A DNA stretch of 64,000 bases, taken from contig CAVRCF010000001.1 in assembly GCA_963719505.1 (NCBI GenBank), positions 832,001 to 896,000 on the forward strand, in the 5' to 3' direction. The translations under genes were made by a program, and so were the position numbers. The stretch is from Halobacteriovoraceae bacterium (GTDB taxonomy: Bacteria; Bdellovibrionota; Bacteriovoracia; Bacteriovoracales; Bacteriovoracaceae). The first letter of the stretch is position 1, and each line of letters opens with the position of its first letter. This document shows, piece by piece, positions 1-64,000 of the stretch. Below the pieces are notes generated by a model. It saw only the letters and a program-made list of their open reading frames with translations, made no database searches and had not been told where the DNA came from.

Positions 1-1151
1 GTGGCTTTAAGAGGGATTTGGCTTCTGGCGATAAGGACTTCTCTTTTAAAATCTTGAATAGCGACGGCATCTTCGTCTTTTGAGTTTAATTGAATCGCAC
101 TGGCGTGCTTATAATCAATAAACTGAGCAATGATATCCAGTGCACGAGCTTTATGTTTTTGATCTAAATTTACTTTATTAAAGTCTTCTAAGCTCTTATC
201 ACTATAAGCTTTGATAATAGCGCTTTTTTGTTTTGCATCGGTTTGTTCAATAAGTGTGTTGAGTCTTTTTTGAAGAGATGCTCTAAAAGAGATTTCACTT
301 GTTAGTCCCTTGTTTTCTATAAGCGGGTAGAGAGTATCGACCGGGACGGTAATAAAATAGGACTCTGGCATAAGATCGTACTGAGGAGCGATGGCATCGA
401 TAAAACGCAGGACATGGTAAGAGCAGTTTTCTGTAAAATAAAAATAATCAAAAAGTGCATTATTCATATCCCAAAGATGAGCCTCGGCAAGTTCAAGCTC
501 TTTAGCAGAGAGATTTAATTTAAATTCATAGAGATCTCGAGATTCAAAATCATTATATTCTCTAAGTTTTAAAAAGTAGGGAAGCAGGGTGAAACGTCCA
601 TAGAATCCTCCCATAATGCCACCAATCCCATACATTAGAGGATTTGATGTTGTCACTTGTGCAGAGAAGTCTACTCCGTAGGAGAAGAAATCATTTCCAT
701 TTTTTGCTTTTGAATTAATTTTTAAAAACGTATGGCCAAACGCCGATGCAGGTTTATTGATATAATATGAAGAAAAGATAACGGCAATGGAGTCGATATC
801 AATTTTCTTTTTATAGGTCTGATAATCTGAGCACATAGAGAAGTCGGCTTCAAGATTAATAAGACTTTTATTTTTTAAGTAAAGAAATCTTCCCGGAAAC
901 TGACAGCGAGGATGTTTGTTAACATCTTTAACTGCAGTTAACGGACGGGAGAGAGCAACGATGGAAGCCTTCATTTCAGCTTTGGGAGAATTTTTTCCAT
1001 TTTCAGCAAAGAAGTAAGCGCTTGAATCGACCTCACTTTCATGGCCCAATATTGTTTTCTCGTAGCGCATAAGCTTCAGCCAACCTGGATCAGCTGGATT
1101 TGCTTTTGCACTTTGTGATATAAAGAAGAGTATAAAAAGAGAGAGGCCCAA
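1..1151 (-). CDS. DUF4105 / Lnb N-terminal-like domain protein, partial (runs off the left edge)
   Basis: Not in the ORF track. Manual minus-strand translation gives WLKLMRYEK...CQFPGRF...VIFSSYYINKPASAFGHTFLK...YNDFESRDLYEF...DYFYFTENCSY, the DUF4105 signature. Probable TTG start at 1151 after GGAGAGG, followed by a hydrophobic signal. Confidence 0.8.
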   Translation of the reverse strand, partial: MGLSLFILFFISQSAKANPADPGWLKLMRYEKTILGHESEVDSSAYFFAENGKNSPKAEMKASIVALSRPLTAVKDVNKHPRCQFPGRFLYLKNKSLINLEADFSMCSDYQTYKKKIDIDSIAVIFSSYYINKPASAFGHTFLKINSKAKNGNDFFSYGVDFSAQVTTSNPLMYGIGGIMGGFYGRFTLLPYFLKLREYNDFESRDLYEFKLNLSAKELELAEAHLWDMNNALFDYFYFTENCSYHVLRFIDAIAPQYDLMPESYFITVPVDTLYPLIENKGLTSEISFRASLQKRLNTLIEQTDAKQKSAIIKAYSDKSLEDFNKVNLDQKHKARALDIIAQFIDYKHASAIQLNSKDEDAVAIQDFKREVLIARSQIPLKA

Positions 1152-1165
1152 AGATAGGGCCTCTC
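1141..1165 (-). terminator. Hairpin GAGAGGCCC/GGGCCTCTC followed by a T-rich tract, overlapping the RBS and start of the DUF4105 gene
   Basis: 9-bp perfect inverted repeat, followed by TCTTTTT on the minus strand. Confidence 0.55.
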
Positions 1166-1194
1166 CAAACTTAACGTTTCTTATATTTTTAAAA

Positions 1195-1614
1195 TTATAA
1201 AACAGCGTTAATTTTTTCATTAATTACAGATGCGTTATTTCCTTTAGCGAAAATAGTTGCAAAGTTTCTTTTTAAAACTGCTCTGTCAGCAGTTGGCTTG
1301 TTGATTACCATTAGGTAAGCATCAAGAGTTTCCCCATTTCCTCTTGCGATATCGTTAGATAGAGCAACAGTGTTTCCTTCGATAAAAGAAACTGCAGAAA
1401 CTTTAGCTGTTTTTGCATCTTCACATCCTAGAGTACCTGTAGACATACCAAAAGTTTGGTTGGCAGAAGTACCGTTGAAAGTCGCTGCAAGAACGTTCAT
1501 TACTAGTCCATCTTTTCCTTCAAAAAGAATTGAACCAAGACCACAACCAGCAGGTCCGTGTGCTGCGAATGCAGATGTAGACATAATTGCTGTTAATAAT
1601 ACTAATTTTTTCAT
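1195..1614 (-). CDS. DUF3015 family secreted protein
   Basis: Signal peptide; GPAGCGLGS, TFNGTSANQTFGMSTGTLGC and DIARGNGETL motifs; adjacent to DUF4105 as commonly seen. Confidence 0.85.
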   Translation of the reverse strand: MKKLVLLTAIMSTSAFAAHGPAGCGLGSILFEGKDGLVMNVLAATFNGTSANQTFGMSTGTLGCEDAKTAKVSAVSFIEGNTVALSNDIARGNGETLDAYLMVINKPTADRAVLKRNFATIFAKGNNASVINEKINAVL

Positions 1615-1700
1615 CGTTAACCTCCGTGAAAATTTTGATTAATGAATTTTAACAAAGTTTCTAATATATGAAAGTAGAAAAAAAGAGGTATAATAGGGTC

Positions 1701-2402
1701 ATGACGAATCTCAATAAAAAAGCAATTGTTGTGCACTCAGGCGGAATGGATTCATCAATCTGTCTGTGCCTTGCAATAGAACAGTTTGGCGCTGAAAATG
1801 TCCTCGCTATTTCCTTTAACTACGGTCAGCGTCATTCAAATGAACTCACTCAAGCTCAAAAAATTTGTAAAAATTTTAACGTTGATAGGCTGGTTCTAGA
1901 CATTAATTGTCTATCAAAAATAACGCAAAACTCTCTGACGAATATGAGTATGACCATCAGTGAAAATGAAGATGGCTCTCCCAATACTCTTGTCTCTGGA
2001 CGCAATGGATTGATGGCCAGAATAGCTGCTATCCATGCTAATGAACTGGGGGCCAGTTGTATTTTTATGGGAGTGATAGAAGTGGAAGAGGCGAATTCTG
2101 GTTATAGAGACTGCTCAAGAAAATACATGGATATCGTGCAAGCGGCGCTTCGCATGGATTTTGATAATGATAAGTTTGAGATTAAAACACCTATTGTGTA
2201 TATGACAAAAAAACAGACAATGGAACTCGGTTATCAAATGGGAGTTTTACAATATCTTCTCGATAATACGATTACTTGTTATAACGGCGTCATAGGAGTT
2301 GGTTGTCAAAAATGTCCAGCCTGCAAGCTTCGAAATGATGGAATTCGAGAATTTTTAAAATCTCACGAGGACTTTGTTTTCTCATTCAAAGATGATCTTT
2401 AA
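1701..2402 (+). CDS. queC: 7-cyano-7-deazaguanine synthase
   Basis: SGGMDS PP-loop, YGQRH, GYRDC, TCYNG..GCQKCPACKLR Zn site. ATG 1701 preferred as start (ORF track gives 1668). Confidence 0.93.
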   Translation: MTNLNKKAIVVHSGGMDSSICLCLAIEQFGAENVLAISFNYGQRHSNELTQAQKICKNFNVDRLVLDINCLSKITQNSLTNMSMTISENEDGSPNTLVSGRNGLMARIAAIHANELGASCIFMGVIEVEEANSGYRDCSRKYMDIVQAALRMDFDNDKFEIKTPIVYMTKKQTMELGYQMGVLQYLLDNTITCYNGVIGVGCQKCPACKLRNDGIREFLKSHEDFVFSFKDDL

Positions 2403-2448
2403 TCCTGATTGCAAGAGTCAGGATTAATGACAAAATTTTAATTTCAGC

Positions 2449-2475
2449 TCACTTTAAATTTAAAAAATCCGATAA
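2449..2475 (+). promoter_or_regulatory. Putative sigma28 (FliA) promoter TCAC-N15-TCCGATAA
   Basis: -10 element close to GCCGATAA with 15-bp spacer; ATG 8 nt downstream. Confidence 0.45.
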
Positions 2476-2483
2476 GTTGGGTA

Positions 2484-4361
2484 ATGAATTTAACTGCTGT
2501 GTTACTATTTCTGATTTCCTTTTCAATATTTGCAAAAGGGCTTCCCGCAAGCTTTGGGGGAAAAACACGTAACGCGTGTGAGATTGCCTTTGTTAAAGTT
2601 CTCAACGGAAAAATTCCAGCTCAAAAATCAGGTTTAGCTTCTCTCAACTATTGGGATGAGAGATTTGATCCAAAAATGGTGATGGATGATGTTCAGGCCC
2701 TCCCAGATAATGAATCAAGGCTTTTATTTTTAAAAGAACTTCAAAAGCTTGTTCATAAAGACCAAACATTCGTGGATAATGTCGCATCCACTGCAAGTCT
2801 TATGGTGGAGCGAAAACTCCTTAACTTATCAGATATTAAAAAAGTCTTTCTTTCTCCAAAATTTAATAATGTTACTTACTTTTACTCAAAATCCACGAAA
2901 ACTCTAACGGGCAAGCTGGATGTTGATACGGATAAGCTAGGTGTCATCAATGAAATTGTGAGTAAAGCAAAGCTTTCAAAAAATCGGGCTAAAGAATATA
3001 CAGACATGATGTTGCAAAGTAATAGAACGATTGAAGATTTCGAGCTAGCACTTGAGCACGGCTTTAAGCTCAGAGACGATATTCGCTCTCAAGAGCAGCT
3101 TAGGCACTATCTGGAGTTTTTAGATAATGCAAAAGCGGCCAGAGTAAAAAATGGTATGAAGCAAATTGAAAAAATTTATGATTTTAATTACTCACAGCGC
3201 TTTTCAGTTATTGATGAGGTGCTGCCTGTTTATAAGAAATTCCTTGGTCAAAAATCTCGTGTTAACTCTTTTGAAAAAAGACGAGTGGCAGAGATTGAAG
3301 AGGGCTTAAAAATGCAGATGAACAAAGAGCATATTAAAGAGCTCGATGATCTTGTTGCAAGAAAGGCGAAAGGGGAAGAAGTAGATCCGGAAAAGGTAGC
3401 TGCTCTTCGTAAAAAAATAAATGATAATGAGTTGCCAAAAAATCTCAAAAAGAGAGCTCTCTCCCAGGCAAAAGGTGAGAAGTCTATCTTTAGAAAACTC
3501 ATGAGTGGATGTGGCTCTGGTGGGGGAAAGCGTCTGGCCGGAGCTAAGAAAAAGTTTATACGTTTTAAATTTGCTGTGGGACTCGTTGGAACACCAATCT
3601 TTTACTACATGAAAAACAAAGATAAAATTGACGTTGATGATTATTGGTATGAAAAACTTGGGTACGAGTGGACGGCAAGCATCGTCTTTAGTTACTTCGG
3701 TGGAAAGCTAGTGACTGGAAACGGAGGCTTTCTCAATAAGTACCTCAAAGGATTTTTTATCTTTCGAGGAATGGATGGGGTAAGTTCACTCTCTTACGAT
3801 ACGCTTTTTGGTAAAAGTAAGCATATTCGAAAATTTATGCAAATCTATCGAGATGATCTGCCTGAAAATGAAATTGAAGCTGAGTTTAATAAGCTTTTAG
3901 AGAGTCCTACATTTGAAAAAGACGTCCGTGGGCTTTTGGCCTACCTCGATAAAAAGACAAAAGAGAGAAATACAAAGTTCTTCATCGATAAATACTTCAA
4001 TACCTCAGCTTATAATTCTCTAGAAAGTGATCGTATCACCCAAGAAGATCTTGAAACCGAAGAGGGTAAAGAGGTGATGATGGAATTATTAGCAGAGAGA
4101 ATGTATATGGAGAGCATGGGGAATTCACCTTACTTCTCTACCGGTAATAGTGGTGGGGATCGGTGGAGCTTCTATGCTGCTCGAGCAACATTTTGGGATC
4201 TAAAAAGTCTGGCTTTCAATCTAGCTTTGTTTCAAATCATGTGTAAAGAGCCCTTTGGAAAAGTGGGGTCTTGGGGTGCTGTCATTGCTCTTTACTTAGG
4301 AGATCAATGGCTTTCAGGTAACTTGACCTACTCATGGCGTAGAGACGCTATAAATCAGTAG
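2484..4361 (+). CDS. Hypothetical protein with signal peptide, helical body and several C-terminal hydrophobic segments
   Basis: 625-aa ORF; no family recognised. Confidence 0.75.
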   Translation: MNLTAVLLFLISFSIFAKGLPASFGGKTRNACEIAFVKVLNGKIPAQKSGLASLNYWDERFDPKMVMDDVQALPDNESRLLFLKELQKLVHKDQTFVDNVASTASLMVERKLLNLSDIKKVFLSPKFNNVTYFYSKSTKTLTGKLDVDTDKLGVINEIVSKAKLSKNRAKEYTDMMLQSNRTIEDFELALEHGFKLRDDIRSQEQLRHYLEFLDNAKAARVKNGMKQIEKIYDFNYSQRFSVIDEVLPVYKKFLGQKSRVNSFEKRRVAEIEEGLKMQMNKEHIKELDDLVARKAKGEEVDPEKVAALRKKINDNELPKNLKKRALSQAKGEKSIFRKLMSGCGSGGGKRLAGAKKKFIRFKFAVGLVGTPIFYYMKNKDKIDVDDYWYEKLGYEWTASIVFSYFGGKLVTGNGGFLNKYLKGFFIFRGMDGVSSLSYDTLFGKSKHIRKFMQIYRDDLPENEIEAEFNKLLESPTFEKDVRGLLAYLDKKTKERNTKFFIDKYFNTSAYNSLESDRITQEDLETEEGKEVMMELLAERMYMESMGNSPYFSTGNSGGDRWSFYAARATFWDLKSLAFNLALFQIMCKEPFGKVGSWGAVIALYLGDQWLSGNLTYSWRRDAINQ

Positions 4362-4470
4362 AAAATCTCACTTTGAATTGAATTTTTGATCTATAATGAT
4401 AAACTTCTATAAATTCGTTTAACTCACTTCACAAGGTAAAGTCTTATTATTATAAGTCTAAAAATAACAT

Positions 4471-5142
4471 ATGAATGATTTTGAAGTTAAATATGTTAAT
4501 GTTAATTTGAAAGCGCCTATTGCTAAGAAATGGCTTGATTTAAACCTCATCCCTGATCCCAAATATCCAGGAACGATTATTTCCAGTATTTACTTTGATA
4601 CAAAAGACTTTAAGTATTTAGATGAAAAAACTGAGAGTGATCATGTTAAATCCAAGTTTCGAATAAGATGGTACGAAACCTTAGACAAAAAAGAACCAAG
4701 TTCAGTTAGTTTTTTAGAATTCAAACATAAAGTTGGTGAAAATCGTTTTAAAAAAAGAATTCAAGTCAGTAATGATTTTTTCTCAAAGCCTCTAGAGTCC
4801 TTAGACTTTTTGAAGAGTTTAGACGAGCTTCGACTCTTTAATGGAAATATCTTGGAGCATATTTATCCTAGTTTTATCGTAAGCTATACTCGATATAGAT
4901 ATATTATCCCTAATACTGATATTCGACTTTGTATTGACTACAATATAAACGTTCCAAAACTGAATTCTCGTTTACTTCCTATGAAAATTAAGAAAAAGTA
5001 TTTATCACAATGTGTATTTGAATTAAAAGGGGAGAGTGCTATTTTGCCATCTGCTTTGCGTAATATTGAACAGCTTGGCTTTGAGAAAAATTCTTTTTCA
5101 AAATACGAGAGATGTTTCGAAGAATTAATAAATAATATTTAG
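4471..5142 (+). CDS. VTC-domain (polyphosphate polymerase / TTM fold) protein
   Basis: FEVKY, ISSIYFDT, KFRIRWY, FLEFKHK, VSYTRY, IRLCID, VFELK and FSKY motifs of the bacterial VTC domain. Confidence 0.85.
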   Translation: MNDFEVKYVNVNLKAPIAKKWLDLNLIPDPKYPGTIISSIYFDTKDFKYLDEKTESDHVKSKFRIRWYETLDKKEPSSVSFLEFKHKVGENRFKKRIQVSNDFFSKPLESLDFLKSLDELRLFNGNILEHIYPSFIVSYTRYRYIIPNTDIRLCIDYNINVPKLNSRLLPMKIKKKYLSQCVFELKGESAILPSALRNIEQLGFEKNSFSKYERCFEELINNI

Positions 5143-5150
5143 GAGAAAAA

Positions 5151-5846
5151 ATGGAATCATATTTTAATTTAAAAATTTTAAGTAATACAGGTATTCAAAA
5201 AATGGCCGACATCGGTCTTCTACCTTTTTTCTTATTATTACTAGCATCGCTTATTTCTTCCCTTTTTATTTCTCATCTCTATTTAAGGTTCTGTGGAAGT
5301 AAAGGAACAGGATCAACTCTTCATAGAGCTTTTCCACTTCTGGGTGTCGCTATTACGTCCATTTTTGTGAGTCTGCAGTTCTCTGTTCCTCTATCTCTTG
5401 GGCTTTTAGGGGCGCTATCAATTGTAAGGTTTAGAACACCAATTAAGGATCCGGAAGAAGTAGGCTTTATCCTTCTTGTGATTGCTTCAAGTCTAACTTG
5501 TGCAACGTTCAATCTGCCCTTTCTCATTCTTATTTTTGTCGTTTCTATATTGGGACTTATCATTTTAAAGTTTGACAAAAAATATTTCAAGAGGACGAAG
5601 AATACGGGGATGATCATCGTGAATCTTCAATCATTGGCATACAGTAAAAATAGTACACAAGTAATGACAGTTCTCGAGTCTAAAGCACAAAATCTAAAGA
5701 TTGATAGTATTGTAGAAGATGATGAACACACAACTCTATCTTACACTTTTGGAGCGATGGAGAACCATAGTTTTGCCTCTCTTAAAGAAGAACTATATGC
5801 GCTAGATAGTTCCTCAAAGATAAATATCTTTTTTAATAAACAGTGA
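5151..5846 (+). CDS. DUF4956 membrane protein
   Basis: About 4 TM helices; signature LSLGLLGALSIVRFRTPIKDPEE; C-terminal soluble domain. Confidence 0.85.
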   Translation: MESYFNLKILSNTGIQKMADIGLLPFFLLLLASLISSLFISHLYLRFCGSKGTGSTLHRAFPLLGVAITSIFVSLQFSVPLSLGLLGALSIVRFRTPIKDPEEVGFILLVIASSLTCATFNLPFLILIFVVSILGLIILKFDKKYFKRTKNTGMIIVNLQSLAYSKNSTQVMTVLESKAQNLKIDSIVEDDEHTTLSYTFGAMENHSFASLKEELYALDSSSKINIFFNKQ

Positions 5847-7228
5847 TCAATTTAAAGACTATTGGCTTTTTCATTCTTATCGTTCTATGTGGACTCATCC
5901 CCAAGATTTTAAATGGGCAAAAGAAGTATAAAAAAGCGCTTGATATTTACTACGCGCAATCTGAAGATGCCCAGTCGGTTTATACAGGTAAAGTCCGTGA
6001 TGTTTTTGATCCTCTGGATGAGGCATACCAAATCTCTTCAAGTCTCAAAAATCTCATTGATGTCAAACGTCCTCTGTTTAGTGAAGATTCATCTGTCTGG
6101 CCTATTATATCTTTGTGGGTAGATCCAAGAGATCTTTACTCGGAAGAGCGAGGGATCATTACTCATGGGTATAAAAAAGGACGCCTTTGGGAGAGAGCAA
6201 GTTTTGTTGACTACTTTAAAGATAATGAAAATGTCTTTAAAACTTTTGCCGGCCTGAGGCAGCATGGAGGTACAAGTCGTAATGAATCTCAAAAGATAAA
6301 AAGTTTTCGCGTGTACTTCAAACAAAAATATGGGGCAAGTGAGTTTATAAATAGTGAAAAAATAAGTTTAAGCTCCAAAGCTAAAATCAAAAGACTTGTT
6401 ATCAAAAGAGATATCTATCTTCATTTTGGAAACTCATTTTCATTTTTCTTTATCAACTCTCTAGGGGGGCTTGCCCCCAAGGTTGAGCTTGTAAAACTTT
6501 ATATCAACGGAGAGTTTTACGCCTATCATATGATGACAGAACATTTAAGTCGTGAACAGTTAAAATTTTACTGGGGACATGAAGATTTTCTTTTCGCAAA
6601 AATTAAAGGAGATCAAGATATCCATTCGCGTATCCTTTATAAAGACCTAAGGTCAAAGCTAGAGACAAGTCGTGATATTAGTTTTGAATATGTCGATAGT
6701 AGAGTTGATATGGACACTGTTATGGCATCTTTACTAGTAATCATGTACACGGGGATGACTGACTGGGCCCAAGGGGTTTATACGAAAGATATAAAAAGAG
6801 ATTCAAAGTGGAAGCTAATCTCATGGGATTTTGACAGAGCTTTTTTTCCTGTGAATGGGGAGAGTGTGAGATCTGGGATGCAGTTTGATTCAGAGATGAA
6901 AAGTGTTGGTCTTGGGATGGATATGAAGAAAGGTCAAATTAGGTGGTCTATTTTTAACCGGCTCATCAAAAAGGATGTACGATTTAGAGAATATTTTTCA
7001 AATCTTGTAGATAATCTTTTTGATAAAATTCTAAAAGGTGACTCATATAAAGCATTTTTGGCAAAAGCTGAAAAGCTAACACTATCTGCAAACGATCCCA
7101 AAATGAATAGCGACCTAAAAAGAATAAAAGATTTTATTAAGTTTAGAAAAAAAACACTTTGTGACGATCTCAAAGTGCGGGTTAATCTTGTACCTAAGAC
7201 ATGTCTTCGAGAGGCTTTGACGAGGTAG
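5843..7228 (+). CDS. CotH-family kinase with N-terminal membrane anchor/signal
   Basis: RQHGGTSR..KSFRVYF, VKLYINGEFY...TE, WKLISWDFDRAF; GTG start overlaps the upstream stop (GTGA). Confidence 0.8.
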   Translation: MINLKTIGFFILIVLCGLIPKILNGQKKYKKALDIYYAQSEDAQSVYTGKVRDVFDPLDEAYQISSSLKNLIDVKRPLFSEDSSVWPIISLWVDPRDLYSEERGIITHGYKKGRLWERASFVDYFKDNENVFKTFAGLRQHGGTSRNESQKIKSFRVYFKQKYGASEFINSEKISLSSKAKIKRLVIKRDIYLHFGNSFSFFFINSLGGLAPKVELVKLYINGEFYAYHMMTEHLSREQLKFYWGHEDFLFAKIKGDQDIHSRILYKDLRSKLETSRDISFEYVDSRVDMDTVMASLLVIMYTGMTDWAQGVYTKDIKRDSKWKLISWDFDRAFFPVNGESVRSGMQFDSEMKSVGLGMDMKKGQIRWSIFNRLIKKDVRFREYFSNLVDNLFDKILKGDSYKAFLAKAEKLTLSANDPKMNSDLKRIKDFIKFRKKTLCDDLKVRVNLVPKTCLREALTR

Positions 7229-7433
7229 ACTTCGGCTAAGTATCTAAAATTATTGCTGTCTAAATAACGACAAGCTATTGTAAAAACTTCAATCCAATTT
7301 ACCAAAATCCAGATCAATGAGACCATAATGGTGTTATGAAAATCGCTATGTCACTTCTTTCATTCACTTACTGGTCAGCTAAATTTACACTTTTAGCATG
7401 GTTTGTTTTAGCAACAATTTCAGCTTTAACGAA

Positions 7434-10400
7434 CTAGCCAATAAGAGACTGAAAATCATTCATTGTTAATTTACCATTAAAGAAATTGTCTTGGTCTGTT
7501 GCCATGAGGTCTTTAAAGAGATCCTTTTTGGCATTTTGTAAGACGAGAACCTTCTCTTCAACAGAATCCTTAATAATAGGGCGGTAGACGGTGAGTTTAT
7601 TCTCTTGCCCAATTCTATACGCTCTATCGATAGCTTGATTCTCAACAGCTGGGTTCCACCAAGGATCCATTAAAAAGATATAACTAGCGGCTGTGAGGTT
7701 TAAACCAACACCACCGGCCTTAAGGGAGATAAGAAAAACTTGGGCATCACCCTCTTGAAAACGTTCAACTTCTTGCCCACGTTTTTTAAGAGTCTGGGAT
7801 CCATCAATTCTTGCTTGCTTCCATCTTCTTTCTTGAATCTTATTTTGAATAATATCCAAGTAAGTGGTGAACTGTGAGAAAACGAGAACTTTATGTCCCT
7901 CATCAATTAGCTGCTCTAGATTTTCCATAAGAAAATCAATTTTTGTTGAGTGCATGAACTGCTGATTCTGCCAAAGACAGAGTTGTCGAAGCTTTAAGAG
8001 ACTTTTGAGAATTTCTGAATACTTTCTTCCGTTTTGAACGGTTGTCATATTCTTTCTCACATTTGCAAGGGTTGCAAGGTAGTGCTCTTTTTCTTCTTTT
8101 TTAAAGTTCAGATAAACATGGTTTTCAACTTTCTCAGGAAGCTCGGTAAGAACTTCTTGTTTTGTTCGTCGAAGAATAAAAGGTCTTACTGTTTGACGAG
8201 CGAGGAGACGACTTTTCTTTGAAGACTTTGTTTTGAAAAAGCTCATCTCTCCCCAAATGCCAGGGATACTTAAGTCCATAATATTGTAAAACTCAGAAAG
8301 ATCATTTTCTACAGGTGTACCTGTCAGGCATATTCTAAACTTGGCTTTTAAATTTCGGGCCGCACTAGCGCCTTGAGAGCGAATATTTTTAAGATGTTGA
8401 ACTTCATCCATGATAAGAACGTCAAATCCTACATCATTGAACGTGGTGAAGGATTCTTTTTTCATGACCCCATAACTCGTAAGAATAATTTTTGAATCAG
8501 TTGGATCGGTTCTATCTGTCCCATAGTAACAGTGAACATCTAGGTCTGAGAATTTCTCGATCTCTTTTTGCCAGTTAATAAGAATAGAGACCGGACAAAC
8601 GATGAGAACCTTATTTACGCGAGTCTCAACCGATTGGAGAAACATTATTGTTTGAAGAGTTTTCCCAAGTCCCATATCATCGGCAAGACAGGCTCCAAAG
8701 CGATTTTCAAAAAGGAAGGATAACCACTGAAAACCTGTGTTTTGATAATCACGAGCAATCGTCTTGTACCTCTCTGGAAGATCGTAGTGAGGCATATCCT
8801 TAAGGTTGAGAAGGTTGTGACAAAGCTGCTCTTCTTCTTCCGTCAAAGCTCCTTCAATACCGTGTTTCTTTAGTTCAAAAAGCTCAAAGATTCTGGTTCT
8901 TTTAAAGTTTAAGGAGAATCTTTTCGCCTTATTACCTTCCATCTCTTTTGCGCTTGCTTCATGGTCAGTATACTTTTTCATGAACTTTAAAAGGTCTTTT
9001 TCTTTCTTCTCAAGAATGACAAGCCCTTGATCGGTGAGGATGAAATTCTCTCCCATAGAGGCATTCTTTATAACTTGAAGGTCTTCATCATCGACAACGA
9101 GATTGAGCTCAAACCAATCCAAGTTAGACTTTCTTCTTTCAAAACGAATATTTGAACTCCACGTCTTTACTTCGGTGTCGTTGTAAAAAATAGGAATATT
9201 GAAATGGCTCATGCGGTTATGAAAAGATGAGACTCCGTTAAAGAGTTGATTTTTTGGAATCTGAAAATAAACCTTTTCATCATCAGCTCGGTTGAAAGAG
9301 AATCGGCTCGCATTTTCTCCAAAGCATTCAAAGACACCTTTAAAGATCGCCCAGAACTTATTTTTTGGAAGATAATAGATCACCCCAGGCTTTTTCGTCA
9401 TAAAAGGGATGTCGTCATTGTCCATGGCAAAATCAAACCAATCTTGAAATTTTTGTTTTTGAGAGTTGGCGTGCAGATATTTTTTATATTCTTGATTATT
9501 ATAATTAAGGGAATCAAGCAGATGCTTTACAAATTCATGGGAGTCATTTTTTGTTCTAAAGCCCCCTAAAAAACCACCATCACTAATCATGAGTTTAAAA
9601 ACGGGTGGTGGAGGTAAAAGTCTGTTTTCATTATCAAAGAGTTCAATATGGAGCTCTAGAAAACTTTTTCGCTCTCCAGTGAGAATAGAGAATCTAAAGT
9701 TTACATCTTTGGCTTCTAGTTCATTGAATTTAACTCCATCAATAGAGAACTCGATACCGTCCTCGTCTATGATGGCTGTACTCCATCTTAGGAACTCATT
9801 GATCGGTTGAAGAAACCCCTCTCGTGTCACTCTTTTAACAAATTCTTTTAAACTTGTAGGGAGATCAAAAGCTTCACCGGTTTCCCAGTTAAACAGGTAG
9901 AGGTACTCAAATAAAGAGACCTTCTTTAATTCTTCCCCTTGGTTATTTTCAATAGAGAAAACAGGAAGATATTTATTCTCAATTAAAGGATAGGTTTGAT
10001 ATTCTTCAAAATTTACCGCTTTAACAAGATTCACTTTTATTTTATTTTCAGATTTTTTCGTCAAGGGGAAGTTGACGATCTTTCTATTTGTTAACAGATA
10101 CTGAACCGACGCGTAGGTACTATTGGGTTTTGCCCCAATGAGCTTTGCCGGGTTTGGAACAATTCGCCCATAGCTTTCCACGTGGACGCCCTGACCGTGC
10201 ATCGTCAATTCTGGTCTTAGAGGAGCGTCGCTATTTTCTTTAAGTTCTTCTTTTAGGACTTGATTGAGATGAAATTTATAGAACAAAGCCGCTGTGTGAG
10301 GACAGTGGTTTTCATCTGAGTGAAGGTTACAAGTGCAGCTGGTGCTTAGCATGCCTTCTGGATAAGTTTCATTTTTCTTATAACTTGCTTTGGCTTCCCG

Positions 10401-10610
10401 AGTTTCACCATCGTTGACAATCCCTGAGATAATAAAAAATCTCTCAGGAGATCCTTTTTGAAAGGAGATGTTAATTCTGGCATTTTCCAAAACTTTCTTC
10501 GCGTGAATTATCAGTGTATTAGAGAAGAATTTTTTACCTTCTTCGAGAATTGCTTGAGAGACAACATTCATTGAATTCGGCCTTTTTACGCTTAGATTTA
10601 AAAGTCTCAT
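7434..10610 (-). CDS. SWIM zinc-finger / SNF2-family helicase-like ATPase
   Basis: CTC...HCPH SWIM motif; LADDMGLGKT, DEVQ, TGTPVEN, SLKAGGVGLNL, QAIDRAYRIGQ. Confidence 0.92.
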   Translation of the reverse strand: MRLLNLSVKRPNSMNVVSQAILEEGKKFFSNTLIIHAKKVLENARINISFQKGSPERFFIISGIVNDGETREAKASYKKNETYPEGMLSTSCTCNLHSDENHCPHTAALFYKFHLNQVLKEELKENSDAPLRPELTMHGQGVHVESYGRIVPNPAKLIGAKPNSTYASVQYLLTNRKIVNFPLTKKSENKIKVNLVKAVNFEEYQTYPLIENKYLPVFSIENNQGEELKKVSLFEYLYLFNWETGEAFDLPTSLKEFVKRVTREGFLQPINEFLRWSTAIIDEDGIEFSIDGVKFNELEAKDVNFRFSILTGERKSFLELHIELFDNENRLLPPPPVFKLMISDGGFLGGFRTKNDSHEFVKHLLDSLNYNNQEYKKYLHANSQKQKFQDWFDFAMDNDDIPFMTKKPGVIYYLPKNKFWAIFKGVFECFGENASRFSFNRADDEKVYFQIPKNQLFNGVSSFHNRMSHFNIPIFYNDTEVKTWSSNIRFERRKSNLDWFELNLVVDDEDLQVIKNASMGENFILTDQGLVILEKKEKDLLKFMKKYTDHEASAKEMEGNKAKRFSLNFKRTRIFELFELKKHGIEGALTEEEEQLCHNLLNLKDMPHYDLPERYKTIARDYQNTGFQWLSFLFENRFGACLADDMGLGKTLQTIMFLQSVETRVNKVLIVCPVSILINWQKEIEKFSDLDVHCYYGTDRTDPTDSKIILTSYGVMKKESFTTFNDVGFDVLIMDEVQHLKNIRSQGASAARNLKAKFRICLTGTPVENDLSEFYNIMDLSIPGIWGEMSFFKTKSSKKSRLLARQTVRPFILRRTKQEVLTELPEKVENHVYLNFKKEEKEHYLATLANVRKNMTTVQNGRKYSEILKSLLKLRQLCLWQNQQFMHSTKIDFLMENLEQLIDEGHKVLVFSQFTTYLDIIQNKIQERRWKQARIDGSQTLKKRGQEVERFQEGDAQVFLISLKAGGVGLNLTAASYIFLMDPWWNPAVENQAIDRAYRIGQENKLTVYRPIIKDSVEEKVLVLQNAKKDLFKDLMATDQDNFFNGKLTMNDFQSLIG

Positions 10611-10700
10611 TGTACATGAAGACTCGCCTCTAGGCGATAAAAAAGCCCTTAAATTAAGGGGTTTGTATCAATCACATTTTGTCAATAGAAGCTCGCGTTC

Positions 10701-10889
10701 TCTATCATTTTTTAAAGAGATCTTGAGCGACTTTCTGTGGTATGCGGACTTTACTTCACGAATTAGCGAGAGAAGTTTATTTCATTATATCGCTAAGCTT
10801 TTGTTATCAGGCTCGTCCCATCCACCTTTTAGGTAAAAGACTCAGTAAATCTTTCATCATCCTTTAAAACAATCTGGATAAGCGATAGA
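10701..10889. ncRNA. Candidate structured RNA (rod-like with internal bubble)
   Basis: Nested inverted repeats in the intergenic region (see findings); no family confirmed. Confidence 0.25.
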
Positions 10890-10915
10890 AACCAGTTAAT
10901 TTAACCCCTAGGAGA

Positions 10916-11722
10916 ATGACAATGAAATTTCTAATGATAGTTTCTTTATCAGTTCTTTCTTTTTCAAGTATGGCCTCTTCCGATTTTGGAGACCTTGAAA
11001 ATGCAAAAGAGTTTGGTGTTCCCACCAGTGCAGAGAATTTAATTAATATTGAAAACACGCAAGAGAATCTTTATCCACTTGGTAAAGGTGACTTTAATTA
11101 TATCCCTCGCGCCTATGATCCCATAAACAAAACGAAGTACCAAAAAGTAATGGTCGGTAAAACTTTTAAAGCCAGCTATTTTTCTTCTTATACCCATTGG
11201 AGATATGTAACGGTTTACAACGTAAAGACAGAGGCAGAAAGGATAGCTTATCTTCCTTACTTTGAAGAAGAGTGTTTTGACAATTCTGTTTTCATGGCCC
11301 AGTGGGGTGAGTCTCGCTCGATTAGTGTCACTTTAAAGTCAGAGATCGGTGCAAGTGTTGGAGTTGGAGATATAGGACTGTCAGCTTCAGTTGGTATGAG
11401 TATTCAACAAGGCATGAGCTTTTCTACGCAGCGAAGAGTGCGGGCCGTCGAAGGAATCCGCGCACGTCACTATCCTATGAAGTTAAGTGATAATTACGTT
11501 GGTGTTACTTATATTCAAACTTATAATGAAAATAAGGAAACTTATGGTTACCTAACAAAGTCACTCTATGAAGATATGTTTGGTGGCTATCCTTATGCAT
11601 TTGAACTGGATAATCAAAACGTAGGATTCAAGGTGAAAAGAGAAATACTTGAATACTGCCAAGAGTATGACTCGACAGAAGATCCGGTTAGGGACTCGGT
11701 TTTGTATCACATTAAAAACTAA
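10916..11722 (+). CDS. Secreted hypothetical protein with a Ser/Thr-rich amphipathic beta-hairpin
   Basis: AGGAG RBS and signal peptide; segment SRSISVTLKSEIGASVGVGDIGLSASVGMSIQQGMSFST. Confidence 0.75.
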   Translation: MTMKFLMIVSLSVLSFSSMASSDFGDLENAKEFGVPTSAENLINIENTQENLYPLGKGDFNYIPRAYDPINKTKYQKVMVGKTFKASYFSSYTHWRYVTVYNVKTEAERIAYLPYFEEECFDNSVFMAQWGESRSISVTLKSEIGASVGVGDIGLSASVGMSIQQGMSFSTQRRVRAVEGIRARHYPMKLSDNYVGVTYIQTYNENKETYGYLTKSLYEDMFGGYPYAFELDNQNVGFKVKREILEYCQEYDSTEDPVRDSVLYHIKN

Positions 11723-11754
11723 GACCTCAATAATCTTTAAATATCATTATATAG

Positions 11755-11790
11755 AAAAAAAAAGCCCCTCAAATTGAGGGGCTTTTCTTT
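11755..11790. terminator. Bidirectional intrinsic terminator
   Basis: A-tract, GCCCCTCAA/TTGAGGGGC stem, T-tract; lies between convergent genes. Confidence 0.85.
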
Positions 11791-11809
11791 AGAGTATTTG
11801 TAAAAAAAA

Positions 11810-13549
11810 TTAGTTGTCGATGTATGACTTTAAAAGCTTCGCACGACTAGGGTGACGAAGTTTTCTGAGAGCTTTCGCCTCAATCTGTCTAATACGCTCA
11901 CGAGTAACGAAGAAATCTTGTCCAACCTCTTCAAGAGTGTGGTCTGATTTTTCACCGATACCAAAACGCATTCTTAAAACTTTTTCTTCTCTTGGAGTAA
12001 GAGTTGAAAGAACAGATCTCGTTTGCTCAGAAAGAGTCACACTCATCACAGCATCTGCTGGAGAGATGATTTTCTTATCTTCAATAAAGTCACCTAATGA
12101 ACTATCTTCTTCCTCTCCAATTGGAGTTTCAAGAGAGATAGGCTCTTTAGATATTTTGAAAACTTTCTTAACTTTCTCAACACTCATCTCCATTTTCTCA
12201 GCAATTTCTTCTGGAGTAGGTTCACGACCTAGTTCTTGGATGAGTTGTCTCGATGTTCTGGCAAGCTTATTGATTGTCTCAATCATGTGAACCGGAATAC
12301 GGATCGTTCGACCTTGATCGGCAATAGCACGAGTGATAGCTTGTCTAATCCACCAAGTCGCATATGTTGAGAATTTATAACCACGTCTGTACTCAAATTT
12401 ATCAACCGCTTTCATAAGACCGATATTTCCTTCTTGGATAAGATCCAAGAATTGAAGTCCACGGTTTGTATATTTTTTAGAGATCGAAACAACGAGTCTG
12501 AGGTTGGCTTCAACGAGCTGACTTTTTGCAAAATCGGCTTTCTCTTCACCTGTTGTAATAATATTGAAAACATTTTCGATGTCTTCATATGCCATACCAG
12601 CATCAATTGACAGTCGTCTAAGTTTTCTAATGATGTCTTCTTGGTTACGAATCATCTGCTCGATTTTTGCATCACTTGTATAAAGGTGACGAGCAAGTTT
12701 TCTCTTGTAAACATCGTCTTCCATTACTTTGTCATACAACTCTCTATAAGCTCCATCAGTATCAACTTCTAGGAATTTATAGATTCTATCTTGTTGCTCG
12801 TAGAGGCTTCTGAATTGAAGGTAGTAAGCCTTTACGGGTTCAGTAAAGCTGTTGATGATCTTTCTGTTGAAGGTTAAATCAACAAGCTCGTCTTCAACGA
12901 TACCCATTGTTTTACTTTCTTCTTTTGTCAGCTTTCTAAGAGTACCGTCTTCGTTAACGATCTCAGAGATAAGTGTATCAACATGCTCACAAACTTCATA
13001 AATTCTTTTTCTGAATTTTTCAATATCTTTGTCAGAAGACTCGTCATCAAGTCCACGCACAAGATCTTTAACGTATTCACTTTGAGCTTCTGCAGCGTCA
13101 ATTTTTTCTTTAAGTTTTGAGATCTCTTCCAGAGCATGCTTTGAATTAAGACAAGACAGAACGATTTCTTTTTCGCCTTCCTCAATTTCTTTTGCAATTA
13201 CAACTTCGCCTTCTCTGGTAAGAAGAGCGACTGATCCCATTTTCTTTAGGTAGAGTTTTACAGGGTCGGTTGATGAAGACTTAAGCTCTTTTGCTTCTTG
13301 AGCAGAGAGAGCTTCATCGATGAGTTCGATTTCTGTTTGCTCGTTTTCTTCTTCTTCAAGATCAACTTTGTTGATCGTGATATTCATTTCTTCTAACTTC
13401 ATCAGAATCAAGTCAACGTCGATATACTCTACAATACTTGCAGGGATACCATCGTTGATTTCTTCTGGTGTTAGAAAACCTTGGTCCTTACCTTTGACGA
13501 TAAGTTTTGAAAATTCTTTTGCACTAATAAATGCTGATGCGATTGACAT
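11810..13549 (-). CDS. rpoD: Primary RNA polymerase sigma factor sigma70
   Basis: Region 1.1, [81 protein letters not shown]. Confidence 0.97.
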
Positions 13550-13580
13550 TAAATTGCTCCACCTTTTTCACTTCGTTTTC

Positions 13581-15539
13581 TTACTTCTTTAAATTTGAAA
13601 GTTCTTCGTTCACTTTTTGGATATCACCTAAAACTATTAGTCCGTCTTCTTCAGTTATAACCTGAGATTGTTTTTGCAAAAGTTTAGTTTTTTTATCTAA
13701 GAGCGCTTCCCTTTTTAATTTAAATGTTAAGTCAGTCATCGTCTTATCGATGATTTTTTTGTTAAACTTCAGCGAGTTGTAATTAAAAAGTGCTGAAGCA
13801 ATTGTATTTTTACATTCACTATTAAGATTCTCTTCAAGTTTAACCTTAATAAAATTTGTGTAGTCGGCGTCGTCTATTTCTAAATAAATATTTTTCAGCC
13901 AATGAATTAACTGTTTTACATCATTATGGTCTATTAAATCAAGTATTTCAGCAATTTGTTTGCTTTCTAGACACTCTGGGTTAGACACCAAAGTCGACAG
14001 TATTTGCAGCTCCACTTTATTGGGGGGAGGGCTTTTCATTTGGGTCTGGGGCAGCTCATCTGATGCTAGGAATTCCCCAGCAAAATTCTCATCCACTTCC
14101 ATGGGAGGACCATCGTAATCTTGAATGGGAGGGCCATCTGCAAAAGGATCGTTGTTTGAGTTATTCTGAGCACTTACAATCTTTTTAGGTTTCTCTGTAA
14201 CTCTCTTTTTATACTTATTCTTGGTCGCTTCTTTCTCTGCAAGAAATTTTTTATACGCGTCAACAATATCGTCATTGGACGATTGAAGTCCGAGAGACTT
14301 TGACGCAAGGATAACCTTCTCTTTTGCCACGAGCCCGTCTTTTAAAGGGGAGACGATCTCAAAGACGTTGCGAAGCGCGGCAAGTTTTTTATCGGTGGTC
14401 CCTGGTATCGGTTTTGGGATAGCCGCTTCGATTTGAATCTCTAAAAATGCAGGAGCTTTATCCATTCTAGCGATGAGCTCCAGGCGGCCAAATTCATTCA
14501 AGAACTCATCTGGATCTTTTGAAGGAGAAAAGTCGATGTACTTTGCAAGGATACCTTGGGTGAGAAGCATCTCATTAATTCTCTCCATCCCTTTCATACC
14601 CGCGGCATCTGAGTCCATCCCCAAGTAGAAATTTTTTGTCAGGTTCGCCAATAGGCGAGAGGAGTTTTCAGAAAAGGCAACACCCATGGTTCCAACAGAG
14701 TTGGTAAATCCGTATTGATGGAGGATGACAACATCCATATTTCCTTCGCATACAATGACAGCGTCTTTGGAGCGAATATTATTCTTGGCCAAATTGAAGC
14801 CGTAGAGAATGTTTCCCTTATCAAAAATAAAAGACTCTCGTGAATTCATGTATTTTGGTTTTTGATCAGGAAGAACGGCCCGAGCTTGAAAGCCACGAAC
14901 CTGACCTGCGTGATCTTGAACGGGAAAGACAATTCTATCTCTGAAAAAGTCATAGGTCCCATTGCCGTGTTTTGAGTCACCAATGATGCCGATCTCTTTG
15001 GCAAGCTTCATCGCAAATTCTTTATCTTTGGCATTTGGAATAGAAGCCAGATAACTTGAAAGAGCATTATTTCCCGGGGCAAAGCCTAGTCCAAAGTTTT
15101 TAACAGACTCTTCATTGAGACCACGCTCTTTTAAAAAGTTAATAAAATTTGGTGGTTTTACTTCGCCCGCTACTTTTTTGTAGAGCTTAAAGGCTCCGTT
15201 TAGAACACGAAAACCCATTTCAAATTTCGGATTTTTTTCTTTCTTTTGAAACTCATCAATAGGAATTGAAAGTTGAGCCGCAATATCTTTAACCGCTTCA
15301 ATGAAGTCTAGGTTTCTTAAGTCTTGCACAAATTTGATACCATCACCGGCAGCACCACAGGCAAAACACTTATAAACCCCTTTGGAGTCTGAGATACTCA
15401 TGGATGGTTTGGTGTCGTTATGAAAAGGACAGACACCTTTATAGTCCGCCCCTTTTTTTGAGATGGGGTGATAGAAGTTAATGATACTCGATATAGGAGT
15501 ATCCTTAATAATGTTTTTAGCTTCTTCTATACTTGCCAC
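13581..15539 (-). CDS. dnaG: DNA primase
   Basis: CPFHND..PS..YKCFACG zinc finger, PKYMNSRES, Toprim EGNMDV/DSDAAG; directly upstream of rpoD. Confidence 0.96.
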   Translation of the reverse strand: MASIEEAKNIIKDTPISSIINFYHPISKKGADYKGVCPFHNDTKPSMSISDSKGVYKCFACGAAGDGIKFVQDLRNLDFIEAVKDIAAQLSIPIDEFQKKEKNPKFEMGFRVLNGAFKLYKKVAGEVKPPNFINFLKERGLNEESVKNFGLGFAPGNNALSSYLASIPNAKDKEFAMKLAKEIGIIGDSKHGNGTYDFFRDRIVFPVQDHAGQVRGFQARAVLPDQKPKYMNSRESFIFDKGNILYGFNLAKNNIRSKDAVIVCEGNMDVVILHQYGFTNSVGTMGVAFSENSSRLLANLTKNFYLGMDSDAAGMKGMERINEMLLTQGILAKYIDFSPSKDPDEFLNEFGRLELIARMDKAPAFLEIQIEAAIPKPIPGTTDKKLAALRNVFEIVSPLKDGLVAKEKVILASKSLGLQSSNDDIVDAYKKFLAEKEATKNKYKKRVTEKPKKIVSAQNNSNNDPFADGPPIQDYDGPPMEVDENFAGEFLASDELPQTQMKSPPPNKVELQILSTLVSNPECLESKQIAEILDLIDHNDVKQLIHWLKNIYLEIDDADYTNFIKVKLEENLNSECKNTIASALFNYNSLKFNKKIIDKTMTDLTFKLKREALLDKKTKLLQKQSQVITEEDGLIVLGDIQKVNEELSNLKK

Positions 15540-15546
15540 ATTGCCT

Positions 15547-16302
15547 TTACTTTTTTGATTTTAATACCATCGCTTTAATTTTTATTCCCTTGTCGAGAAA
15601 AATGCGTTCAAACTTTGTGATAAATGATGAGAGAAAGTGTTCCGGGTGTTCACCTCGAAGATCATATGTCTTGAGAATGATATCAAATCTGCGCTCATCT
15701 TTCATGACATCACACATCCATTCAAAATAGACGTCGTGATCTGTCTTGATGAGAAATTCTCCACCTGGTTCTAAGACCTTGTAGGCTTCATCTAAGAAGC
15801 GCTTTTGAAAGAGACGCTTTTTATTGTGGCGCGCCTTAGGCCATGGATCTGGAAAAAAGTAAAAAATCTTTGCCAGTTCACTCTCTCCAAAAATATGACC
15901 GAGTCTCTCGCCTCGACCTCGAAGATATTTAAAGTTTTTAAACTTGAGCTTATTGAGATGCTTGGCCAGGGTAAAGCTTCTTTTAAAGCGGTGATCGAGA
16001 CCGATAAAATTAACATCTGGATTTTTTTGAGTGTAGTCGATCATAAATTGACCGTAACCTGTACCAATTTCTGTGTGCAAAGGGGCAACCCGTCCAAAGG
16101 CTTTCTCATTCCAACTGCCTGCATTGGCTTCAGCTTCATCATCCCGAAGAACGAATTCATCAAAAACCGCTAATTTTTCGTGATAGGGATTGTCGTGAGA
16201 GTATTCGAAATTGTCTCCAAACGCTCTATCTCCAGCGTTGGTTTTTGGCTTCTTCTCTTTGATGACGTCATCAACACTTTGATCTTTCTCTTGTTCGCTC
16301 AT
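15547..16302 (-). CDS. trmB: tRNA (guanine-N7)-methyltransferase
   Basis: EIGTGYG, FPDPWPKARHNKKRL, KTD, TKFE. Confidence 0.93.
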   Translation of the reverse strand: MSEQEKDQSVDDVIKEKKPKTNAGDRAFGDNFEYSHDNPYHEKLAVFDEFVLRDDEAEANAGSWNEKAFGRVAPLHTEIGTGYGQFMIDYTQKNPDVNFIGLDHRFKRSFTLAKHLNKLKFKNFKYLRGRGERLGHIFGESELAKIFYFFPDPWPKARHNKKRLFQKRFLDEAYKVLEPGGEFLIKTDHDVYFEWMCDVMKDERRFDIILKTYDLRGEHPEHFLSSFITKFERIFLDKGIKIKAMVLKSKK

Positions 16303-16350
16303 GGTATGGCTTATAGCGCATTCTCCGTCAGTTGAAAATAAGATTTAAAA

Positions 16351-16378
16351 ATAAAAAGGGGAGATGTGAATCTCCCCC
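16351..16378 (-). terminator. Flagellin terminator
   Basis: GGGGAGAT/ATCTCCCC stem followed by T-tract on the minus strand. Confidence 0.75.
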
Positions 16379-16415
16379 CCGTTAAAAAATTGTTTTAGAA
16401 TTTTTACTTTTCGGC

Positions 16416-17249
16416 TTAGCCAATCAGTCTTAAAGCGCCTGCGCCTTGAGAGTTTGCTTGTGCCAGAACCGAGGTCCCTGCTTGTTTAAGAATGTTGTTC
16501 GATGCGTTTTCAGCAGTTGCCTGCGCGAAGTCTACATCTCTAATTCTTGAATTTGCAGCTGACATACTTTCAATACTCGTATCTAAGTTTGCCGAAGTCG
16601 ATTGTAGTCTGTTCTGAAGGGCACCCAGTTCAGCTCTTTGACCTGAAACCGCATTGATGGCTCCATCTAAAGTCTCAAGCGATGATTGAGCATCTTCTTT
16701 ACTCGCTACACTTACTCCATCTATTCCCAGACTCGATAATCCCGCGTTAATCTTACCCGCGTCATATTGAATTCTGTCTTGAAAATCGTCATTGTTTGCG
16801 CCAATTTGAAAGTCAAGTTGTCCACCAGTTCCGTTAAGAAGGCTAGTTCCGTTGAATTCAGTTGTTTCTGAAATTCTTCCGAGTTCCTGCTTAAGTTGTT
16901 GGTATTCCATATCAGTGAAACCTCTTTCAGTGTCCCCAACTGTATCCGATGCCGATTGAACTGCAAGCTCTCTTAACCTAATTAAGATGTTACCTGTCTC
17001 GTTTAATCCACCCTCAGCTACTTGAATCATTGAAATACCATCATTCGCATTTCGATTCGCTTGTTGCTTCGACCTAATATTTGCTTTCAACTTCTCACTA
17101 ATCGCTAAACCTGCGGCATCATCCGCTGATTTATTAATTCTTGATCCGCTTGCAAGCTGAGCACTAATGTTTTCTGACTTGGCCGTCACTTTCTTTAAAG
17201 AATTTTGTGCTGCCATTGACGTCGTGTTTGTGTTAATTCTGAAACCCAT
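16416..17249 (-). CDS. fliC: Flagellin (short, 277 aa)
   Basis: RINTN, GSRINKSADDAAGLAISE, QRAELGALQNRL, SRIRDVDFA, SVLAQAN. Confidence 0.96.
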   Translation of the reverse strand: MGFRINTNTTSMAAQNSLKKVTAKSENISAQLASGSRINKSADDAAGLAISEKLKANIRSKQQANRNANDGISMIQVAEGGLNETGNILIRLRELAVQSASDTVGDTERGFTDMEYQQLKQELGRISETTEFNGTSLLNGTGGQLDFQIGANNDDFQDRIQYDAGKINAGLSSLGIDGVSVASKEDAQSSLETLDGAINAVSGQRAELGALQNRLQSTSANLDTSIESMSAANSRIRDVDFAQATAENASNNILKQAGTSVLAQANSQGAGALRLIG

Positions 17250-17566
17250 GTTAATCTCCTAAATTCATAACATCTCCTTCTGTTGCGTAAGTATTGGTCC
17301 CCACCGAATACTTAAGGGGCTACCGTGCCCGTTTGTTAATAATAGTTTTAAACTTCATACCCATAAGAAGTTCTTATAAAGCATTTCGGTTTGTTTTTTT
17401 GGTAAGGTGAGTACTTTTTCACTTTTGTCAGGAAAAAGTTGCCGAACTGAATAATTTCGATAAGTTATTGATATTACTTGATTTTTTGAGTCAGGTACTG
17501 TTGAGACAAAAAAATACCCTTAAGAAGGAGCGAATCACTTATTAAGGGTTATTTTTTGGTTATTAT

Positions 17567-17749
17567 TTAATTATTTATTAATTTTTCTAAGATAAGTGCC
17601 GCTTTTTTTTGAGTGGCCACATCTTTTATTAAATCTTCCGTGATCTTATTTTTAAGATCTTGAATTCTTTTTTTCTGCTCCTGAACATCTTTTGCTTCCT
17701 GCGTAGAGGTCTCTGGAACATAATGCTTATATTTTCGTGCAGAACTCAT
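17567..17749 (-). CDS. Small hypothetical protein
   Basis: 60-aa ORF; start overlaps the upstream stop (TAATG). Confidence 0.6.
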   Translation of the reverse strand: MSSARKYKHYVPETSTQEAKDVQEQKKRIQDLKNKITEDLIKDVATQKKAALILEKLINN

Positions 17750-17967
17750 TAAGAGGCTTGAGCTCCAGCATAACGAGGCTGAGTTGCAACTTTTTTCATG
17801 TGCTCTTCAATAACATCAAATAGCTCTAGTTTCGTAGACTTTGGATCCATACCTTCTGGCATTGCTGAATAAACAACTTCTTCGTTGATCTCAGTGAAGA
17901 TGTACCAAGTTTGACCTAGTTTTTGGAAAAGTACTTCTTTAGTGATTTCGTTTGATGTTTGTTTCAT
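17749..17967 (-). CDS. Small hypothetical protein
   Basis: 72-aa ORF with AGGAGGG RBS and an upstream sigma28-like promoter. Confidence 0.7.
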   Translation of the reverse strand: MKQTSNEITKEVLFQKLGQTWYIFTEINEEVVYSAMPEGMDPKSTKLELFDVIEEHMKKVATQPRYAGAQAS

Positions 17968-18038
17968 ATAACCCTCCTGGTAGAAACTGCTTTTAAAAAG
18001 CTTGGCTGATAACTTCCTGTCATCATGTTGTACCTAAC

Positions 18039-18065
18039 TTATCGAACGAAATAAGAGGGAGCTTA
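18039..18065 (-). promoter_or_regulatory. Putative sigma28 promoter TAAG-N15-TTCGATAA
   Basis: Matches FliA consensus and spacing; upstream of two small genes and flagellin. Confidence 0.6.
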
Positions 18066-18115
18066 ACTTAAATTATAGGAGAGGAAAATATTGCCTTAAA
18101 TGGTCAAAAGGAGCT

Positions 18116-19177
18116 CTAGTAAGCAGTCTGGATGCCCAGGTAATAGGACTGCTCAAGGCTATAACCAACATCATATTCAGGAACCCATCTATCGGGATTA
18201 GGATTTCCTTGGGCCGTGTAGGTGTGGGGTGAGTGAGTGATCGCTTTGAGTCCCGCTACGAAATCAATATTGGCAAGGATCTTTTTGTACTGATAATTGA
18301 GACCGATTTTGGGAGAGAAATACAAAGAGGTGTAGGTGACACTTTTTTCATCAGAGATAGTATCAAAGTCCTGACTAATTTCTTTTGAATCGTAAAAATT
18401 GAGGACTAAACTTCCATGAATATTAATAACGTGTCGATCTTTGCGATAGAGATCATAGGTGAGATACGGGCCGATTCCAATTCTCACTTGATCTTCAACC
18501 GCATCAATATTAGAGGTGAGATACCTCGATTGCCCAGTCATAATATTAAATTCACCACCAAAGAAAAAACGCTCTGATTTATCAAACGCAACTTGTCTTG
18601 CCCAGATAAAAGAGAACTCTTTATTGAAGTCAAAACCTGTGTCGCGAATCTTTTGCGAGTAGGGATAAGGTTGATCTGTGGGGGTTCCTAAAGAGATGAG
18701 AATCTGCCCTCTGATGCCGGTTTGGGACTCCAGTGGATAGTCCTTTGGAAGAGGTTCAATGATTCTATAGTCTGTTTCATCAACCTGAGGAACTGTTTGT
18801 GTTAGCTCCCGAGCGTCTTCGAAGTTTATAAAGACATGATCTTTTTTAATATATCCAATCCTCCCACTTCGAGTGAGAGTTCTATAAAAATCTCTATAAC
18901 CTCTTTGAAATTCTTTTTTAAAAAGGGGATCGGGATAGTCTTTTTGATATTTATCGTGGGTGGATAAGAGTTGTTTTTTTGTGGTTGAAAGGTATTGTCG
19001 AAAAGCATCCTGCCTATAAGCTTCGGCGTGAATATAGATATCATCACCTTTTCTTTTGTATTGAAGAACTTTTGCTTTCATTGAAGGTTCACTAAAAATA
19101 GGGGCTTCCAAAACCATGATCGTTGCATTTTTTGACCAAACACAAAGACTGAAAAGAAAAAGACACAGAACCCTCAT
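18116..19177 (-). CDS. Putative outer-membrane beta-barrel protein with N-terminal soluble domain
   Basis: Signal peptide; alternating beta-strands; ends YYLGIQTAY (BAM-type terminal aromatic). Confidence 0.65.
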   Translation of the reverse strand: MRVLCLFLFSLCVWSKNATIMVLEAPIFSEPSMKAKVLQYKRKGDDIYIHAEAYRQDAFRQYLSTTKKQLLSTHDKYQKDYPDPLFKKEFQRGYRDFYRTLTRSGRIGYIKKDHVFINFEDARELTQTVPQVDETDYRIIEPLPKDYPLESQTGIRGQILISLGTPTDQPYPYSQKIRDTGFDFNKEFSFIWARQVAFDKSERFFFGGEFNIMTGQSRYLTSNIDAVEDQVRIGIGPYLTYDLYRKDRHVINIHGSLVLNFYDSKEISQDFDTISDEKSVTYTSLYFSPKIGLNYQYKKILANIDFVAGLKAITHSPHTYTAQGNPNPDRWVPEYDVGYSLEQSYYLGIQTAY

Positions 19178-20382
19178 AGAATGTCCTTCATGATACCTAA
19201 ACTCAGTACGAATGAGTCGGTGATATTGCTTTCACTTTCTATATTGGCTGCAAGATTTTGAGATGAAGGCTTAAGCCACTGTCTTTGGTAGTTGCCACCA
19301 AAAATCATCTCGCCTAAAAATGTTGTAAAATGCTTTTCAAGTCCCATAGCGACTGACGTTTGTGCAATAGAGAAGTCACCTGTAAAAACATCAGATTCGA
19401 CAATCGCCTTTGAAAAAATAGCGTGTCTCACTTGTAAAAAGCCTGTGTAGATACCTTCTCCCATTTGAAACTTCTGAGTTTTTACAATCGGTCCTAAGGA
19501 CAAAGAATTCATATTATAGCGACCGCCATTGGCAAAGTTGGCAAAGGTATTTTCGTAGTTTGTCGTGAGTCCCACTTTGATAGGAAAATCAAAGCTTCCA
19601 AAAACCTGTCCCTCGTAGCGAACAGTTTGGGCCGTTCCACTTTGCACTCGACTTATTTGATTAAGAAAGTCTGACTGGGTTATTCCTGCATGAAAATTAA
19701 ACTGGGCTTTAAGCTTTAGTTTTTGATCCACAAGATTGTAGTCCAATTTATTTTCTACAACTTGAAAGCGATGGGGTTCTTCGTAGAGGTTCGTGACTTC
19801 TTTTATATTATTGAGTTTTCCAGAGAGAACTTTATAAGTGGAGAAACCATTTTTATTAATAAGAAGTTTATAGCCTTCATAGTCACTTTTTCGATAGGCG
19901 CGCACGGTGAGAAGTTTTTGGTTGTAATAAACTTTTCCTGTTTGCAAATGAACAAGCTGAGTTCCTCGCCTGATGACACCGGTAAAGGTTCCACTGGTGA
20001 CGATGTCTTTGAGTTTTATTTTTAGCGCTTCTTTTTCAGCATAGGAGTAGTTTCGCGTGGACTTTCTATGAAGAAGTTTTTCTAGGACTTTATCTTTTTC
20101 CACTTCCGTTTCTCGAAGTTTGTCTACTACCGTAAATTCAATTTCAGGGTAATCGTCTTCATAAAGATCGGGATCAACTTCCTCAAAGCTTTCAGTATTT
20201 TCTTCGAGGTCTACCACCTCAAGTGGATCGAGATATTTTGTTTCATCAAATTCTAAGTCTTCAGAGGTTTCACTCGCCTCTATCTCAAGTTCTCCCATGA
20301 GCTCATCCATACTGGGCTCTTGGGCGACTGCGCATAAACACACACAGAAGAGAATAAGAATGGAGAACGTTTTTGATTTCAC
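19174..20382 (-). CDS. Secreted / outer-membrane hypothetical protein with acidic N-terminus and beta-rich C-terminus
   Basis: GTG 20382 overlaps the NUDIX stop; signal peptide; ATGA overlap with the next gene. Confidence 0.65.
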   Translation of the reverse strand: MKSKTFSILILFCVCLCAVAQEPSMDELMGELEIEASETSEDLEFDETKYLDPLEVVDLEENTESFEEVDPDLYEDDYPEIEFTVVDKLRETEVEKDKVLEKLLHRKSTRNYSYAEKEALKIKLKDIVTSGTFTGVIRRGTQLVHLQTGKVYYNQKLLTVRAYRKSDYEGYKLLINKNGFSTYKVLSGKLNNIKEVTNLYEEPHRFQVVENKLDYNLVDQKLKLKAQFNFHAGITQSDFLNQISRVQSGTAQTVRYEGQVFGSFDFPIKVGLTTNYENTFANFANGGRYNMNSLSLGPIVKTQKFQMGEGIYTGFLQVRHAIFSKAIVESDVFTGDFSIAQTSVAMGLEKHFTTFLGEMIFGGNYQRQWLKPSSQNLAANIESESNITDSFVLSLGIMKDIL

Positions 20383-20801
20383 TTCATCTCCACACAAGTG
20401 ATAAGGGCGTCTCTGTTGGAATCGTATTTTAAAAGAGTCGGATCGAGATAGGATTCAACCTGCCATTTAAACTCACTATGTTCAGTTTCATCGAGTTTTA
20501 CATCCCAAAAGCCTTCGCTTTGGATGAAAAAGACTTTCTCCGTGACGTAGTGTTCCCACTGATCAACGAAAGTGAATTGCATATTGGTTTCGGTGATACT
20601 TTTAATATTGTCTTTTAAAAGACCGGTCTCTTCCATGGCTTCACGCATGGCCCCCATTTTAAACGTTTCACCGTCCTCAACTGAGCCTGTGCAGTTTTGC
20701 CAAAAGAGTCCTCTTTTTTTATTTACACGTAACAATAAAAAGTGTTTTAAACCTTCTGCGTCACGATAAAAAATTACAGACTGAACTTTTCTTTTTTCCA
20801 T
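20379..20801 (-). CDS. NUDIX hydrolase (NudB-like)
   Basis: WQNCTGSVEDGETFKMGAMREAMEETG Nudix box; EHSEFKW. Confidence 0.88.
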   Translation of the reverse strand: MEKRKVQSVIFYRDAEGLKHFLLLRVNKKRGLFWQNCTGSVEDGETFKMGAMREAMEETGLLKDNIKSITETNMQFTFVDQWEHYVTEKVFFIQSEGFWDVKLDETEHSEFKWQVESYLDPTLLKYDSNRDALITCVEMK

Positions 20802-20863
20802 GACTTATATTATGCGGCATAAAATCAATTGCGACAAGCTCTCGGTTCTGGTAGATAAACTGC

Positions 20864-21538
20864 ATGAATCTACAGGCAATAATACTATCTCTGGCCCAGG
20901 CTCTTCCAGGATTTTTACTCGCGATTGTGGCCCATGAATGGGCACATGCCTATATGGCAAAACGCTTTGGTGACAACACGGCCGAAAGAGAAGGTCGTCT
21001 GACCTTAAACCCCGTCGTGCATATCGATGTCATGGGGACAATTGTCTTTCCCGTCATCCTTTTAATGATGGGCGGCATGGTCTTTGGTTGGGCGAAACCC
21101 GTTCCCATTGATACTAGAAATTTTAGAGACTATAGAAAAGGACTTTTTTGGGTAAGCTTTGCTGGAGCAATGATGAACTTCTTTTTAGGAACGATGTCAG
21201 GACTTCTTTTTGCTATTATCGCTACTAAAGTCCCAGATACATTCAGTTTTTACGGCGTTCTTTTAGAAATGCTTAAATACTCCATGATGATTAACTTTGT
21301 GCTGGGAGCTTTTAACTTGATTCCTATTCCGCCTTTGGATGGATCAAAGATGGTGATGTCTTTTTTAAAAGGCGAGACCGCCCGTAAGTACGAAAGTCTT
21401 GCGCAGTACACAAATATGATTTTTCTCGTAATTATAGCCCTAAGCTTTATGGGGATTTCCACCATCGGCTACGTGATAACCCCTGTAGTAATGATTGGTC
21501 AGAAATTAACCATGTACTTTTTGTATCTGCTAGGGTGA
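20864..21538 (+). CDS. Site-2 protease family (M50) membrane metalloprotease
   Basis: HEWAH, GRLTLNP, GWAKPVP, FNLIPIPPLDG. Confidence 0.92.
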   Translation: MNLQAIILSLAQALPGFLLAIVAHEWAHAYMAKRFGDNTAEREGRLTLNPVVHIDVMGTIVFPVILLMMGGMVFGWAKPVPIDTRNFRDYRKGLFWVSFAGAMMNFFLGTMSGLLFAIIATKVPDTFSFYGVLLEMLKYSMMINFVLGAFNLIPIPPLDGSKMVMSFLKGETARKYESLAQYTNMIFLVIIALSFMGISTIGYVITPVVMIGQKLTMYFLYLLG

Positions 21539-21598
21539 AATAAAATGACACACACAAAGCTTGGTCCTGAGAAAACCTGGCTTGAGAGAGAATAAGAC

Positions 21599-22453
21599 AT
21601 GATTGAACACAATATTCAGGTCAAACTAGATCATTTTGACGGACCACTTGGTTTGCTCCTTCATCTCGTCCAGCGCGAAGAGATGAGTATCAAAGATCTT
21701 GAGATCAATAGCATCACAAATCAGTACATCGATTATCTGCATAAAATGCAAGACCTCAATTTTGATGTGGCAGGTGAATACCTCTATATGGCCGCCTCTC
21801 TTCTTTATATTAAATCAAAAAATGTCACTGAAGATGAAGAACAGAAAATTCGCTTAAGTGGTGATGAAAATATTCAAATCACAACAAAGACTCAACTGAT
21901 TCAAAAACTTGAAGAGCTTCAAAAGTTTCAAATGCTTGGTGAAAGATTAATGACTCTTCCTATAAGAGATCAAGATATTTTTGTCAGACCCAAAATTGAT
22001 AGAAAAGCCATTCAAAACAGTATCTTGACGCCGATGAGTGCTGAAGCCCTAACGGAGAGTATGGTTGATTTGATCAGACGAGAGAAACGAAAATATACGG
22101 TTATTAAAAGAGACAAACTCTCTATCAAAGAGAAGCTTGTTCAACTTAAAAATGATTTGAAAGTTGGAACACAAACCACAATGGATAAACTTATTAAAAG
22201 TAAGGATAAAGATATTGGTGAAGTGGTGATAACTTTTATTTCTCTTTTAGAACTTGCGCGTTTAAATAAGCTAGACGTTTTTCAAAATGAAGTCATGGGA
22301 CAAATTTACGTTGATGTAAAAGAGGACCTCGACTCATTCGATGTAGAAACAGCAGATGGATTTGACCCTGAGGACGAGGGAGAATCGATTACCACTGATG
22401 ATTTAATTCAGGCACAAACACAAACAGACACAAACACACAGATTGAGGCATAG
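21599..22453 (+). CDS. scpA: Segregation/condensation protein A
   Basis: FDGPLGLLLHLV, GEYLYMAA..IKS, VITFISLLEL. Confidence 0.92.
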   Translation: MIEHNIQVKLDHFDGPLGLLLHLVQREEMSIKDLEINSITNQYIDYLHKMQDLNFDVAGEYLYMAASLLYIKSKNVTEDEEQKIRLSGDENIQITTKTQLIQKLEELQKFQMLGERLMTLPIRDQDIFVRPKIDRKAIQNSILTPMSAEALTESMVDLIRREKRKYTVIKRDKLSIKEKLVQLKNDLKVGTQTTMDKLIKSKDKDIGEVVITFISLLELARLNKLDVFQNEVMGQIYVDVKEDLDSFDVETADGFDPEDEGESITTDDLIQAQTQTDTNTQIEA

Positions 22454-22454
22454 T

Positions 22455-23939
22455 ATGAGCGTAATTGATTACAGTTGGGACTTTACCAAAGAAGACTTTT
22501 CATTAGATCTTGATTTCTTTAACGAAAAAGAACAAGAGGATAAATTGTGGCAAGCCAGAACTGGTTTAAACACAGAGACTCTTTGTGGTGCGATTGAGAC
22601 CATTATCTTTATGAGTGAAAGACCTATTACTCTTCAAAAAATTAAATCTCAAATTGACTCTGACCTCCCTTTGCGTGTTGTTCATGAATCAATAGCCAGA
22701 CTTCAAGAAGAATACGAGGCGAAACACCATGGAATCCGTTTGATGGAAGTGGCCGCTGGTTATCAATTTAGAACGAAAGCAACATACTCAAAAGTTATTC
22801 AAAATATGTTTAAGGTTTCATCTCTTCAATTAAGCCCGACGGCTTTAGAAGTCATGGCCATTATTGCTTATAAACAACCTATTTCGAAAACATCAGTGGA
22901 GTCGATCCGTGGTGTTGATTCCTCGCATATTGTTCGCCAACTTATGGACAAACGTTTGGTCAGAATTGTGGGAAGAAGTGAAGAGATGGGAAGACCATCA
23001 TTATTTGGAACGACTCAAGAATTCTTAGAGGTCTTTAATCTTAATGCGACAGAAGATCTTCCAAGTGAAAATGAACTTCAAGAGCTTGCAATGGCCACTG
23101 ATATTGGAGAGATTTCTGATATTAAATCCATCGTAAATTCTGGTGATAAGAAAATATTTAACTTTGATGAATTTGATGAACTTGAAACACTGACAAGTCA
23201 AATCAGAGAGATTGCTTCAGACACTATGTTTACGCAGTCACTTAGAGATATGGATAAGAAGCGAAAGTCAGCAGATGAAGGTGAGAGAAAATCAGCCTTT
23301 GATATCTTAGAGGATTTTGTTAATTCAAGCGAAACTGTCGATCAAAATAAATTATCAGCTCTTTCTGAAACATTGATGGCGATAATGGAACCAAAAAGTG
23401 TCAACGTTTTAAATACGGATAAAGTCTTTAATGCTCCTGAGATGGAAGAAGATGATGTTGTGGATTTTGCTATTGATCTTGAAATGGAAGATAGAGAGCT
23501 TCCTCCTGTGGACTTTTCGATGGCAGAGGATTTCGATGAAACTGAAATCAATGATGTTGAAATGAACCTTGAACAAGTTCTTGCAAAAAGTGAATCACTG
23601 GTTAATGAACTCTTTAATGAGGATTCAATAGACGCAGCGATGAGCTCTCAACCACAAGCCGCTCCCGTAGAGGATAAACTTGAGCAGATTGAAGCACCTC
23701 CAATAGAAGAGATTAAAGTTGAAAATAAAGAAGAAGTTCCAGCTGGAAGTCCAAAGGATTTAAATTTTGAAGCTGAAGAACTTGCTGATGCTCTTGACCT
23801 GGCTTTTGATAACCTCTTCGAAGGTGTTGCCGTTGAGACGGTAAAAGAGGCTAATACAGACTCTATAGATGAAGATGTTTTATTTGACTCTAAAGATCTT
23901 AAGAACTTAGAAGATCTTAAAGATAGCAATCTCGAGTAA
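22455..23939 (+). CDS. scpB: Segregation/condensation protein B with a long acidic C-terminal extension
   Basis: VAAGYQFRT, LSPTALEVMAIIAYKQP, IRGVDS, GRPSLFGTTQEFL; follows scpA. Confidence 0.9.
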   Translation: MSVIDYSWDFTKEDFSLDLDFFNEKEQEDKLWQARTGLNTETLCGAIETIIFMSERPITLQKIKSQIDSDLPLRVVHESIARLQEEYEAKHHGIRLMEVAAGYQFRTKATYSKVIQNMFKVSSLQLSPTALEVMAIIAYKQPISKTSVESIRGVDSSHIVRQLMDKRLVRIVGRSEEMGRPSLFGTTQEFLEVFNLNATEDLPSENELQELAMATDIGEISDIKSIVNSGDKKIFNFDEFDELETLTSQIREIASDTMFTQSLRDMDKKRKSADEGERKSAFDILEDFVNSSETVDQNKLSALSETLMAIMEPKSVNVLNTDKVFNAPEMEEDDVVDFAIDLEMEDRELPPVDFSMAEDFDETEINDVEMNLEQVLAKSESLVNELFNEDSIDAAMSSQPQAAPVEDKLEQIEAPPIEEIKVENKEEVPAGSPKDLNFEAEELADALDLAFDNLFEGVAVETVKEANTDSIDEDVLFDSKDLKNLEDLKDSNLE

Positions 23940-24041
23940 TATCTAAATTATTTTTAAAAGACTTGCTAATTTAGGGCCACAGCGTTAAGTTGCACGCTCT
24001 AAATCATTATTAACTGCCGGGATGGCAGATAGGAGTCTCAC

Positions 24042-25055
24042 ATGAGTAAAAATCACAAAAAAGAAACTAAGTTGATCCGCCTGCAAAAGTATATTGCAGA
24101 TTGTGGAGTGACGTCTCGAAGAAAAGCCGAAGAACTTATCGTCGAAGGTCTTGTTAAGGTTAACGGTCGAAAAATTACCGAGCTTGGTAGTAAAGTTGAT
24201 CCCTTAGAAGATTCAGTCATGGTTCGAGGTGAAATAATTGATGTGCTAAGTATTGACCATGTTTATCTCGTTTTAAATAAGCCCAGAGGTTATATGACAA
24301 CTCTCTCTGACCCTGAGGGAAGAAAGACTGTTATGGATCTTATTAGAGCTGTTAGCCAAAGAGTTTACCCTGTTGGACGTCTCGACTATCTTTCAGAAGG
24401 GCTTCTTATCATGACAAATGATGGTGAGCTTTCAAACATGATCATGCATCCAAAGTATGAAGTTGTTAAAACTTATGAAGTAAAAGTTTTTGGAAAAGTT
24501 AATGATAATGTTATCAAGAAACTTCGTGCCGGAATTACAGCTGATGATGGTGTTTTAAAGCCAAAGTCCGTGAGAATTATCGAGCAACTTCCTAATAAAA
24601 CATGGCTTGAGTTTAAATTATCAGAAGGAAAAAACAGAGAGATTAGAAGAATCTGTGAAGCCGCTGGGGTGACCATTGATAAGTTAAAAAGAGTGGCCAT
24701 TGGAAACCTTGCCATTGATAAAATTAAACCAGGTGATTGGGGATTTATTTCAAAACCAGAAATGTTAAGACTTATAGGTTTTAATAAGGATGGGACGATA
24801 AATTCTCAAGCTGAAGAGTACGTAAGCATGAAGAAAACCATTGCGGTTAAAAAGGCTTCCAAGTATCAAAAAGAAGCTAAGGTTGCTGATAGCCGTGATT
24901 TTGGAAAGTACAATAAAGAAAATTATCTAACGACGATAAAGCTTCAAAAAGAAATTGCTGAAAAAGCTAAAGAGCAAAAGAAGAAAGATGATGAAGGAAG
25001 TGTGAAGGTTGTTCACTCTTTTGAAAAAGGAAAAAAGTCAAAAGCGAGAAGATAA
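24042..25055 (+). CDS. rluB: rRNA pseudouridine synthase (RsuA/RluB family)
   Basis: S4 domain RLQKYIA..SRRKAEE, NKPRG, VGRLDYLSEGLL, EGKNREIRR; scpAB context. Confidence 0.85.
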   Translation: MSKNHKKETKLIRLQKYIADCGVTSRRKAEELIVEGLVKVNGRKITELGSKVDPLEDSVMVRGEIIDVLSIDHVYLVLNKPRGYMTTLSDPEGRKTVMDLIRAVSQRVYPVGRLDYLSEGLLIMTNDGELSNMIMHPKYEVVKTYEVKVFGKVNDNVIKKLRAGITADDGVLKPKSVRIIEQLPNKTWLEFKLSEGKNREIRRICEAAGVTIDKLKRVAIGNLAIDKIKPGDWGFISKPEMLRLIGFNKDGTINSQAEEYVSMKKTIAVKKASKYQKEAKVADSRDFGKYNKENYLTTIKLQKEIAEKAKEQKKKDDEGSVKVVHSFEKGKKSKARR

Positions 25056-25058
25056 GAA

Positions 25059-25089
25059 ATAAAAAACTCACCTTAGGGTGAGTTTTTTT
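25059..25089. terminator. Bidirectional terminator
   Basis: AAAAAACTCACC/GGTGAGTTTTTT between convergent genes. Confidence 0.85.
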
Positions 25090-25110
25090 ATGTCAAAATG
25101 TAAAATAAGT

Positions 25111-25428
25111 TTAGTTGTCGTGGCGAAGAAATGCCGAACCTTGAAGATGATCTGAAACCATATCCATACAAAATTCTAAGGCTTGATCTCCATAGGGGAT
25201 GTCAGCGTTCTCACTCCATTGAGTTGAAAAATTAGCTTGTTTAATAACAGCTGCTACCAACTTCATCAGGTCTGCACTTCCATCAAAGTAGTCACACTCA
25301 TCATCTGTTGTTAAAACATGATTGAGCATCGAGCTAATACTTTTAACTAATCTAATTTGCTGGGGGTTTAACTCTGTAGTATCAAAGTTTATCGTGAGTG
25401 ATTTTTGTTCTAGTTTTGATGCGGCCAT
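25111..25428 (-). CDS. Hypothetical protein
   Basis: ATG 25428 with GGAGA RBS and a strong sigma28-like promoter. Confidence 0.7.
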   Translation of the reverse strand: MAASKLEQKSLTINFDTTELNPQQIRLVKSISSMLNHVLTTDDECDYFDGSADLMKLVAAVIKQANFSTQWSENADIPYGDQALEFCMDMVSDHLQGSAFLRHDN

Positions 25429-25463
25429 GTGCAGATCTCCGGTTAGTATCAATTACTTAGTCT

Positions 25464-25490
25464 TTATCGACGATCAGAAAGATTTGTTTA
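25464..25490 (-). promoter_or_regulatory. sigma28 promoter TAAA-N15-GTCGATAA
   Basis: One mismatch to the FliA consensus TAAA-N15-GCCGATAA. Confidence 0.7.
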
Positions 25491-25592
25491 GAGATTTGTA
25501 ATAGAGTATTTCACTTTTTTTAAGTGAATTAACCTTAAAGGGGACTAGACATATTAATTTTAATGGTTTATAACCTTTAAACAATACTTTGA

Positions 25593-25688
<96 letters not shown>

Positions 25689-25695
25689 AGTATAT

Positions 25696-25721
25696 AGCCA
25701 CTCAAGAAGAGTGGCTTTTTT
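25696..25721 (+). terminator. tRNA terminator supplied by the element
   Basis: AGCCACTC/GAGTGGCT stem followed by T-tract. Confidence 0.8.
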
Positions 25722-25768
25722 ATTTGAATTTAAAACTTCGACTACATTTCGACCACACTAAAATTTAT

Positions 25769-26923
25769 TTACTCACAAAGCTTCAAGATTGTAGCTTCAT
25801 TTTCTTCACTTTTAGACGAAATAGAGAACAGTTTAGAGACCTCTTTAATTTTGCTTCCAACCACATGAACATAGTTCATTGTGGTTTTGATATCCTCATG
25901 GCCCGCAATGGACTGAACGGTCTTTATATCCACTCCAGCGGCAATCATTTGAGTGATGGCCGTATGTCTTAGATCATGAAAGCGAATTCTAGCTCCTCCC
26001 CATATTTTTAGATCCTTACTAAAGAATCTTGAAATAAAATTATCGTGATCAACTGGTTTTCTTTTTTGATTAAGAAAGAGCGTCTCTTCAGGATTAATCT
26101 TATTTTCTTTTATGAGGGTAGTAAGTTCAAAGAATAGTTCTTGATTACAGGGAACTCGTCTTGAGAGCTTACCGGATTTAGAGTTTCTCTTTCCCTTTAA
26201 AAGATCAAAGTCTTGAGTCAATTTATTAAACTGTCGCCTAATAAAAAGAGTGTCTTCTTCGATATCAATTGATCTTAGGCCCCAGACTTCTCCAGCTCTT
26301 AAGCCAGTATTTAAAGCTAACAGGTAAACGATATATATCCATCTCTTATCGGAATTATAATATCTACTCTTAGCAAACTTTAAAAAATTAGAAGCTTCTT
26401 CTTGATTCCAAAAACTCATCTCTGCTGACTTTGGATTCATCTTTTTATATCCAACTGAAGGATTGTAAGGAATTCTTCTATGCCTTAAAGAGTGGTTTAG
26501 AGTTGAGAGAATAACTTCAACCTTTCTATTAACAGTTGCGTTAGCTTGTCTTTTAAGCTTTAGCTCTTTTTGGTATTGAGTGAGCCTTGCCGCAGTTAAT
26601 TTGTCTAAAGTTAGTGCTCCAAATAGCGGTAGGATTTCTTTCATTATCCCTTCACACCTTTTTATATGAGATGCACTAAATCGATGTTTTGAGCTTTCAA
26701 ACCAAAACTTAAGTTCATCTTTAAAATAAACTTCCTCGAGAAGATTTAATGATAAACCTTGAGACTTGTAATTTTCGGATTCGCTTAGGTAATTTTTCAA
26801 GAAGGCTTGAGCATCAATTTTTCTTTTAAATCGTCTTCTAATTCTTTTAGAACCTCTACCATTTGAGTAGATGTCTACTTCGTAAATGGTTTGATCTTGT
26901 AATTGTACTTTTCTAATGGACAT
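25769..26923 (-). CDS. Tyrosine recombinase / integrase
   Basis: Intact catalytic set: GLRAGE, FHDLRHT, AGHED, TMNY; adjacent to the att site. Confidence 0.95.
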   Translation of the reverse strand: MSIRKVQLQDQTIYEVDIYSNGRGSKRIRRRFKRKIDAQAFLKNYLSESENYKSQGLSLNLLEEVYFKDELKFWFESSKHRFSASHIKRCEGIMKEILPLFGALTLDKLTAARLTQYQKELKLKRQANATVNRKVEVILSTLNHSLRHRRIPYNPSVGYKKMNPKSAEMSFWNQEEASNFLKFAKSRYYNSDKRWIYIVYLLALNTGLRAGEVWGLRSIDIEEDTLFIRRQFNKLTQDFDLLKGKRNSKSGKLSRRVPCNQELFFELTTLIKENKINPEETLFLNQKRKPVDHDNFISRFFSKDLKIWGGARIRFHDLRHTAITQMIAAGVDIKTVQSIAGHEDIKTTMNYVHVVGSKIKEVSKLFSISSKSEENEATILKLCE

Positions 26924-27251
26924 TATTTAACTCCTTGTTTTGAGAATTAATCCATCTTTGAAGCACTGTTTTTCGAATGTATAGCAATCTGTTTATTTTA
27001 AGGAATAGATCACTTGGTATGTTTCTCGTCTTGGCCCTGTAGTTCCAGTCATAGATTGTTTTAATAGACACATCTAAATAACTAGCAAGCATATTAGGCT
27101 TTATAATTTCTGGTAAATTGTCAAAGAGCACTTCTGATCCTACTCGATCATTGCCACTATAACTTGAATTTAATAAAAGGGAATTCCTATTTACATTTTT
27201 ACTCAATTCAAAATCCTTTTCTTTAATCATTAAAATCCATCTTCTCATCAC
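26913..27251 (-). CDS. Excisionase-like winged-HTH protein
   Basis: LASYLDVSIKTIYDW...LFLKINRLLYIRKTVLQRWI resembles the HTH_17/Xis pattern; overlaps the int start; true start uncertain. Confidence 0.7.
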   Translation of the reverse strand: MMRRWILMIKEKDFELSKNVNRNSLLLNSSYSGNDRVGSEVLFDNLPEIIKPNMLASYLDVSIKTIYDWNYRAKTRNIPSDLFLKINRLLYIRKTVLQRWINSQNKELNNVH

Positions 27252-27816
27252 AAATAAATCTATCTACTTCATAAATACCTCCATTTCTTATAAGCCTTAG
27301 ACGACTTAATTATCATCTTCACAGAGCACAAAAGTGACTCCACATACTAAAACAACGTTGTGGGTGGGGAGTCACTTTTATGCGTCGTGAAAAACTGAAT
27401 GAAATTAAAGAGTTGTAAGCCACTTTGAAAATGGAGTTCACCAAATCTACCTCAAGTCACCATCAAGTCTACCGCTAGGTGACACCCCATTTACGTCTAG
27501 TTAACTCTTAGTTTCACTGAAAGCTTTACTTACTTTCGTGGATTAATAGTCAAGAATGGTGCCAATATAGAGTCGATTGGAGCGATCATAGTTTCAGATA
27601 CTTGAGTAGGGATAGAGCTTAGGTAGTTATACTTTTCATAATTTTGAGTTATAAAAAGTATAAGTTTTGGAGTTGTAAGAAGGGGACTTCTAGCAATATG
27701 ATTTTGTAGTCAGTCTTTGATTGTTATTTATTTTTATTTCAGTTTTTATTTCAGTTTTTATTCTTTTTACTCGGACTTAGCGAGTCCGAATCAGAAGTTT
27801 CAGCTATAAAAATATC

Positions 27817-29112
27817 TTAATAAACTTCTGCGGTATAATTTCCATCAGAGTTGTACTCATCGAAGTCATCTTGTGCTAGATGATTACCTTTAAAAGCTTT
27901 AATTAATACTTCTTTAATTTTAGATTTTTCAATTAGAGATCCAAACATTGCAGTATCATACAAAGGGCCATGACTATTTTGATTCATCTTAACGACATAT
28001 GATCTAACACCTTTCGACTTATAAACATTATTAATAAATAATAAATCATCAAAATATCCGTCGAAGTAACCTTGAAAGAAATACACTGGACTTTTTAACT
28101 CTAAATTCCCTATATTGAGTGTTTTATTGAATGCCGTAGAATTTATAGAACAGTCAAAGTCCTCATAATCATATATACATCCAAATTCGTCGTTACTTGT
28201 TATAAGTTCGGTTGTCCAACTAGGCTCCCAGACATAGTTGATCGCACCTTCAAAAACATGCTTGCCTCTTGCCGAATAAATTTTTTCAAAATTATAATAT
28301 GCATCCTCATATAGAGAGCCTTCGTCGAAGTCTAAATATAGATTTTCAATAGAAGCTTTAATTTTATCCAACGTGAATGGTACTTTGAGTTGTTTTTTCA
28401 CTGCATCATGAATAATCGCAAGCCCTTTATATCCAAAGTTATTTGTAAAAGCGTAAATCAATTCCTCATACTTTTCAAAGAGATCTTCTGGTAAGCTGTA
28501 ATCCTTAAATATAGACTCATCCCATGACTTTAATGCAGGATTTTTCGAAAATGAATCCACCTTGCTTTGTTCAAAGAAGTGTATTCCCGCGGGCCCATCA
28601 ATAACTGTAGATGTAGTATTCTTAGCGAACATCTCTGAATATTTCAAACTTATGGGGGTCCCAAATGAACTACCGTAAACACTCCAAGTAGAAATCTGGA
28701 TAGCATTGCGAATTTCATTCATATCTCGTGCTGTATTTTCTAAGCTGTAAAAGGATAGACTACTTTGATCCTTAAAAGAGTTTGGCCGAGAGCAGACATA
28801 CCCTCTTTGATCAAAAAAAACTATATTATAGTCCTTATTAATCTCATCTAGAAGTGAGTGATAATAATGGCTAGTTCCTCCTGGTCCACCATCAACTCTA
28901 ATAATTGTTGGCTTTAGAGGATCGTATTTTTTTCCTAAAAACCAATAGTATAACCCAAAGGTTCCTTTATTAGGTGAGGCGTAACTGACTGGAACTTGAA
29001 TCCATTCTCCACCTTCAATAGGTGCGATATCTTTGCAGTAATCAGTACCACTCTGATAATTATCATTAGCAAATATGGTCAAGCTAAACATCAATATAAA
29101 ATACTTAATCAT
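27817..29112 (-). CDS. Secreted alpha/beta hydrolase (prolyl aminopeptidase-like)
   Basis: GGPGG, FDQRG, GSSFG nucleophile elbow. ATG 29112 with AGAGGA RBS and signal peptide is preferred over the ORF-track start. Confidence 0.82.
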   Translation of the reverse strand: MIKYFILMFSLTIFANDNYQSGTDYCKDIAPIEGGEWIQVPVSYASPNKGTFGLYYWFLGKKYDPLKPTIIRVDGGPGGTSHYYHSLLDEINKDYNIVFFDQRGYVCSRPNSFKDQSSLSFYSLENTARDMNEIRNAIQISTWSVYGSSFGTPISLKYSEMFAKNTTSTVIDGPAGIHFFEQSKVDSFSKNPALKSWDESIFKDYSLPEDLFEKYEELIYAFTNNFGYKGLAIIHDAVKKQLKVPFTLDKIKASIENLYLDFDEGSLYEDAYYNFEKIYSARGKHVFEGAINYVWEPSWTTELITSNDEFGCIYDYEDFDCSINSTAFNKTLNIGNLELKSPVYFFQGYFDGYFDDLLFINNVYKSKGVRSYVVKMNQNSHGPLYDTAMFGSLIEKSKIKEVLIKAFKGNHLAQDDFDEYNSDGNYTAEVY

Positions 29113-29396
29113 TTCTGAAATTCCTCTTTTAATAATTGTCTTACAACACTTTTCTTGAAGCTTGATAGAAAATGACAAAATTTGAAAATAATTCAAAAGA
29201 ATCTGAATCAGCAAGTTGAAAATATATGAATTGTAGCTCTCTTTTCTCTGTAGAGTAAGAATAACAATCTCAAAAGTAATTCTCTGTGATGGTGTATGGG
29301 GCATTCTTTTAATATCTACTATCAGGTAAGTTTCAATCAGGCTCAACTCTTAGCAGCAGCTTTATCTCACGATTAAGAGATCTTTAAGACTATCTA

Positions 29397-29729
29397 CTAT
29401 TCATCAACAGTATAAGTCGGCATTGAATTATTAGGGTATATGTCTTTATTAAGCATTCTATTGTCAATAACATCAAGTAAATAGATTATTTGGTGTTTAG
29501 TTAATTTGAAAAAGAGTCTGTATCTTCCACCTGAAAAAGGCCACGATTGATCACCTGTTTTTGGATGAGGAGCCGGTGTTGTAGGGTTCTGTTTAATAAA
29601 TTGAACTACGTTATCATGAGCATCAATAAAGCTCTCAACTTGCATGATATCTTCTGTAGATTCAAAAATAAAATCTTCTATCTCTGTTAAAGACTTTAGG
29701 TATAGCTTTGTTGCTTTAACCTTTGTCAC
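29397..29729 (-). CDS. Type II toxin, RelE/ParE superfamily
   Basis: 110 aa; LKSLTEIEDFI...QNP...RYRLFFK..IYLLDVID pattern; start overlaps the antitoxin stop (TAGTG). Confidence 0.72.
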   Translation of the reverse strand: MTKVKATKLYLKSLTEIEDFIFESTEDIMQVESFIDAHDNVVQFIKQNPTTPAPHPKTGDQSWPFSGGRYRLFFKLTKHQIIYLLDVIDNRMLNKDIYPNNSMPTYTVDE

Positions 29730-29980
29730 TATGCTTTAAACCTTTTAAGTCTATTTTCTTTTGTTGGAAGTTCTTCAATTTCATCATCCAAAATATTGGC
29801 CATAGAGAGAAGACGTTTTTGAAGAGACATAATCTCCAGCTGCATTTTTGAGTATTGATCTTCATTTAAAAGGATGTAGTTCTCACCAGACCTTCTTTGA
29901 ATTCTAATAGGCTCTTGAGATGCTAAATCTAAGTAGTCTTTCATCTCGGCTCTTAATGTTTTTGGTGTTGTATTTTCCAT
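29729..29980 (-). CDS. Type II antitoxin, Phd/YefM family
   Basis: TPKTLRAEMKDYLDLA..EPIRIQRRSGENYILLNEDQY; AAGGAG RBS before ATG 29980. Confidence 0.8.
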   Translation of the reverse strand: MENTTPKTLRAEMKDYLDLASQEPIRIQRRSGENYILLNEDQYSKMQLEIMSLQKRLLSMANILDDEIEELPTKENRLKRFKA

Positions 29981-30192
29981 AAAAACTCCTTCAAAACTAT
30001 AGTACCACAAAGTGTACACCTAAGAAAGGCTAAGAGTGAAAATTACAATCAAACTTCGACTACATATTGACTACATTGGATAGAAATAACCCGAAATACA
30101 CCAAAAAGAACAGTACTCAAAGATGAGTTAACTCTATGTTATTATTAATAAAAGTGAATGATTTTAAAAACTTGTAAAACTACCTTAAGGCA

Positions 30193-30256
30193 CTCATAAC
30201 CCGAAGGTCGTTGGTTCGAATCCAGCTCCCGCAACCATTTAAATTCAATAATTTCA
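30193..30256 (+). repeat. att site (right copy; duplicated 3' half of tRNA-fMet)
   Basis: Identical to 25625-25688; followed by the AGCCACTT/AAGTGGCT terminator at 30265-30289. Confidence 0.95.
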
Positions 30257-30397
30257 GATCATATAGCCACTTTCACAAGTGGCTTTTTTGTTTCTCTTAT
30301 GACTATTTTCATCAAAGCCTACCCTGTAAATTTATCTCTTAGTCTTTCCCCAAGTGATCAACAAGAGTATAACTCCTTTAAATAAAAGGAGATTTTT

Positions 30398-30802
30398 ATG
30401 AAATATATTTTGGCCCTAATGGTCGTTTTCTCTACAAGTGTTTTGTCTGCTGAAATTGAAGATGGAAATTTTGAAATAGCTTTCGATGGATATGTGAGCA
30501 CAATTAGTCGCTGTTCAACTTTTACTGATGGTCGCGTGGTCGGTATCTCTAATTCACAAACAGCACCTTTGACCTTTACCTATGAAATGGAAGTGCCTGC
30601 TCAAACAGATTTATCTGTTGAATCTTTTTCTACGACAAAAAAATTGGGAGCACTCTCAGCTGAAGGTTTCTGTGCAGCTCAAAACCTTTTAAGTTCACTT
30701 GAAATCACATACACGAAATCTTTGAACACTGTTAGCATGAGCTACAAATATAGATGTAACAGAAAACTTGTCACCAAAACAGTTTCTTGTTCACAAATCT
30801 AG
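30398..30802 (+). CDS. Secreted hypothetical protein
   Basis: AAGGAG RBS, signal peptide, 4 Cys. Confidence 0.7.
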   Translation: MKYILALMVVFSTSVLSAEIEDGNFEIAFDGYVSTISRCSTFTDGRVVGISNSQTAPLTFTYEMEVPAQTDLSVESFSTTKKLGALSAEGFCAAQNLLSSLEITYTKSLNTVSMSYKYRCNRKLVTKTVSCSQI

Positions 30803-31623
30803 AGAAGAATCAATTGGCTTTCAACGATAAAAAAAATAAATGGCTGTTCTTGTTGATGGCCATTTTTTTTGTTCCAAGCGCTCATAGTTCCATTACTAAG
30901 TCTCAGTATGATTCAATTCTCGATGAAATTTATGAAGCCTATAAACCCAAATATTCAAATGCCAAAGCGGTTTTTAAGATCAATAGATCATGGGATAATC
31001 CAAAGGTTAATGCCAAGGCAAGGATTGAGGGCAACAACTGGATTATCGACATGTGGGGAGGATATCCCAAGCATGAGATGGCCACAGTTGATGGATTCTA
31101 TGCCTTTACTTGTCACGAGATTGGTCATCACTTTGGAGGGTTTCCTTTTTGGAATGAACCCAACGCTCTTTGGGCAAGCGCAGAAGGGCAGGCGGACTAC
31201 TTTGTCACAACGAAGTGTTTGAGGATGTTGTGGAAAACCGCTAAAAATAAAACAGCTCTTGAAAATAAAAAGATTGAACCTCTTATTTTAAACAGTTGCT
31301 CAGAGCAATTTAAAAATCAAGATGATTATTATCTTTGCGTGCGTTCTGCCAACGCTGGATATGAAATGCTTGCACCCCTTGCGTATAAATTTGAAAACCT
31401 CTCTGTTGCAAAACCAAACCTATGGGTGACGACCTTCACCTTCGTCAATCAACACCCTGGAGATCAATGTCGTTTGGATACATTGTTTCAAGGTGCTCTT
31501 TGCCAGGTAGATGAAAGAGAAGACTTCGATTCTCAAGATGAAACGATAGGCGCTTGCTCTCGACTCAGTGGTCATGACCTTGGAGTAAGGCCACGTTGTT
31601 GGTTTTTACCAAGAGGTTATTAG
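30787..31623 (+). CDS. Secreted zinc metalloprotease (HExxH)
   Basis: VNAKA, CHEIGHHFGG, EGQADYF, HP..QCRLDT (M48-like layout); start uncertain. Confidence 0.78.
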   Translation: MFTNLEKNQLAFNDKKNKWLFLLMAIFFVPSAHSSITKSQYDSILDEIYEAYKPKYSNAKAVFKINRSWDNPKVNAKARIEGNNWIIDMWGGYPKHEMATVDGFYAFTCHEIGHHFGGFPFWNEPNALWASAEGQADYFVTTKCLRMLWKTAKNKTALENKKIEPLILNSCSEQFKNQDDYYLCVRSANAGYEMLAPLAYKFENLSVAKPNLWVTTFTFVNQHPGDQCRLDTLFQGALCQVDEREDFDSQDETIGACSRLSGHDLGVRPRCWFLPRGY

Positions 31624-32000
31624 AAACAGCTAAGAGTTGCTATTAACTGATTTTCACCCGTAAAATCTTTTCCCAGCAGTTGGCCTTTTTTGGTTTGCGA
31701 GTTGGCAATAATTCTAAACTCAGGCTTTTTTCCGTTTTTGTTGAATTTAAAATCCTTATTAAATCCAAAGTTGTCCTGAGGTCTAATCGAATCACCTCTG
31801 TCACTAGAGAAACTATCTTTTCCTATAAAAATATGAAAACCATTGAGACGATCCTGCTCGATGAGGACTTTATTATTAATTTTTGAGTCCAAATCTTTTT
31901 TAAAGAAAGTTGGATCAAAGAGGTCCTCAACCTGACAAGAAATTTTCGTCTGTGCATAGGTGGAGGTACAAAGAATAAGTGTTAAAAAGAGTATTTTCAT
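31620..32000 (-). CDS. Secreted hypothetical protein
   Basis: GAGGG RBS; signal peptide MKILFLTLILCTSTYA. Confidence 0.65.
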   Translation of the reverse strand: MKILFLTLILCTSTYAQTKISCQVEDLFDPTFFKKDLDSKINNKVLIEQDRLNGFHIFIGKDSFSSDRGDSIRPQDNFGFNKDFKFNKNGKKPEFRIIANSQTKKGQLLGKDFTGENQLIATLSCF

Positions 32001-32171
32001 ATCCCTCAAATAGCCCAAAATATCCTCAAATCCTATAGGAGTGAAGATTTTTCTTTGTCGATAAATTAAACAGTGCCCTGTGAGTCTACATCAAAAAGAG
32101 TTATAAGGTGCTGAATTTATGAAGGTTGGATGGCATCAAACTTGTAAGTAATAACCCTAACAAAGGATATT

Positions 32172-33092
32172 ATGATGAAGTTTATACTGTTATTACTACC
32201 ATTACTTGCGTTTTCAAAGTCAAAAAACTTTGATCTAAGGCAACTGGCCGATGATTTTAATGTCAAAGTGTCTGAAGATGGAAAGTGTCTTTATACTCGT
32301 AACCAAGTTAATAATGTTCAGCTTTATAATCGTTTTAATACACCTCTTAAAGATAGAGTGACGGAACTTCAGGATCAACCTTTAGAGCCCTATTGGAATT
32401 GTATCTACCTTCAAAGAAACTTCCGTCGAGACAATATTGGATTTTTTATCACCAAAGATGAACTAGAACGCTCTCTAGAAGAAAAATCTGGAAGTACAGT
32501 TCAGGTTAGCGGAAAGATGAGATACGTGGGAATTGTTAACAAAAAATATAGATATGATCTAAGACATGAAAATGGTGTCACGACAGCCACCGTAAGAGTT
32601 CACTTTGATATGAAAAAAATGCCAGACAATGCAAACATTCGAACAGTTCATTCTATGATCGATGAAAAAATCCAAGGCGCTGAAAATATTTGGAACTCAA
32701 TGGCTCCAAGTAAATATAGATTTAATTTTTTAAGAGTTAATAAAGAACAAGACGCATTCTTTAGCGTTAAGTTGCTTGAAAAAGATACTCGAGGACCTTA
32801 CGATACTCGCTGGAGTCTGCAGTGGAGTGATAAAACAATCGCTCACGAGTTTGGTCATATGCTTGGACTTGATGATGAGTATGATCAAATAACGGGCTCA
32901 TTCTTGGGTGGAATTAATAGGGTTTTAATTAATCGTTCAAATGGAGAGCATCTTCATTCGTTCTCTGATCGCTATAATTTTGGTCATATTAAGGCCATGC
33001 GATGTGATATGGGATCCATGATGTGTAATCACTATCAGGGAAAATTTAATGACTGGCACTTCTACACGATCTTTAAGCGTTTCTTTCAATAA
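32172..33092 (+). CDS. Secreted metzincin-like metalloprotease
   Basis: Signal peptide; AHEFGHMLGLDDEY and downstream SMM Met-turn. Confidence 0.8.
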   Translation: MMKFILLLLPLLAFSKSKNFDLRQLADDFNVKVSEDGKCLYTRNQVNNVQLYNRFNTPLKDRVTELQDQPLEPYWNCIYLQRNFRRDNIGFFITKDELERSLEEKSGSTVQVSGKMRYVGIVNKKYRYDLRHENGVTTATVRVHFDMKKMPDNANIRTVHSMIDEKIQGAENIWNSMAPSKYRFNFLRVNKEQDAFFSVKLLEKDTRGPYDTRWSLQWSDKTIAHEFGHMLGLDDEYDQITGSFLGGINRVLINRSNGEHLHSFSDRYNFGHIKAMRCDMGSMMCNHYQGKFNDWHFYTIFKRFFQ

Positions 33093-33169
33093 CAAGTTAA
33101 ACTCTATTTGCTGCCCTGATCTCGATGATGAGGGCTTTTTTTTTAAGCAAAGCCGTGTATGATAAAAAG

Positions 33170-33787
33170 ATGAAATTTCTAATCCTTATTCTTTTATTGA
33201 GTTGTAATCTTCTGGCAAAGTCAGGGCGCATTTATTCGTTGGGAGCTGGAGTGAATTCAGTATCCTCGAGTGATAGTTCAATTGAAAGCATTGGTGATGG
33301 ATCATTTGTGCGGTTATCTCACGAAGGACTTTTGGCCAAGAAACTTCTCTACGTTGTAGGGGCTGGTTATTCTCAAAATGATTTAAAAGTTAATTATGAA
33401 TATGAAGGCACAAGTTCGACAACGAGTCTTGGAGACTTTGATGCAACATCAAGTCGAATTGAAGGAAGGCTTGGCTTAAAATATAACTTTTTTCATTGGC
33501 TTTATCTTGGAGGTGGGGCCATCTTTGGTGATTTTAGACTTGAATACGACAGAGATGATTTTATAAGAGAGTCGAATGTCACAGATAATTTTATAAAGTC
33601 GGAAAACAAAAACTTCTTTGGAAGCTATGGAGAAGTCGGTTTAATGCATGTCTATAAGAATATTGGTTTCCGAGTTGGTGCAGAGATTGCGGCTGTGACA
33701 ATGTCTGATAAGCTTGAGACTTTAGGAGATTCTAAGCCAAATCTAAGCAGTCAAAAGTTTTATATTGAGATTCTTTGGAAAAACTAA
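33170..33787 (+). CDS. Outer-membrane beta-barrel protein (small)
   Basis: Signal peptide from ATG 33170; alternating strands; ends FYIEILWKN. Confidence 0.65.
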   Translation: MKFLILILLLSCNLLAKSGRIYSLGAGVNSVSSSDSSIESIGDGSFVRLSHEGLLAKKLLYVVGAGYSQNDLKVNYEYEGTSSTTSLGDFDATSSRIEGRLGLKYNFFHWLYLGGGAIFGDFRLEYDRDDFIRESNVTDNFIKSENKNFFGSYGEVGLMHVYKNIGFRVGAEIAAVTMSDKLETLGDSKPNLSSQKFYIEILWKN

Positions 33788-33800
33788 TAGTCTGAGCTCT

Positions 33801-34271
33801 ATGAAAACTCGCACTCTCGTTATTATTCTTGTTCTTTGCACGACATTGTTTACCTACCTAACGGTGCAAAAAATGAAAGCTAATGCCCATAGGGCCTATA
33901 AAGTCCTTCTTTGGGAGAAGTACGATCTGTGTTTTCTCGTTGCTCCAAAATTTATCATTAAAAAAACAGAGAATGGTTTTGATTATGAGTCGCCTGAAAT
34001 TGTTAAAAGAGATAAAACAAAAAAGAATGTCGGCTCATTTACCATTCATGAAAGAGCGCTAGATCCTAAAAAGAAAAAGTCCTATTTTGGAGATTTTGAG
34101 GGAGCATATTCTAAAGAGATTGATCTCAGAATTTTTGAGTACAAAATAACTCCCGACATCGTTTTGATGGATACATTTGATTTTGCGACTAAAGAATACC
34201 CCAATCTTCTTCCGGTTAAAGCTAATTGTTCTAAGTACTTAGAGCGATTTCCTGTCTTAGATAAACTGTAA
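33801..34271 (+). CDS. Membrane-anchored hypothetical protein
   Basis: N-terminal TM segment from ATG 33801. Confidence 0.6.
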   Translation: MKTRTLVIILVLCTTLFTYLTVQKMKANAHRAYKVLLWEKYDLCFLVAPKFIIKKTENGFDYESPEIVKRDKTKKNVGSFTIHERALDPKKKKSYFGDFEGAYSKEIDLRIFEYKITPDIVLMDTFDFATKEYPNLLPVKANCSKYLERFPVLDKL

Positions 34272-34336
34272 ACTTTACATTTTAAATCGAGTCTTGCTTG
34301 CACTGTGTTATATCTTCCTTACTTTAAGGAGATTTT

Positions 34337-34705
34337 ATGCGTGCACTTATACTGATAGTTTTGGGATTCACGATTTCTGCAGGCGCTTTTGCGCAGGAAG
34401 AGAAACAAATACCTATATGCTCTCTTTTCTATGCAAAGTCGGTAAAGGCAAAACTTCTTCCAAACACTCTTGATAAATATAAACACTGCGCAGTCTCATG
34501 CATGTTGGCAAGAAGATGCGGAGGCCTTGATTCTCTCAATATTGGGATCCTTAAAGAAGTGTGGGATCTGTTTACTCCTGGAAACGCCGAGATGGATGAT
34601 ATCAAAGCAGACCTTATCGGTATTAGATTTTACACAACGAAGATGGCGACAACAGATAGAGAATGTAACAACAGATGTAATGAATATGACTGGAATAATC
34701 TTTAA
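34337..34705 (+). CDS. Secreted Cys-rich hypothetical protein
   Basis: AAGGAG RBS, signal peptide, DKYKHCAVSC motif. Confidence 0.7.
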   Translation: MRALILIVLGFTISAGAFAQEEKQIPICSLFYAKSVKAKLLPNTLDKYKHCAVSCMLARRCGGLDSLNIGILKEVWDLFTPGNAEMDDIKADLIGIRFYTTKMATTDRECNNRCNEYDWNNL

Positions 34706-34723
34706 CCCCTTTTGGAGGATACG

Positions 34724-35401
34724 ATGAAAAAATTATTAACGATTGCCCTGACGGCTTTGTCAGTAGGCGCTTTTGCAAACACAGTTTACCTGGATAACGC
34801 TTCAGTAGATCTTGGATCTAATCAAGCGACTTTAGAGAAAACAAGCCAAACTCCAACAAGTGTCAATCTTGTTGTTACTGTACCGACTCAGATTGAAAGA
34901 TGTGAACCAGCTGATATGAGAGTTGAAAACAGAGTCATCACAAGTGGAGCTCGTTGTGGATACGACACGATCAGAACTTATTGTGGTGGTGGATTTGGAG
35001 GGATTGGTCATCCTGGTATTGGTTATAACCCACCAAGAGTTGGCGTAAGAATTGGTGGCGGTCGTGGTCGCGGTCGTGGTGGAAGAGTTGTTATTCCAGC
35101 TGGAAGAAGATACAACCCGATCAGAAATAATTCATGCTTAAGAACCGTTGCAAGAACGTGTACTGTTAGTGAAAGATATTGTGTCAATCCTCAGTATGTA
35201 ACTGTTGATAAAGTAAAAAACTTTACTCTTCAGTTTGATAAATTTAATAAGGATGCGTCGATTGCATTCTCTTTAGACCAAAATAACAAACTTGAACTCG
35301 ATGTCCTAAACATGGAAGCGAGCTGTATTAAGAAAACAGTTTATGGAAATGATGGTGTGACTACTGGAGCGAAGTTAAAGTTAAGAAGAAGATGTAGATA
35401 A
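34724..35401 (+). CDS. Secreted protein with a Gly/Arg-rich insert
   Basis: GGAGG RBS, signal peptide, GGGRGRGRGG; terminator at about 35416-35444. Confidence 0.72.
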   Translation: MKKLLTIALTALSVGAFANTVYLDNASVDLGSNQATLEKTSQTPTSVNLVVTVPTQIERCEPADMRVENRVITSGARCGYDTIRTYCGGGFGGIGHPGIGYNPPRVGVRIGGGRGRGRGGRVVIPAGRRYNPIRNNSCLRTVARTCTVSERYCVNPQYVTVDKVKNFTLQFDKFNKDASIAFSLDQNNKLELDVLNMEASCIKKTVYGNDGVTTGAKLKLRRRCR

Positions 35402-35484
35402 TTATAAAGTAAATCAAGGCCAGGAGAAATCCTGGCTTTTTTTTTGCTCGCTTTTGTGGCATTCTGTTGGCTATTGGAGTTGAC

Positions 35485-36486
35485 ATGAAAACAGTACTTA
35501 CAGGAATTAAACCCACGGGGATGGCCCATCTTGGAAATATGCTCGGAGCAATAAAGCCGGCTATTCAGATGTCCAACTCCGCTGAAAATTTGCAATCAAT
35601 CTTTTTCATTGCCGACTACCACGCTCTTACCTCAGTGAGAGATCCAAAAAAATTCAAACAAGATGTTTATGGAATAGCGGCGACATGGATTGCCTTGGGT
35701 TTAGATACGGATAAGGCCATCTTTTACAAACAGTCAGATGTGCCTGAGATTTTTGAGCTTCAATGGATCTTAAGCTGCATGACTCCTAAAGGAGACATGA
35801 ACAGGGCCCACTCTTATAAAGATAGAGTTCAAAAAAATATTGAAGAGAAAAGAGATCAAGATCACGGCGTGAATATGGGGCTTTTCTCTTATCCAATTCT
35901 AATGGCCGCAGATATTTTAATGTATGATACAGATCTCGTTCCGGTTGGGAAGGATCAGATTCAGCATATTGAAATCGCTCGCTCAATAGCCGGTCGAATA
36001 AATGAGTACTACGGGGATGGAACCTTGAAAGAGCCAAAAGAATTGATCCAGGACTCATCAGCTTCCTATGTTGTGGGTCTTGATGGTAGAAAAATGAGTA
36101 AGTCCTACGATAATACGATTGGTATTTGGGAATCCGAAAAAAGATTAAAAAAGTTGATCAATAAAATTAAAACAGACTCCTCTGATCCCGATGCTCCAAA
36201 AGATCCAGATAATTCAGCCATTATGGATTTGTTTAAACTTTTTGCCTCTCCAGAGGATATCGAAAAAGAGCAGCAGCAGTACCGAGAAGGTATTGGCTGG
36301 GGATATGCAAAAATGCATCTTTTTGACCAAGTAAATGCTTACCTTAAAGAACCAAGGCTTCGTTATGAAGAACTTATGCAAAACACTCAAGTTCTTGATG
36401 AGGTTTTAGATAAAGGTGCCCAAAGGGCGCGAGCGATTGCCAAGCAGACTCTAGCAAGAGTGCGAAAAAAGATGACTGATTTCTAA
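35485..36486 (+). CDS. trpS: Tryptophan--tRNA ligase
   Basis: TGIKPTG.AHLGN, ADYHA, YPILMAADIL, VPVGKDQ, KMSKS. Confidence 0.96.
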   Translation: MKTVLTGIKPTGMAHLGNMLGAIKPAIQMSNSAENLQSIFFIADYHALTSVRDPKKFKQDVYGIAATWIALGLDTDKAIFYKQSDVPEIFELQWILSCMTPKGDMNRAHSYKDRVQKNIEEKRDQDHGVNMGLFSYPILMAADILMYDTDLVPVGKDQIQHIEIARSIAGRINEYYGDGTLKEPKELIQDSSASYVVGLDGRKMSKSYDNTIGIWESEKRLKKLINKIKTDSSDPDAPKDPDNSAIMDLFKLFASPEDIEKEQQQYREGIGWGYAKMHLFDQVNAYLKEPRLRYEELMQNTQVLDEVLDKGAQRARAIAKQTLARVRKKMTDF

Positions 36487-36517
36487 ACATAAAGTCATAG
36501 AAAACCGATACTTAAGT

Positions 36518-37792
36518 GTGAGATACCTTTTAAGTTTAATATTCATTTTGGCCAGCTCCTGTACTTCTGTATCTCGGCAAATAGCCTCAGATTTCGATAT
36601 TCCTTTATTTATTTATCATAAGGAATGCCCAAGTACTTTTGACTTATCATCTCAGTGCTTAGTTCTCAGCACAAACGTTGAACTGTCCAAAAGAAGTGAG
36701 TACCTAGGCTCCTTTGATTTTCCCCTTCCTAAAATAGAATCCCCTTACTATGAGCAAATTCCTTATTTTATAAAATTAGCCTCAAACAAGGTTGACTGTG
36801 AATACTCTGACTCTGTTACTAAAGTTAAAGAGGGATACTTTAAGATAAAATCAAATGTCGAAAAAGAATTTTTAAGATGCAGGTCAAAGAGTTCAGATGC
36901 AGAAATTGGCTTCAGTTATATTCTTCCGGTGATGTCACCTTTTCCTGTCAGAGAGGCTGAATGGATGAGGGGCTTTTTTCCCGATGTCGTCTCACAGACA
37001 GAGTTAAAACTCTCACAGATATATAACAAGTGGTTTGAAGCAAAGATGAGGCTTGGCTCAGACTTTACTGTATCAGATGGAATAACCTACAGAGGGCGGG
37101 AGCTTCTGGTTAAGTATTTTAATGATACTTCATATCAAGTCATTAGCCCGAGAAAGTTTGGTTATCAATTTGAAAAAACTCTGAATGAGGGGGATCTTTT
37201 AATCATCAAAGATGTGGATGGATATGTCTTTCATTCAAGACTTGGAAGTACAGATCATGGTGGCTTTTCCACAGAGACTTTTGTTGAAGAGGGAAGAGCT
37301 GGAAGAAGGTACTTGGAAACAACAAGGATAAAACCTTTTGAATTTTTCTGTCAGCACAATAGTAAGGTTTATGACTTTAGGTTGAAAAGTGATCTCCTCT
37401 TTGATTCACCCGGAACAGTAAAATGTGGGATCAATGCCAAGAAGAGTTTCTTTATCCCTTTAGTTAAGCCTAAAGGACAGACGGAGTTTTATGTCCAACA
37501 TATGAATGTTGAAAAAAGTATTGAGCTTATTCCCAGTCATATTGAAAATGCAAAAACCAAAATTAAAAATAAGATAAAAAAAATGAATGAAGAGAATCAG
37601 TATCATTTTAGAGCGTGGATCTATAGGGCCATTGCTAAAAAGGAAAAAGAAATTGAGTTTGAGCTTGAAGTTGATTCACTTTTTGCACCGTCTATTCGCG
37701 TGGGAGATAAAGAACTTCCTCGTCAAAAACTTGAGGTCTGTGGAATGCTTAAGAAAAGCTCCCGTTTCTGGAGAGGTCAATGCTTTGGTTGA
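36518..37792 (+). CDS. Putative lipoprotein, hypothetical
   Basis: Lipobox-like LASSC; 424-aa ORF; C-terminus possibly frameshifted. Confidence 0.65.
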   Translation: MRYLLSLIFILASSCTSVSRQIASDFDIPLFIYHKECPSTFDLSSQCLVLSTNVELSKRSEYLGSFDFPLPKIESPYYEQIPYFIKLASNKVDCEYSDSVTKVKEGYFKIKSNVEKEFLRCRSKSSDAEIGFSYILPVMSPFPVREAEWMRGFFPDVVSQTELKLSQIYNKWFEAKMRLGSDFTVSDGITYRGRELLVKYFNDTSYQVISPRKFGYQFEKTLNEGDLLIIKDVDGYVFHSRLGSTDHGGFSTETFVEEGRAGRRYLETTRIKPFEFFCQHNSKVYDFRLKSDLLFDSPGTVKCGINAKKSFFIPLVKPKGQTEFYVQHMNVEKSIELIPSHIENAKTKIKNKIKKMNEENQYHFRAWIYRAIAKKEKEIEFELEVDSLFAPSIRVGDKELPRQKLEVCGMLKKSSRFWRGQCFG

Positions 37793-38002
37793 AATAACAC
37801 AGGCTAAGGCCCATTATGGGACGCATGTGAGGGACATTTCTGTGCCGACCTCCCAAGTTTTGAGAAGTCAGATCATTTACACTGAAAGTTCTAAGCGATG
37901 CTTTCCAATTGACGCAGAGTCTCTGATAAAAGAGAGATATTTGCGTTCAGTTCTTTTTTACGAACCTTAAATTCTCTTGTATTCTGGGTAAAAGGATTAA
38001 CC

Positions 38003-39223
38003 ATGAAAAAAATAACTATTTCACCTGAAGTGCAGTTAGCGGAACTCAAAAGAGGGGCAGCTGAAATCGTTCCTGAAGACGAGTTGTTACAGAAGTTAAA
38101 AAAGTCATACGACTCAGACACTCCACTTGTCATTAAATTTGGAGCCGATCCCTCAAGACCCGATATTCACCTGGGCCACAGTGTCGTTATTCAAAAACTA
38201 AGACTACTTCAAGACTTTGGACACGATATTCATTTTCTTATTGGTGACTTCACTGCAAGAATTGGAGACCCAACTGGTAAAAGTAAAACACGTCCCATTT
38301 TGACAGATAAAGAAGTCATGGAAAATGCAAAGACGTATGCCCAGCAGATTGGAAAAATCCTAGATATGGAAAAAACGAAAATCGTTTTTAACAACGACTG
38401 GTTAAGTAAGCTGACTCCAATTGATATGATAAGTCTGATGGCCAAAGTGACCGTTAGCTCCATGCTTGAGCGCGATGACTTTAGCAAAAGATATAAAAAC
38501 CAAGAAGCCATTTATATGCACGAATTTGCATACCCAATTATGCAAGGCTATGACTCAGTAGAGATCAAGTCTGATTTAGAACTTGGAGGGACGGATCAAA
38601 CCTTTAACCTCATGGTAGGAAGGCACCTTCAAAAAGCTCACGATCAATCACCTCAGTGTATTTTAACAATGCCGATTCTCGAGGGAACTGATGGTGTTAA
38701 TAAAATGAGTAAGTCGCTAGATAACTATATCTCCCTTGAAGATACTCCAACGGATATGTTTGGTAAGATGATGTCCATCTCTGATGAACTGATGATTAGA
38801 TACTATAACCTTCTTTCTAGACGAAAAGCTTCTGAAGTTGAAGCCATCATTACCGGGCTTAAGGATGGCTCTAGACATCCGATGATTTCAAAAAAAGAGC
38901 TCGCAGTGGAAATCGTTAATTACTACCATCCTGAGGGAGCCGGGGAAGAAGAGAGAAAGAAATTTGAAGAGCGCTTTTCAAAAAATAAAATTCCAGATGA
39001 TATCGAGACGAAAGAGGTTTCTTCTGGTGTACTCGATCTTCTCACTTTTATGACGGAGCTTGAGTGGATTAAATCAAACGGAGAAGGGCGAAGACTCTTT
39101 AAACAAAATGCGATCAAGATAAATTTTAAAGCTCATAAAGAGATTGAACTTAATATTGAATCGGGTGAAGAGTATATTTTAAAAGCTGGAAAGCTTCGCC
39201 TCGTAAAAATTGTAGGTCAGTAG
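38003..39223 (+). CDS. tyrS: Tyrosine--tRNA ligase
   Basis: GADPS..DIHLGH, IGDPTGK, YPIMQGYD, GGTDQTFN, KMSKS, C-terminal S4-like domain. Confidence 0.96.
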   Translation: MKKITISPEVQLAELKRGAAEIVPEDELLQKLKKSYDSDTPLVIKFGADPSRPDIHLGHSVVIQKLRLLQDFGHDIHFLIGDFTARIGDPTGKSKTRPILTDKEVMENAKTYAQQIGKILDMEKTKIVFNNDWLSKLTPIDMISLMAKVTVSSMLERDDFSKRYKNQEAIYMHEFAYPIMQGYDSVEIKSDLELGGTDQTFNLMVGRHLQKAHDQSPQCILTMPILEGTDGVNKMSKSLDNYISLEDTPTDMFGKMMSISDELMIRYYNLLSRRKASEVEAIITGLKDGSRHPMISKKELAVEIVNYYHPEGAGEEERKKFEERFSKNKIPDDIETKEVSSGVLDLLTFMTELEWIKSNGEGRRLFKQNAIKINFKAHKEIELNIESGEEYILKAGKLRLVKIVGQ

Positions 39224-40209
39224 TGATCTTCGTTTATGGTTTTTTGGCCGGATCAGCACTAACATTTATCATAGGCTTTATTGTTTTTAAAACTTTAAAG
39301 CTTGGGCTGCACAATTCGACTAAGAGCACGTTAAACGAGACACTCAATCCTTTTAAAGAAGAAATTTTAGATTATAAAAAATCTCTTGATATGAATCGTG
39401 AAAAAAATATTGAAAACACGGCCACTCTTCGAGCAGAGATCAATAGCATGATGTTGATGTCTAAAAAGATGGAAAAAGAGACAAGTGATTTAACCAATGC
39501 CCTTAAAGGAGATGTAAAGTCTCAAGGAAATTGGGGAGAACTTATCTTAGAGAGAAGTATTGAGATCTCTGGTCTCACCCTTGGAAGAGAATACTCTTTG
39601 CAAGGCAAGGGGATGAGTCTTAAGTCTGATGAGGGAGATCTATATAAGCCAGATGCCATCATTCATCTTCCGGATAATTTTCATATCATTATAGATTCAA
39701 AGGTGAGTTTAAAATCTCTCTATCAAGAGGATTATAAAGAGCTAAAAAAATCACTGACAAAACACATCGATCAGTTGAGTTTGAAAGCTTATCAGAAACT
39801 TCCCGATTTAAATTCACCAGATTATGTCATTATGTTTATTCCACTTGAATCGATCATGCCTATTTTATTTACAGAATTTCCCGATATCCTAGACTATGCA
39901 GCAAGAAAAAATATTACACTGGCCACTCCAATCACTCTAATGCCTATTTTAAAAACGGTCAGCTCTTTATGGAGAGTGGATAATCAAAATAAAAATGGAG
40001 TAGAGATAGCGAAAAAAGCTGGGCAGCTCTACGATAAATTTGTCTCGTTATATGAGGGGCTCGTTGAGACTAGTTCAGCGATTGATAAGCTTCAAAAGTC
40101 TCATCAAGAATCGTTAAAACGTCTCAATGATGGACGTGGTAATTTAATAGGAAAAGTAGAGGAACTCAAAGAGATGGGGGCCAAATCTTCGAAGTCTCTT
40201 AATAACTAG
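39223..40209 (+). CDS. rmuC: DNA recombination protein RmuC
   Basis: N-terminal TM; QGNWGELILE, PDAIIHLP, IIDSKVSL, PDYVIMFIP. Confidence 0.9.
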   Translation: MIFVYGFLAGSALTFIIGFIVFKTLKLGLHNSTKSTLNETLNPFKEEILDYKKSLDMNREKNIENTATLRAEINSMMLMSKKMEKETSDLTNALKGDVKSQGNWGELILERSIEISGLTLGREYSLQGKGMSLKSDEGDLYKPDAIIHLPDNFHIIIDSKVSLKSLYQEDYKELKKSLTKHIDQLSLKAYQKLPDLNSPDYVIMFIPLESIMPILFTEFPDILDYAARKNITLATPITLMPILKTVSSLWRVDNQNKNGVEIAKKAGQLYDKFVSLYEGLVETSSAIDKLQKSHQESLKRLNDGRGNLIGKVEELKEMGAKSSKSLNN

Positions 40210-40867
40210 AACTAGACTTTAATCCTTTGCAAATCTCAACTCCACTACTGGCACCAATTCTCGTGGCACCAGCTTCAATCATCGCTTGGGCAGAAGCTAA
40301 GTCACGAACACCACCAGAGGCCTTAACCATTATTCCAGGACCCACTGTTTGCTTCATCAGCCTTATGTCTTCCACGTTTGCTCCGCCTCCTGAAAAACCA
40401 GTAGAGGTTTTAACAAAATCGACCTTAGCTTTTTTGGCGAGTTCACAAACCTTAACGATTTGATCATCAGTTAAAAGAAAAGTCTCAATAATCACTTTGA
40501 GAGTCTTTTGTGTTTTATGGCAGAGTTCACTCAAAGCATTGATGTCTTCAAAAACATAGTCATAATCCTGATCTTTAAGAGCTCCAATATTAATAACCAT
40601 ATCGATCTCATCGGCTCCTGCGACTAAAGCGTCACTGGCTTCTTTAAGTTTCGTTGCCGTGGGACTCGCCCCTAAAGGAAAGCCGACCACTGTACAAACA
40701 AGAGGACTTTCATCTTTTAATAATTTCACTGCAAGAGGCACGTAATAGGCATTTATACAGACAGCTTTGAAATTATACTTAATCGCTTCGTGACAAATTT
40801 TCTCAATATCAGCGGCGACGGCGTCTGGTTTTAGGATGGTGTGGTCTATATATTGGTTCATTTCCAT
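40199..40867 (-). CDS. deoC: Deoxyribose-phosphate aldolase
   Basis: IDHTILKP, VVGFPLG, DEIDMVIN, FVKTSTGF, VKASGGVR, RIGASSG. Confidence 0.96.
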   Translation of the reverse strand: MEMNQYIDHTILKPDAVAADIEKICHEAIKYNFKAVCINAYYVPLAVKLLKDESPLVCTVVGFPLGASPTATKLKEASDALVAGADEIDMVINIGALKDQDYDYVFEDINALSELCHKTQKTLKVIIETFLLTDDQIVKVCELAKKAKVDFVKTSTGFSGGGANVEDIRLMKQTVGPGIMVKASGGVRDLASAQAMIEAGATRIGASSGVEICKGLKSSSSY

Positions 40868-41048
40868 AGGGATTTCCTTTTTTGGTTATCGTAATTCTTT
40901 TGTAAAAAATTGTACATCGATTTACACAGTGTCAAAAGTTTAAACAGTTTGGGCTCTTTAACTATCTATTATTTAGTCATGTGGTGTTGGCACAGGTCTT
41001 GAAAGGTAAAAGGTACTAATTTTTAATTTTAAAGAGAGAGAGGTCTTT

Positions 41049-41779
41049 ATGAAAATTTTAAAATCAATGCCAGTCTTAATGTTGGCAGCATTTATGGCCA
41101 CATCATGTGGTAGTGACAATAGCTCTGGAGGGAAGTCTTCAAGCTCATCTGGAAACGTTTCAATTGACGGAGTCGTCAACGGCGGCGGTACAGTTTTTGG
41201 AAGTATCGAAGAAGTAAAAAATAGATTGTAACTCAATCGCCTTCAGCAGTGGAATTAGCCAAAATTCTGAGATTCTACACGCAGGTTCGAGATATTCTTC
41301 AAACTCAGGTGGGGGAAGCACGACTATCTTAGGTTTCCTTGAAGTAAACTGGAACACAAGTTCTGGAACTTCGTATGAGAGCTCTAAGAGTAAATTCAGC
41401 GACACAAAACTCTGCCAATGTAACTCAGGCAACTGGCTCAAATTACTACGGCTTTACTTACGACGGTGGGGTAGCAACTGAATTAAATAGAAGTTCTAAA
41501 GATTACCGTGAGATGTTAACTATTGATAATACTTGTGCACACGTCGAAGTGAGTGAGATCACAATCTCAACTCAAATTTTTGATGGAGCAAGCCAAGGAC
41601 AGCAAAGTTCAGTTAGAGGAAATCAAATAGCTTGTTACGCTGGTAATGGGCAAATGAAAAGATATAGTATTGTATCAGATGCATTCCCAGTAGCGGCAAA
41701 TCCAATCTTTATCCAAGATCAACAGGGCATTGGGTATCTGGTAAAAGTTGGAAATACCTATGTTACTGGAGCACAATAA
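41049..41779 (+). pseudogene. Lipoprotein gene broken by two +1 frameshifts (or two assembly errors)
   Basis: Lipobox ATSC ORF stops at 41231; protein-like reading continues in +1 from 41230 and again in +1 from about 41375. Confidence 0.65.
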
Positions 41780-41897
41780 ATAGTAAACAAATAGAGTCAA
41801 CCAAATAAGGGTCAGATTGATGTCTGGCCCTTTCTTATTTAAATAAATCCCATTTTCGGTTATCCTATGGAAGTAATTTTTTATCAGGAGGACCACA

Positions 41898-43631
41898 GTG
41901 GCCGCTTACAAAACAGACCAAAGAGATATTTTATTTAACCTTTTAGATGTTCTAAAAGTAACGGATCATAAAAAATACGGTTTTGATGAAGCCAGCGTTA
42001 AAGAGATCCTTAAAGAGTTTGATAAGTTCGTTGAAAACGTTATTTATCCAACGAGACAACCTTCTGATGAAGAAGGCGTGAAACTCACGGATAAAGGTGT
42101 CGTTGTTCCAGAATGTCTTCACTCAGTAACAAAACAATTTTATGAAATGGGATGGTTCGCACTCGGGCAACCGGAAGATATTGGTGGATCACCAGTTCCT
42201 GAAGCACTAAGCACGGCATGTCTTTCACTTTCTGCGGGAGCAAATTGTGGATGGTCAATGTACCCTGGTTTAACTAAAGGCGCGCTCAACGTTTTAAGAC
42301 TCGTGGGTGATGATTATGTAAAGAACACCTTTATCGCTCCAATCATGGCAGGGACTTGGGGAGGCACGATGTGTCTTACTGAAGCCGGAGCCGGAAGTGA
42401 TGTTGGGAGTCTTAACACAACAGCGAAACCAATCGATGGTAAAGAGGGTTGGTATAAATTAAAAGGAACAAAGATCTTTATCTCCAGTGGAGAGAGTGAT
42501 CTTTATGAAAATAATATCCATATGGTTCTTGCAAGAACACCGGAAGGTAAACCAGGACCAAAAGGAATTTCACTTTTTGTTGTGCCAAGACATAAAGTAA
42601 ATGACGACGGAAGCCTTGGAGACTCTAATGATGTTAGGTGTTCAGGGATTGAGCATAAAATGGGAATCCATGCTAGTGCGACTTGTGTAATGAACTTTGG
42701 TGATAATGATAACTGTGAAGGTTACCTCATTGGAGAAGAGTTCCAAGGGATGGCCAATATGTTTATCATGATGAATGAGGCGAGACTTGATGTTGGTGTT
42801 CAAGGGGAGTCTCAAGCTAACTTAGTTTATGAACTAACAAAGCAATACGTCAGTGAAAGAACTCAATTTGGAACTGAAATTATTAATCTTCCAGATGTTA
42901 AAAGAATGATCTTAAAAATGAGGGCCATGAGTAGAGGACTGAGGTCATTAACTCTTTATACCTCTAATCTTTTTGATCTCGCTCACGACGATGAGAAGTA
43001 TCATAGCATCATTGGTCTTCTTGTCCCCATTTGTAAATCATTTGGATCTGACGAAGGATTCAAAGTAACTGTTGATGCCATTCAATGTCATGGTGGTTAT
43101 GGTTACTGTGCCGAATACGGGATTGAGCAGTTTGCTAGAGATACAAAGATCGCTTCACTCTATGAGGGAACGAATGGAATTCAAGCGATTGACTTTGTAA
43201 CAAGAAAAATCTTAAGAGACAAAGGACAAGCTTTAAGGGAACTTACAGATATTATCTTTAAGACATCTAATAATCTGTCTGATGATTTTGCCTTTGAAAG
43301 AGGAATTTTCTCTAAGGCGCTAGCCGCAGCTCAAGATGCGATGGGATTTATAGCCAAAAAAGCAAAAAATGATGAGATGAATATGGTTCTTCAAAACTGT
43401 ATGGACTTCTTAAACCTCTCTGCCCATATCGTCGTTGCATGGAGACTTATGGAGTCAGCATCAATTGCAGGTGAAAAAATGGAACAAGCTGAGTCTCAAG
43501 ATGAAAAAGACTTTTTAGAAAGTAAAATTGTCGACTTTAAAATTTATTGTTCACAGTACCTGGTTCAGTCGGTTTCTTTGGCCAAGGCCATTACATCTTT
43601 TGACGAAGATATGACTAAATTTAAAATATAA
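41898..43631 (+). CDS. Acyl-CoA dehydrogenase
   Basis: GTMCLTEAGAGSDVG, GTKIFIS, EHKMGIHASAT, IQCHGGYGY, LYEGTNGIQA. Confidence 0.94.
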   Translation: MAAYKTDQRDILFNLLDVLKVTDHKKYGFDEASVKEILKEFDKFVENVIYPTRQPSDEEGVKLTDKGVVVPECLHSVTKQFYEMGWFALGQPEDIGGSPVPEALSTACLSLSAGANCGWSMYPGLTKGALNVLRLVGDDYVKNTFIAPIMAGTWGGTMCLTEAGAGSDVGSLNTTAKPIDGKEGWYKLKGTKIFISSGESDLYENNIHMVLARTPEGKPGPKGISLFVVPRHKVNDDGSLGDSNDVRCSGIEHKMGIHASATCVMNFGDNDNCEGYLIGEEFQGMANMFIMMNEARLDVGVQGESQANLVYELTKQYVSERTQFGTEIINLPDVKRMILKMRAMSRGLRSLTLYTSNLFDLAHDDEKYHSIIGLLVPICKSFGSDEGFKVTVDAIQCHGGYGYCAEYGIEQFARDTKIASLYEGTNGIQAIDFVTRKILRDKGQALRELTDIIFKTSNNLSDDFAFERGIFSKALAAAQDAMGFIAKKAKNDEMNMVLQNCMDFLNLSAHIVVAWRLMESASIAGEKMEQAESQDEKDFLESKIVDFKIYCSQYLVQSVSLAKAITSFDEDMTKFKI

Positions 43632-43773
43632 AACAAGCTCAATGCCCTCCCTATTCTTTAGGGAGGGTTCTTGATCGGATTCATCGGTCTCTTTTTCAAA
43701 CATCCTTCTTAAAATAAAATTAAAATAATGGTAAGCTAAAGAGTATTTAATTTAAAACTATACTGAGGCATTT

Positions 43774-44622
43774 TTGAAAAATTTTATTAACGAAGCGGCG
43801 AATAAATTTTCGTCTGAAAGTCATGGAAGTTCTGACTTTTGGAAGGATGAAATTTATGTTCGAGGCGAAAGCGATGAGGTCTTTATTCCTCTAAGCGCTT
43901 TATCAAAACAAAACGAAAAGATTAAAACGGTAGAAAATCTTCAAGCTGAAGGCTACGTCTACAGCTCTCTCGATTTTCTTAACTTAAAAGAATTTGATCA
44001 ATGGTATGAGAAATGTTTCAACAAAAAGATTGATAGCAAAATTCATAAGTCCATTGGTATTGTGCACCTTCCGGACACAGAGGATATCTTTAAAGCTGTT
44101 GAAATCGTCAACCAAGTCTACCAGATCATGAAAGACCATAAGGTTCTAGTTAATGGCAAGAATCTTCCTATTCAATTAGGAGAGTGGTACGCCAAAACAA
44201 TTTTAGGTCTTCGCCAAATTAAATCAAGTTCTCAAAGAGGTTTTGATTTTTATTCTAATGAAGGTAAAAAAGTTGAAGTCAAAATTCATTGGCAAAATAC
44301 GACAAGTCCCAAAGGTGTAAAACTCAAAAAATCTCTAGTGGATATGAGTGACTATACAATTATTATGTATGTGGCCAAAAACTTTATGGTCAGAGAGATT
44401 CTTCTTCTCGATTCAGATTTTGTTATCCGAAAATTTGGTGGCAAAGGTCATACCATTTTTCTTAAAGATTCTGATGTAGGTGGGTATTTCTTTAGTCGAT
44501 CAGACAAGCATTACGAAAAGATTGCAAATAAGAAAGCTCTTATGCAGTTTTCAAGCCCAAAGCTTGCGATGAAAATAGATGAAAAAATCGCTAAGCGTGA
44601 AGCGGAAGACAAAAAGTCTTAA
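43774..44622 (+). CDS. Hypothetical protein with a PD-(D/E)xK-like motif
   Basis: LGEWYAK...GFDF...KVEVK. Confidence 0.6.
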   Translation: MKNFINEAANKFSSESHGSSDFWKDEIYVRGESDEVFIPLSALSKQNEKIKTVENLQAEGYVYSSLDFLNLKEFDQWYEKCFNKKIDSKIHKSIGIVHLPDTEDIFKAVEIVNQVYQIMKDHKVLVNGKNLPIQLGEWYAKTILGLRQIKSSSQRGFDFYSNEGKKVEVKIHWQNTTSPKGVKLKKSLVDMSDYTIIMYVAKNFMVREILLLDSDFVIRKFGGKGHTIFLKDSDVGGYFFSRSDKHYEKIANKKALMQFSSPKLAMKIDEKIAKREAEDKKS

Positions 44623-45872
44623 TACAATAAGTATTCGGCTAATCTAGACTCGATATTTCCATTAAAAAGAATTTCTTTCTTAGAAGTTCTAAGAGAGATT
44701 TTCTTTAAAAGTGGAAGGTTACCTGTAAGAATATAGGCTTTGTAGTCCTTAAAATTATTTTTTAAATTTTCTCCAACTTCGTGGTAAAGCTCACCCAGCT
44801 CTTCTTCTTCACCAAGTCTTTCTCCGTAAGGAGGATTGGCCACAAAAATACCACCGTCTTCATTTGGCTTTGAAATTTTTGCAGCATCCGCACACTCAAG
44901 TGTAATGGCTTCGAGTATATTCGCGACTTTCAAATTGTAAGTTGCAATATCGAGTGCACTGTCATCGATATCAAAACCATAAAGACCCTCAGGCTTGATG
45001 GTTAAAAGCTTTTCTTCAATATCTTTTTGAGTTTCAGCAATAAGCTTTTCAGTGTTTTCTTTTAAGTACTTATCTTTCGTATAATAATTGTGATCTAAAA
45101 ATGCCCAAGGGAGTTCATCATCAAACTCTTTATGATTTTGCAGATGAATAAAACATGGTGGAAGTTTGTATTTAATCATCGCCGCTTCAGCTAAAAATGT
45201 TCCAGAACCACACATTCCATCAACGAGAGTCTGTGATCCATCGTAGCCTGCGAGTTTTAAAATACCATGAGCTAAATTCTCACGAAGTGGTGCAGAGAAA
45301 GACTTTACTCTATAGCCACGATTACTAATCGCGTTTCCACACATATCAATTAAGATCGTTACGTTTTCTTTTTGAGAGTGCGGATTATCATTGGGCTCCA
45401 CTCTCATCAGAAAACTCATATCAGGGGAGACTTTATCAACATATGGTCTCTCTTTTGTGTCTTCCCTAAAACGGTCTGCAATAGCATCTTTTAGAAGCTG
45501 TCCAAGATACATACTGTTTTCAAACTTACTTCTCTTGGTGCCCTCTGGTGACTTACCTTGAATGGTGTTTATTCTGAAAGTTTGATCAAGATTGAAAATA
45601 CCTTTCCATTTTATCTCTTTTGCATTGTAGTAAATGTCTTTTTCGACCTTGATCTCAAAGCCATAAATCTTTTTATAAACTCTACTGGCAACACCGCTGA
45701 ACATAATCACTTTGATAGCAATTTCTGGGAATGATTCAAAATGGGCACCACCTTTGGTTAATATTACTTCTTTGGCCCCTAAGTCTTTAATTTCTTGAAC
45801 GAGGATGGACTCAAGTCCTGTTGGACAAGATGCAAAAAAAGCGTTTTTAAATTTTTCAGTGGTACTTCTCAT
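44619..45872 (-). CDS. THUMP-domain RNA methyltransferase (RlmL-like)
   Basis: GLESIL, RGYR..SAPLRENLA, DGMCGSGT, NPPYGERL. Confidence 0.88.
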   Translation of the reverse strand: MRSTTEKFKNAFFASCPTGLESILVQEIKDLGAKEVILTKGGAHFESFPEIAIKVIMFSGVASRVYKKIYGFEIKVEKDIYYNAKEIKWKGIFNLDQTFRINTIQGKSPEGTKRSKFENSMYLGQLLKDAIADRFREDTKERPYVDKVSPDMSFLMRVEPNDNPHSQKENVTILIDMCGNAISNRGYRVKSFSAPLRENLAHGILKLAGYDGSQTLVDGMCGSGTFLAEAAMIKYKLPPCFIHLQNHKEFDDELPWAFLDHNYYTKDKYLKENTEKLIAETQKDIEEKLLTIKPEGLYGFDIDDSALDIATYNLKVANILEAITLECADAAKISKPNEDGGIFVANPPYGERLGEEEELGELYHEVGENLKNNFKDYKAYILTGNLPLLKKISLRTSKKEILFNGNIESRLAEYLLY

Positions 45873-46030
45873 AAATGATTCCTTTAGATGTGGTGGGTTT
45901 TAACTTTTTGCAGAGCATTTGTCTCTAAATTTATACTTTTTACATCTTTTTAAGCGTTTACGATCACGGGGAGAATAGGTAGAGTGTTTACGATAAATAC
46001 ATTAATCATTCGACAAAGTGAGGAACAATC

Positions 46031-47329
46031 ATGTCTACAAACTACAAAGTAAAAGATATCGCCCTAGCAGATTGGGGAAGAAAAGAGATCAGATTGGCGG
46101 AAGCTGAGATGCCTGGACTTATGGCCATTCGTGAAGAATTTGGAGCGAGCAAGCCACTTAAAGGTGCAAATATCGCTGGTTGTCTTCATATGACTATTCA
46201 GACGGCTGTTCTTATCGAAACTCTTGTTGAGCTTGGTGCTGATGTTACTTGGTCAAGCTGTAATATCTTTTCAACTCAAGATCACGCTGCTGCTGCTATT
46301 GCTGCTGCTGGTGTTCCAGTATTTGCTTGGAAGGGAATGAATGAGCAAGAATTTGACTGGTGTATTGAGCAGACAATTAATAACTTTAAAGATGGTAAGC
46401 CCCTTAACCTCATCCTTGATGACGGTGGAGACCTTACTAATATGGTACTAGATAGATTTCCTCAATATGTTGATGCTATCAAAGGTCTTTCTGAGGAAAC
46501 GACTACAGGTGTTCATAGACTATATGAAAGAGTAAAGAAAGGTACTCTTCCAATGCCAGCAATCAATGTTAACGATTCAGTAACTAAATCAAAATTTGAT
46601 AATAAGTACGGATGTAAAGAATCATGTGTTGATGCAATCAGACGTGCAACAGATGTTATGATCGCAGGTAAATGTGCGGTTGTTTGTGGTTATGGAGATG
46701 TTGGTAAGGGATCAGCTGCTTCTTTAAGAGGAAGTGGAGCGAGAGTTATCGTGACAGAAATCGATCCAATTTGTGCTCTTCAAGCGGCAATGGATGGTTT
46801 TGAAGTTAAAAAACTTAATACAGTTATTGGTGAAGGGGATATCTTTGTAACAACAACTGGAAACAAAGACATCATCCGTGGTGAGCACTTTGAAAAGATG
46901 AAAGACAAGGCGATCGTTTGTAATATCGGTCACTTTGACAACGAGATTGACGTCGGTTGGCTAAATGCTAAGCACGGAGATTCTAAAGTTGAAATCAAGC
47001 CTCAGGTTGATCTTTATAACATCAATGGAAAAGATATTATTCTTTTAGCTGAAGGTCGATTAGTAAACCTTGGATGTGCAACAGGTCACCCATCATTTGT
47101 TATGAGTAACTCATTTTGTAACCAAGTTCTTGCTCAACTTGAGCTTTGGAATAATGTTGATAAATATGAGAACCAAGTTTATATGCTTCCAAAACACTTA
47201 GATGAAAAAGTTGCAAGACTTCACCTTGAAAAGATTGGTGTTGAACTTGAAACTCTCTCTGACGATCAAGCATCTTATATTGATGTAAAAGTTGAAGGAC
47301 CATACAAACCTGAGCATTACAGATACTAA
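46031..47329 (+). CDS. ahcY: Adenosylhomocysteinase
   Basis: [57 protein letters not shown]; terminator at about 47355-47378. Confidence 0.97.
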
Positions 47330-47419
47330 GATTTTAAAATTCTTCTATAAAATGGGCCCCTGATTCAGGGGCTTTTTTATTTGAATATGTTATACTTTAC
47401 TTAATATTTGGAGATTATA

Positions 47420-47848
47420 ATGGAAAAACTTTTTATCGCCTGCGATCATGCAGCCTTTGAAGAAAAAGAGAAGCTTAAAGTTATTCTCAAAGAGCAGTTT
47501 GAGGTTATCGACCTAGGAACTAATTCCGCTGAAAGCGTAAATTACTCTGACTTTGGACTGCATCTGGCCCAAGAGGTTTTAAAAAACAATGCTATAGGTG
47601 TTGCTCTTTGTGGTTCAGGGATTGGAATCTCAATGGCCGTGAACCGGGTTAAAGGTATCAGGGGAGCTCTTTGCAGGGATGTTGAAGATGCAAAAATGGC
47701 AAAGCTTCACAACAACGCCAATATCATCTGTTTTGGAGCGAGAAGAAATAGTTTCCAAGAAATTGAACAAATGACAAAGACTTGGCTTTCGACGCAGTTC
47801 GAAGGTGGAAGACACCAAAAGAGAATAGATATTTTAGATAGAGCTTAA
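47420..47848 (+). CDS. rpiB: Ribose-5-phosphate isomerase B
   Basis: DHA, CGSGIG, AN-like AVNRVKGIR, HNNAN, FEGGRH. Confidence 0.92.
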   Translation: MEKLFIACDHAAFEEKEKLKVILKEQFEVIDLGTNSAESVNYSDFGLHLAQEVLKNNAIGVALCGSGIGISMAVNRVKGIRGALCRDVEDAKMAKLHNNANIICFGARRNSFQEIEQMTKTWLSTQFEGGRHQKRIDILDRA

Positions 47849-47857
47849 AGAAGGGTA

Positions 47858-49093
47858 ATGATGGCAAAACTTGGATTTGGAACATATAGATGCAGCATAA
47901 AGTCTGAGACTCACTATGAAGCACTTAAACATGCCTTGGAGCTAGGCTGTGATGTTATCGATACGTCGAGAAACTACACTGGGGGAGACTCGGAGCTTCT
48001 GATAGGTAAAGTTCTCGCTGAGACTAAAAAACGGCCATTACTTATTTCAAAAGCTGGGTATATTCAAGGTGATGCTATTGATGAACTTTCTGAAAAGTAC
48101 TCAGAAGAACTGGTTGTTATCAATGAGGGATTAATGCATTCTATTCATCCTGATTTTTTAGAGAACCAACTCTCAAAGTCTTTAAAAAGTCTTGGCGTTG
48201 ATTGTATTGATGTTTATCTTCTCCATAACCCTGAATACTATTTAAAAACAGAAGGTTCTTCTAAGAAAGAATACTACCTAAGAATAAAGAAAGCTTTTGA
48301 GTTTTTAGAAGAAAAAGTTCAAGAGGGAAAGATAAAGTCTTATGGAATCAGTTCCAATACTTTTGTTGACCCCAAAGCTGATCATGAATCGACTGACATT
48401 GATAAAGTGATGTCCCAGCTCAAAGATAGAAATCATCATTTTAAGTATATACAGTTTCCTCTTAACCTCATTGAAATGGGCTCACTTGAAAGACAGTTCG
48501 ATGGAGATCATCTTTTTGAGAGGGCGAATCACTATGGTCTCAAGACGATTGTAAACAGACCTCTCAATGCCTTTTTGGATAATGGACTTCTTCGTCTTGC
48601 TAATTATGAAACGCGTGATGAGTTGACTGAGGCTTTCGCTGAAGAGACTTTTATTGAAAAGACTCAATCCATTCACAAGCTTTGGGAAAAAGAAAAAGAA
48701 CAAGGCGATGAGACGATTTATGAGATTCCACTCTTTAAACAAATAAGTACACTTTGGTACAAACAAAATTCAAAAGATGCTGTTGATCAAATTTTCTTTT
48801 CTCATTTCTTCCCTTTTGTCGCCTCTATTTGGGGAAAAGATCTCACTCAAGAAGAGAGCCAGCCTTTTTATGAACTGTATGAATTGGCAAAAGAATACGC
48901 TGAAAAAAATATGGATAAAAGAGCAGAGAGCTTTAAGCAAACAGCTATCAATCAGGGGCTACTTTTTGAAAGTGATAAGAATCTCTCCCTGATGGCCATT
49001 GAAAAGTATTTCACATTTGGTGCCGATATCGTTCTTCTTGGTATGCGTAAAAAAGAATATGTGGATAATGTAAAAAAATATTTTACTCTTTAA
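47858..49093 (+). CDS. Aldo/keto reductase
   Basis: LGFGTY, IDTSRNY..GDSE, SKAG, IDVYLLHNP, GKIKSYGISS. Confidence 0.88.
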   Translation: MMAKLGFGTYRCSIKSETHYEALKHALELGCDVIDTSRNYTGGDSELLIGKVLAETKKRPLLISKAGYIQGDAIDELSEKYSEELVVINEGLMHSIHPDFLENQLSKSLKSLGVDCIDVYLLHNPEYYLKTEGSSKKEYYLRIKKAFEFLEEKVQEGKIKSYGISSNTFVDPKADHESTDIDKVMSQLKDRNHHFKYIQFPLNLIEMGSLERQFDGDHLFERANHYGLKTIVNRPLNAFLDNGLLRLANYETRDELTEAFAEETFIEKTQSIHKLWEKEKEQGDETIYEIPLFKQISTLWYKQNSKDAVDQIFFSHFFPFVASIWGKDLTQEESQPFYELYELAKEYAEKNMDKRAESFKQTAINQGLLFESDKNLSLMAIEKYFTFGADIVLLGMRKKEYVDNVKKYFTL

Positions 49094-50783
49094 CCTCTTT
49101 CATCTCTTTTTGAATTTGTTCTCTAAATTCACGCCAAGCACTGGTTTTGTAGCGATAGGTAATAATATCAAAAATGGGTTTTGATTTATCTGTCGTGATC
49201 GCTCGCTCCATTGCTCTTTTCTGTGCCTGAGAAGCAAAGTCTTGAATCTCAATAGCTTTTGCACCACCGCCGCCACGAGATCTTCTCGACCTGCTTCGAG
49301 ATGATCTTCTTTTTGATGATCCGTTGACGTCACCACCTCTTTTGAATCTTGGGGTATCCGAAGAGACATTTGATGATGGCTTACTTTTCGAATATGAACG
49401 GCTTGGAGTATAGCCTCTGCTAAAGCTTGACGGTAGAGGGTTTGAGCCTTTGGCTACCGCCAAATTTGCGGCACCAAACTTCGGGAGTCCCGCACCAATT
49501 AATTTTTTCGTTAAATCTTTTTGTTTATCATCAGTAAAGTTCACTTTTGTTGTCGGGATTTTAGCAATTCCTTTTTTAGCGAATGCTAGATTTTTTTGTG
49601 CCGATCCATCAAAGTCAGAACCTAGAAACCCAGATCCAAAAGGTTTAATCGCCTGAAACTGACCGCTCATCGTTGTTGGTGTTAATCCAATCTGTGCACC
49701 GATCGATGCTATTCTAGCTTGGACACAGGTTCCTTTTGCTTTACAAGAACAAGCAGGGTCGGGCTTAAAGTCTTGTGTGACGCAACTGACGGCATTTGGT
49801 GCAGCAGAATGTAAGTCTTTTGGAACACAGAAACGTTGGTAATTAGTTGGGTCTGAAGCCTGTGATGTTTTTTCCATACAAAAACAAGTTGTACGCGTAT
49901 AGGGGTTACACTGGCCAGCTTTTGGGAAGCCCTCGGCGAGCTTTTCATAAGCTTTCTTTCTTTCATTATGGGCCATGGCTTTCTTTAAATAGTAGGTTCC
50001 AAGAAGTGTGGCTGCACTGGCTTTAACAATGGGATTCGCTTTTGGAGCCATCGTGCCTGTGAGCATTAGAGTCGTATAGCAGGCGGCTGTTGATCCCCAT
50101 CCAATCGCTTGCATTTGAGATGATTGGCGCAAATTTTTCTGCACATCTGCCATGGCGTAGAAGGCATCAGCTTGGGCTGCTGTTGAGCCCGTTTGAGCTT
50201 GAGCATTGGCTTCAATTTGTTGGTTGTTTGATTGTGCCGAGAAAGTTGCAGCCGTCTCTGTCACCATGGGAATATAGCCACAAAAATCCGTTCCTTCTTT
50301 TGTATCTCTTTTAGCGTCTTCTGGTTTCCCTCCGCCATCAATAGCTGTCTCTTGCGAAATTTTACCTTCTGAAACCTTATAGTACTTTCCATCTTTTTCG
50401 GCATACGCTTTGTCACCCTCTCCTTTGTAAAGAGTGTGTCCGTCTTGTTTTTTACTGTAGGGGACCTTGTTCATTCCGGGGATGAGAGCAAACATTGAAT
50501 AGGCCTGAGATACCATTGGCATCCAGTCTTCTAAGCCGGCCATAAATTTATCGCTCTCTTCAAAGGCTTTGTTGGATTCCATACACTTTTGATCGATTGC
50601 GACTCCATCTTCGCCAACACATTTTTTCATATATTCTTTTTCCGCAAGACCTCCGTGAACATAGTGCTCAGAGTTTGCCTCGTCAGCTTCACTCAAGTCG
50701 TTGGTTTCATCATAAATTGATGTTTGCCCAAGCAATGTCCCCGAGAAGGTAAGAATTAAAATGAAAATAAGTGAACGCTTCAT
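49083..50783 (-). CDS. Secreted hypothetical protein (Cys-rich middle, Ser/Arg-rich tail)
   Basis: Signal peptide; 566 aa; no family recognised. Confidence 0.75.
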   Translation of the reverse strand: MKRSLIFILILTFSGTLLGQTSIYDETNDLSEADEANSEHYVHGGLAEKEYMKKCVGEDGVAIDQKCMESNKAFEESDKFMAGLEDWMPMVSQAYSMFALIPGMNKVPYSKKQDGHTLYKGEGDKAYAEKDGKYYKVSEGKISQETAIDGGGKPEDAKRDTKEGTDFCGYIPMVTETAATFSAQSNNQQIEANAQAQTGSTAAQADAFYAMADVQKNLRQSSQMQAIGWGSTAACYTTLMLTGTMAPKANPIVKASAATLLGTYYLKKAMAHNERKKAYEKLAEGFPKAGQCNPYTRTTCFCMEKTSQASDPTNYQRFCVPKDLHSAAPNAVSCVTQDFKPDPACSCKAKGTCVQARIASIGAQIGLTPTTMSGQFQAIKPFGSGFLGSDFDGSAQKNLAFAKKGIAKIPTTKVNFTDDKQKDLTKKLIGAGLPKFGAANLAVAKGSNPLPSSFSRGYTPSRSYSKSKPSSNVSSDTPRFKRGGDVNGSSKRRSSRSRSRRSRGGGGAKAIEIQDFASQAQKRAMERAITTDKSKPIFDIITYRYKTSAWREFREQIQKEMKEVKE

Positions 50784-50978
50784 ATTTTTGCCTTTTCTAG
50801 CTGGTTTTACCTATTTTACCACGGGGAAGAAGAGATTCTAGGAGGTTAAATTGTCACCAAGACCTAATTTTAAGTAAAAACGGTAACTTATACGTACCGG
50901 AGCGATCAGCGTATGTGGAGTTAAGTGCAAACAATATTTATCAATTGATAGATTATTTAAAAGTCGATACTCTTAGCC

Positions 50979-51491
50979 ATGGAAAAAAAGAGCAGTATTC
51001 AACACACTTCAGATAGTGATCTCACTCACTCGATGGCCCATTATCTTCTGACAATTCATAAGTTGAAAGAGAGCAAGGGTTATGCGCGAGTGACAGATAT
51101 CGCCAAGGATATGGGATTAACAAAAGGTAGTGTTTCAACGGCCTTAAATAATCTTAGAAAAAAAGATCTTGTTGTCGAAGATGATAGCAAGTTCCTCTCT
51201 CTTTCAGAGCGTGGACATGAGGAAGTGCATTCCATCTTATCCTCGAGAACTCTACTTTATTATTTCTTTAAAGATGTTCTCGGAGTAGAGGATTCAATAG
51301 CTCATAATGATTCTTGTTTGATGGAACACTTATTAAGCAATGAGACTCGTGAAAAGTTTTTTCAGTTTATGAAAGTCGCAACAGAGAATCCCAAAAAATT
51401 AAAAATATCTACAGATCTTCCTCTTGATGAGTTCAAAACACACGAAGACTTCACAGAAGCACAAACTGGTGACAAGTATCTTGAGTCATGA
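50979..51491 (+). CDS. DtxR/MntR-family metal-dependent transcriptional regulator
   Basis: HYLLTI..ARVTDIAKDMGLTKGSVS HTH; FFKDVLGV...SCLMEHLLS. Confidence 0.88.
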   Translation: MEKKSSIQHTSDSDLTHSMAHYLLTIHKLKESKGYARVTDIAKDMGLTKGSVSTALNNLRKKDLVVEDDSKFLSLSERGHEEVHSILSSRTLLYYFFKDVLGVEDSIAHNDSCLMEHLLSNETREKFFQFMKVATENPKKLKISTDLPLDEFKTHEDFTEAQTGDKYLES

Positions 51492-52726
51492 AAAACTATT
51501 TTGATTTCGTAAAAGATCTTCCCAAAGATTTTAAAAAAAACGGACTCTTTATATTTTTAACCTATTTCTTTGCCATTTTTAGTTATCCCTTTGTGAGAGC
51601 TTCCACTGGGGCAATCTTTTATGAATCTTATTCTTCAAATGATTATTCTTTTGCGACCTTTATCTCAATTATCGCTTTAATTCTTATCATCTTCGTATCG
51701 AGTAAAATTCAAGCAAAAATTGGCGTACATAAATTATACCTTCTCTTAGGAGCAATCACCATTGGTGCTCTTTTAGGCTTTCATCACTTCCACAGTATTG
51801 GAATAAAGCCCATGGCTTATGGATTATTTGCGACTAAAGAGATTTATATCGTTCTTCTCATTCATCTTTGTCTGGCATTTTCAAATTCCTATTTTTCTAT
51901 GGAGCAACTCAAGAGGCTTTACGGGCCACTAGGGGCAGCTGGAAGTATTGGAGGTGTTCTCGGTGGACAGATGACATCACAGCTTGCCATGGGTTACGGA
52001 ACAAATAGCGTTTTCTATTTTTCGTTACTTCTTATTTTTTGCGCCCTTATTTGTTTTTATCAAACACGAAATGCAAATGTGGAAGAGAAAAAGAAAGTGG
52101 AGGAGAAATCCCCCCTAAAGTCAGTAAAGGGAATAGGGAAGTATGTTGTTCTTATCGCTTCAATTGTTGCTCTGACTCAAGTTGTCATTTATATAGCTGA
52201 TTTGCAGTTTAATATCGTTTTTGAACAAGTGGTTCAAACAAAGGATTTGAGGACGGCTTATCTGGGAAGAATCTTTTCTTACACAAACCTTGGAACACTT
52301 TTTTTTCAATTGATTGTCATCCCTTATGCCTTAGTGAGAGTTCCTATTAAATACGTTTTCTACTTTATTCCTTTTCTCTATCTTCTTCTTATTTTAGGTG
52401 GATTGGGTCTTGGAGCTGGTTCTTTGTATGTTGTGGCAGGTGTCTTCATTCTCTTGAAAGCTTGTGATTACTCACTATTTTCTGCCTCAAAAGAGGTTAT
52501 GTATCATCCTCTATCAAAGCTTCAAAAATACGGAGCAAAATATATAACTGATATGTTTGTTTATAGATTGGCCAAAGCGATCATCTCTTTTGTGATGAGC
52601 TTTTTTCTGGTCACCAATGTAAACTATCTCAATACAATTCAAATCGCTTGCTTGGGTCTTTGGATTGTGTGCATCTATTTTCTATTTAAAGAACAAAAAA
52701 CAAAAAACTTTCACCTCAATAACTAA
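51488..52726 (+). CDS. TLC/Npt-family (ATP/ADP translocase-like) MFS transporter
   Basis: About 12 TM helices; KRLYGPLGAAGSIG, DYSLFSASKEVMY, KYGAKYITDMFVYRLA. Confidence 0.72.
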   Translation: MKNYFDFVKDLPKDFKKNGLFIFLTYFFAIFSYPFVRASTGAIFYESYSSNDYSFATFISIIALILIIFVSSKIQAKIGVHKLYLLLGAITIGALLGFHHFHSIGIKPMAYGLFATKEIYIVLLIHLCLAFSNSYFSMEQLKRLYGPLGAAGSIGGVLGGQMTSQLAMGYGTNSVFYFSLLLIFCALICFYQTRNANVEEKKKVEEKSPLKSVKGIGKYVVLIASIVALTQVVIYIADLQFNIVFEQVVQTKDLRTAYLGRIFSYTNLGTLFFQLIVIPYALVRVPIKYVFYFIPFLYLLLILGGLGLGAGSLYVVAGVFILLKACDYSLFSASKEVMYHPLSKLQKYGAKYITDMFVYRLAKAIISFVMSFFLVTNVNYLNTIQIACLGLWIVCIYFLFKEQKTKNFHLNN

Positions 52727-52737
52727 AGGAGATAAAA

Positions 52738-54765
52738 ATGAATCCTCTATTACAAGAATCTACTCTACGACACGGAGCTGTCCCTTACGATAAAATTAAA
52801 GGTGAACACTTTCTTCCCGCTATCAAAGAGGCTATTGAAAGAGCAAATAAGAACTTAGATGACGTTAAAAATAAACCCGCAAGTTTTGAAAACACCATTG
52901 AAGGAATAGAATTTGCCGATGATTATGTCGGATATGTTTCCGGAATCTTTTTTGGGCTCTATTCAGCTCACTGTACGGAAGATATTGAGAAGGTATCTGA
53001 AGAGTTTAATTCGATTTTAACTAAGTATTATAATAATATTTCCCTTGATCAAGATCTGTATGCAAAGGTGAAAGAAGTTAAAGAAAGTGTTGATCTGGCA
53101 AGATTGTCCAATGAACAGAAAATGCTTTTAGATAAAACGAATAAATCATTTGTTCGAAACGGAGCAAAGCTTTCAAACGAAGACAAAGAAGTAATCCGAT
53201 CTATTGATGAAGAGATGTCAGCTCTTGAAGTTAAGTTCACTGAAAATGTAAGAAAAGGGACGAATGCTTTTCATCTTGTTATCGACAAAAAAGAAGACAT
53301 TGTGGGGATTCCTGACAACGCTGTTGAGGCAGCGGCAAATTTAGCGAAAGAAAAGGGGAAGGAAGGGGCTTGGATCTTTACGCTTCATTTTCCAAGCTAT
53401 TTACCTTTTATGCAAAACTGTAAAAATGCCCAGTTGAGAAAAGTGATGTCCACTGCTAAGCAAACAGTCGCTTTTGGCGGAGAGTTTGATAATACAAAGA
53501 ATGTAAAACGAATGCTTGAACTGAAAAGAAAAAGAGCGACGTTATTAGGTTATGAAACCCACGCTCACTTTATTTTAGAAGAGCGAATGGCCAAAGATCC
53601 AAAAACCGTAATAGATTTCTTAGAGAATATAAAATCAAAAGCGAAGCCAGCCTCAGATGAGGAGGTTAAAGAGTTAAAAGAATTAAAAAGAGAGTTAGAA
53701 GGGAATGATGATCTTTTTTCTTGGGATTTAGCTTTTTACACTCGGATTCTAAAAAAGAGAAAATTAGATATTGATGATGAAATTCTTAGACCTTACTTAA
53801 AACTTGAAAATGTTATTGATGGAGTTTTTAAGATTGCTGAGAACCTTTTTGACATCGAGTTTAAACAAGTAAATGATCTTCCGACTTGGCATAAAGATGT
53901 GAAAACTTTTGAAGTTTTTAATAAAGACAGCTCGTTCATAGGACTTTTTTATTGTGACTTTCACCCAAGAGAAGAAAAAAGACCAGGGGCTTGGATGTCA
54001 GATACTGTTCCTCAAGGAATGATGTTTGGAAAACTTGGTACTCCTCAGATTCACAATACTTGTAATTTTACAAAGCCTACAGAGACTAAGCCTTCGCTTT
54101 TAACTTTGAATGAGGTCGAGACATTGTTTCATGAGTTCGGTCACGGATTACACGGTCTTCTGTCAAAATGTCATTACAAGAGTATCGGGGGAACGAATGT
54201 TCTTTGGGACTTTGTAGAGCTTCCTTCTCAAATTATGGAAAATTGGGTGAAAGAAAAAGAATGTCTCGATCTCTTTGCTAAGCATTTTGAGACAGGGGAG
54301 ACGATTCCCGAAGACATCATTGAAAAAATTAAAAAATCTTCAACTTTTCAAGAAGGTTACGCGACGATGAGACAAGTTTCATTCGCAACTTTAGATATGA
54401 AGCTTCACACTCTTGATCCAAAAGAGATCACTGATCTTGCTTCTTTTGAAAAAGAGGTTTTCGAAGAATTTAAATTTACTGATGAAGATGATATTGAAAA
54501 AAGTATGTTGGCCTCATTTGGTCATATTTTTCCTCATGGAGGATACTCTTCAGGCTACTATTCCTATAAATGGGCTGAAGTTTTAGATGCAGACGCCTTT
54601 GAAGCTTTCAAAGAAAAGAGCATCTTTGATAAAGAGGTTGCAAAGAAATTTAAGGAAAACATTTTAGAAAAAGGTGGAAGTGTTCATCCAATGGAGCTCT
54701 ATATTGCCTTCAGAGGAAAGGAGCCCAATGTCGATCCTCTCTTAAGAAGGGCCGGACTCCTTTAG
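52738..54765 (+). CDS. M3A peptidase (Dcp/oligopeptidase A)
   Basis: KRPGAWM, TLFHEFGHGLH, WDFVELPSQ, GYYSYKWAEVLDADAF. Confidence 0.94.
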   Translation: MNPLLQESTLRHGAVPYDKIKGEHFLPAIKEAIERANKNLDDVKNKPASFENTIEGIEFADDYVGYVSGIFFGLYSAHCTEDIEKVSEEFNSILTKYYNNISLDQDLYAKVKEVKESVDLARLSNEQKMLLDKTNKSFVRNGAKLSNEDKEVIRSIDEEMSALEVKFTENVRKGTNAFHLVIDKKEDIVGIPDNAVEAAANLAKEKGKEGAWIFTLHFPSYLPFMQNCKNAQLRKVMSTAKQTVAFGGEFDNTKNVKRMLELKRKRATLLGYETHAHFILEERMAKDPKTVIDFLENIKSKAKPASDEEVKELKELKRELEGNDDLFSWDLAFYTRILKKRKLDIDDEILRPYLKLENVIDGVFKIAENLFDIEFKQVNDLPTWHKDVKTFEVFNKDSSFIGLFYCDFHPREEKRPGAWMSDTVPQGMMFGKLGTPQIHNTCNFTKPTETKPSLLTLNEVETLFHEFGHGLHGLLSKCHYKSIGGTNVLWDFVELPSQIMENWVKEKECLDLFAKHFETGETIPEDIIEKIKKSSTFQEGYATMRQVSFATLDMKLHTLDPKEITDLASFEKEVFEEFKFTDEDDIEKSMLASFGHIFPHGGYSSGYYSYKWAEVLDADAFEAFKEKSIFDKEVAKKFKENILEKGGSVHPMELYIAFRGKEPNVDPLLRRAGLL

Positions 54766-55548
54766 TTTCTTTTTAACCAGCGCCCAATACTCTTCAAGCT
54801 CTGGAACACTTAATTTAAGGATATCTTTTTGATCATCTTTAATGAGGGAATCCAGGCTTGAAAATCGCTTGATAAATTTTTTATTAGAGGCCCTTAGGGC
54901 CTCTTCGGCATCGATATCGAGATGTCTTGCCAGTTGAGTCACACTAAATAAAAGATCACCAATCTCATCTTTTATTCTTTCTTTATTATTTTCAATATCG
55001 TAAAGCTCAGCTTTGACCTCATCCCATTCTTCTTGAACTTTATCCATAACTTGTTGATGGTTGTCCCAGTCAAAATTAACTTTCGCACTTTTTTTTCCAA
55101 TCTTCTGAGCACTCATAAGAGCAGGCATGGCAAGGTCTTCAGGTTTAAAAAATGACGTTGGTTTTCCAGATTTTTCTTCTTTTTTGAGCTTCTCCCAATT
55201 TTCAATAACCTGTTCACTTGAGATCTTTTTCGAGTCAGGTGCAAAAACATGGGGATGGCGATAGATCATTTTATCAGCAAGTTTTTTACTAACCGTCTCC
55301 AAGTTAAAGTGATTTTTCTCTGAGGCTATTTGGGAGTGTAGAAGGACCTGAAAGAAAACGTCTCCAAGCTCTTCCTCCATTTCTGCTACATCCTGGCTTT
55401 CAACAGCATGTTTGTATTCATAAGACTCTTCAATAAGGTATTTCATGAGACTTTTATGGTCTTGTTTAAGATCCCACGGGCATCCTGATTCAGGATCTCT
55501 CAATTTTTTGACAACTTCTATAACTCTTTTAATTTGCGGATATTCCAT
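54742..55548 (-). CDS. mazG: Nucleoside triphosphate pyrophosphohydrolase
   Basis: LRDPESGCPWD, IEESYE, EELGD, RHPHVF, EIGDLLF. Confidence 0.94.
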   Translation of the reverse strand: MEYPQIKRVIEVVKKLRDPESGCPWDLKQDHKSLMKYLIEESYEYKHAVESQDVAEMEEELGDVFFQVLLHSQIASEKNHFNLETVSKKLADKMIYRHPHVFAPDSKKISSEQVIENWEKLKKEEKSGKPTSFFKPEDLAMPALMSAQKIGKKSAKVNFDWDNHQQVMDKVQEEWDEVKAELYDIENNKERIKDEIGDLLFSVTQLARHLDIDAEEALRASNKKFIKRFSSLDSLIKDDQKDILKLSVPELEEYWALVKKKLKESGPS

Positions 55549-55595
55549 TTAGACTCCAAGTGTGTTAGATAGAGATTATCATAAAAAGGAAGTGA

Positions 55596-56132
55596 ATGGA
55601 AAAGCATGATCTTGAGATTCAAAGCGGTAAAGTTAATATTGTTTTTTACTATACTGATAGTCTTGTAGGCTCCAATGAGCTTGAGAGCTACCAAAAATGG
55701 TTAGGCTTTGGGGCTTGTGCTATTGACCAACATTTCTACCATGAGAAAAAGCCTCTTGTTCTCAATGTATCTCTTTGTAGTGATGAAGAGATTATTGATA
55801 TTAATTCAGAGCACAGAAGTAAGGCCAAAGTCACGGATGTTCTCTCTTTTCCAATGCAAGAGAGTATGAGAGACGGAATCTATGAGGACTTTCTTCCACA
55901 AATTGAACTTGGGGATATTCTTATCTGTAAGTCGGTTTGTGAAAGCCAAGCTCAAGAATTTAAAATCAGCTACTTTGAAGAGTTTATTCATCTTTTTATT
56001 CATGGATTTCTTCACGTTTATGGATATGACCACGAGGTTTCTGAGACTGAAGAACAAATAATGGAAACTTTGGAAGCTGCTCTTTTAGATAAAGTAGGAG
56101 AGATAAAAAAAGCGGGAACAAGTCCCGCTTAA
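55596..56132 (+). CDS. ybeY: rRNA maturation RNase YbeY
   Basis: TDVLSFP, LGDILI, HGFLHVYGYDH. Confidence 0.94.
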   Translation: MEKHDLEIQSGKVNIVFYYTDSLVGSNELESYQKWLGFGACAIDQHFYHEKKPLVLNVSLCSDEEIIDINSEHRSKAKVTDVLSFPMQESMRDGIYEDFLPQIELGDILICKSVCESQAQEFKISYFEEFIHLFIHGFLHVYGYDHEVSETEEQIMETLEAALLDKVGEIKKAGTSPA

Positions 56133-56135
56133 TTT

Positions 56136-57461
56136 TTATTTTTGATTTTGGTCTTGAATTAAATCTATGTAATTTTCTAATGTGTATTGAAGGGCCTTGT
56201 AAAGATCCACCCTTCCGCCTGAAGCCATGTAGAGATCAAACTTTCTCACCTTAGTGACTGAGCTTATAAGAATTTTTTTAATGGATTCACCATTGAGTTC
56301 TGGGAAGTTACTCAGAAGCTCGGCAGCGACTCCAGCTGCAGTAGGGCTGGCCATACTTGTTCCAGACATACTTGAGTATGAGTTTCCTGGAACTGTTGAG
56401 TAGATTGAAGAACCTGGTGCCGCGACATCAACGTTCTTTACTCCAACATTTGAAAAGCTAGAAAGCCTTCCTCTTTTTGTTGTGGATGCAACAACCATTA
56501 AATGGTTACTTTGAAATGATGCGGGATAAACAAGGTTTTTATCAATATCTTTTTTATAATCATTCCCAGCCGCTGCCACAACTAAAGCGCCGTACTCATT
56601 GCCTATGAAGTCGATGGTCTCATTGACAATCATGCCGCCTTCGTTGTGTTTTTTACCAAATGAGCAGTTGAGAATTTTTGCTCCATTTTTTCCAGCGTAG
56701 AGAAAAGATTCAACAACATCAGCGTCGGTTTCATCTGAGCTATCAGGAACTGTTCTAATGGCCATAATTTTTGCCGTCGATGCAATTCCTGCAATACCAA
56801 TATTATTATTTTGCTTGGCTGCAATAGTACCAGCGACATGGGTTCCATGGGCATGGCTTGCCATCGGATCAGTGTCACCACTTAGGGGATCAATTCCAAA
56901 AATATCATCGACGTAACCATTATTGTCGTCATCAATTCCATTGCCTTCGATTTCACCTTGGTTTTTCCACATACTGTCAGCGAGGTCTTCATGCTTGTAA
57001 TCGACACCAGTGTCAACGACCGCCACAATGACTTCTTCTTTTATTGTATTAAGCGGTGAGAGGTAGGATTTGTTAATAGAGATCCCATTGTCGGAATCAT
57101 CAAGAAAAGACCAAACCTGCCCAGCTTTAGGGTCATTAAAAGCCCCAAAGTAAAAGTTAGTTTCATCTGACTTCGTTTGCTCCATTTTTGGTAGAGCATC
57201 TTTTTCAGCGTAATAGTTTCTTTCGATTCGATCAATAGATCTGTCACCTTTGAGATCGGCTTCAAGTTTTAAGACATCTTGAGTTTCGACCAGATAGTTT
57301 TGGCCAAACAAATGCTTAGAGCTTTTGATAAAGTTAGAACTTGGAAGTGTCTCGCCTTTTTTAACTTTAATAAATGCTTTGGTTTTATCGAATCTGATAT
57401 CGGTTGCATGTAAGTTGATAGCAATTGTCAGGCATAAAAGCCCTATTACTTTATTCATCAT
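56136..57461 (-). CDS. Secreted S8 (subtilisin-like) serine protease
   Basis: VAVVDTG, HGTHVAG, AAAGN, GTSMASP; signal peptide from ATG 57461. Confidence 0.94.
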   Translation of the reverse strand: MMNKVIGLLCLTIAINLHATDIRFDKTKAFIKVKKGETLPSSNFIKSSKHLFGQNYLVETQDVLKLEADLKGDRSIDRIERNYYAEKDALPKMEQTKSDETNFYFGAFNDPKAGQVWSFLDDSDNGISINKSYLSPLNTIKEEVIVAVVDTGVDYKHEDLADSMWKNQGEIEGNGIDDDNNGYVDDIFGIDPLSGDTDPMASHAHGTHVAGTIAAKQNNNIGIAGIASTAKIMAIRTVPDSSDETDADVVESFLYAGKNGAKILNCSFGKKHNEGGMIVNETIDFIGNEYGALVVAAAGNDYKKDIDKNLVYPASFQSNHLMVVASTTKRGRLSSFSNVGVKNVDVAAPGSSIYSTVPGNSYSSMSGTSMASPTAAGVAAELLSNFPELNGESIKKILISSVTKVRKFDLYMASGGRVDLYKALQYTLENYIDLIQDQNQK

Positions 57462-57775
57462 TTTCAATCCTTTGGTTAATGAACATAAAAGTAGAGAGAT
57501 CATTTCAAGAACCTTTGTGGTTGGCAACAAACAGGTTCTTACATTCTGTACATTTGTTAAGTGGATTGGCAGCTGAAAACTGATACCATACCTGTATTTT
57601 CAGGAACTTATGAGGTGTCAAAAATATTGATAGATAATTGTTGCGCAGCGTGCTACTATTGTAATTAATTTAGTCAAGTAAATGTTAAACTGTAAAAGGG
57701 TAAATTTTCCGCTGAAGTGCATGAGCTGGAATTCTGTTAAAATATTAGTCAATACAGAATTCCAAAAAAGAGGTT

Positions 57776-59185
57776 ATGTTGAATTATTTTTCGATTAAAA
57801 CATTCAAAGTAGTTAAGAACACGACAATTGTTGGTTGTCTCTTGGCTTCGACTTTCACTCAGGCATCTTTATCAAATAGAAGCACCCTCAGACTCGATAC
57901 ACCAAATCAAATTCCTTCTAAAGACAATGGTTTCAAAGGATCAGTTCTTTTTCAAACCAATCAGTGGATGGATGATGTTGGTGAAGTCGTCGGGAATAAA
58001 TATTTTGGAGAAGTCGATCTAAGCTATAATTCAAAAAATGGTGGAGACCTTGAGCAAAAATATGAATTTAAATCGCGAATTAACGATCAAGAACAATTGC
58101 AATTTTCATTGCCTGAAACATATGTAAAATTTCGTCTAGGTCAAAATAGTGAAGTTTATGCTGGAAGAAAAATTCTTCCATGGAGTTCCCTAGACTCAAC
58201 TTGGGGTTTTGGTAAGCTCAATAATAGAATCAACTTTGATGGATTTGAGCCAGGACAAGAGGGTCTGACAGGAGCCACTGTTAATTTCAATTTCGACTCT
58301 GGATTCAAAGTTTCTTTCTTTGGAACTGGAATCTATGTTCCTGAGTTAAACCCTGGAACAAAAATAAATGAAGGTGATGGAACAATTGAATGTCAAAATG
58401 CGTGGTGTAAAGCCCCGGATGCCGGTGCTGATACCAACTCAGATGGTGTTCCCGACAAAGATATTTTCTACTCTGTCGAAATGCCTGATATCGCCGATGT
58501 CGTTTTTAGATACGCTGGTGGTGTTAACTTAGGTTTTGAAAATCAAAATCATAAATTTAATGGATTTTTTATCAGAAAACCTGAGAATAACTTTTCACTT
58601 TCAGTTGAAGTTAGTTTTGATGCTGCAGAAGATATTGTTAATGCAGATGTTACACCACAGTTTTTCTATCACAATGTATCGGGTGCTGAGTACGCTCTCA
58701 AAGCGATTAAGAACGTAGAACTCTATGCAAACTACTTAAGAATTGATCCAGACAATAACCCTGATAATACAGAGCCCTTAATTGTCTACACGGGTATAAA
58801 ACCAAATAAAAAGTTTGAAGAATACGTTGGTTCTGGAGCAAGATACAGTAACAGAGACTTTGCTGCGTCTTTCAATTATGTAGCCCGTATCAGCGAATAT
58901 GACGTTTCAGAGGATACTCTTGTTGAATATCCAAGGTGGAACCAAGCGGTAAATTTAAATATAAGTACAAAGCTATCAAGGAAGTTGGCTTTAGGATTTG
59001 ATTACAAATATGACATGCTCACGGAAGATCGATTAACGATGTTAAAAGCGAACTACCAGTTCAGACCGAACATGGTGATTTCAGCCGGAGCTAATATAAT
59101 TGGTTCTGATGATGATGCTGATTCTTATTGGTCTGACTTTGTAAACAATGACACTGTTTATAGTTCGTTTAAGTATATCTTTTAA
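57776..59185 (+). CDS. Outer-membrane beta-barrel protein
   Basis: Signal peptide; many amphipathic strands; ends VYSSFKYIF. Confidence 0.75.
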   Translation: MLNYFSIKTFKVVKNTTIVGCLLASTFTQASLSNRSTLRLDTPNQIPSKDNGFKGSVLFQTNQWMDDVGEVVGNKYFGEVDLSYNSKNGGDLEQKYEFKSRINDQEQLQFSLPETYVKFRLGQNSEVYAGRKILPWSSLDSTWGFGKLNNRINFDGFEPGQEGLTGATVNFNFDSGFKVSFFGTGIYVPELNPGTKINEGDGTIECQNAWCKAPDAGADTNSDGVPDKDIFYSVEMPDIADVVFRYAGGVNLGFENQNHKFNGFFIRKPENNFSLSVEVSFDAAEDIVNADVTPQFFYHNVSGAEYALKAIKNVELYANYLRIDPDNNPDNTEPLIVYTGIKPNKKFEEYVGSGARYSNRDFAASFNYVARISEYDVSEDTLVEYPRWNQAVNLNISTKLSRKLALGFDYKYDMLTEDRLTMLKANYQFRPNMVISAGANIIGSDDDADSYWSDFVNNDTVYSSFKYIF

Positions 59186-59204
59186 CGAATTATAAGGAGT
59201 TTCC

Positions 59205-61643
59205 ATGCCTGGTATCTGCACAAGGCTTGTTACATTCACATTATTCATCACTCTTTTCGCCTCTTGTGGTGATGCTTTTATGAAGAAAAAGAGTAAAACT
59301 GAAAGTCGTAATCAGTTTGTTCAATGTGACATGAACATGAAAGCTCTATCTCTAATATTTGAAGAAAAAATTAAAGGTGATCTTCTTTGCCTTAAAGAAA
59401 ACTTAAACCTCTTCATGGATGTTGTTAAAACGGCTAGACCAGGGAATCTCTCTTTAGTTGAGTTAAAACTTTATATCAAAAAAAATATTCAAGATATCGA
59501 CCCTTCAATTTTTGACCTCTTAGATGCCATTTTTGAAATGAACTCACTCGTTCTTGGTGATGACAAAAAATATATAAAGAGAGGAAATGTTGATAAGTTA
59601 GTTGAACTTTTTATTGGAATAAATGAGACTGTTGTTGATAACAGAGTTGTTGAATACTATTCTTCAAAAGATAGAGTGACTTACCAAAAACACAATGAAA
59701 GAAAAGCGATGGTCTTCCAAGCTTTAAGTAAAGTTGGCTCACTCATTATCGATATCTCTGTCGTTAATAATAACGAAATTGATTTCCATACATTTTTGGG
59801 AAATTTTGAAAAAATTGAAACAGATCCTGATACTCAAAAAGTTTTAAAAAACCTTACAAAGCTTCTCTATGTTAAGAAAATGTTTCTCGGTGGTGATGAA
59901 AAAATGCTTAATTCAAGAGAGCTTAGACGTCTGGCCAGAATGTTGCCAGATATCGCGAAAGTTACTTTTGATCTGTCTAACCTAAATAAGATCGATCACA
60001 GTGAAAATGAAGAAGAAGAAATAATAGAGACTCTAAGTGTTGGAGCTCGCTCTCTAGTTAAAAACTTATACTACCAAGGTTCTGATGAACCGATTATGAA
60101 TTTCCAAGATATTTTTAATACAATAGACATTTTTGGAACGGAATCAGTTTTAAAATGGTTTAGCTATAAAAAAGAAATTCTTTTGGCCAAAGAGGTTCTT
60201 CTCGAAACAAATAGTGAAGTCTTTTCTGCTAGTGAAGTTTATAAACTTTTTGACGATATTCTTAATAAAAATCTTGAAAAGGGTGTTTTTATTTATAAAA
60301 CATACCGCTTGAACAAAACTCAACTTGATTCACCTTCGATAATCACTGAAGATTTAAGAAATGTTGTGGACATTGGTCCAAACGACTCTGATTATATGAA
60401 AGCGATGAACAGAATCGTAAAAAAATACATGTTCTTTAAAGGGCGAGATCCTATCGCAAAATTTAGTCGAAGTATTAAAAGAAGTCCTTTAGGTATCCTT
60501 GAAATCTCCTTTATTGAAGATATGGTGAGAAGAATTAATGCGGGAAAAGCTCGTCAAATGCTACGCATGGTGGGATCAAATATTTCAGATTTGCAAAGAA
60601 AGATTATTGCGATCAATAACGATGATAGCTTATCGAGGCGAGAGAAAAGAAAAGCTATTCAACCGATATTAGAAAAAATTGAAGCTCAAAATAACTTGAG
60701 ATCAACGGTTGATAGTCGACAACTCTCTGGTGAGGGCATGACTCAAGAGACGATTTTAGCTCTTTTTGATGACTATGGAAAAATTTTGGTCGCTGAAGAT
60801 TTGATAACGGCAAAAAGAGAAGCCAATACTGCTGAGACGATCACACTCATGACAAGTATGTTTCAATCTCAATCAAATGGTGATGGCTTTATAGAGGTCG
60901 GTGAGATGACTGAGTTTGCTGTCGAACTTATGGGAGGAATGAATACAGCTTCCATGGGGCAAGAATATTTTAGTAAAGTCTGTGAAAATGTTGAACCGAA
61001 TTCAAATAATCCCGCGCGTTTTATGCCAGAGTGCTTTCGATTGAACTTTATGGAGTTTCTTGAGCAGAGCCAAAACGATGTGAAACTAGCTGATCATCTT
61101 CCAGGGCTTGTCACTTATTTAAACGATGAAAACGTCGATGCTGATAAGTACTTACAAATTAGTGAGGGCTTTACAAGATCATGTACGCACTTTGATGATG
61201 GAAGAGCTGTTCCTTATACGGAAGGGGAGATGCTTCTTCTTTTCACTGGTATGTTTGCAGTCGAGCAAACCTTTGCTCGTTTTGATGTGAATAATAATAA
61301 TATCCTCGATGAAGAAGAGGTTAGTGCATCATTTGTGGTCTACGAGGAGGCGATAAAAGCCCTTATTCCAGTAGACTTCTTAAAGGGAAGAGCTAAGGAT
61401 TTCTATCTTTATTTAATGAAGTATAAGGCACTGCCTGACGTTCAAAACGTTACTGGTCTGAGAAGTCTTTGGAGAGCGATTAAAGAGGGTGCAAAATTTG
61501 CGGCATTTGTGGCAAAAAGTTCTCGTAATAAAAGCTCAAAAGCTGATAGAGAGACTATTGCTACTATTCTCAAGACCTTGTCAGAGCTTAGCCCAGAAGC
61601 GACAAAAAATCCTTTTCCATGTGAGTTACTCGAACTAGAATAA
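59205..61643 (+). CDS. Large lipoprotein with EF-hand-like loops
   Basis: Lipobox FASC; DVNNNNILDEEE and SNGDGFIEVGE loops. Confidence 0.72.
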   Translation: MPGICTRLVTFTLFITLFASCGDAFMKKKSKTESRNQFVQCDMNMKALSLIFEEKIKGDLLCLKENLNLFMDVVKTARPGNLSLVELKLYIKKNIQDIDPSIFDLLDAIFEMNSLVLGDDKKYIKRGNVDKLVELFIGINETVVDNRVVEYYSSKDRVTYQKHNERKAMVFQALSKVGSLIIDISVVNNNEIDFHTFLGNFEKIETDPDTQKVLKNLTKLLYVKKMFLGGDEKMLNSRELRRLARMLPDIAKVTFDLSNLNKIDHSENEEEEIIETLSVGARSLVKNLYYQGSDEPIMNFQDIFNTIDIFGTESVLKWFSYKKEILLAKEVLLETNSEVFSASEVYKLFDDILNKNLEKGVFIYKTYRLNKTQLDSPSIITEDLRNVVDIGPNDSDYMKAMNRIVKKYMFFKGRDPIAKFSRSIKRSPLGILEISFIEDMVRRINAGKARQMLRMVGSNISDLQRKIIAINNDDSLSRREKRKAIQPILEKIEAQNNLRSTVDSRQLSGEGMTQETILALFDDYGKILVAEDLITAKREANTAETITLMTSMFQSQSNGDGFIEVGEMTEFAVELMGGMNTASMGQEYFSKVCENVEPNSNNPARFMPECFRLNFMEFLEQSQNDVKLADHLPGLVTYLNDENVDADKYLQISEGFTRSCTHFDDGRAVPYTEGEMLLLFTGMFAVEQTFARFDVNNNNILDEEEVSASFVVYEEAIKALIPVDFLKGRAKDFYLYLMKYKALPDVQNVTGLRSLWRAIKEGAKFAAFVAKSSRNKSSKADRETIATILKTLSELSPEATKNPFPCELLELE

Positions 61644-61649
61644 GAGTCT

Positions 61650-63539
61650 ATGAAAAAAGACTCTTTATTATTTAGTAGAAAATTTTGGCTAACCTTTTGG
61701 ACTCAGTTCTTTGGAGCGTTTAACGATAACGTTTATAAGAATGCTCTGGTTATTCTTGTCGCTTTTAAATCTTATAGTTTACTGGGATTACCTGCTGAGC
61801 AAGTTGTCGCTTTAAGTGGAGGCATTTTTATTCTGCCTTTTTTTCTCTTTTCAGCTACGGCTGGACAAGTTGCCGATAAATATCCTAAAGATAAACTCAT
61901 TAAGATCATAAAATTCGCTGAAATTGTAATTATGTGCTCTGGAGCCATAGGCTTTCTTTTTGAAAGTGTTGAAGTGCTCGTTAGTACATTATTTTTTATG
62001 GGACTTCAGTCAACATTTTTTGGACCTATAAAATACAGTATACTGCCTGAACTTGTTGATGAGAATGAGCTCGTTGCTGGAAATGCTCTCTTCAGTATGG
62101 GAACCTTTCTAGCAATCTTGTTGGGGACGATCACTGGTGGAGTTCTGATTGCCAAAGAAGTAGCACCAGCTGAGTATGTTTCTGTCAGCGTTATTGTATT
62201 TGCGCTGATTGGATTTCTTTTTTCTTTAGGCATTTTAAAGATGAAGGCCATATCGCCCGATCGAAAAATTAACTTTGGAATCATTAAGCCCTCGATTGAA
62301 GTTTTAAGAGTCTCGCGCAAAAAGAAAAGTGTTTTCGGAGGAGTTCTTGGCATCTCTTGGTTTTGGTTTTTAGGAGCCACTCTTTTATCTATCTTTCCCA
62401 TCTATGCGTTAACAACACTGAATGCAGATCAAGATACCGTCACTTTATTTCTCGCCATCTTTAGCATCGGAGTTGGGTGTGGTTCCATTATTTGCGAAAG
62501 AGTGAGTAAGGGACATCTTGAGTTGGGTCTAGTTGTTTTTGGGGCCATTGGGATGACAATTTTTCTCTTTGACCTTTTCTTGATTGGAACACCTAGCTTT
62601 GTGACAGAACAGAGGCTTCAATTCTCAGTATTTTTTGATCATTTTACAGGTTTTAGAATTCTTGCTGATTTATTTTTATTTTCTGTGTGTGGAGGCTTTT
62701 ATACTGTGCCTCTTTATACAGCGATTCAAAAATTAAGTGACCCTAAAGATCGCTCTATGGTCATTGCTGGAAATAATATTTTAAACGCTTTATTTATGGT
62801 TGTGGCATCGGTGCTTCTCATTATTTTGTTAGGTCTAAAGCTATCAATACCTAAATTGTTTTTGATCTATTCTTTAATCAATCTTGTGGTGGCGTTTGCT
62901 ATTTATAGAAATATCTCAGAATACTTTTGGCGATTATTTTGCGTTTGTGTAATGAAGATTCTTTACAAAGTTGAAGTCAATGGAGCACAGAATATTCCTG
63001 AAGATGGGCCTTTAATTATAACGGCAAATCATATTAGTTTTATCGATTGGCTTTTTTTAGCCGTTGTCGTTAAAAAACCTGTGCGTTTCGTTATGCACTA
63101 TGAGTTCATGAGCATTCCACTAGTAAATATCTTTTTCAAAGGATCAAAAGTAATTCCTATTGCAGGAAAAAAAGAAGATGAAAAAATTATGCATCAAGCT
63201 TTTGAAAGCATTCACGAAGAACTTCAAAAAGGTGAGATCGTTTGTATCTTTCCAGAGGGCGAAATTACAAATACTGGAAAGCTCACTTATTTTAGGCCAG
63301 GGCTTGAAAAGACGATTGAGAGAAGTCCTGTCGACGTTGTGCCTTTTGCCATTTCAGGACTGTGGGGAAGTTTCTTTAGTCGAAAATATGGAAAAGCCAT
63401 GTCAAAATACAGCGTCCTTTTTTATGACCTAAGACCAAAAATTGTGATCAACGTTGGTGAAAGAATAAAAAGTGATGATGTTAATGCAAAGGCTTTGGAA
63501 CTTGTGACCCAAAATCTTCTCGACAAAAATTCACTTTAA
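61650..63539 (+). CDS. MFS (LplT-like) transporter fused to a PlsC-type acyltransferase
   Basis: TQFFGAFNDNVYKN, FGPIKYSILP; NHISFID, FPEG. Confidence 0.9.
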   Translation: MKKDSLLFSRKFWLTFWTQFFGAFNDNVYKNALVILVAFKSYSLLGLPAEQVVALSGGIFILPFFLFSATAGQVADKYPKDKLIKIIKFAEIVIMCSGAIGFLFESVEVLVSTLFFMGLQSTFFGPIKYSILPELVDENELVAGNALFSMGTFLAILLGTITGGVLIAKEVAPAEYVSVSVIVFALIGFLFSLGILKMKAISPDRKINFGIIKPSIEVLRVSRKKKSVFGGVLGISWFWFLGATLLSIFPIYALTTLNADQDTVTLFLAIFSIGVGCGSIICERVSKGHLELGLVVFGAIGMTIFLFDLFLIGTPSFVTEQRLQFSVFFDHFTGFRILADLFLFSVCGGFYTVPLYTAIQKLSDPKDRSMVIAGNNILNALFMVVASVLLIILLGLKLSIPKLFLIYSLINLVVAFAIYRNISEYFWRLFCVCVMKILYKVEVNGAQNIPEDGPLIITANHISFIDWLFLAVVVKKPVRFVMHYEFMSIPLVNIFFKGSKVIPIAGKKEDEKIMHQAFESIHEELQKGEIVCIFPEGEITNTGKLTYFRPGLEKTIERSPVDVVPFAISGLWGSFFSRKYGKAMSKYSVLFYDLRPKIVINVGERIKSDDVNAKALELVTQNLLDKNSL

Positions 63540-63555
63540 TTGTCTAATAGGCTGC

Positions 63556-64000
63556 ATGAGCGAAGAAAATCTAAATAAATTAAATGACCTATCCTCTGAA
63601 GTGACAGCGATGAAGGAGACTCTCGACCACATACGGAGGTCACTTTGACGTCGATTCTAAAAATAGACGCCTAGAAGAAATCGCTGAAATGGAAGCGCTG
63701 CCTGGTTTCTGGGAAGATTCCGACGGTGCTGCGAAAATTCAAAAAGAAAAATCACTTCTCATGGAGGTGACAAATACCCACAAAAAAGTCGCCGATCTTT
63801 TCGATGAATACGAAATTCTCACAGAGTATGCCCACGAAGGAGATGCTGACTCAGCACTGGAAGCTGTTAACTCTTTTGATAAAATGAAGTCGGCTCTGGG
63901 CGAAGCAGAGCAAAAAGCCCTTTTGAGTGACGAGATGGATCCCAATAACGCTATTGTCTCCATTAATGCCGGTGCTGGTGGAACTGAATCATGTGACTGG
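63556..64000 (+). CDS. prfB: Peptide chain release factor 2, partial, with programmed +1 frameshift
   Basis: ORF from ATG 63556 ends CTT TGA C (63643-63649) after internal GGAGG; +1 frame reads DVDSK...PGFWED...INAGAGGTESCDW. Confidence 0.95.

Follow-up and report, generated by a model that had tools for sequence, protein, structure and literature searches.

A conserved VTC-domain, DUF4956 and CotH gene trio in a marine predatory bacterium and its possible role in phosphate transfer across the inner membrane

Three co-oriented genes of a marine predatory bacterium (Halobacteriovoraceae) encode, in this order, a VTC-domain protein, a DUF4956 membrane protein and a CotH-like protein. They occupy positions 4471–7228 of the forward strand of the window, i.e. 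the whole stretch of 64,000 nucleotides that was analysed. The gene anatomy, the family and fold membership of the products, the conserved catalytic-type residues, the membrane anchor of CotH and the synteny of the trio across phyla are directly supported by the data. The best explanation that we can offer, with a probability of about 0.38, is that the trio is a module for phosphate transfer from one side of the inner membrane to the other: polyphosphate (polyP) would be made inside, passed across the membrane and used by CotH outside. Exported kinase-fold enzymes are common in bacteria although an ATP supply beyond the cytoplasmic membrane is not known, and a kinase combined with a yeast-type polyP polymerase and a membrane protein is a concrete candidate source of a phosphoryl donor on the outside. 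If correct, this would add a third bacterial polyP route to PPK1 and PPK2 and explain the extracytoplasmic phosphorylation of glycans or proteins in bacteria.

The gene trio and its VTC-domain protein

The genes and the elements discussed below are the following:

4362..4470, + strand: AT-rich intergenic stretch of 109 nt, 5′ of the VTC gene, presumed promoter region of the operon (read from the sequence)
4471..5142, + strand: VTC gene, 223 aa, ATG start
5141..5145, + strand: Shine-Dalgarno sequence AGGAG of the DUF4956 gene, 5 nt before the ATG at 5151 and partly within the VTC stop codon
5151..5846, + strand: DUF4956 gene, 231 aa, ATG start
5331..5525, + strand: ultra-conserved core of DUF4956, residues 61–125, including LSLGLLGALSIVRFRTPIKDPEE (homologue alignment)
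5843..7228, + strand: CotH gene, 461 aa, GTG start, overlapping the DUF4956 stop codon
5843..5920, + strand: N-terminal hydrophobic anchor of CotH, residues 1–26 (Kyte-Doolittle; helix 2–23 in the model; N-terminus kept in homologues)
6758..6781, + strand: catalytic loop of CotH, T306–Y313, TDWAQGVY, with invariant Q310 and G311; D307 is presumed to be the catalytic Asp
6824..6835, + strand: WDFD motif of CotH, W328–D331, presumed metal-binding Asp region, corresponding to WDYD of Bacillus cereus CotH (5jd9 alignment)

The open reading frames and the junctions, read from the sequence, agree with the gene positions, the 8-nt gap and the GTGA overlap given in a preliminary description of this DNA. 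The VTC stop codon (TAG, 5140–5142) is followed by the 8-nt spacer gagaaaaa, and the GTG start codon of CotH (5843–5845) and the TGA stop codon of DUF4956 (5844–5846) share a 4-nt overlap. A consensus promoter scan returned 10 sites against a shuffle mean of 11.2, i.e. no excess. The 3.69-Mb genome contains a single copy of each family, and these copies adjoin one another; since the same order also recurs across phyla, the arrangement is not a product of chance. As part of the best explanation, the three genes are presumed to form one operon.

The trio is flanked in the window by QueC, a 625-aa protein of unknown kind and an SNF2 helicase, as judged from Pfam matches, and the same searches found no glycan gene, DUF4832 gene or outer-membrane duct gene adjoining it. 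PPK1, PPK2 and PelG had no match in the host genome, which is 83.5% complete. With three genes, no glycan neighbours and no PPK1 or PPK2 match in the genome, the window presents a minimal form of the cassette.

All three proteins scored above the curated Pfam cut-offs, in line with the families to which they had been assigned at the outset. The VTC protein matched PF09359 with an E-value of 2.7e-21 (76.7 bits; cut-off 23), with 36 N-terminal profile positions unmatched, and had no CYTH match. It contains no hydrophobic segment on the Kyte-Doolittle scale, which indicates a soluble protein. A profile of 28 homologues aligned with Vtc4 (3g3q) at an E-value of 1.1e-5, with the RxRWY and YxR strands in register. 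When divergent bacterial VTC proteins were included in the alignment, 20 columns were invariant (19 besides the initial Met), and the invariant tunnel residues are E5, K7, R64, R66, E83, K85, K94, Y139, R141, R152, D156, E184, K186, S210 and K211. The tunnel thus displays conserved basic and acidic residues on alternating strands. Both the solubility and the Vtc4-like tunnel had been correctly anticipated in the preliminary description, and the protein can be regarded as a Vtc4-type soluble triphosphate-tunnel enzyme and a candidate polyP polymerase. Hydrolysis or cyclisation is the known activity of other triphosphate-tunnel enzymes, and by sequence alone a polymerase and a hydrolase are indistinguishable for this protein. 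In the proposed module, the VTC enzyme would most likely work on the cytoplasmic side of the membrane, building polyP from a nucleoside triphosphate.

The DUF4956 membrane protein

The second protein of the trio matched PF16316 with an E-value of 3.9e-13 (49.9 bits; cut-off 30.6), and 3608 relatives were found at E ≤ 0.001. Its AF2 model has a moderate pLDDT of 70.8 and contains five helices (residues 23–51, 56–75, 81–95, 101–118 and 122–141), followed by a C-terminal domain of β-α-β-β-α-β topology. The protein is therefore predicted to comprise four to five transmembrane helices and a cytoplasmic ACT/ferredoxin-like domain. The preliminary description, which gave it about four transmembrane segments, was right in placing it in the membrane, but the model has five helices and the additional C-terminal domain.

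Residues 147–231 of the model superimpose on ACT-type folds with a Z-score of 9.9 (2nzc) and on MgtC C-terminal domains with Z-scores of 8.0–8.4, but the ACT-like fold is widespread and these values are weak evidence of membership in the MgtC/SapB family. The MgtC Pfam model did not match the protein of the trio at E ≤ 0.01, and it gave weak, sub-cut-off matches to DUF4956 relatives (E = 9.9e-5, 5.4e-4 and 2.7e-4). Profile-profile comparison of DUF4956 with MgtC by hhalign yielded a probability of 13% and an E-value of 0.0022 over 147 co-linear columns, and a separate, genuine MgtC gene is located elsewhere in the host genome. DUF4956 looks MgtC-like in architecture and is unrelated to the eukaryotic VTC channel. 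The ‘split bacterial VTC complex’ of the preliminary description is for this reason an analogy only, as DUF4956 is not homologous to the VTC membrane domain.

The likeness to MgtC bears on another reading of the trio, as a regulatory or energy-sensing module without polymer export. DUF4956 would then act as a membrane regulator of the MgtC kind, with an ACT domain that binds a ligand; the VTC protein would hydrolyse tri- or polyphosphate or process nucleotides in its tunnel, the module sensing what it makes or consumes; and CotH would phosphorylate envelope targets with another donor. The shared architecture, the fold matches and the weak Pfam matches all point in this direction, together with an Atlas placement of an MgtC cluster at a score of 0.79 (a lead only) and the description of a streptococcal DUF4956-like protein as MgtC-like with an ACT domain by the authors who studied it (PMC12345266). 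The profile-profile probability and the genome's own MgtC gene argue in the opposite direction. In addition, the VTC tunnel residues follow Vtc4 and not the CYTH hydrolases, an extracytoplasmic kinase would be left without a donor, and the near-invariant membrane core of DUF4956 suggests a conduit or catalytic site over a simple regulator. Taken together, we consider a purely regulatory function distinctly unlikely.

The conservation of the core is extensive. When 33 homologues spanning several phyla were aligned, 45 columns across the whole protein proved invariant, including P80–P97, K99, P101–E103 and G105–I107. This most conserved stretch is poorly modelled, with pLDDT values below 50 at residues 77–79 and 94–97. 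In the phosphate-transfer module, DUF4956, with its four to five transmembrane helices, conserved basic loops and ACT-like domain, would contact the VTC enzyme, take over the polyP chain or its phosphoanhydride energy and move it across the membrane.

The CotH-like protein

The third protein matched PF08757 with an E-value of 6.4e-11 (42.8 bits; cut-off 23.8) over profile positions 1–320 of 322. Its AF2 model (pLDDT 87.6) superimposes on B. cereus CotH (5jd9; VIA-align) with a Z-score of 26.6 and an rmsd of 3.2 for 316 of 358 residues, the next family after CotH scoring 11.3, and a Foldseek search retrieved 5jda at an E-value of 2.0e-12. By sequence, the relationship is remote: phmmer found no match in the PDB, and the best E-value of a profile search was 0.02. 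The hydrophobic anchor at residues 1–26 and the fold comparisons together substantiate the earlier view of an N-terminally anchored CotH kinase, and the CotH kinase fold is complete.

Of 70 linked CotH ORFs with 400 aa or more, 65 carry a hydrophobic segment at the N-terminus. In the N-termini displayed from other phyla, Arg or Lys precedes the helix, and in several of them (e.g. loci L027, L032 and L064) an acidic residue follows it directly, a charge pattern indicative of an N-in, C-out orientation. In the host clade, however, the anchor is followed by a Lys-rich stretch (KILNGQKKYKK), for which the positive-inside rule would favour the opposite topology. Two cysteines close to the C-terminus, C440 and C454, are invariant.

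In the loop D307-W-A-Q-G-V-Y313, the canonical Asn (position +5 of D-x-x-x-x-N-Y) is absent and position +5 varies, but the aromatic residue at +6 is kept when compared with NFDGFVHNY of B. cereus CotH in the 5jd9 alignment. The preliminary description had placed TDWAQGVY in this loop and noted the loss of Asn-Tyr; the string is found at 306–313 and Asn is indeed missing, but Tyr is retained. It had also treated the loop as an oddity of this gene that hinted at an altered donor. This view finds no support in that form: 64 of the 75 CotH ORFs linked to the trio, across phyla, share a D-x-x-Q-[GA] … W[DN]x[DN] pattern, which is a signature of the subfamily. An invariant Gln at +3 probably takes the place of the loop Asn, so the loop alone says little about the donor. 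Among 25 homologues, D307, Q310, G311, W328, D329 and D331 are invariant. D307 is separated by 22 residues from D329 and by 24 from D331, with the catalytic and metal-binding Asp residues mapped by motif and not by residue-level structural alignment; in B. subtilis CotH, the distance from D228 to D251 is 23 residues (PMC7821199).

The absence of the canonical Asn and the distance from characterised CotH proteins would also suit a pseudokinase, or a protein with a binding or scaffold role, e.g. an adhesin like fungal CotH. The conservation of the Asp, Gln, Gly and WDxD residues, and of the same pattern across phyla, is typical of an active site and makes such a non-catalytic role very improbable. 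A function in the spore coat is implausible in this Halobacteriovoraceae host, a non-sporulating Gram-negative bacterium, as had been supposed from the sequence. To our knowledge, no kinase-fold enzyme uses polyP as a donor. In the phosphate-transfer module, the signal-anchored CotH would face the outside, where there is no ATP pool, and would draw on the polyP supply to phosphorylate an envelope target or add phosphate chains to it. A glycan or glycolipid at the cell surface would be a likelier target than a protein of the spore-coat type.

Recurrence of the cassette and comparison with known systems

The survey of co-occurrence bore out the expectation that the three genes travel together. 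In 80 DUF4956 loci from many phyla, all three genes were found in 73, and in 70 of these 73 the order was VTC, DUF4956, CotH. Of the 78 loci with both VTC and DUF4956, 73 also had CotH, mostly translationally coupled to DUF4956 (gaps of −4 to ∼20 nt are commonest), and three of the 80 loci with sufficient flanking DNA lacked CotH (L026, L037 and L072). Across 41 related genomes, every DUF4956 place (10/10) had a VTC gene within ∼4 kb. Of 14 control genomes, the same three gave matches to both VTC and DUF4956; CotH matched these three and B. subtilis as well. All three families were matched in Corynebacterium glutamicum and Bacteroides thetaiotaomicron, so the cassette is also available in tractable species. 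Glycan genes are frequent around the 80 loci (GT2 in 21, epimerase in 14, flippase-like LPG_synthase_TM in 13+9, GT4 in 12), and one cassette (G038) is located within a polysaccharide cluster. None of the 21 commonest neighbour clusters matched a Pel family.

In variant cassettes of relatives (G009, G012 and G019:C133), a HlyD-like adaptor is located between DUF4956 and VTC instead of CotH, which fits export of the VTC/DUF4956 product, and in another (G007) the pair is accompanied by β-helix and ATP-grasp proteins. The CotH-less loci and the HlyD-type variants indicate that the VTC/DUF4956 pair can work without CotH. With this pair as the constant core, the trio could be a polyP secretion system that makes and exports surface-bound or extracellular polyP as an end product, with CotH modifying, anchoring or regulating something else at the envelope or binding the polymer, and without polyP serving as its donor. 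This reading was drawn by analogy with synthase-dependent polysaccharide secretion. The regular presence and coupling of CotH speak against it, and so does the invariance of its catalytic-type Asp, by which it looks like an active enzyme dependent on the VTC/DUF4956 pair; furthermore, no outer-membrane duct gene adjoins the trio in the window. We regard secretion of polyP as an end product as possible but on the unlikely side.

The same set of genes appears in published work. Whitfield et al. (2020, PMC7112168) list cotH, a ‘polyphosphate polymerase’ (VTC) and DUF4956, with DUF4832, as accessory genes of Gram-positive pel loci, and SIR_1592–1594 of Streptococcus intermedius are the same three families in contiguous genes (mBio 2025, PMC12345266). 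The deletion of the DUF4956-like or the CotH gene reduced aggregation by >50% in artificial sputum medium; the passages of that paper on the mutants do not describe an aggregation defect for the VTC deletion, which favours the regulatory reading and was counted against the module. According to the authors of that paper, they did not encounter the trio outside Pel loci. It does occur outside them, in the window and, judged by their neighbour clusters, among the 80 loci. The host cassette is thus a further member of a known, uncharacterised cassette, which limits the value of this particular instance.

In weighing the phosphate-transfer module, the operon anatomy, the conservation of VTC and CotH, the anchor, the co-occurrence, the glycan neighbours, the HlyD variants, the absence of a PPK1 or PPK2 match and the S. 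intermedius genetics were counted in its favour. Counted against it were the hydrolase or cyclase activity of other tunnel enzymes, the lack of a known kinase-fold enzyme with polyP as donor, the lack of relationship between DUF4956 and the VTC channel, the poorly modelled core, the Lys-rich stretch after the anchor, the CotH-less loci and the absence of glycan neighbours in the window. A more far-reaching version, in which VTC and DUF4956 form a ‘synthase-dependent’ machine threading polyP through the inner membrane, CotH proteins of the D-x-x-Q-G type are the first kinase-fold enzymes to use polyP instead of ATP, and the cassette is the sole polyP route in this genome, appears doubtful.

The individual components resemble several characterised systems. 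MgtC/SapB proteins (PF02308; 2lqj, 7qa5) likewise combine several transmembrane helices with a small ACT-like domain behind them in the cytoplasm, with weak, co-linear sequence signals; the DUF4956 protein of the trio differs in having no MgtC Pfam match, and the true MgtC gene of the genome is separate. Bacillus CotH, a spore-coat kinase (5jd9/5jda), shares the whole-domain fold and the loop Asp and WDxD motif at the same spacing. However, identity is 15–16%, D-x-x-Q-G takes the place of D-x-x-x-x-N in the loop, the protein described here is anchored in the membrane at its N-terminus in a non-sporulating host, and its gene is tied to VTC and DUF4956 and not to CotB/CotG-type substrates. Fam20-type secretory kinases, including the glycan kinase Fam20B, have a distantly similar kinase-like fold (Z-scores of 9.3–9.8) and a catalytic domain that faces a non-cytosolic compartment, and as for Fam20B, a glycan substrate is plausible for CotH from the gene neighbourhoods. 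Fam20-type kinases draw on lumenal ATP, and we know of no periplasmic ATP supply in bacteria.

The eukaryotic VTC complex (3g3q, 7ytj, 8i6v) combines a soluble catalytic domain of the same tunnel family with a membrane protein. The VTC protein of the trio, a polymerase candidate only, differs in having neither an SPX domain nor a fused DUF202-type transmembrane domain, and its membrane partner belongs to another family, DUF4956 being the sole Pfam match. In comparison with the Pel-locus set, the host here is a Gram-negative predator, the genes are not contiguous with pelDEADAFG, PelG had no match in the 83.5% complete genome, neither a DUF4832 nor a glycan gene adjoins the trio, and CotH has 461 aa and no FN3 domain. 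As far as the published accounts describe the Pel-locus set, it consists, like the trio, of the same families in contiguous genes, with CotH predicted to lie outside the membrane and DUF4956 composed of transmembrane helices and a cytoplasmic ACT-like domain.

Organization and conservation of the trio

The VTC-domain, DUF4956 and CotH genes lie in the window among genes that are housekeeping or unrelated, with rpoD and dnaG also among the neighbors. The features of the region are as follows.

Features of the trio and its surroundings (window coordinates)
1668–2402, QueC, neighbor of the trio
2484–4361, + strand, exported protein of 625 aa without a family, upstream of the trio
4471–5142, co-oriented with the other two trio genes, VTC gene (ORF, 223 aa)
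5151–5846, co-oriented with the other two trio genes, DUF4956 gene (ORF, 231 aa)
5843–7228, co-oriented with the other two trio genes, CotH gene (ORF, 461 aa, GTG start)
7434–10610, − strand, SNF2-family helicase of 1058 aa, convergent with the trio

The junctions between the trio genes were read directly. The TAG stop of the VTC gene occupies 5140–5142, the spacing to the DUF4956 gene is 8 nt, and an AGGAG sequence (5141–5145) lies 5 nt before the ATG at 5151. The GTG of the CotH gene (5843–5845) overlaps the TGA of the DUF4956 gene (5844–5846). All three products score above the curated Pfam cut-offs (VTC, E = 2.7e-21; DUF4956, E = 3.9e-13; CotH, E = 6.4e-11), so the gene layout and family calls of the preliminary description are borne out; NCBIfam offers no model for any of the three. 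The G+C content is about 32–37% across the trio region, and a promoter/terminator scan returned no more sites than shuffled sequences. The host genome (3.69 Mb in 5 contigs, 83.5% complete; the window is C1:832001-896000) belongs to a non-sporulating Gram-negative predator lineage, as had been supposed, since the named homologues of all three proteins (e.g. CME62_08665 for VTC and CME62_08675 for CotH) come from Halobacteriovoraceae or Bacteriovoracaceae MAGs.

The genome contains exactly one match to each family, and those three matches form the trio. Among 14 control genomes, VTC and DUF4956 occur in the same three (B. thetaiotaomicron, C. glutamicum and M. acetivorans), and CotH in those three and B. 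subtilis. In the 41 related genomes, including the window's own (G000), VTC is found in 10, DUF4956 in 8 and CotH in 6; each of the 10 DUF4956 places has a VTC match no more than about 4 kb away on its contig, and five of them carry the full trio (G000, G002 twice, G019:C145 and G038). When one genome per species was searched with the DUF4956 alignment, 449 relatives were obtained; the best 80 were examined using HMMs built from our own alignments. These 80 loci come from Bdellovibrionota, Desulfobacterota, Spirochaetota, Planctomycetota, Acidobacteriota, Verrucomicrobiota, Gamma- and Alphaproteobacteria, Bifidobacteriaceae and others. The co-occurrence on which the preliminary description depended was found here: all three genes are present in 73 of the best 80 loci. 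As these 80 are the loci nearest to the query, this and the following counts hold for the present DUF4956 subfamily, not for DUF4956 genes at large. Five loci have VTC and DUF4956 only (two of them at contig ends) and two have DUF4956 and CotH only (one at a contig start). The order VTC, DUF4956, CotH on one strand is kept in 70 of the 73 full loci, with gaps of mostly a few bases.

The 625-aa upstream protein has a signal-peptide-like N-terminus, a long Lys/Glu-rich center and a hydrophobic C-terminal part, and matches no Pfam or NCBIfam family; it was rejected as a fourth component, as BLAST found no homologue of it in any of the 80 loci. For the SNF2 helicase, the best NCBIfam rows (pilus-regulating Snf2, SCO1167 family and ZorD) are all far below their cut-offs, and a helicase 34% identical to it sits upstream of the second G002 trio copy (locus L021). 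QueC is adjoined by a small DUF3015 protein (1195–1614, − strand, E = 2e-33) that is unrelated to the trio.

Several relatives carry variant cassettes. In the loci L005:4446-8960 (G012:C1), L006:3620-8012 (G019:C133) and L004:3639-8059 (G009:C25), CotH is missing, and the order is DUF4956, a 571–593-aa protein that joins an HlyD-like adaptor half to a beta-propeller half (HlyD_D23 at E of about 1e-7, level with the cut-off or slightly under it), a 374–399-aa protein without a family and a high-scoring VTC (135–148 bits), with a 1150–1170-aa protein without a family upstream. A TolC-like identity of the 374–399-aa protein was not confirmed, as it has no Pfam match even at E ≤ 1. In L014:826-4719 (G007:C153), a right-handed beta-helix protein (374 aa), VTC, DUF4956 and an ATP-grasp/L-amino-acid-ligase-like protein (387 aa) follow one another, with no CotH adjacent. 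Because CotH-less variants exist in relatives, the VTC/DUF4956 pair is the core of the cassette, with CotH as its commonest but replaceable partner. In about ten Desulfobulbaceae-type loci (among them L031, L038, L039, L040, L043, L046, L047, L048 and L054), a second DUF4956-like gene (about 275–300 aa) is inserted ahead of CotH and accounts for the DUF4956–CotH spacing of about 850 nt. In L010:290-5467 (G010:C88), a lone high-scoring VTC follows proteins of 538, 233 and 558 aa (the last with a weak HEAT match), with no DUF4956; the 233-aa ORF was rejected as a hidden DUF4956 (hhalign probability 0.3%).

VTC and DUF4956 proteins

The alignment of the VTC protein with its homologues (A2, 28 homologues) contains 42 invariant columns with the alternating basic/acidic pattern of a triphosphate tunnel. 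Extending the comparison to far more divergent bacterial VTC proteins leaves 20 invariant columns, or 19 without counting the initial Met: M1, E5, K7, Y41, D43, R64, R66, Y68, E83, K85, K94, P133, Y139, R141, R152, D156, E184, K186, S210 and K211. The VTC profile matches yeast Vtc4 (3g3q) at E = 1.1e-5, with the RxRWY and YxR strands aligned. Single-sequence searches of the PDB found only Vtc2 (E = 0.073) with the window protein and no match with a type-b VTC. The window protein is a member of the VTC tunnel family. Pfam and hydrophobicity analyses of its 223 residues detected no hydrophobic segment, SPX domain or fused membrane domain. Its sequence does not separate polymerization from hydrolysis, and polymerase is a candidate role for the protein.

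The DUF4956 protein has 3608 relatives at E ≤ 0.001. In 33 relatives from several phyla, 45 columns are invariant, concentrated at residues 59–125 and including the stretch LSLGLLGALSIVRFRTP-K-PEE. Its AF2 model, of moderate confidence (pLDDT 70.8), places five helices within residues 23–141, followed by a beta-alpha-beta-beta-alpha-beta domain at the C-terminus. In Foldseek and VIA-align comparisons only this C-terminal domain was matched, and the membrane part gave no informative match; the closest folds are of the ACT type (VIA-align Z of 9.9 for 2nzc and 9.3 for 1zpv, found also by Foldseek), followed by the C-terminal domains of MgtC (Z of 8.0–8.4). Further signals towards MgtC are weak: below-cut-off matches to the MgtC Pfam family in two DUF4956 relatives, a sub-threshold Atlas lead (0.79) for the stored homologue P0110 and a 13% hhalign probability between DUF4956 and MgtC. 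The link is therefore treated as an architectural resemblance, not membership. A true MgtC-family gene is located elsewhere in the same genome (G000:C4:225745-226119; L099:1207-1989, − strand; E = 7e-37). With a 5-TM topology, both conserved basic loops (R46–R59 and R93/R95/K99) would lie on the cytoplasmic face, provided that the ACT-like domain and the Lys/Arg-rich linker behind the last helix are cytoplasmic. A complex prediction for DUF4956 and VTC, run without controls, scored 0.00 against a mark of 0.32, which counts neither for nor against a complex.

CotH protein and its catalytic loop

Sequence searches barely reach solved CotH structures (no PDB match with the single sequence, and 5jd9 only at E = 0.02 with the profile), so structure comparison was needed. 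The AF2 model of the CotH protein is confident (pLDDT 87.6) and agrees with B. cereus CotH along the full domain (Foldseek E = 2.0e-12; VIA-align Z of 26.6, rmsd 3.2 Å, 316 residues aligned), and the next VIA-align families score far lower (CtkA 11.3, PI4K-II about 11, HipA about 10 and Fam20 about 9.8). The residues invariant in 25 homologues are G113–R118 (GRLWER), R139, H141, G142, R146, D307, W308, Q310, G311, W328, D329, D331, C440 and C454. In an alignment of 5jd9 with a typical CotH from a relative, the canonical loop appears as NFDGFVHNY ... WDYD, and in B. subtilis CotH, substitution of D228 or D251 abolishes activity (PMC7821199). By motif and spacing, D307 would correspond to the catalytic Asp, and the WDFD motif to the metal-binding Asp. 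On these grounds, TDWAQGVY (residues 306–313) is assigned as the catalytic loop. It had been described as devoid of the usual Asn-Tyr; the Asn is indeed gone, but the Asp and the aromatic residue are kept, and the obvious candidate to take the place of the Asn is the invariant Gln at +3.

The sequence D-x-x-Q-[GA] followed by W[DN]x[DN] is present in 64 of the 75 CotH-like ORFs that adjoin DUF4956 in the 80 loci, across many phyla; the other 11 comprise two with D-x-x-Q-G and YDMD, three cut by contig ends and six that are split, truncated or deviant. The signature is absent from a standalone secreted CotH of the related genome G011. The D-x-x-Q-G loop thus appears to define a CotH subfamily. 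By itself it does not indicate a different phosphoryl donor, although the preliminary description had seen in it a hint of an altered donor or substrate. In an Arenicella MAG (L061:3563-5119, − strand) and a Parasphingorhabdus MAG (L088:2860-4356, − strand), the CotH gene is divergent and lies upstream of VTC; both products are without D-x-x-Q-G, and that of L088 reads SSDLNDWALV ... WNFD.

Residues 1–26 of the CotH protein are hydrophobic, and an N-terminal hydrophobic segment is present in 65 of the 70 linked CotH ORFs of at least 400 aa; the remaining five look like mis-set starts or truncations. In the linked CotH proteins of other phyla that were inspected, Arg/Lys precedes the helix, and in several of these loci (e.g. 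L027, L032 and L064) an acidic residue directly follows it, a pattern that reads as an N-in, C-out signal-anchor signature. In the clade of the window, however, a Lys-rich flank lies behind the helix, which by itself speaks for the reverse orientation. The two invariant C-terminal cysteines fit an oxidizing compartment, and by homology the catalytic domain is taken to be periplasmic, as a prediction.

Polyphosphate reading and relation to known cassettes

In the genome (83.5% complete), PPK1 and PPK2 gave no match and Ppx-GppA gave two, which leaves the VTC protein as the sole candidate polyphosphate (polyP) synthase found. PPK1 is present in 11 of the 41 related genomes, none of them among the four that belong to this genus. 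Absence of PPK1 as a correlate of VTC presence was not supported, because most relatives have neither.

In the best-supported reading, the cytoplasmic VTC enzyme would make polyP at the membrane, DUF4956 would pass it across, and the anchored CotH would use it outside, probably on a surface glycan. Gene anatomy, family membership, conserved residues of active-site type and synteny are observed; every biochemical step is inferred. That VTC and DUF4956 make polyP and thread it across the inner membrane, and that the D-x-x-Q-G CotH uses polyP and not ATP, is given a probability of about one in four. Several points count against the best-supported reading. The VTC/DUF4956 pair can do without CotH, and the Lys-rich flank behind the CotH anchor favors the opposite topology. 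We know of no kinase-fold enzyme that uses polyP. In S. intermedius, aggregation in artificial sputum medium falls by over 50% when the DUF4956-like gene or CotH is deleted, and the available passages of the same paper describe no aggregation defect for the VTC deletion (PMC12345266). Literature searches on DUF4956, CotH, VTC domain and polyphosphate returned no activity, assay or mechanism for the trio or any component.

Glycan-related genes are found near the trio in many of the 80 loci: GT2 glycosyltransferases in 21, NAD-dependent sugar epimerases in 14, flippase-like LPG_synthase_TM proteins in two neighbor clusters of 13 and 9 loci, GT1/GT4 glycosyltransferases in 12, and GT-C-like PMT_2 proteins and hexapeptide acyltransferases in 5 each. 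The G038 trio lies within a polysaccharide cluster, and an AlgX-like acetyltransferase precedes one of the two G002 copies. These neighborhoods agree with the link of the trio to Gram-positive Pel loci reported in the available part of Whitfield et al. 2020 (PMC7112168) and with the arrangement in C. perfringens NELoc-2, beside a chitin-synthase-like gene (PMC2879425). The gene set is thus already in print, with no mechanism in the portions available of PMC7112168 and of the study of the S. intermedius pel locus (mBio 2025, PMC12345266), and the latter remarks that the trio turned up in Pel loci only. The window contradicts this remark, as no glycan gene adjoins its trio and no PelG was found in the genome (83.5% complete). 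The window trio is a clean, minimal member of a known, uncharacterized cassette, to which the present analysis adds statistics on gene order across phyla, the D-x-x-Q-G signature of the CotH subfamily and a standalone context without Pel, PPK1 or PPK2.
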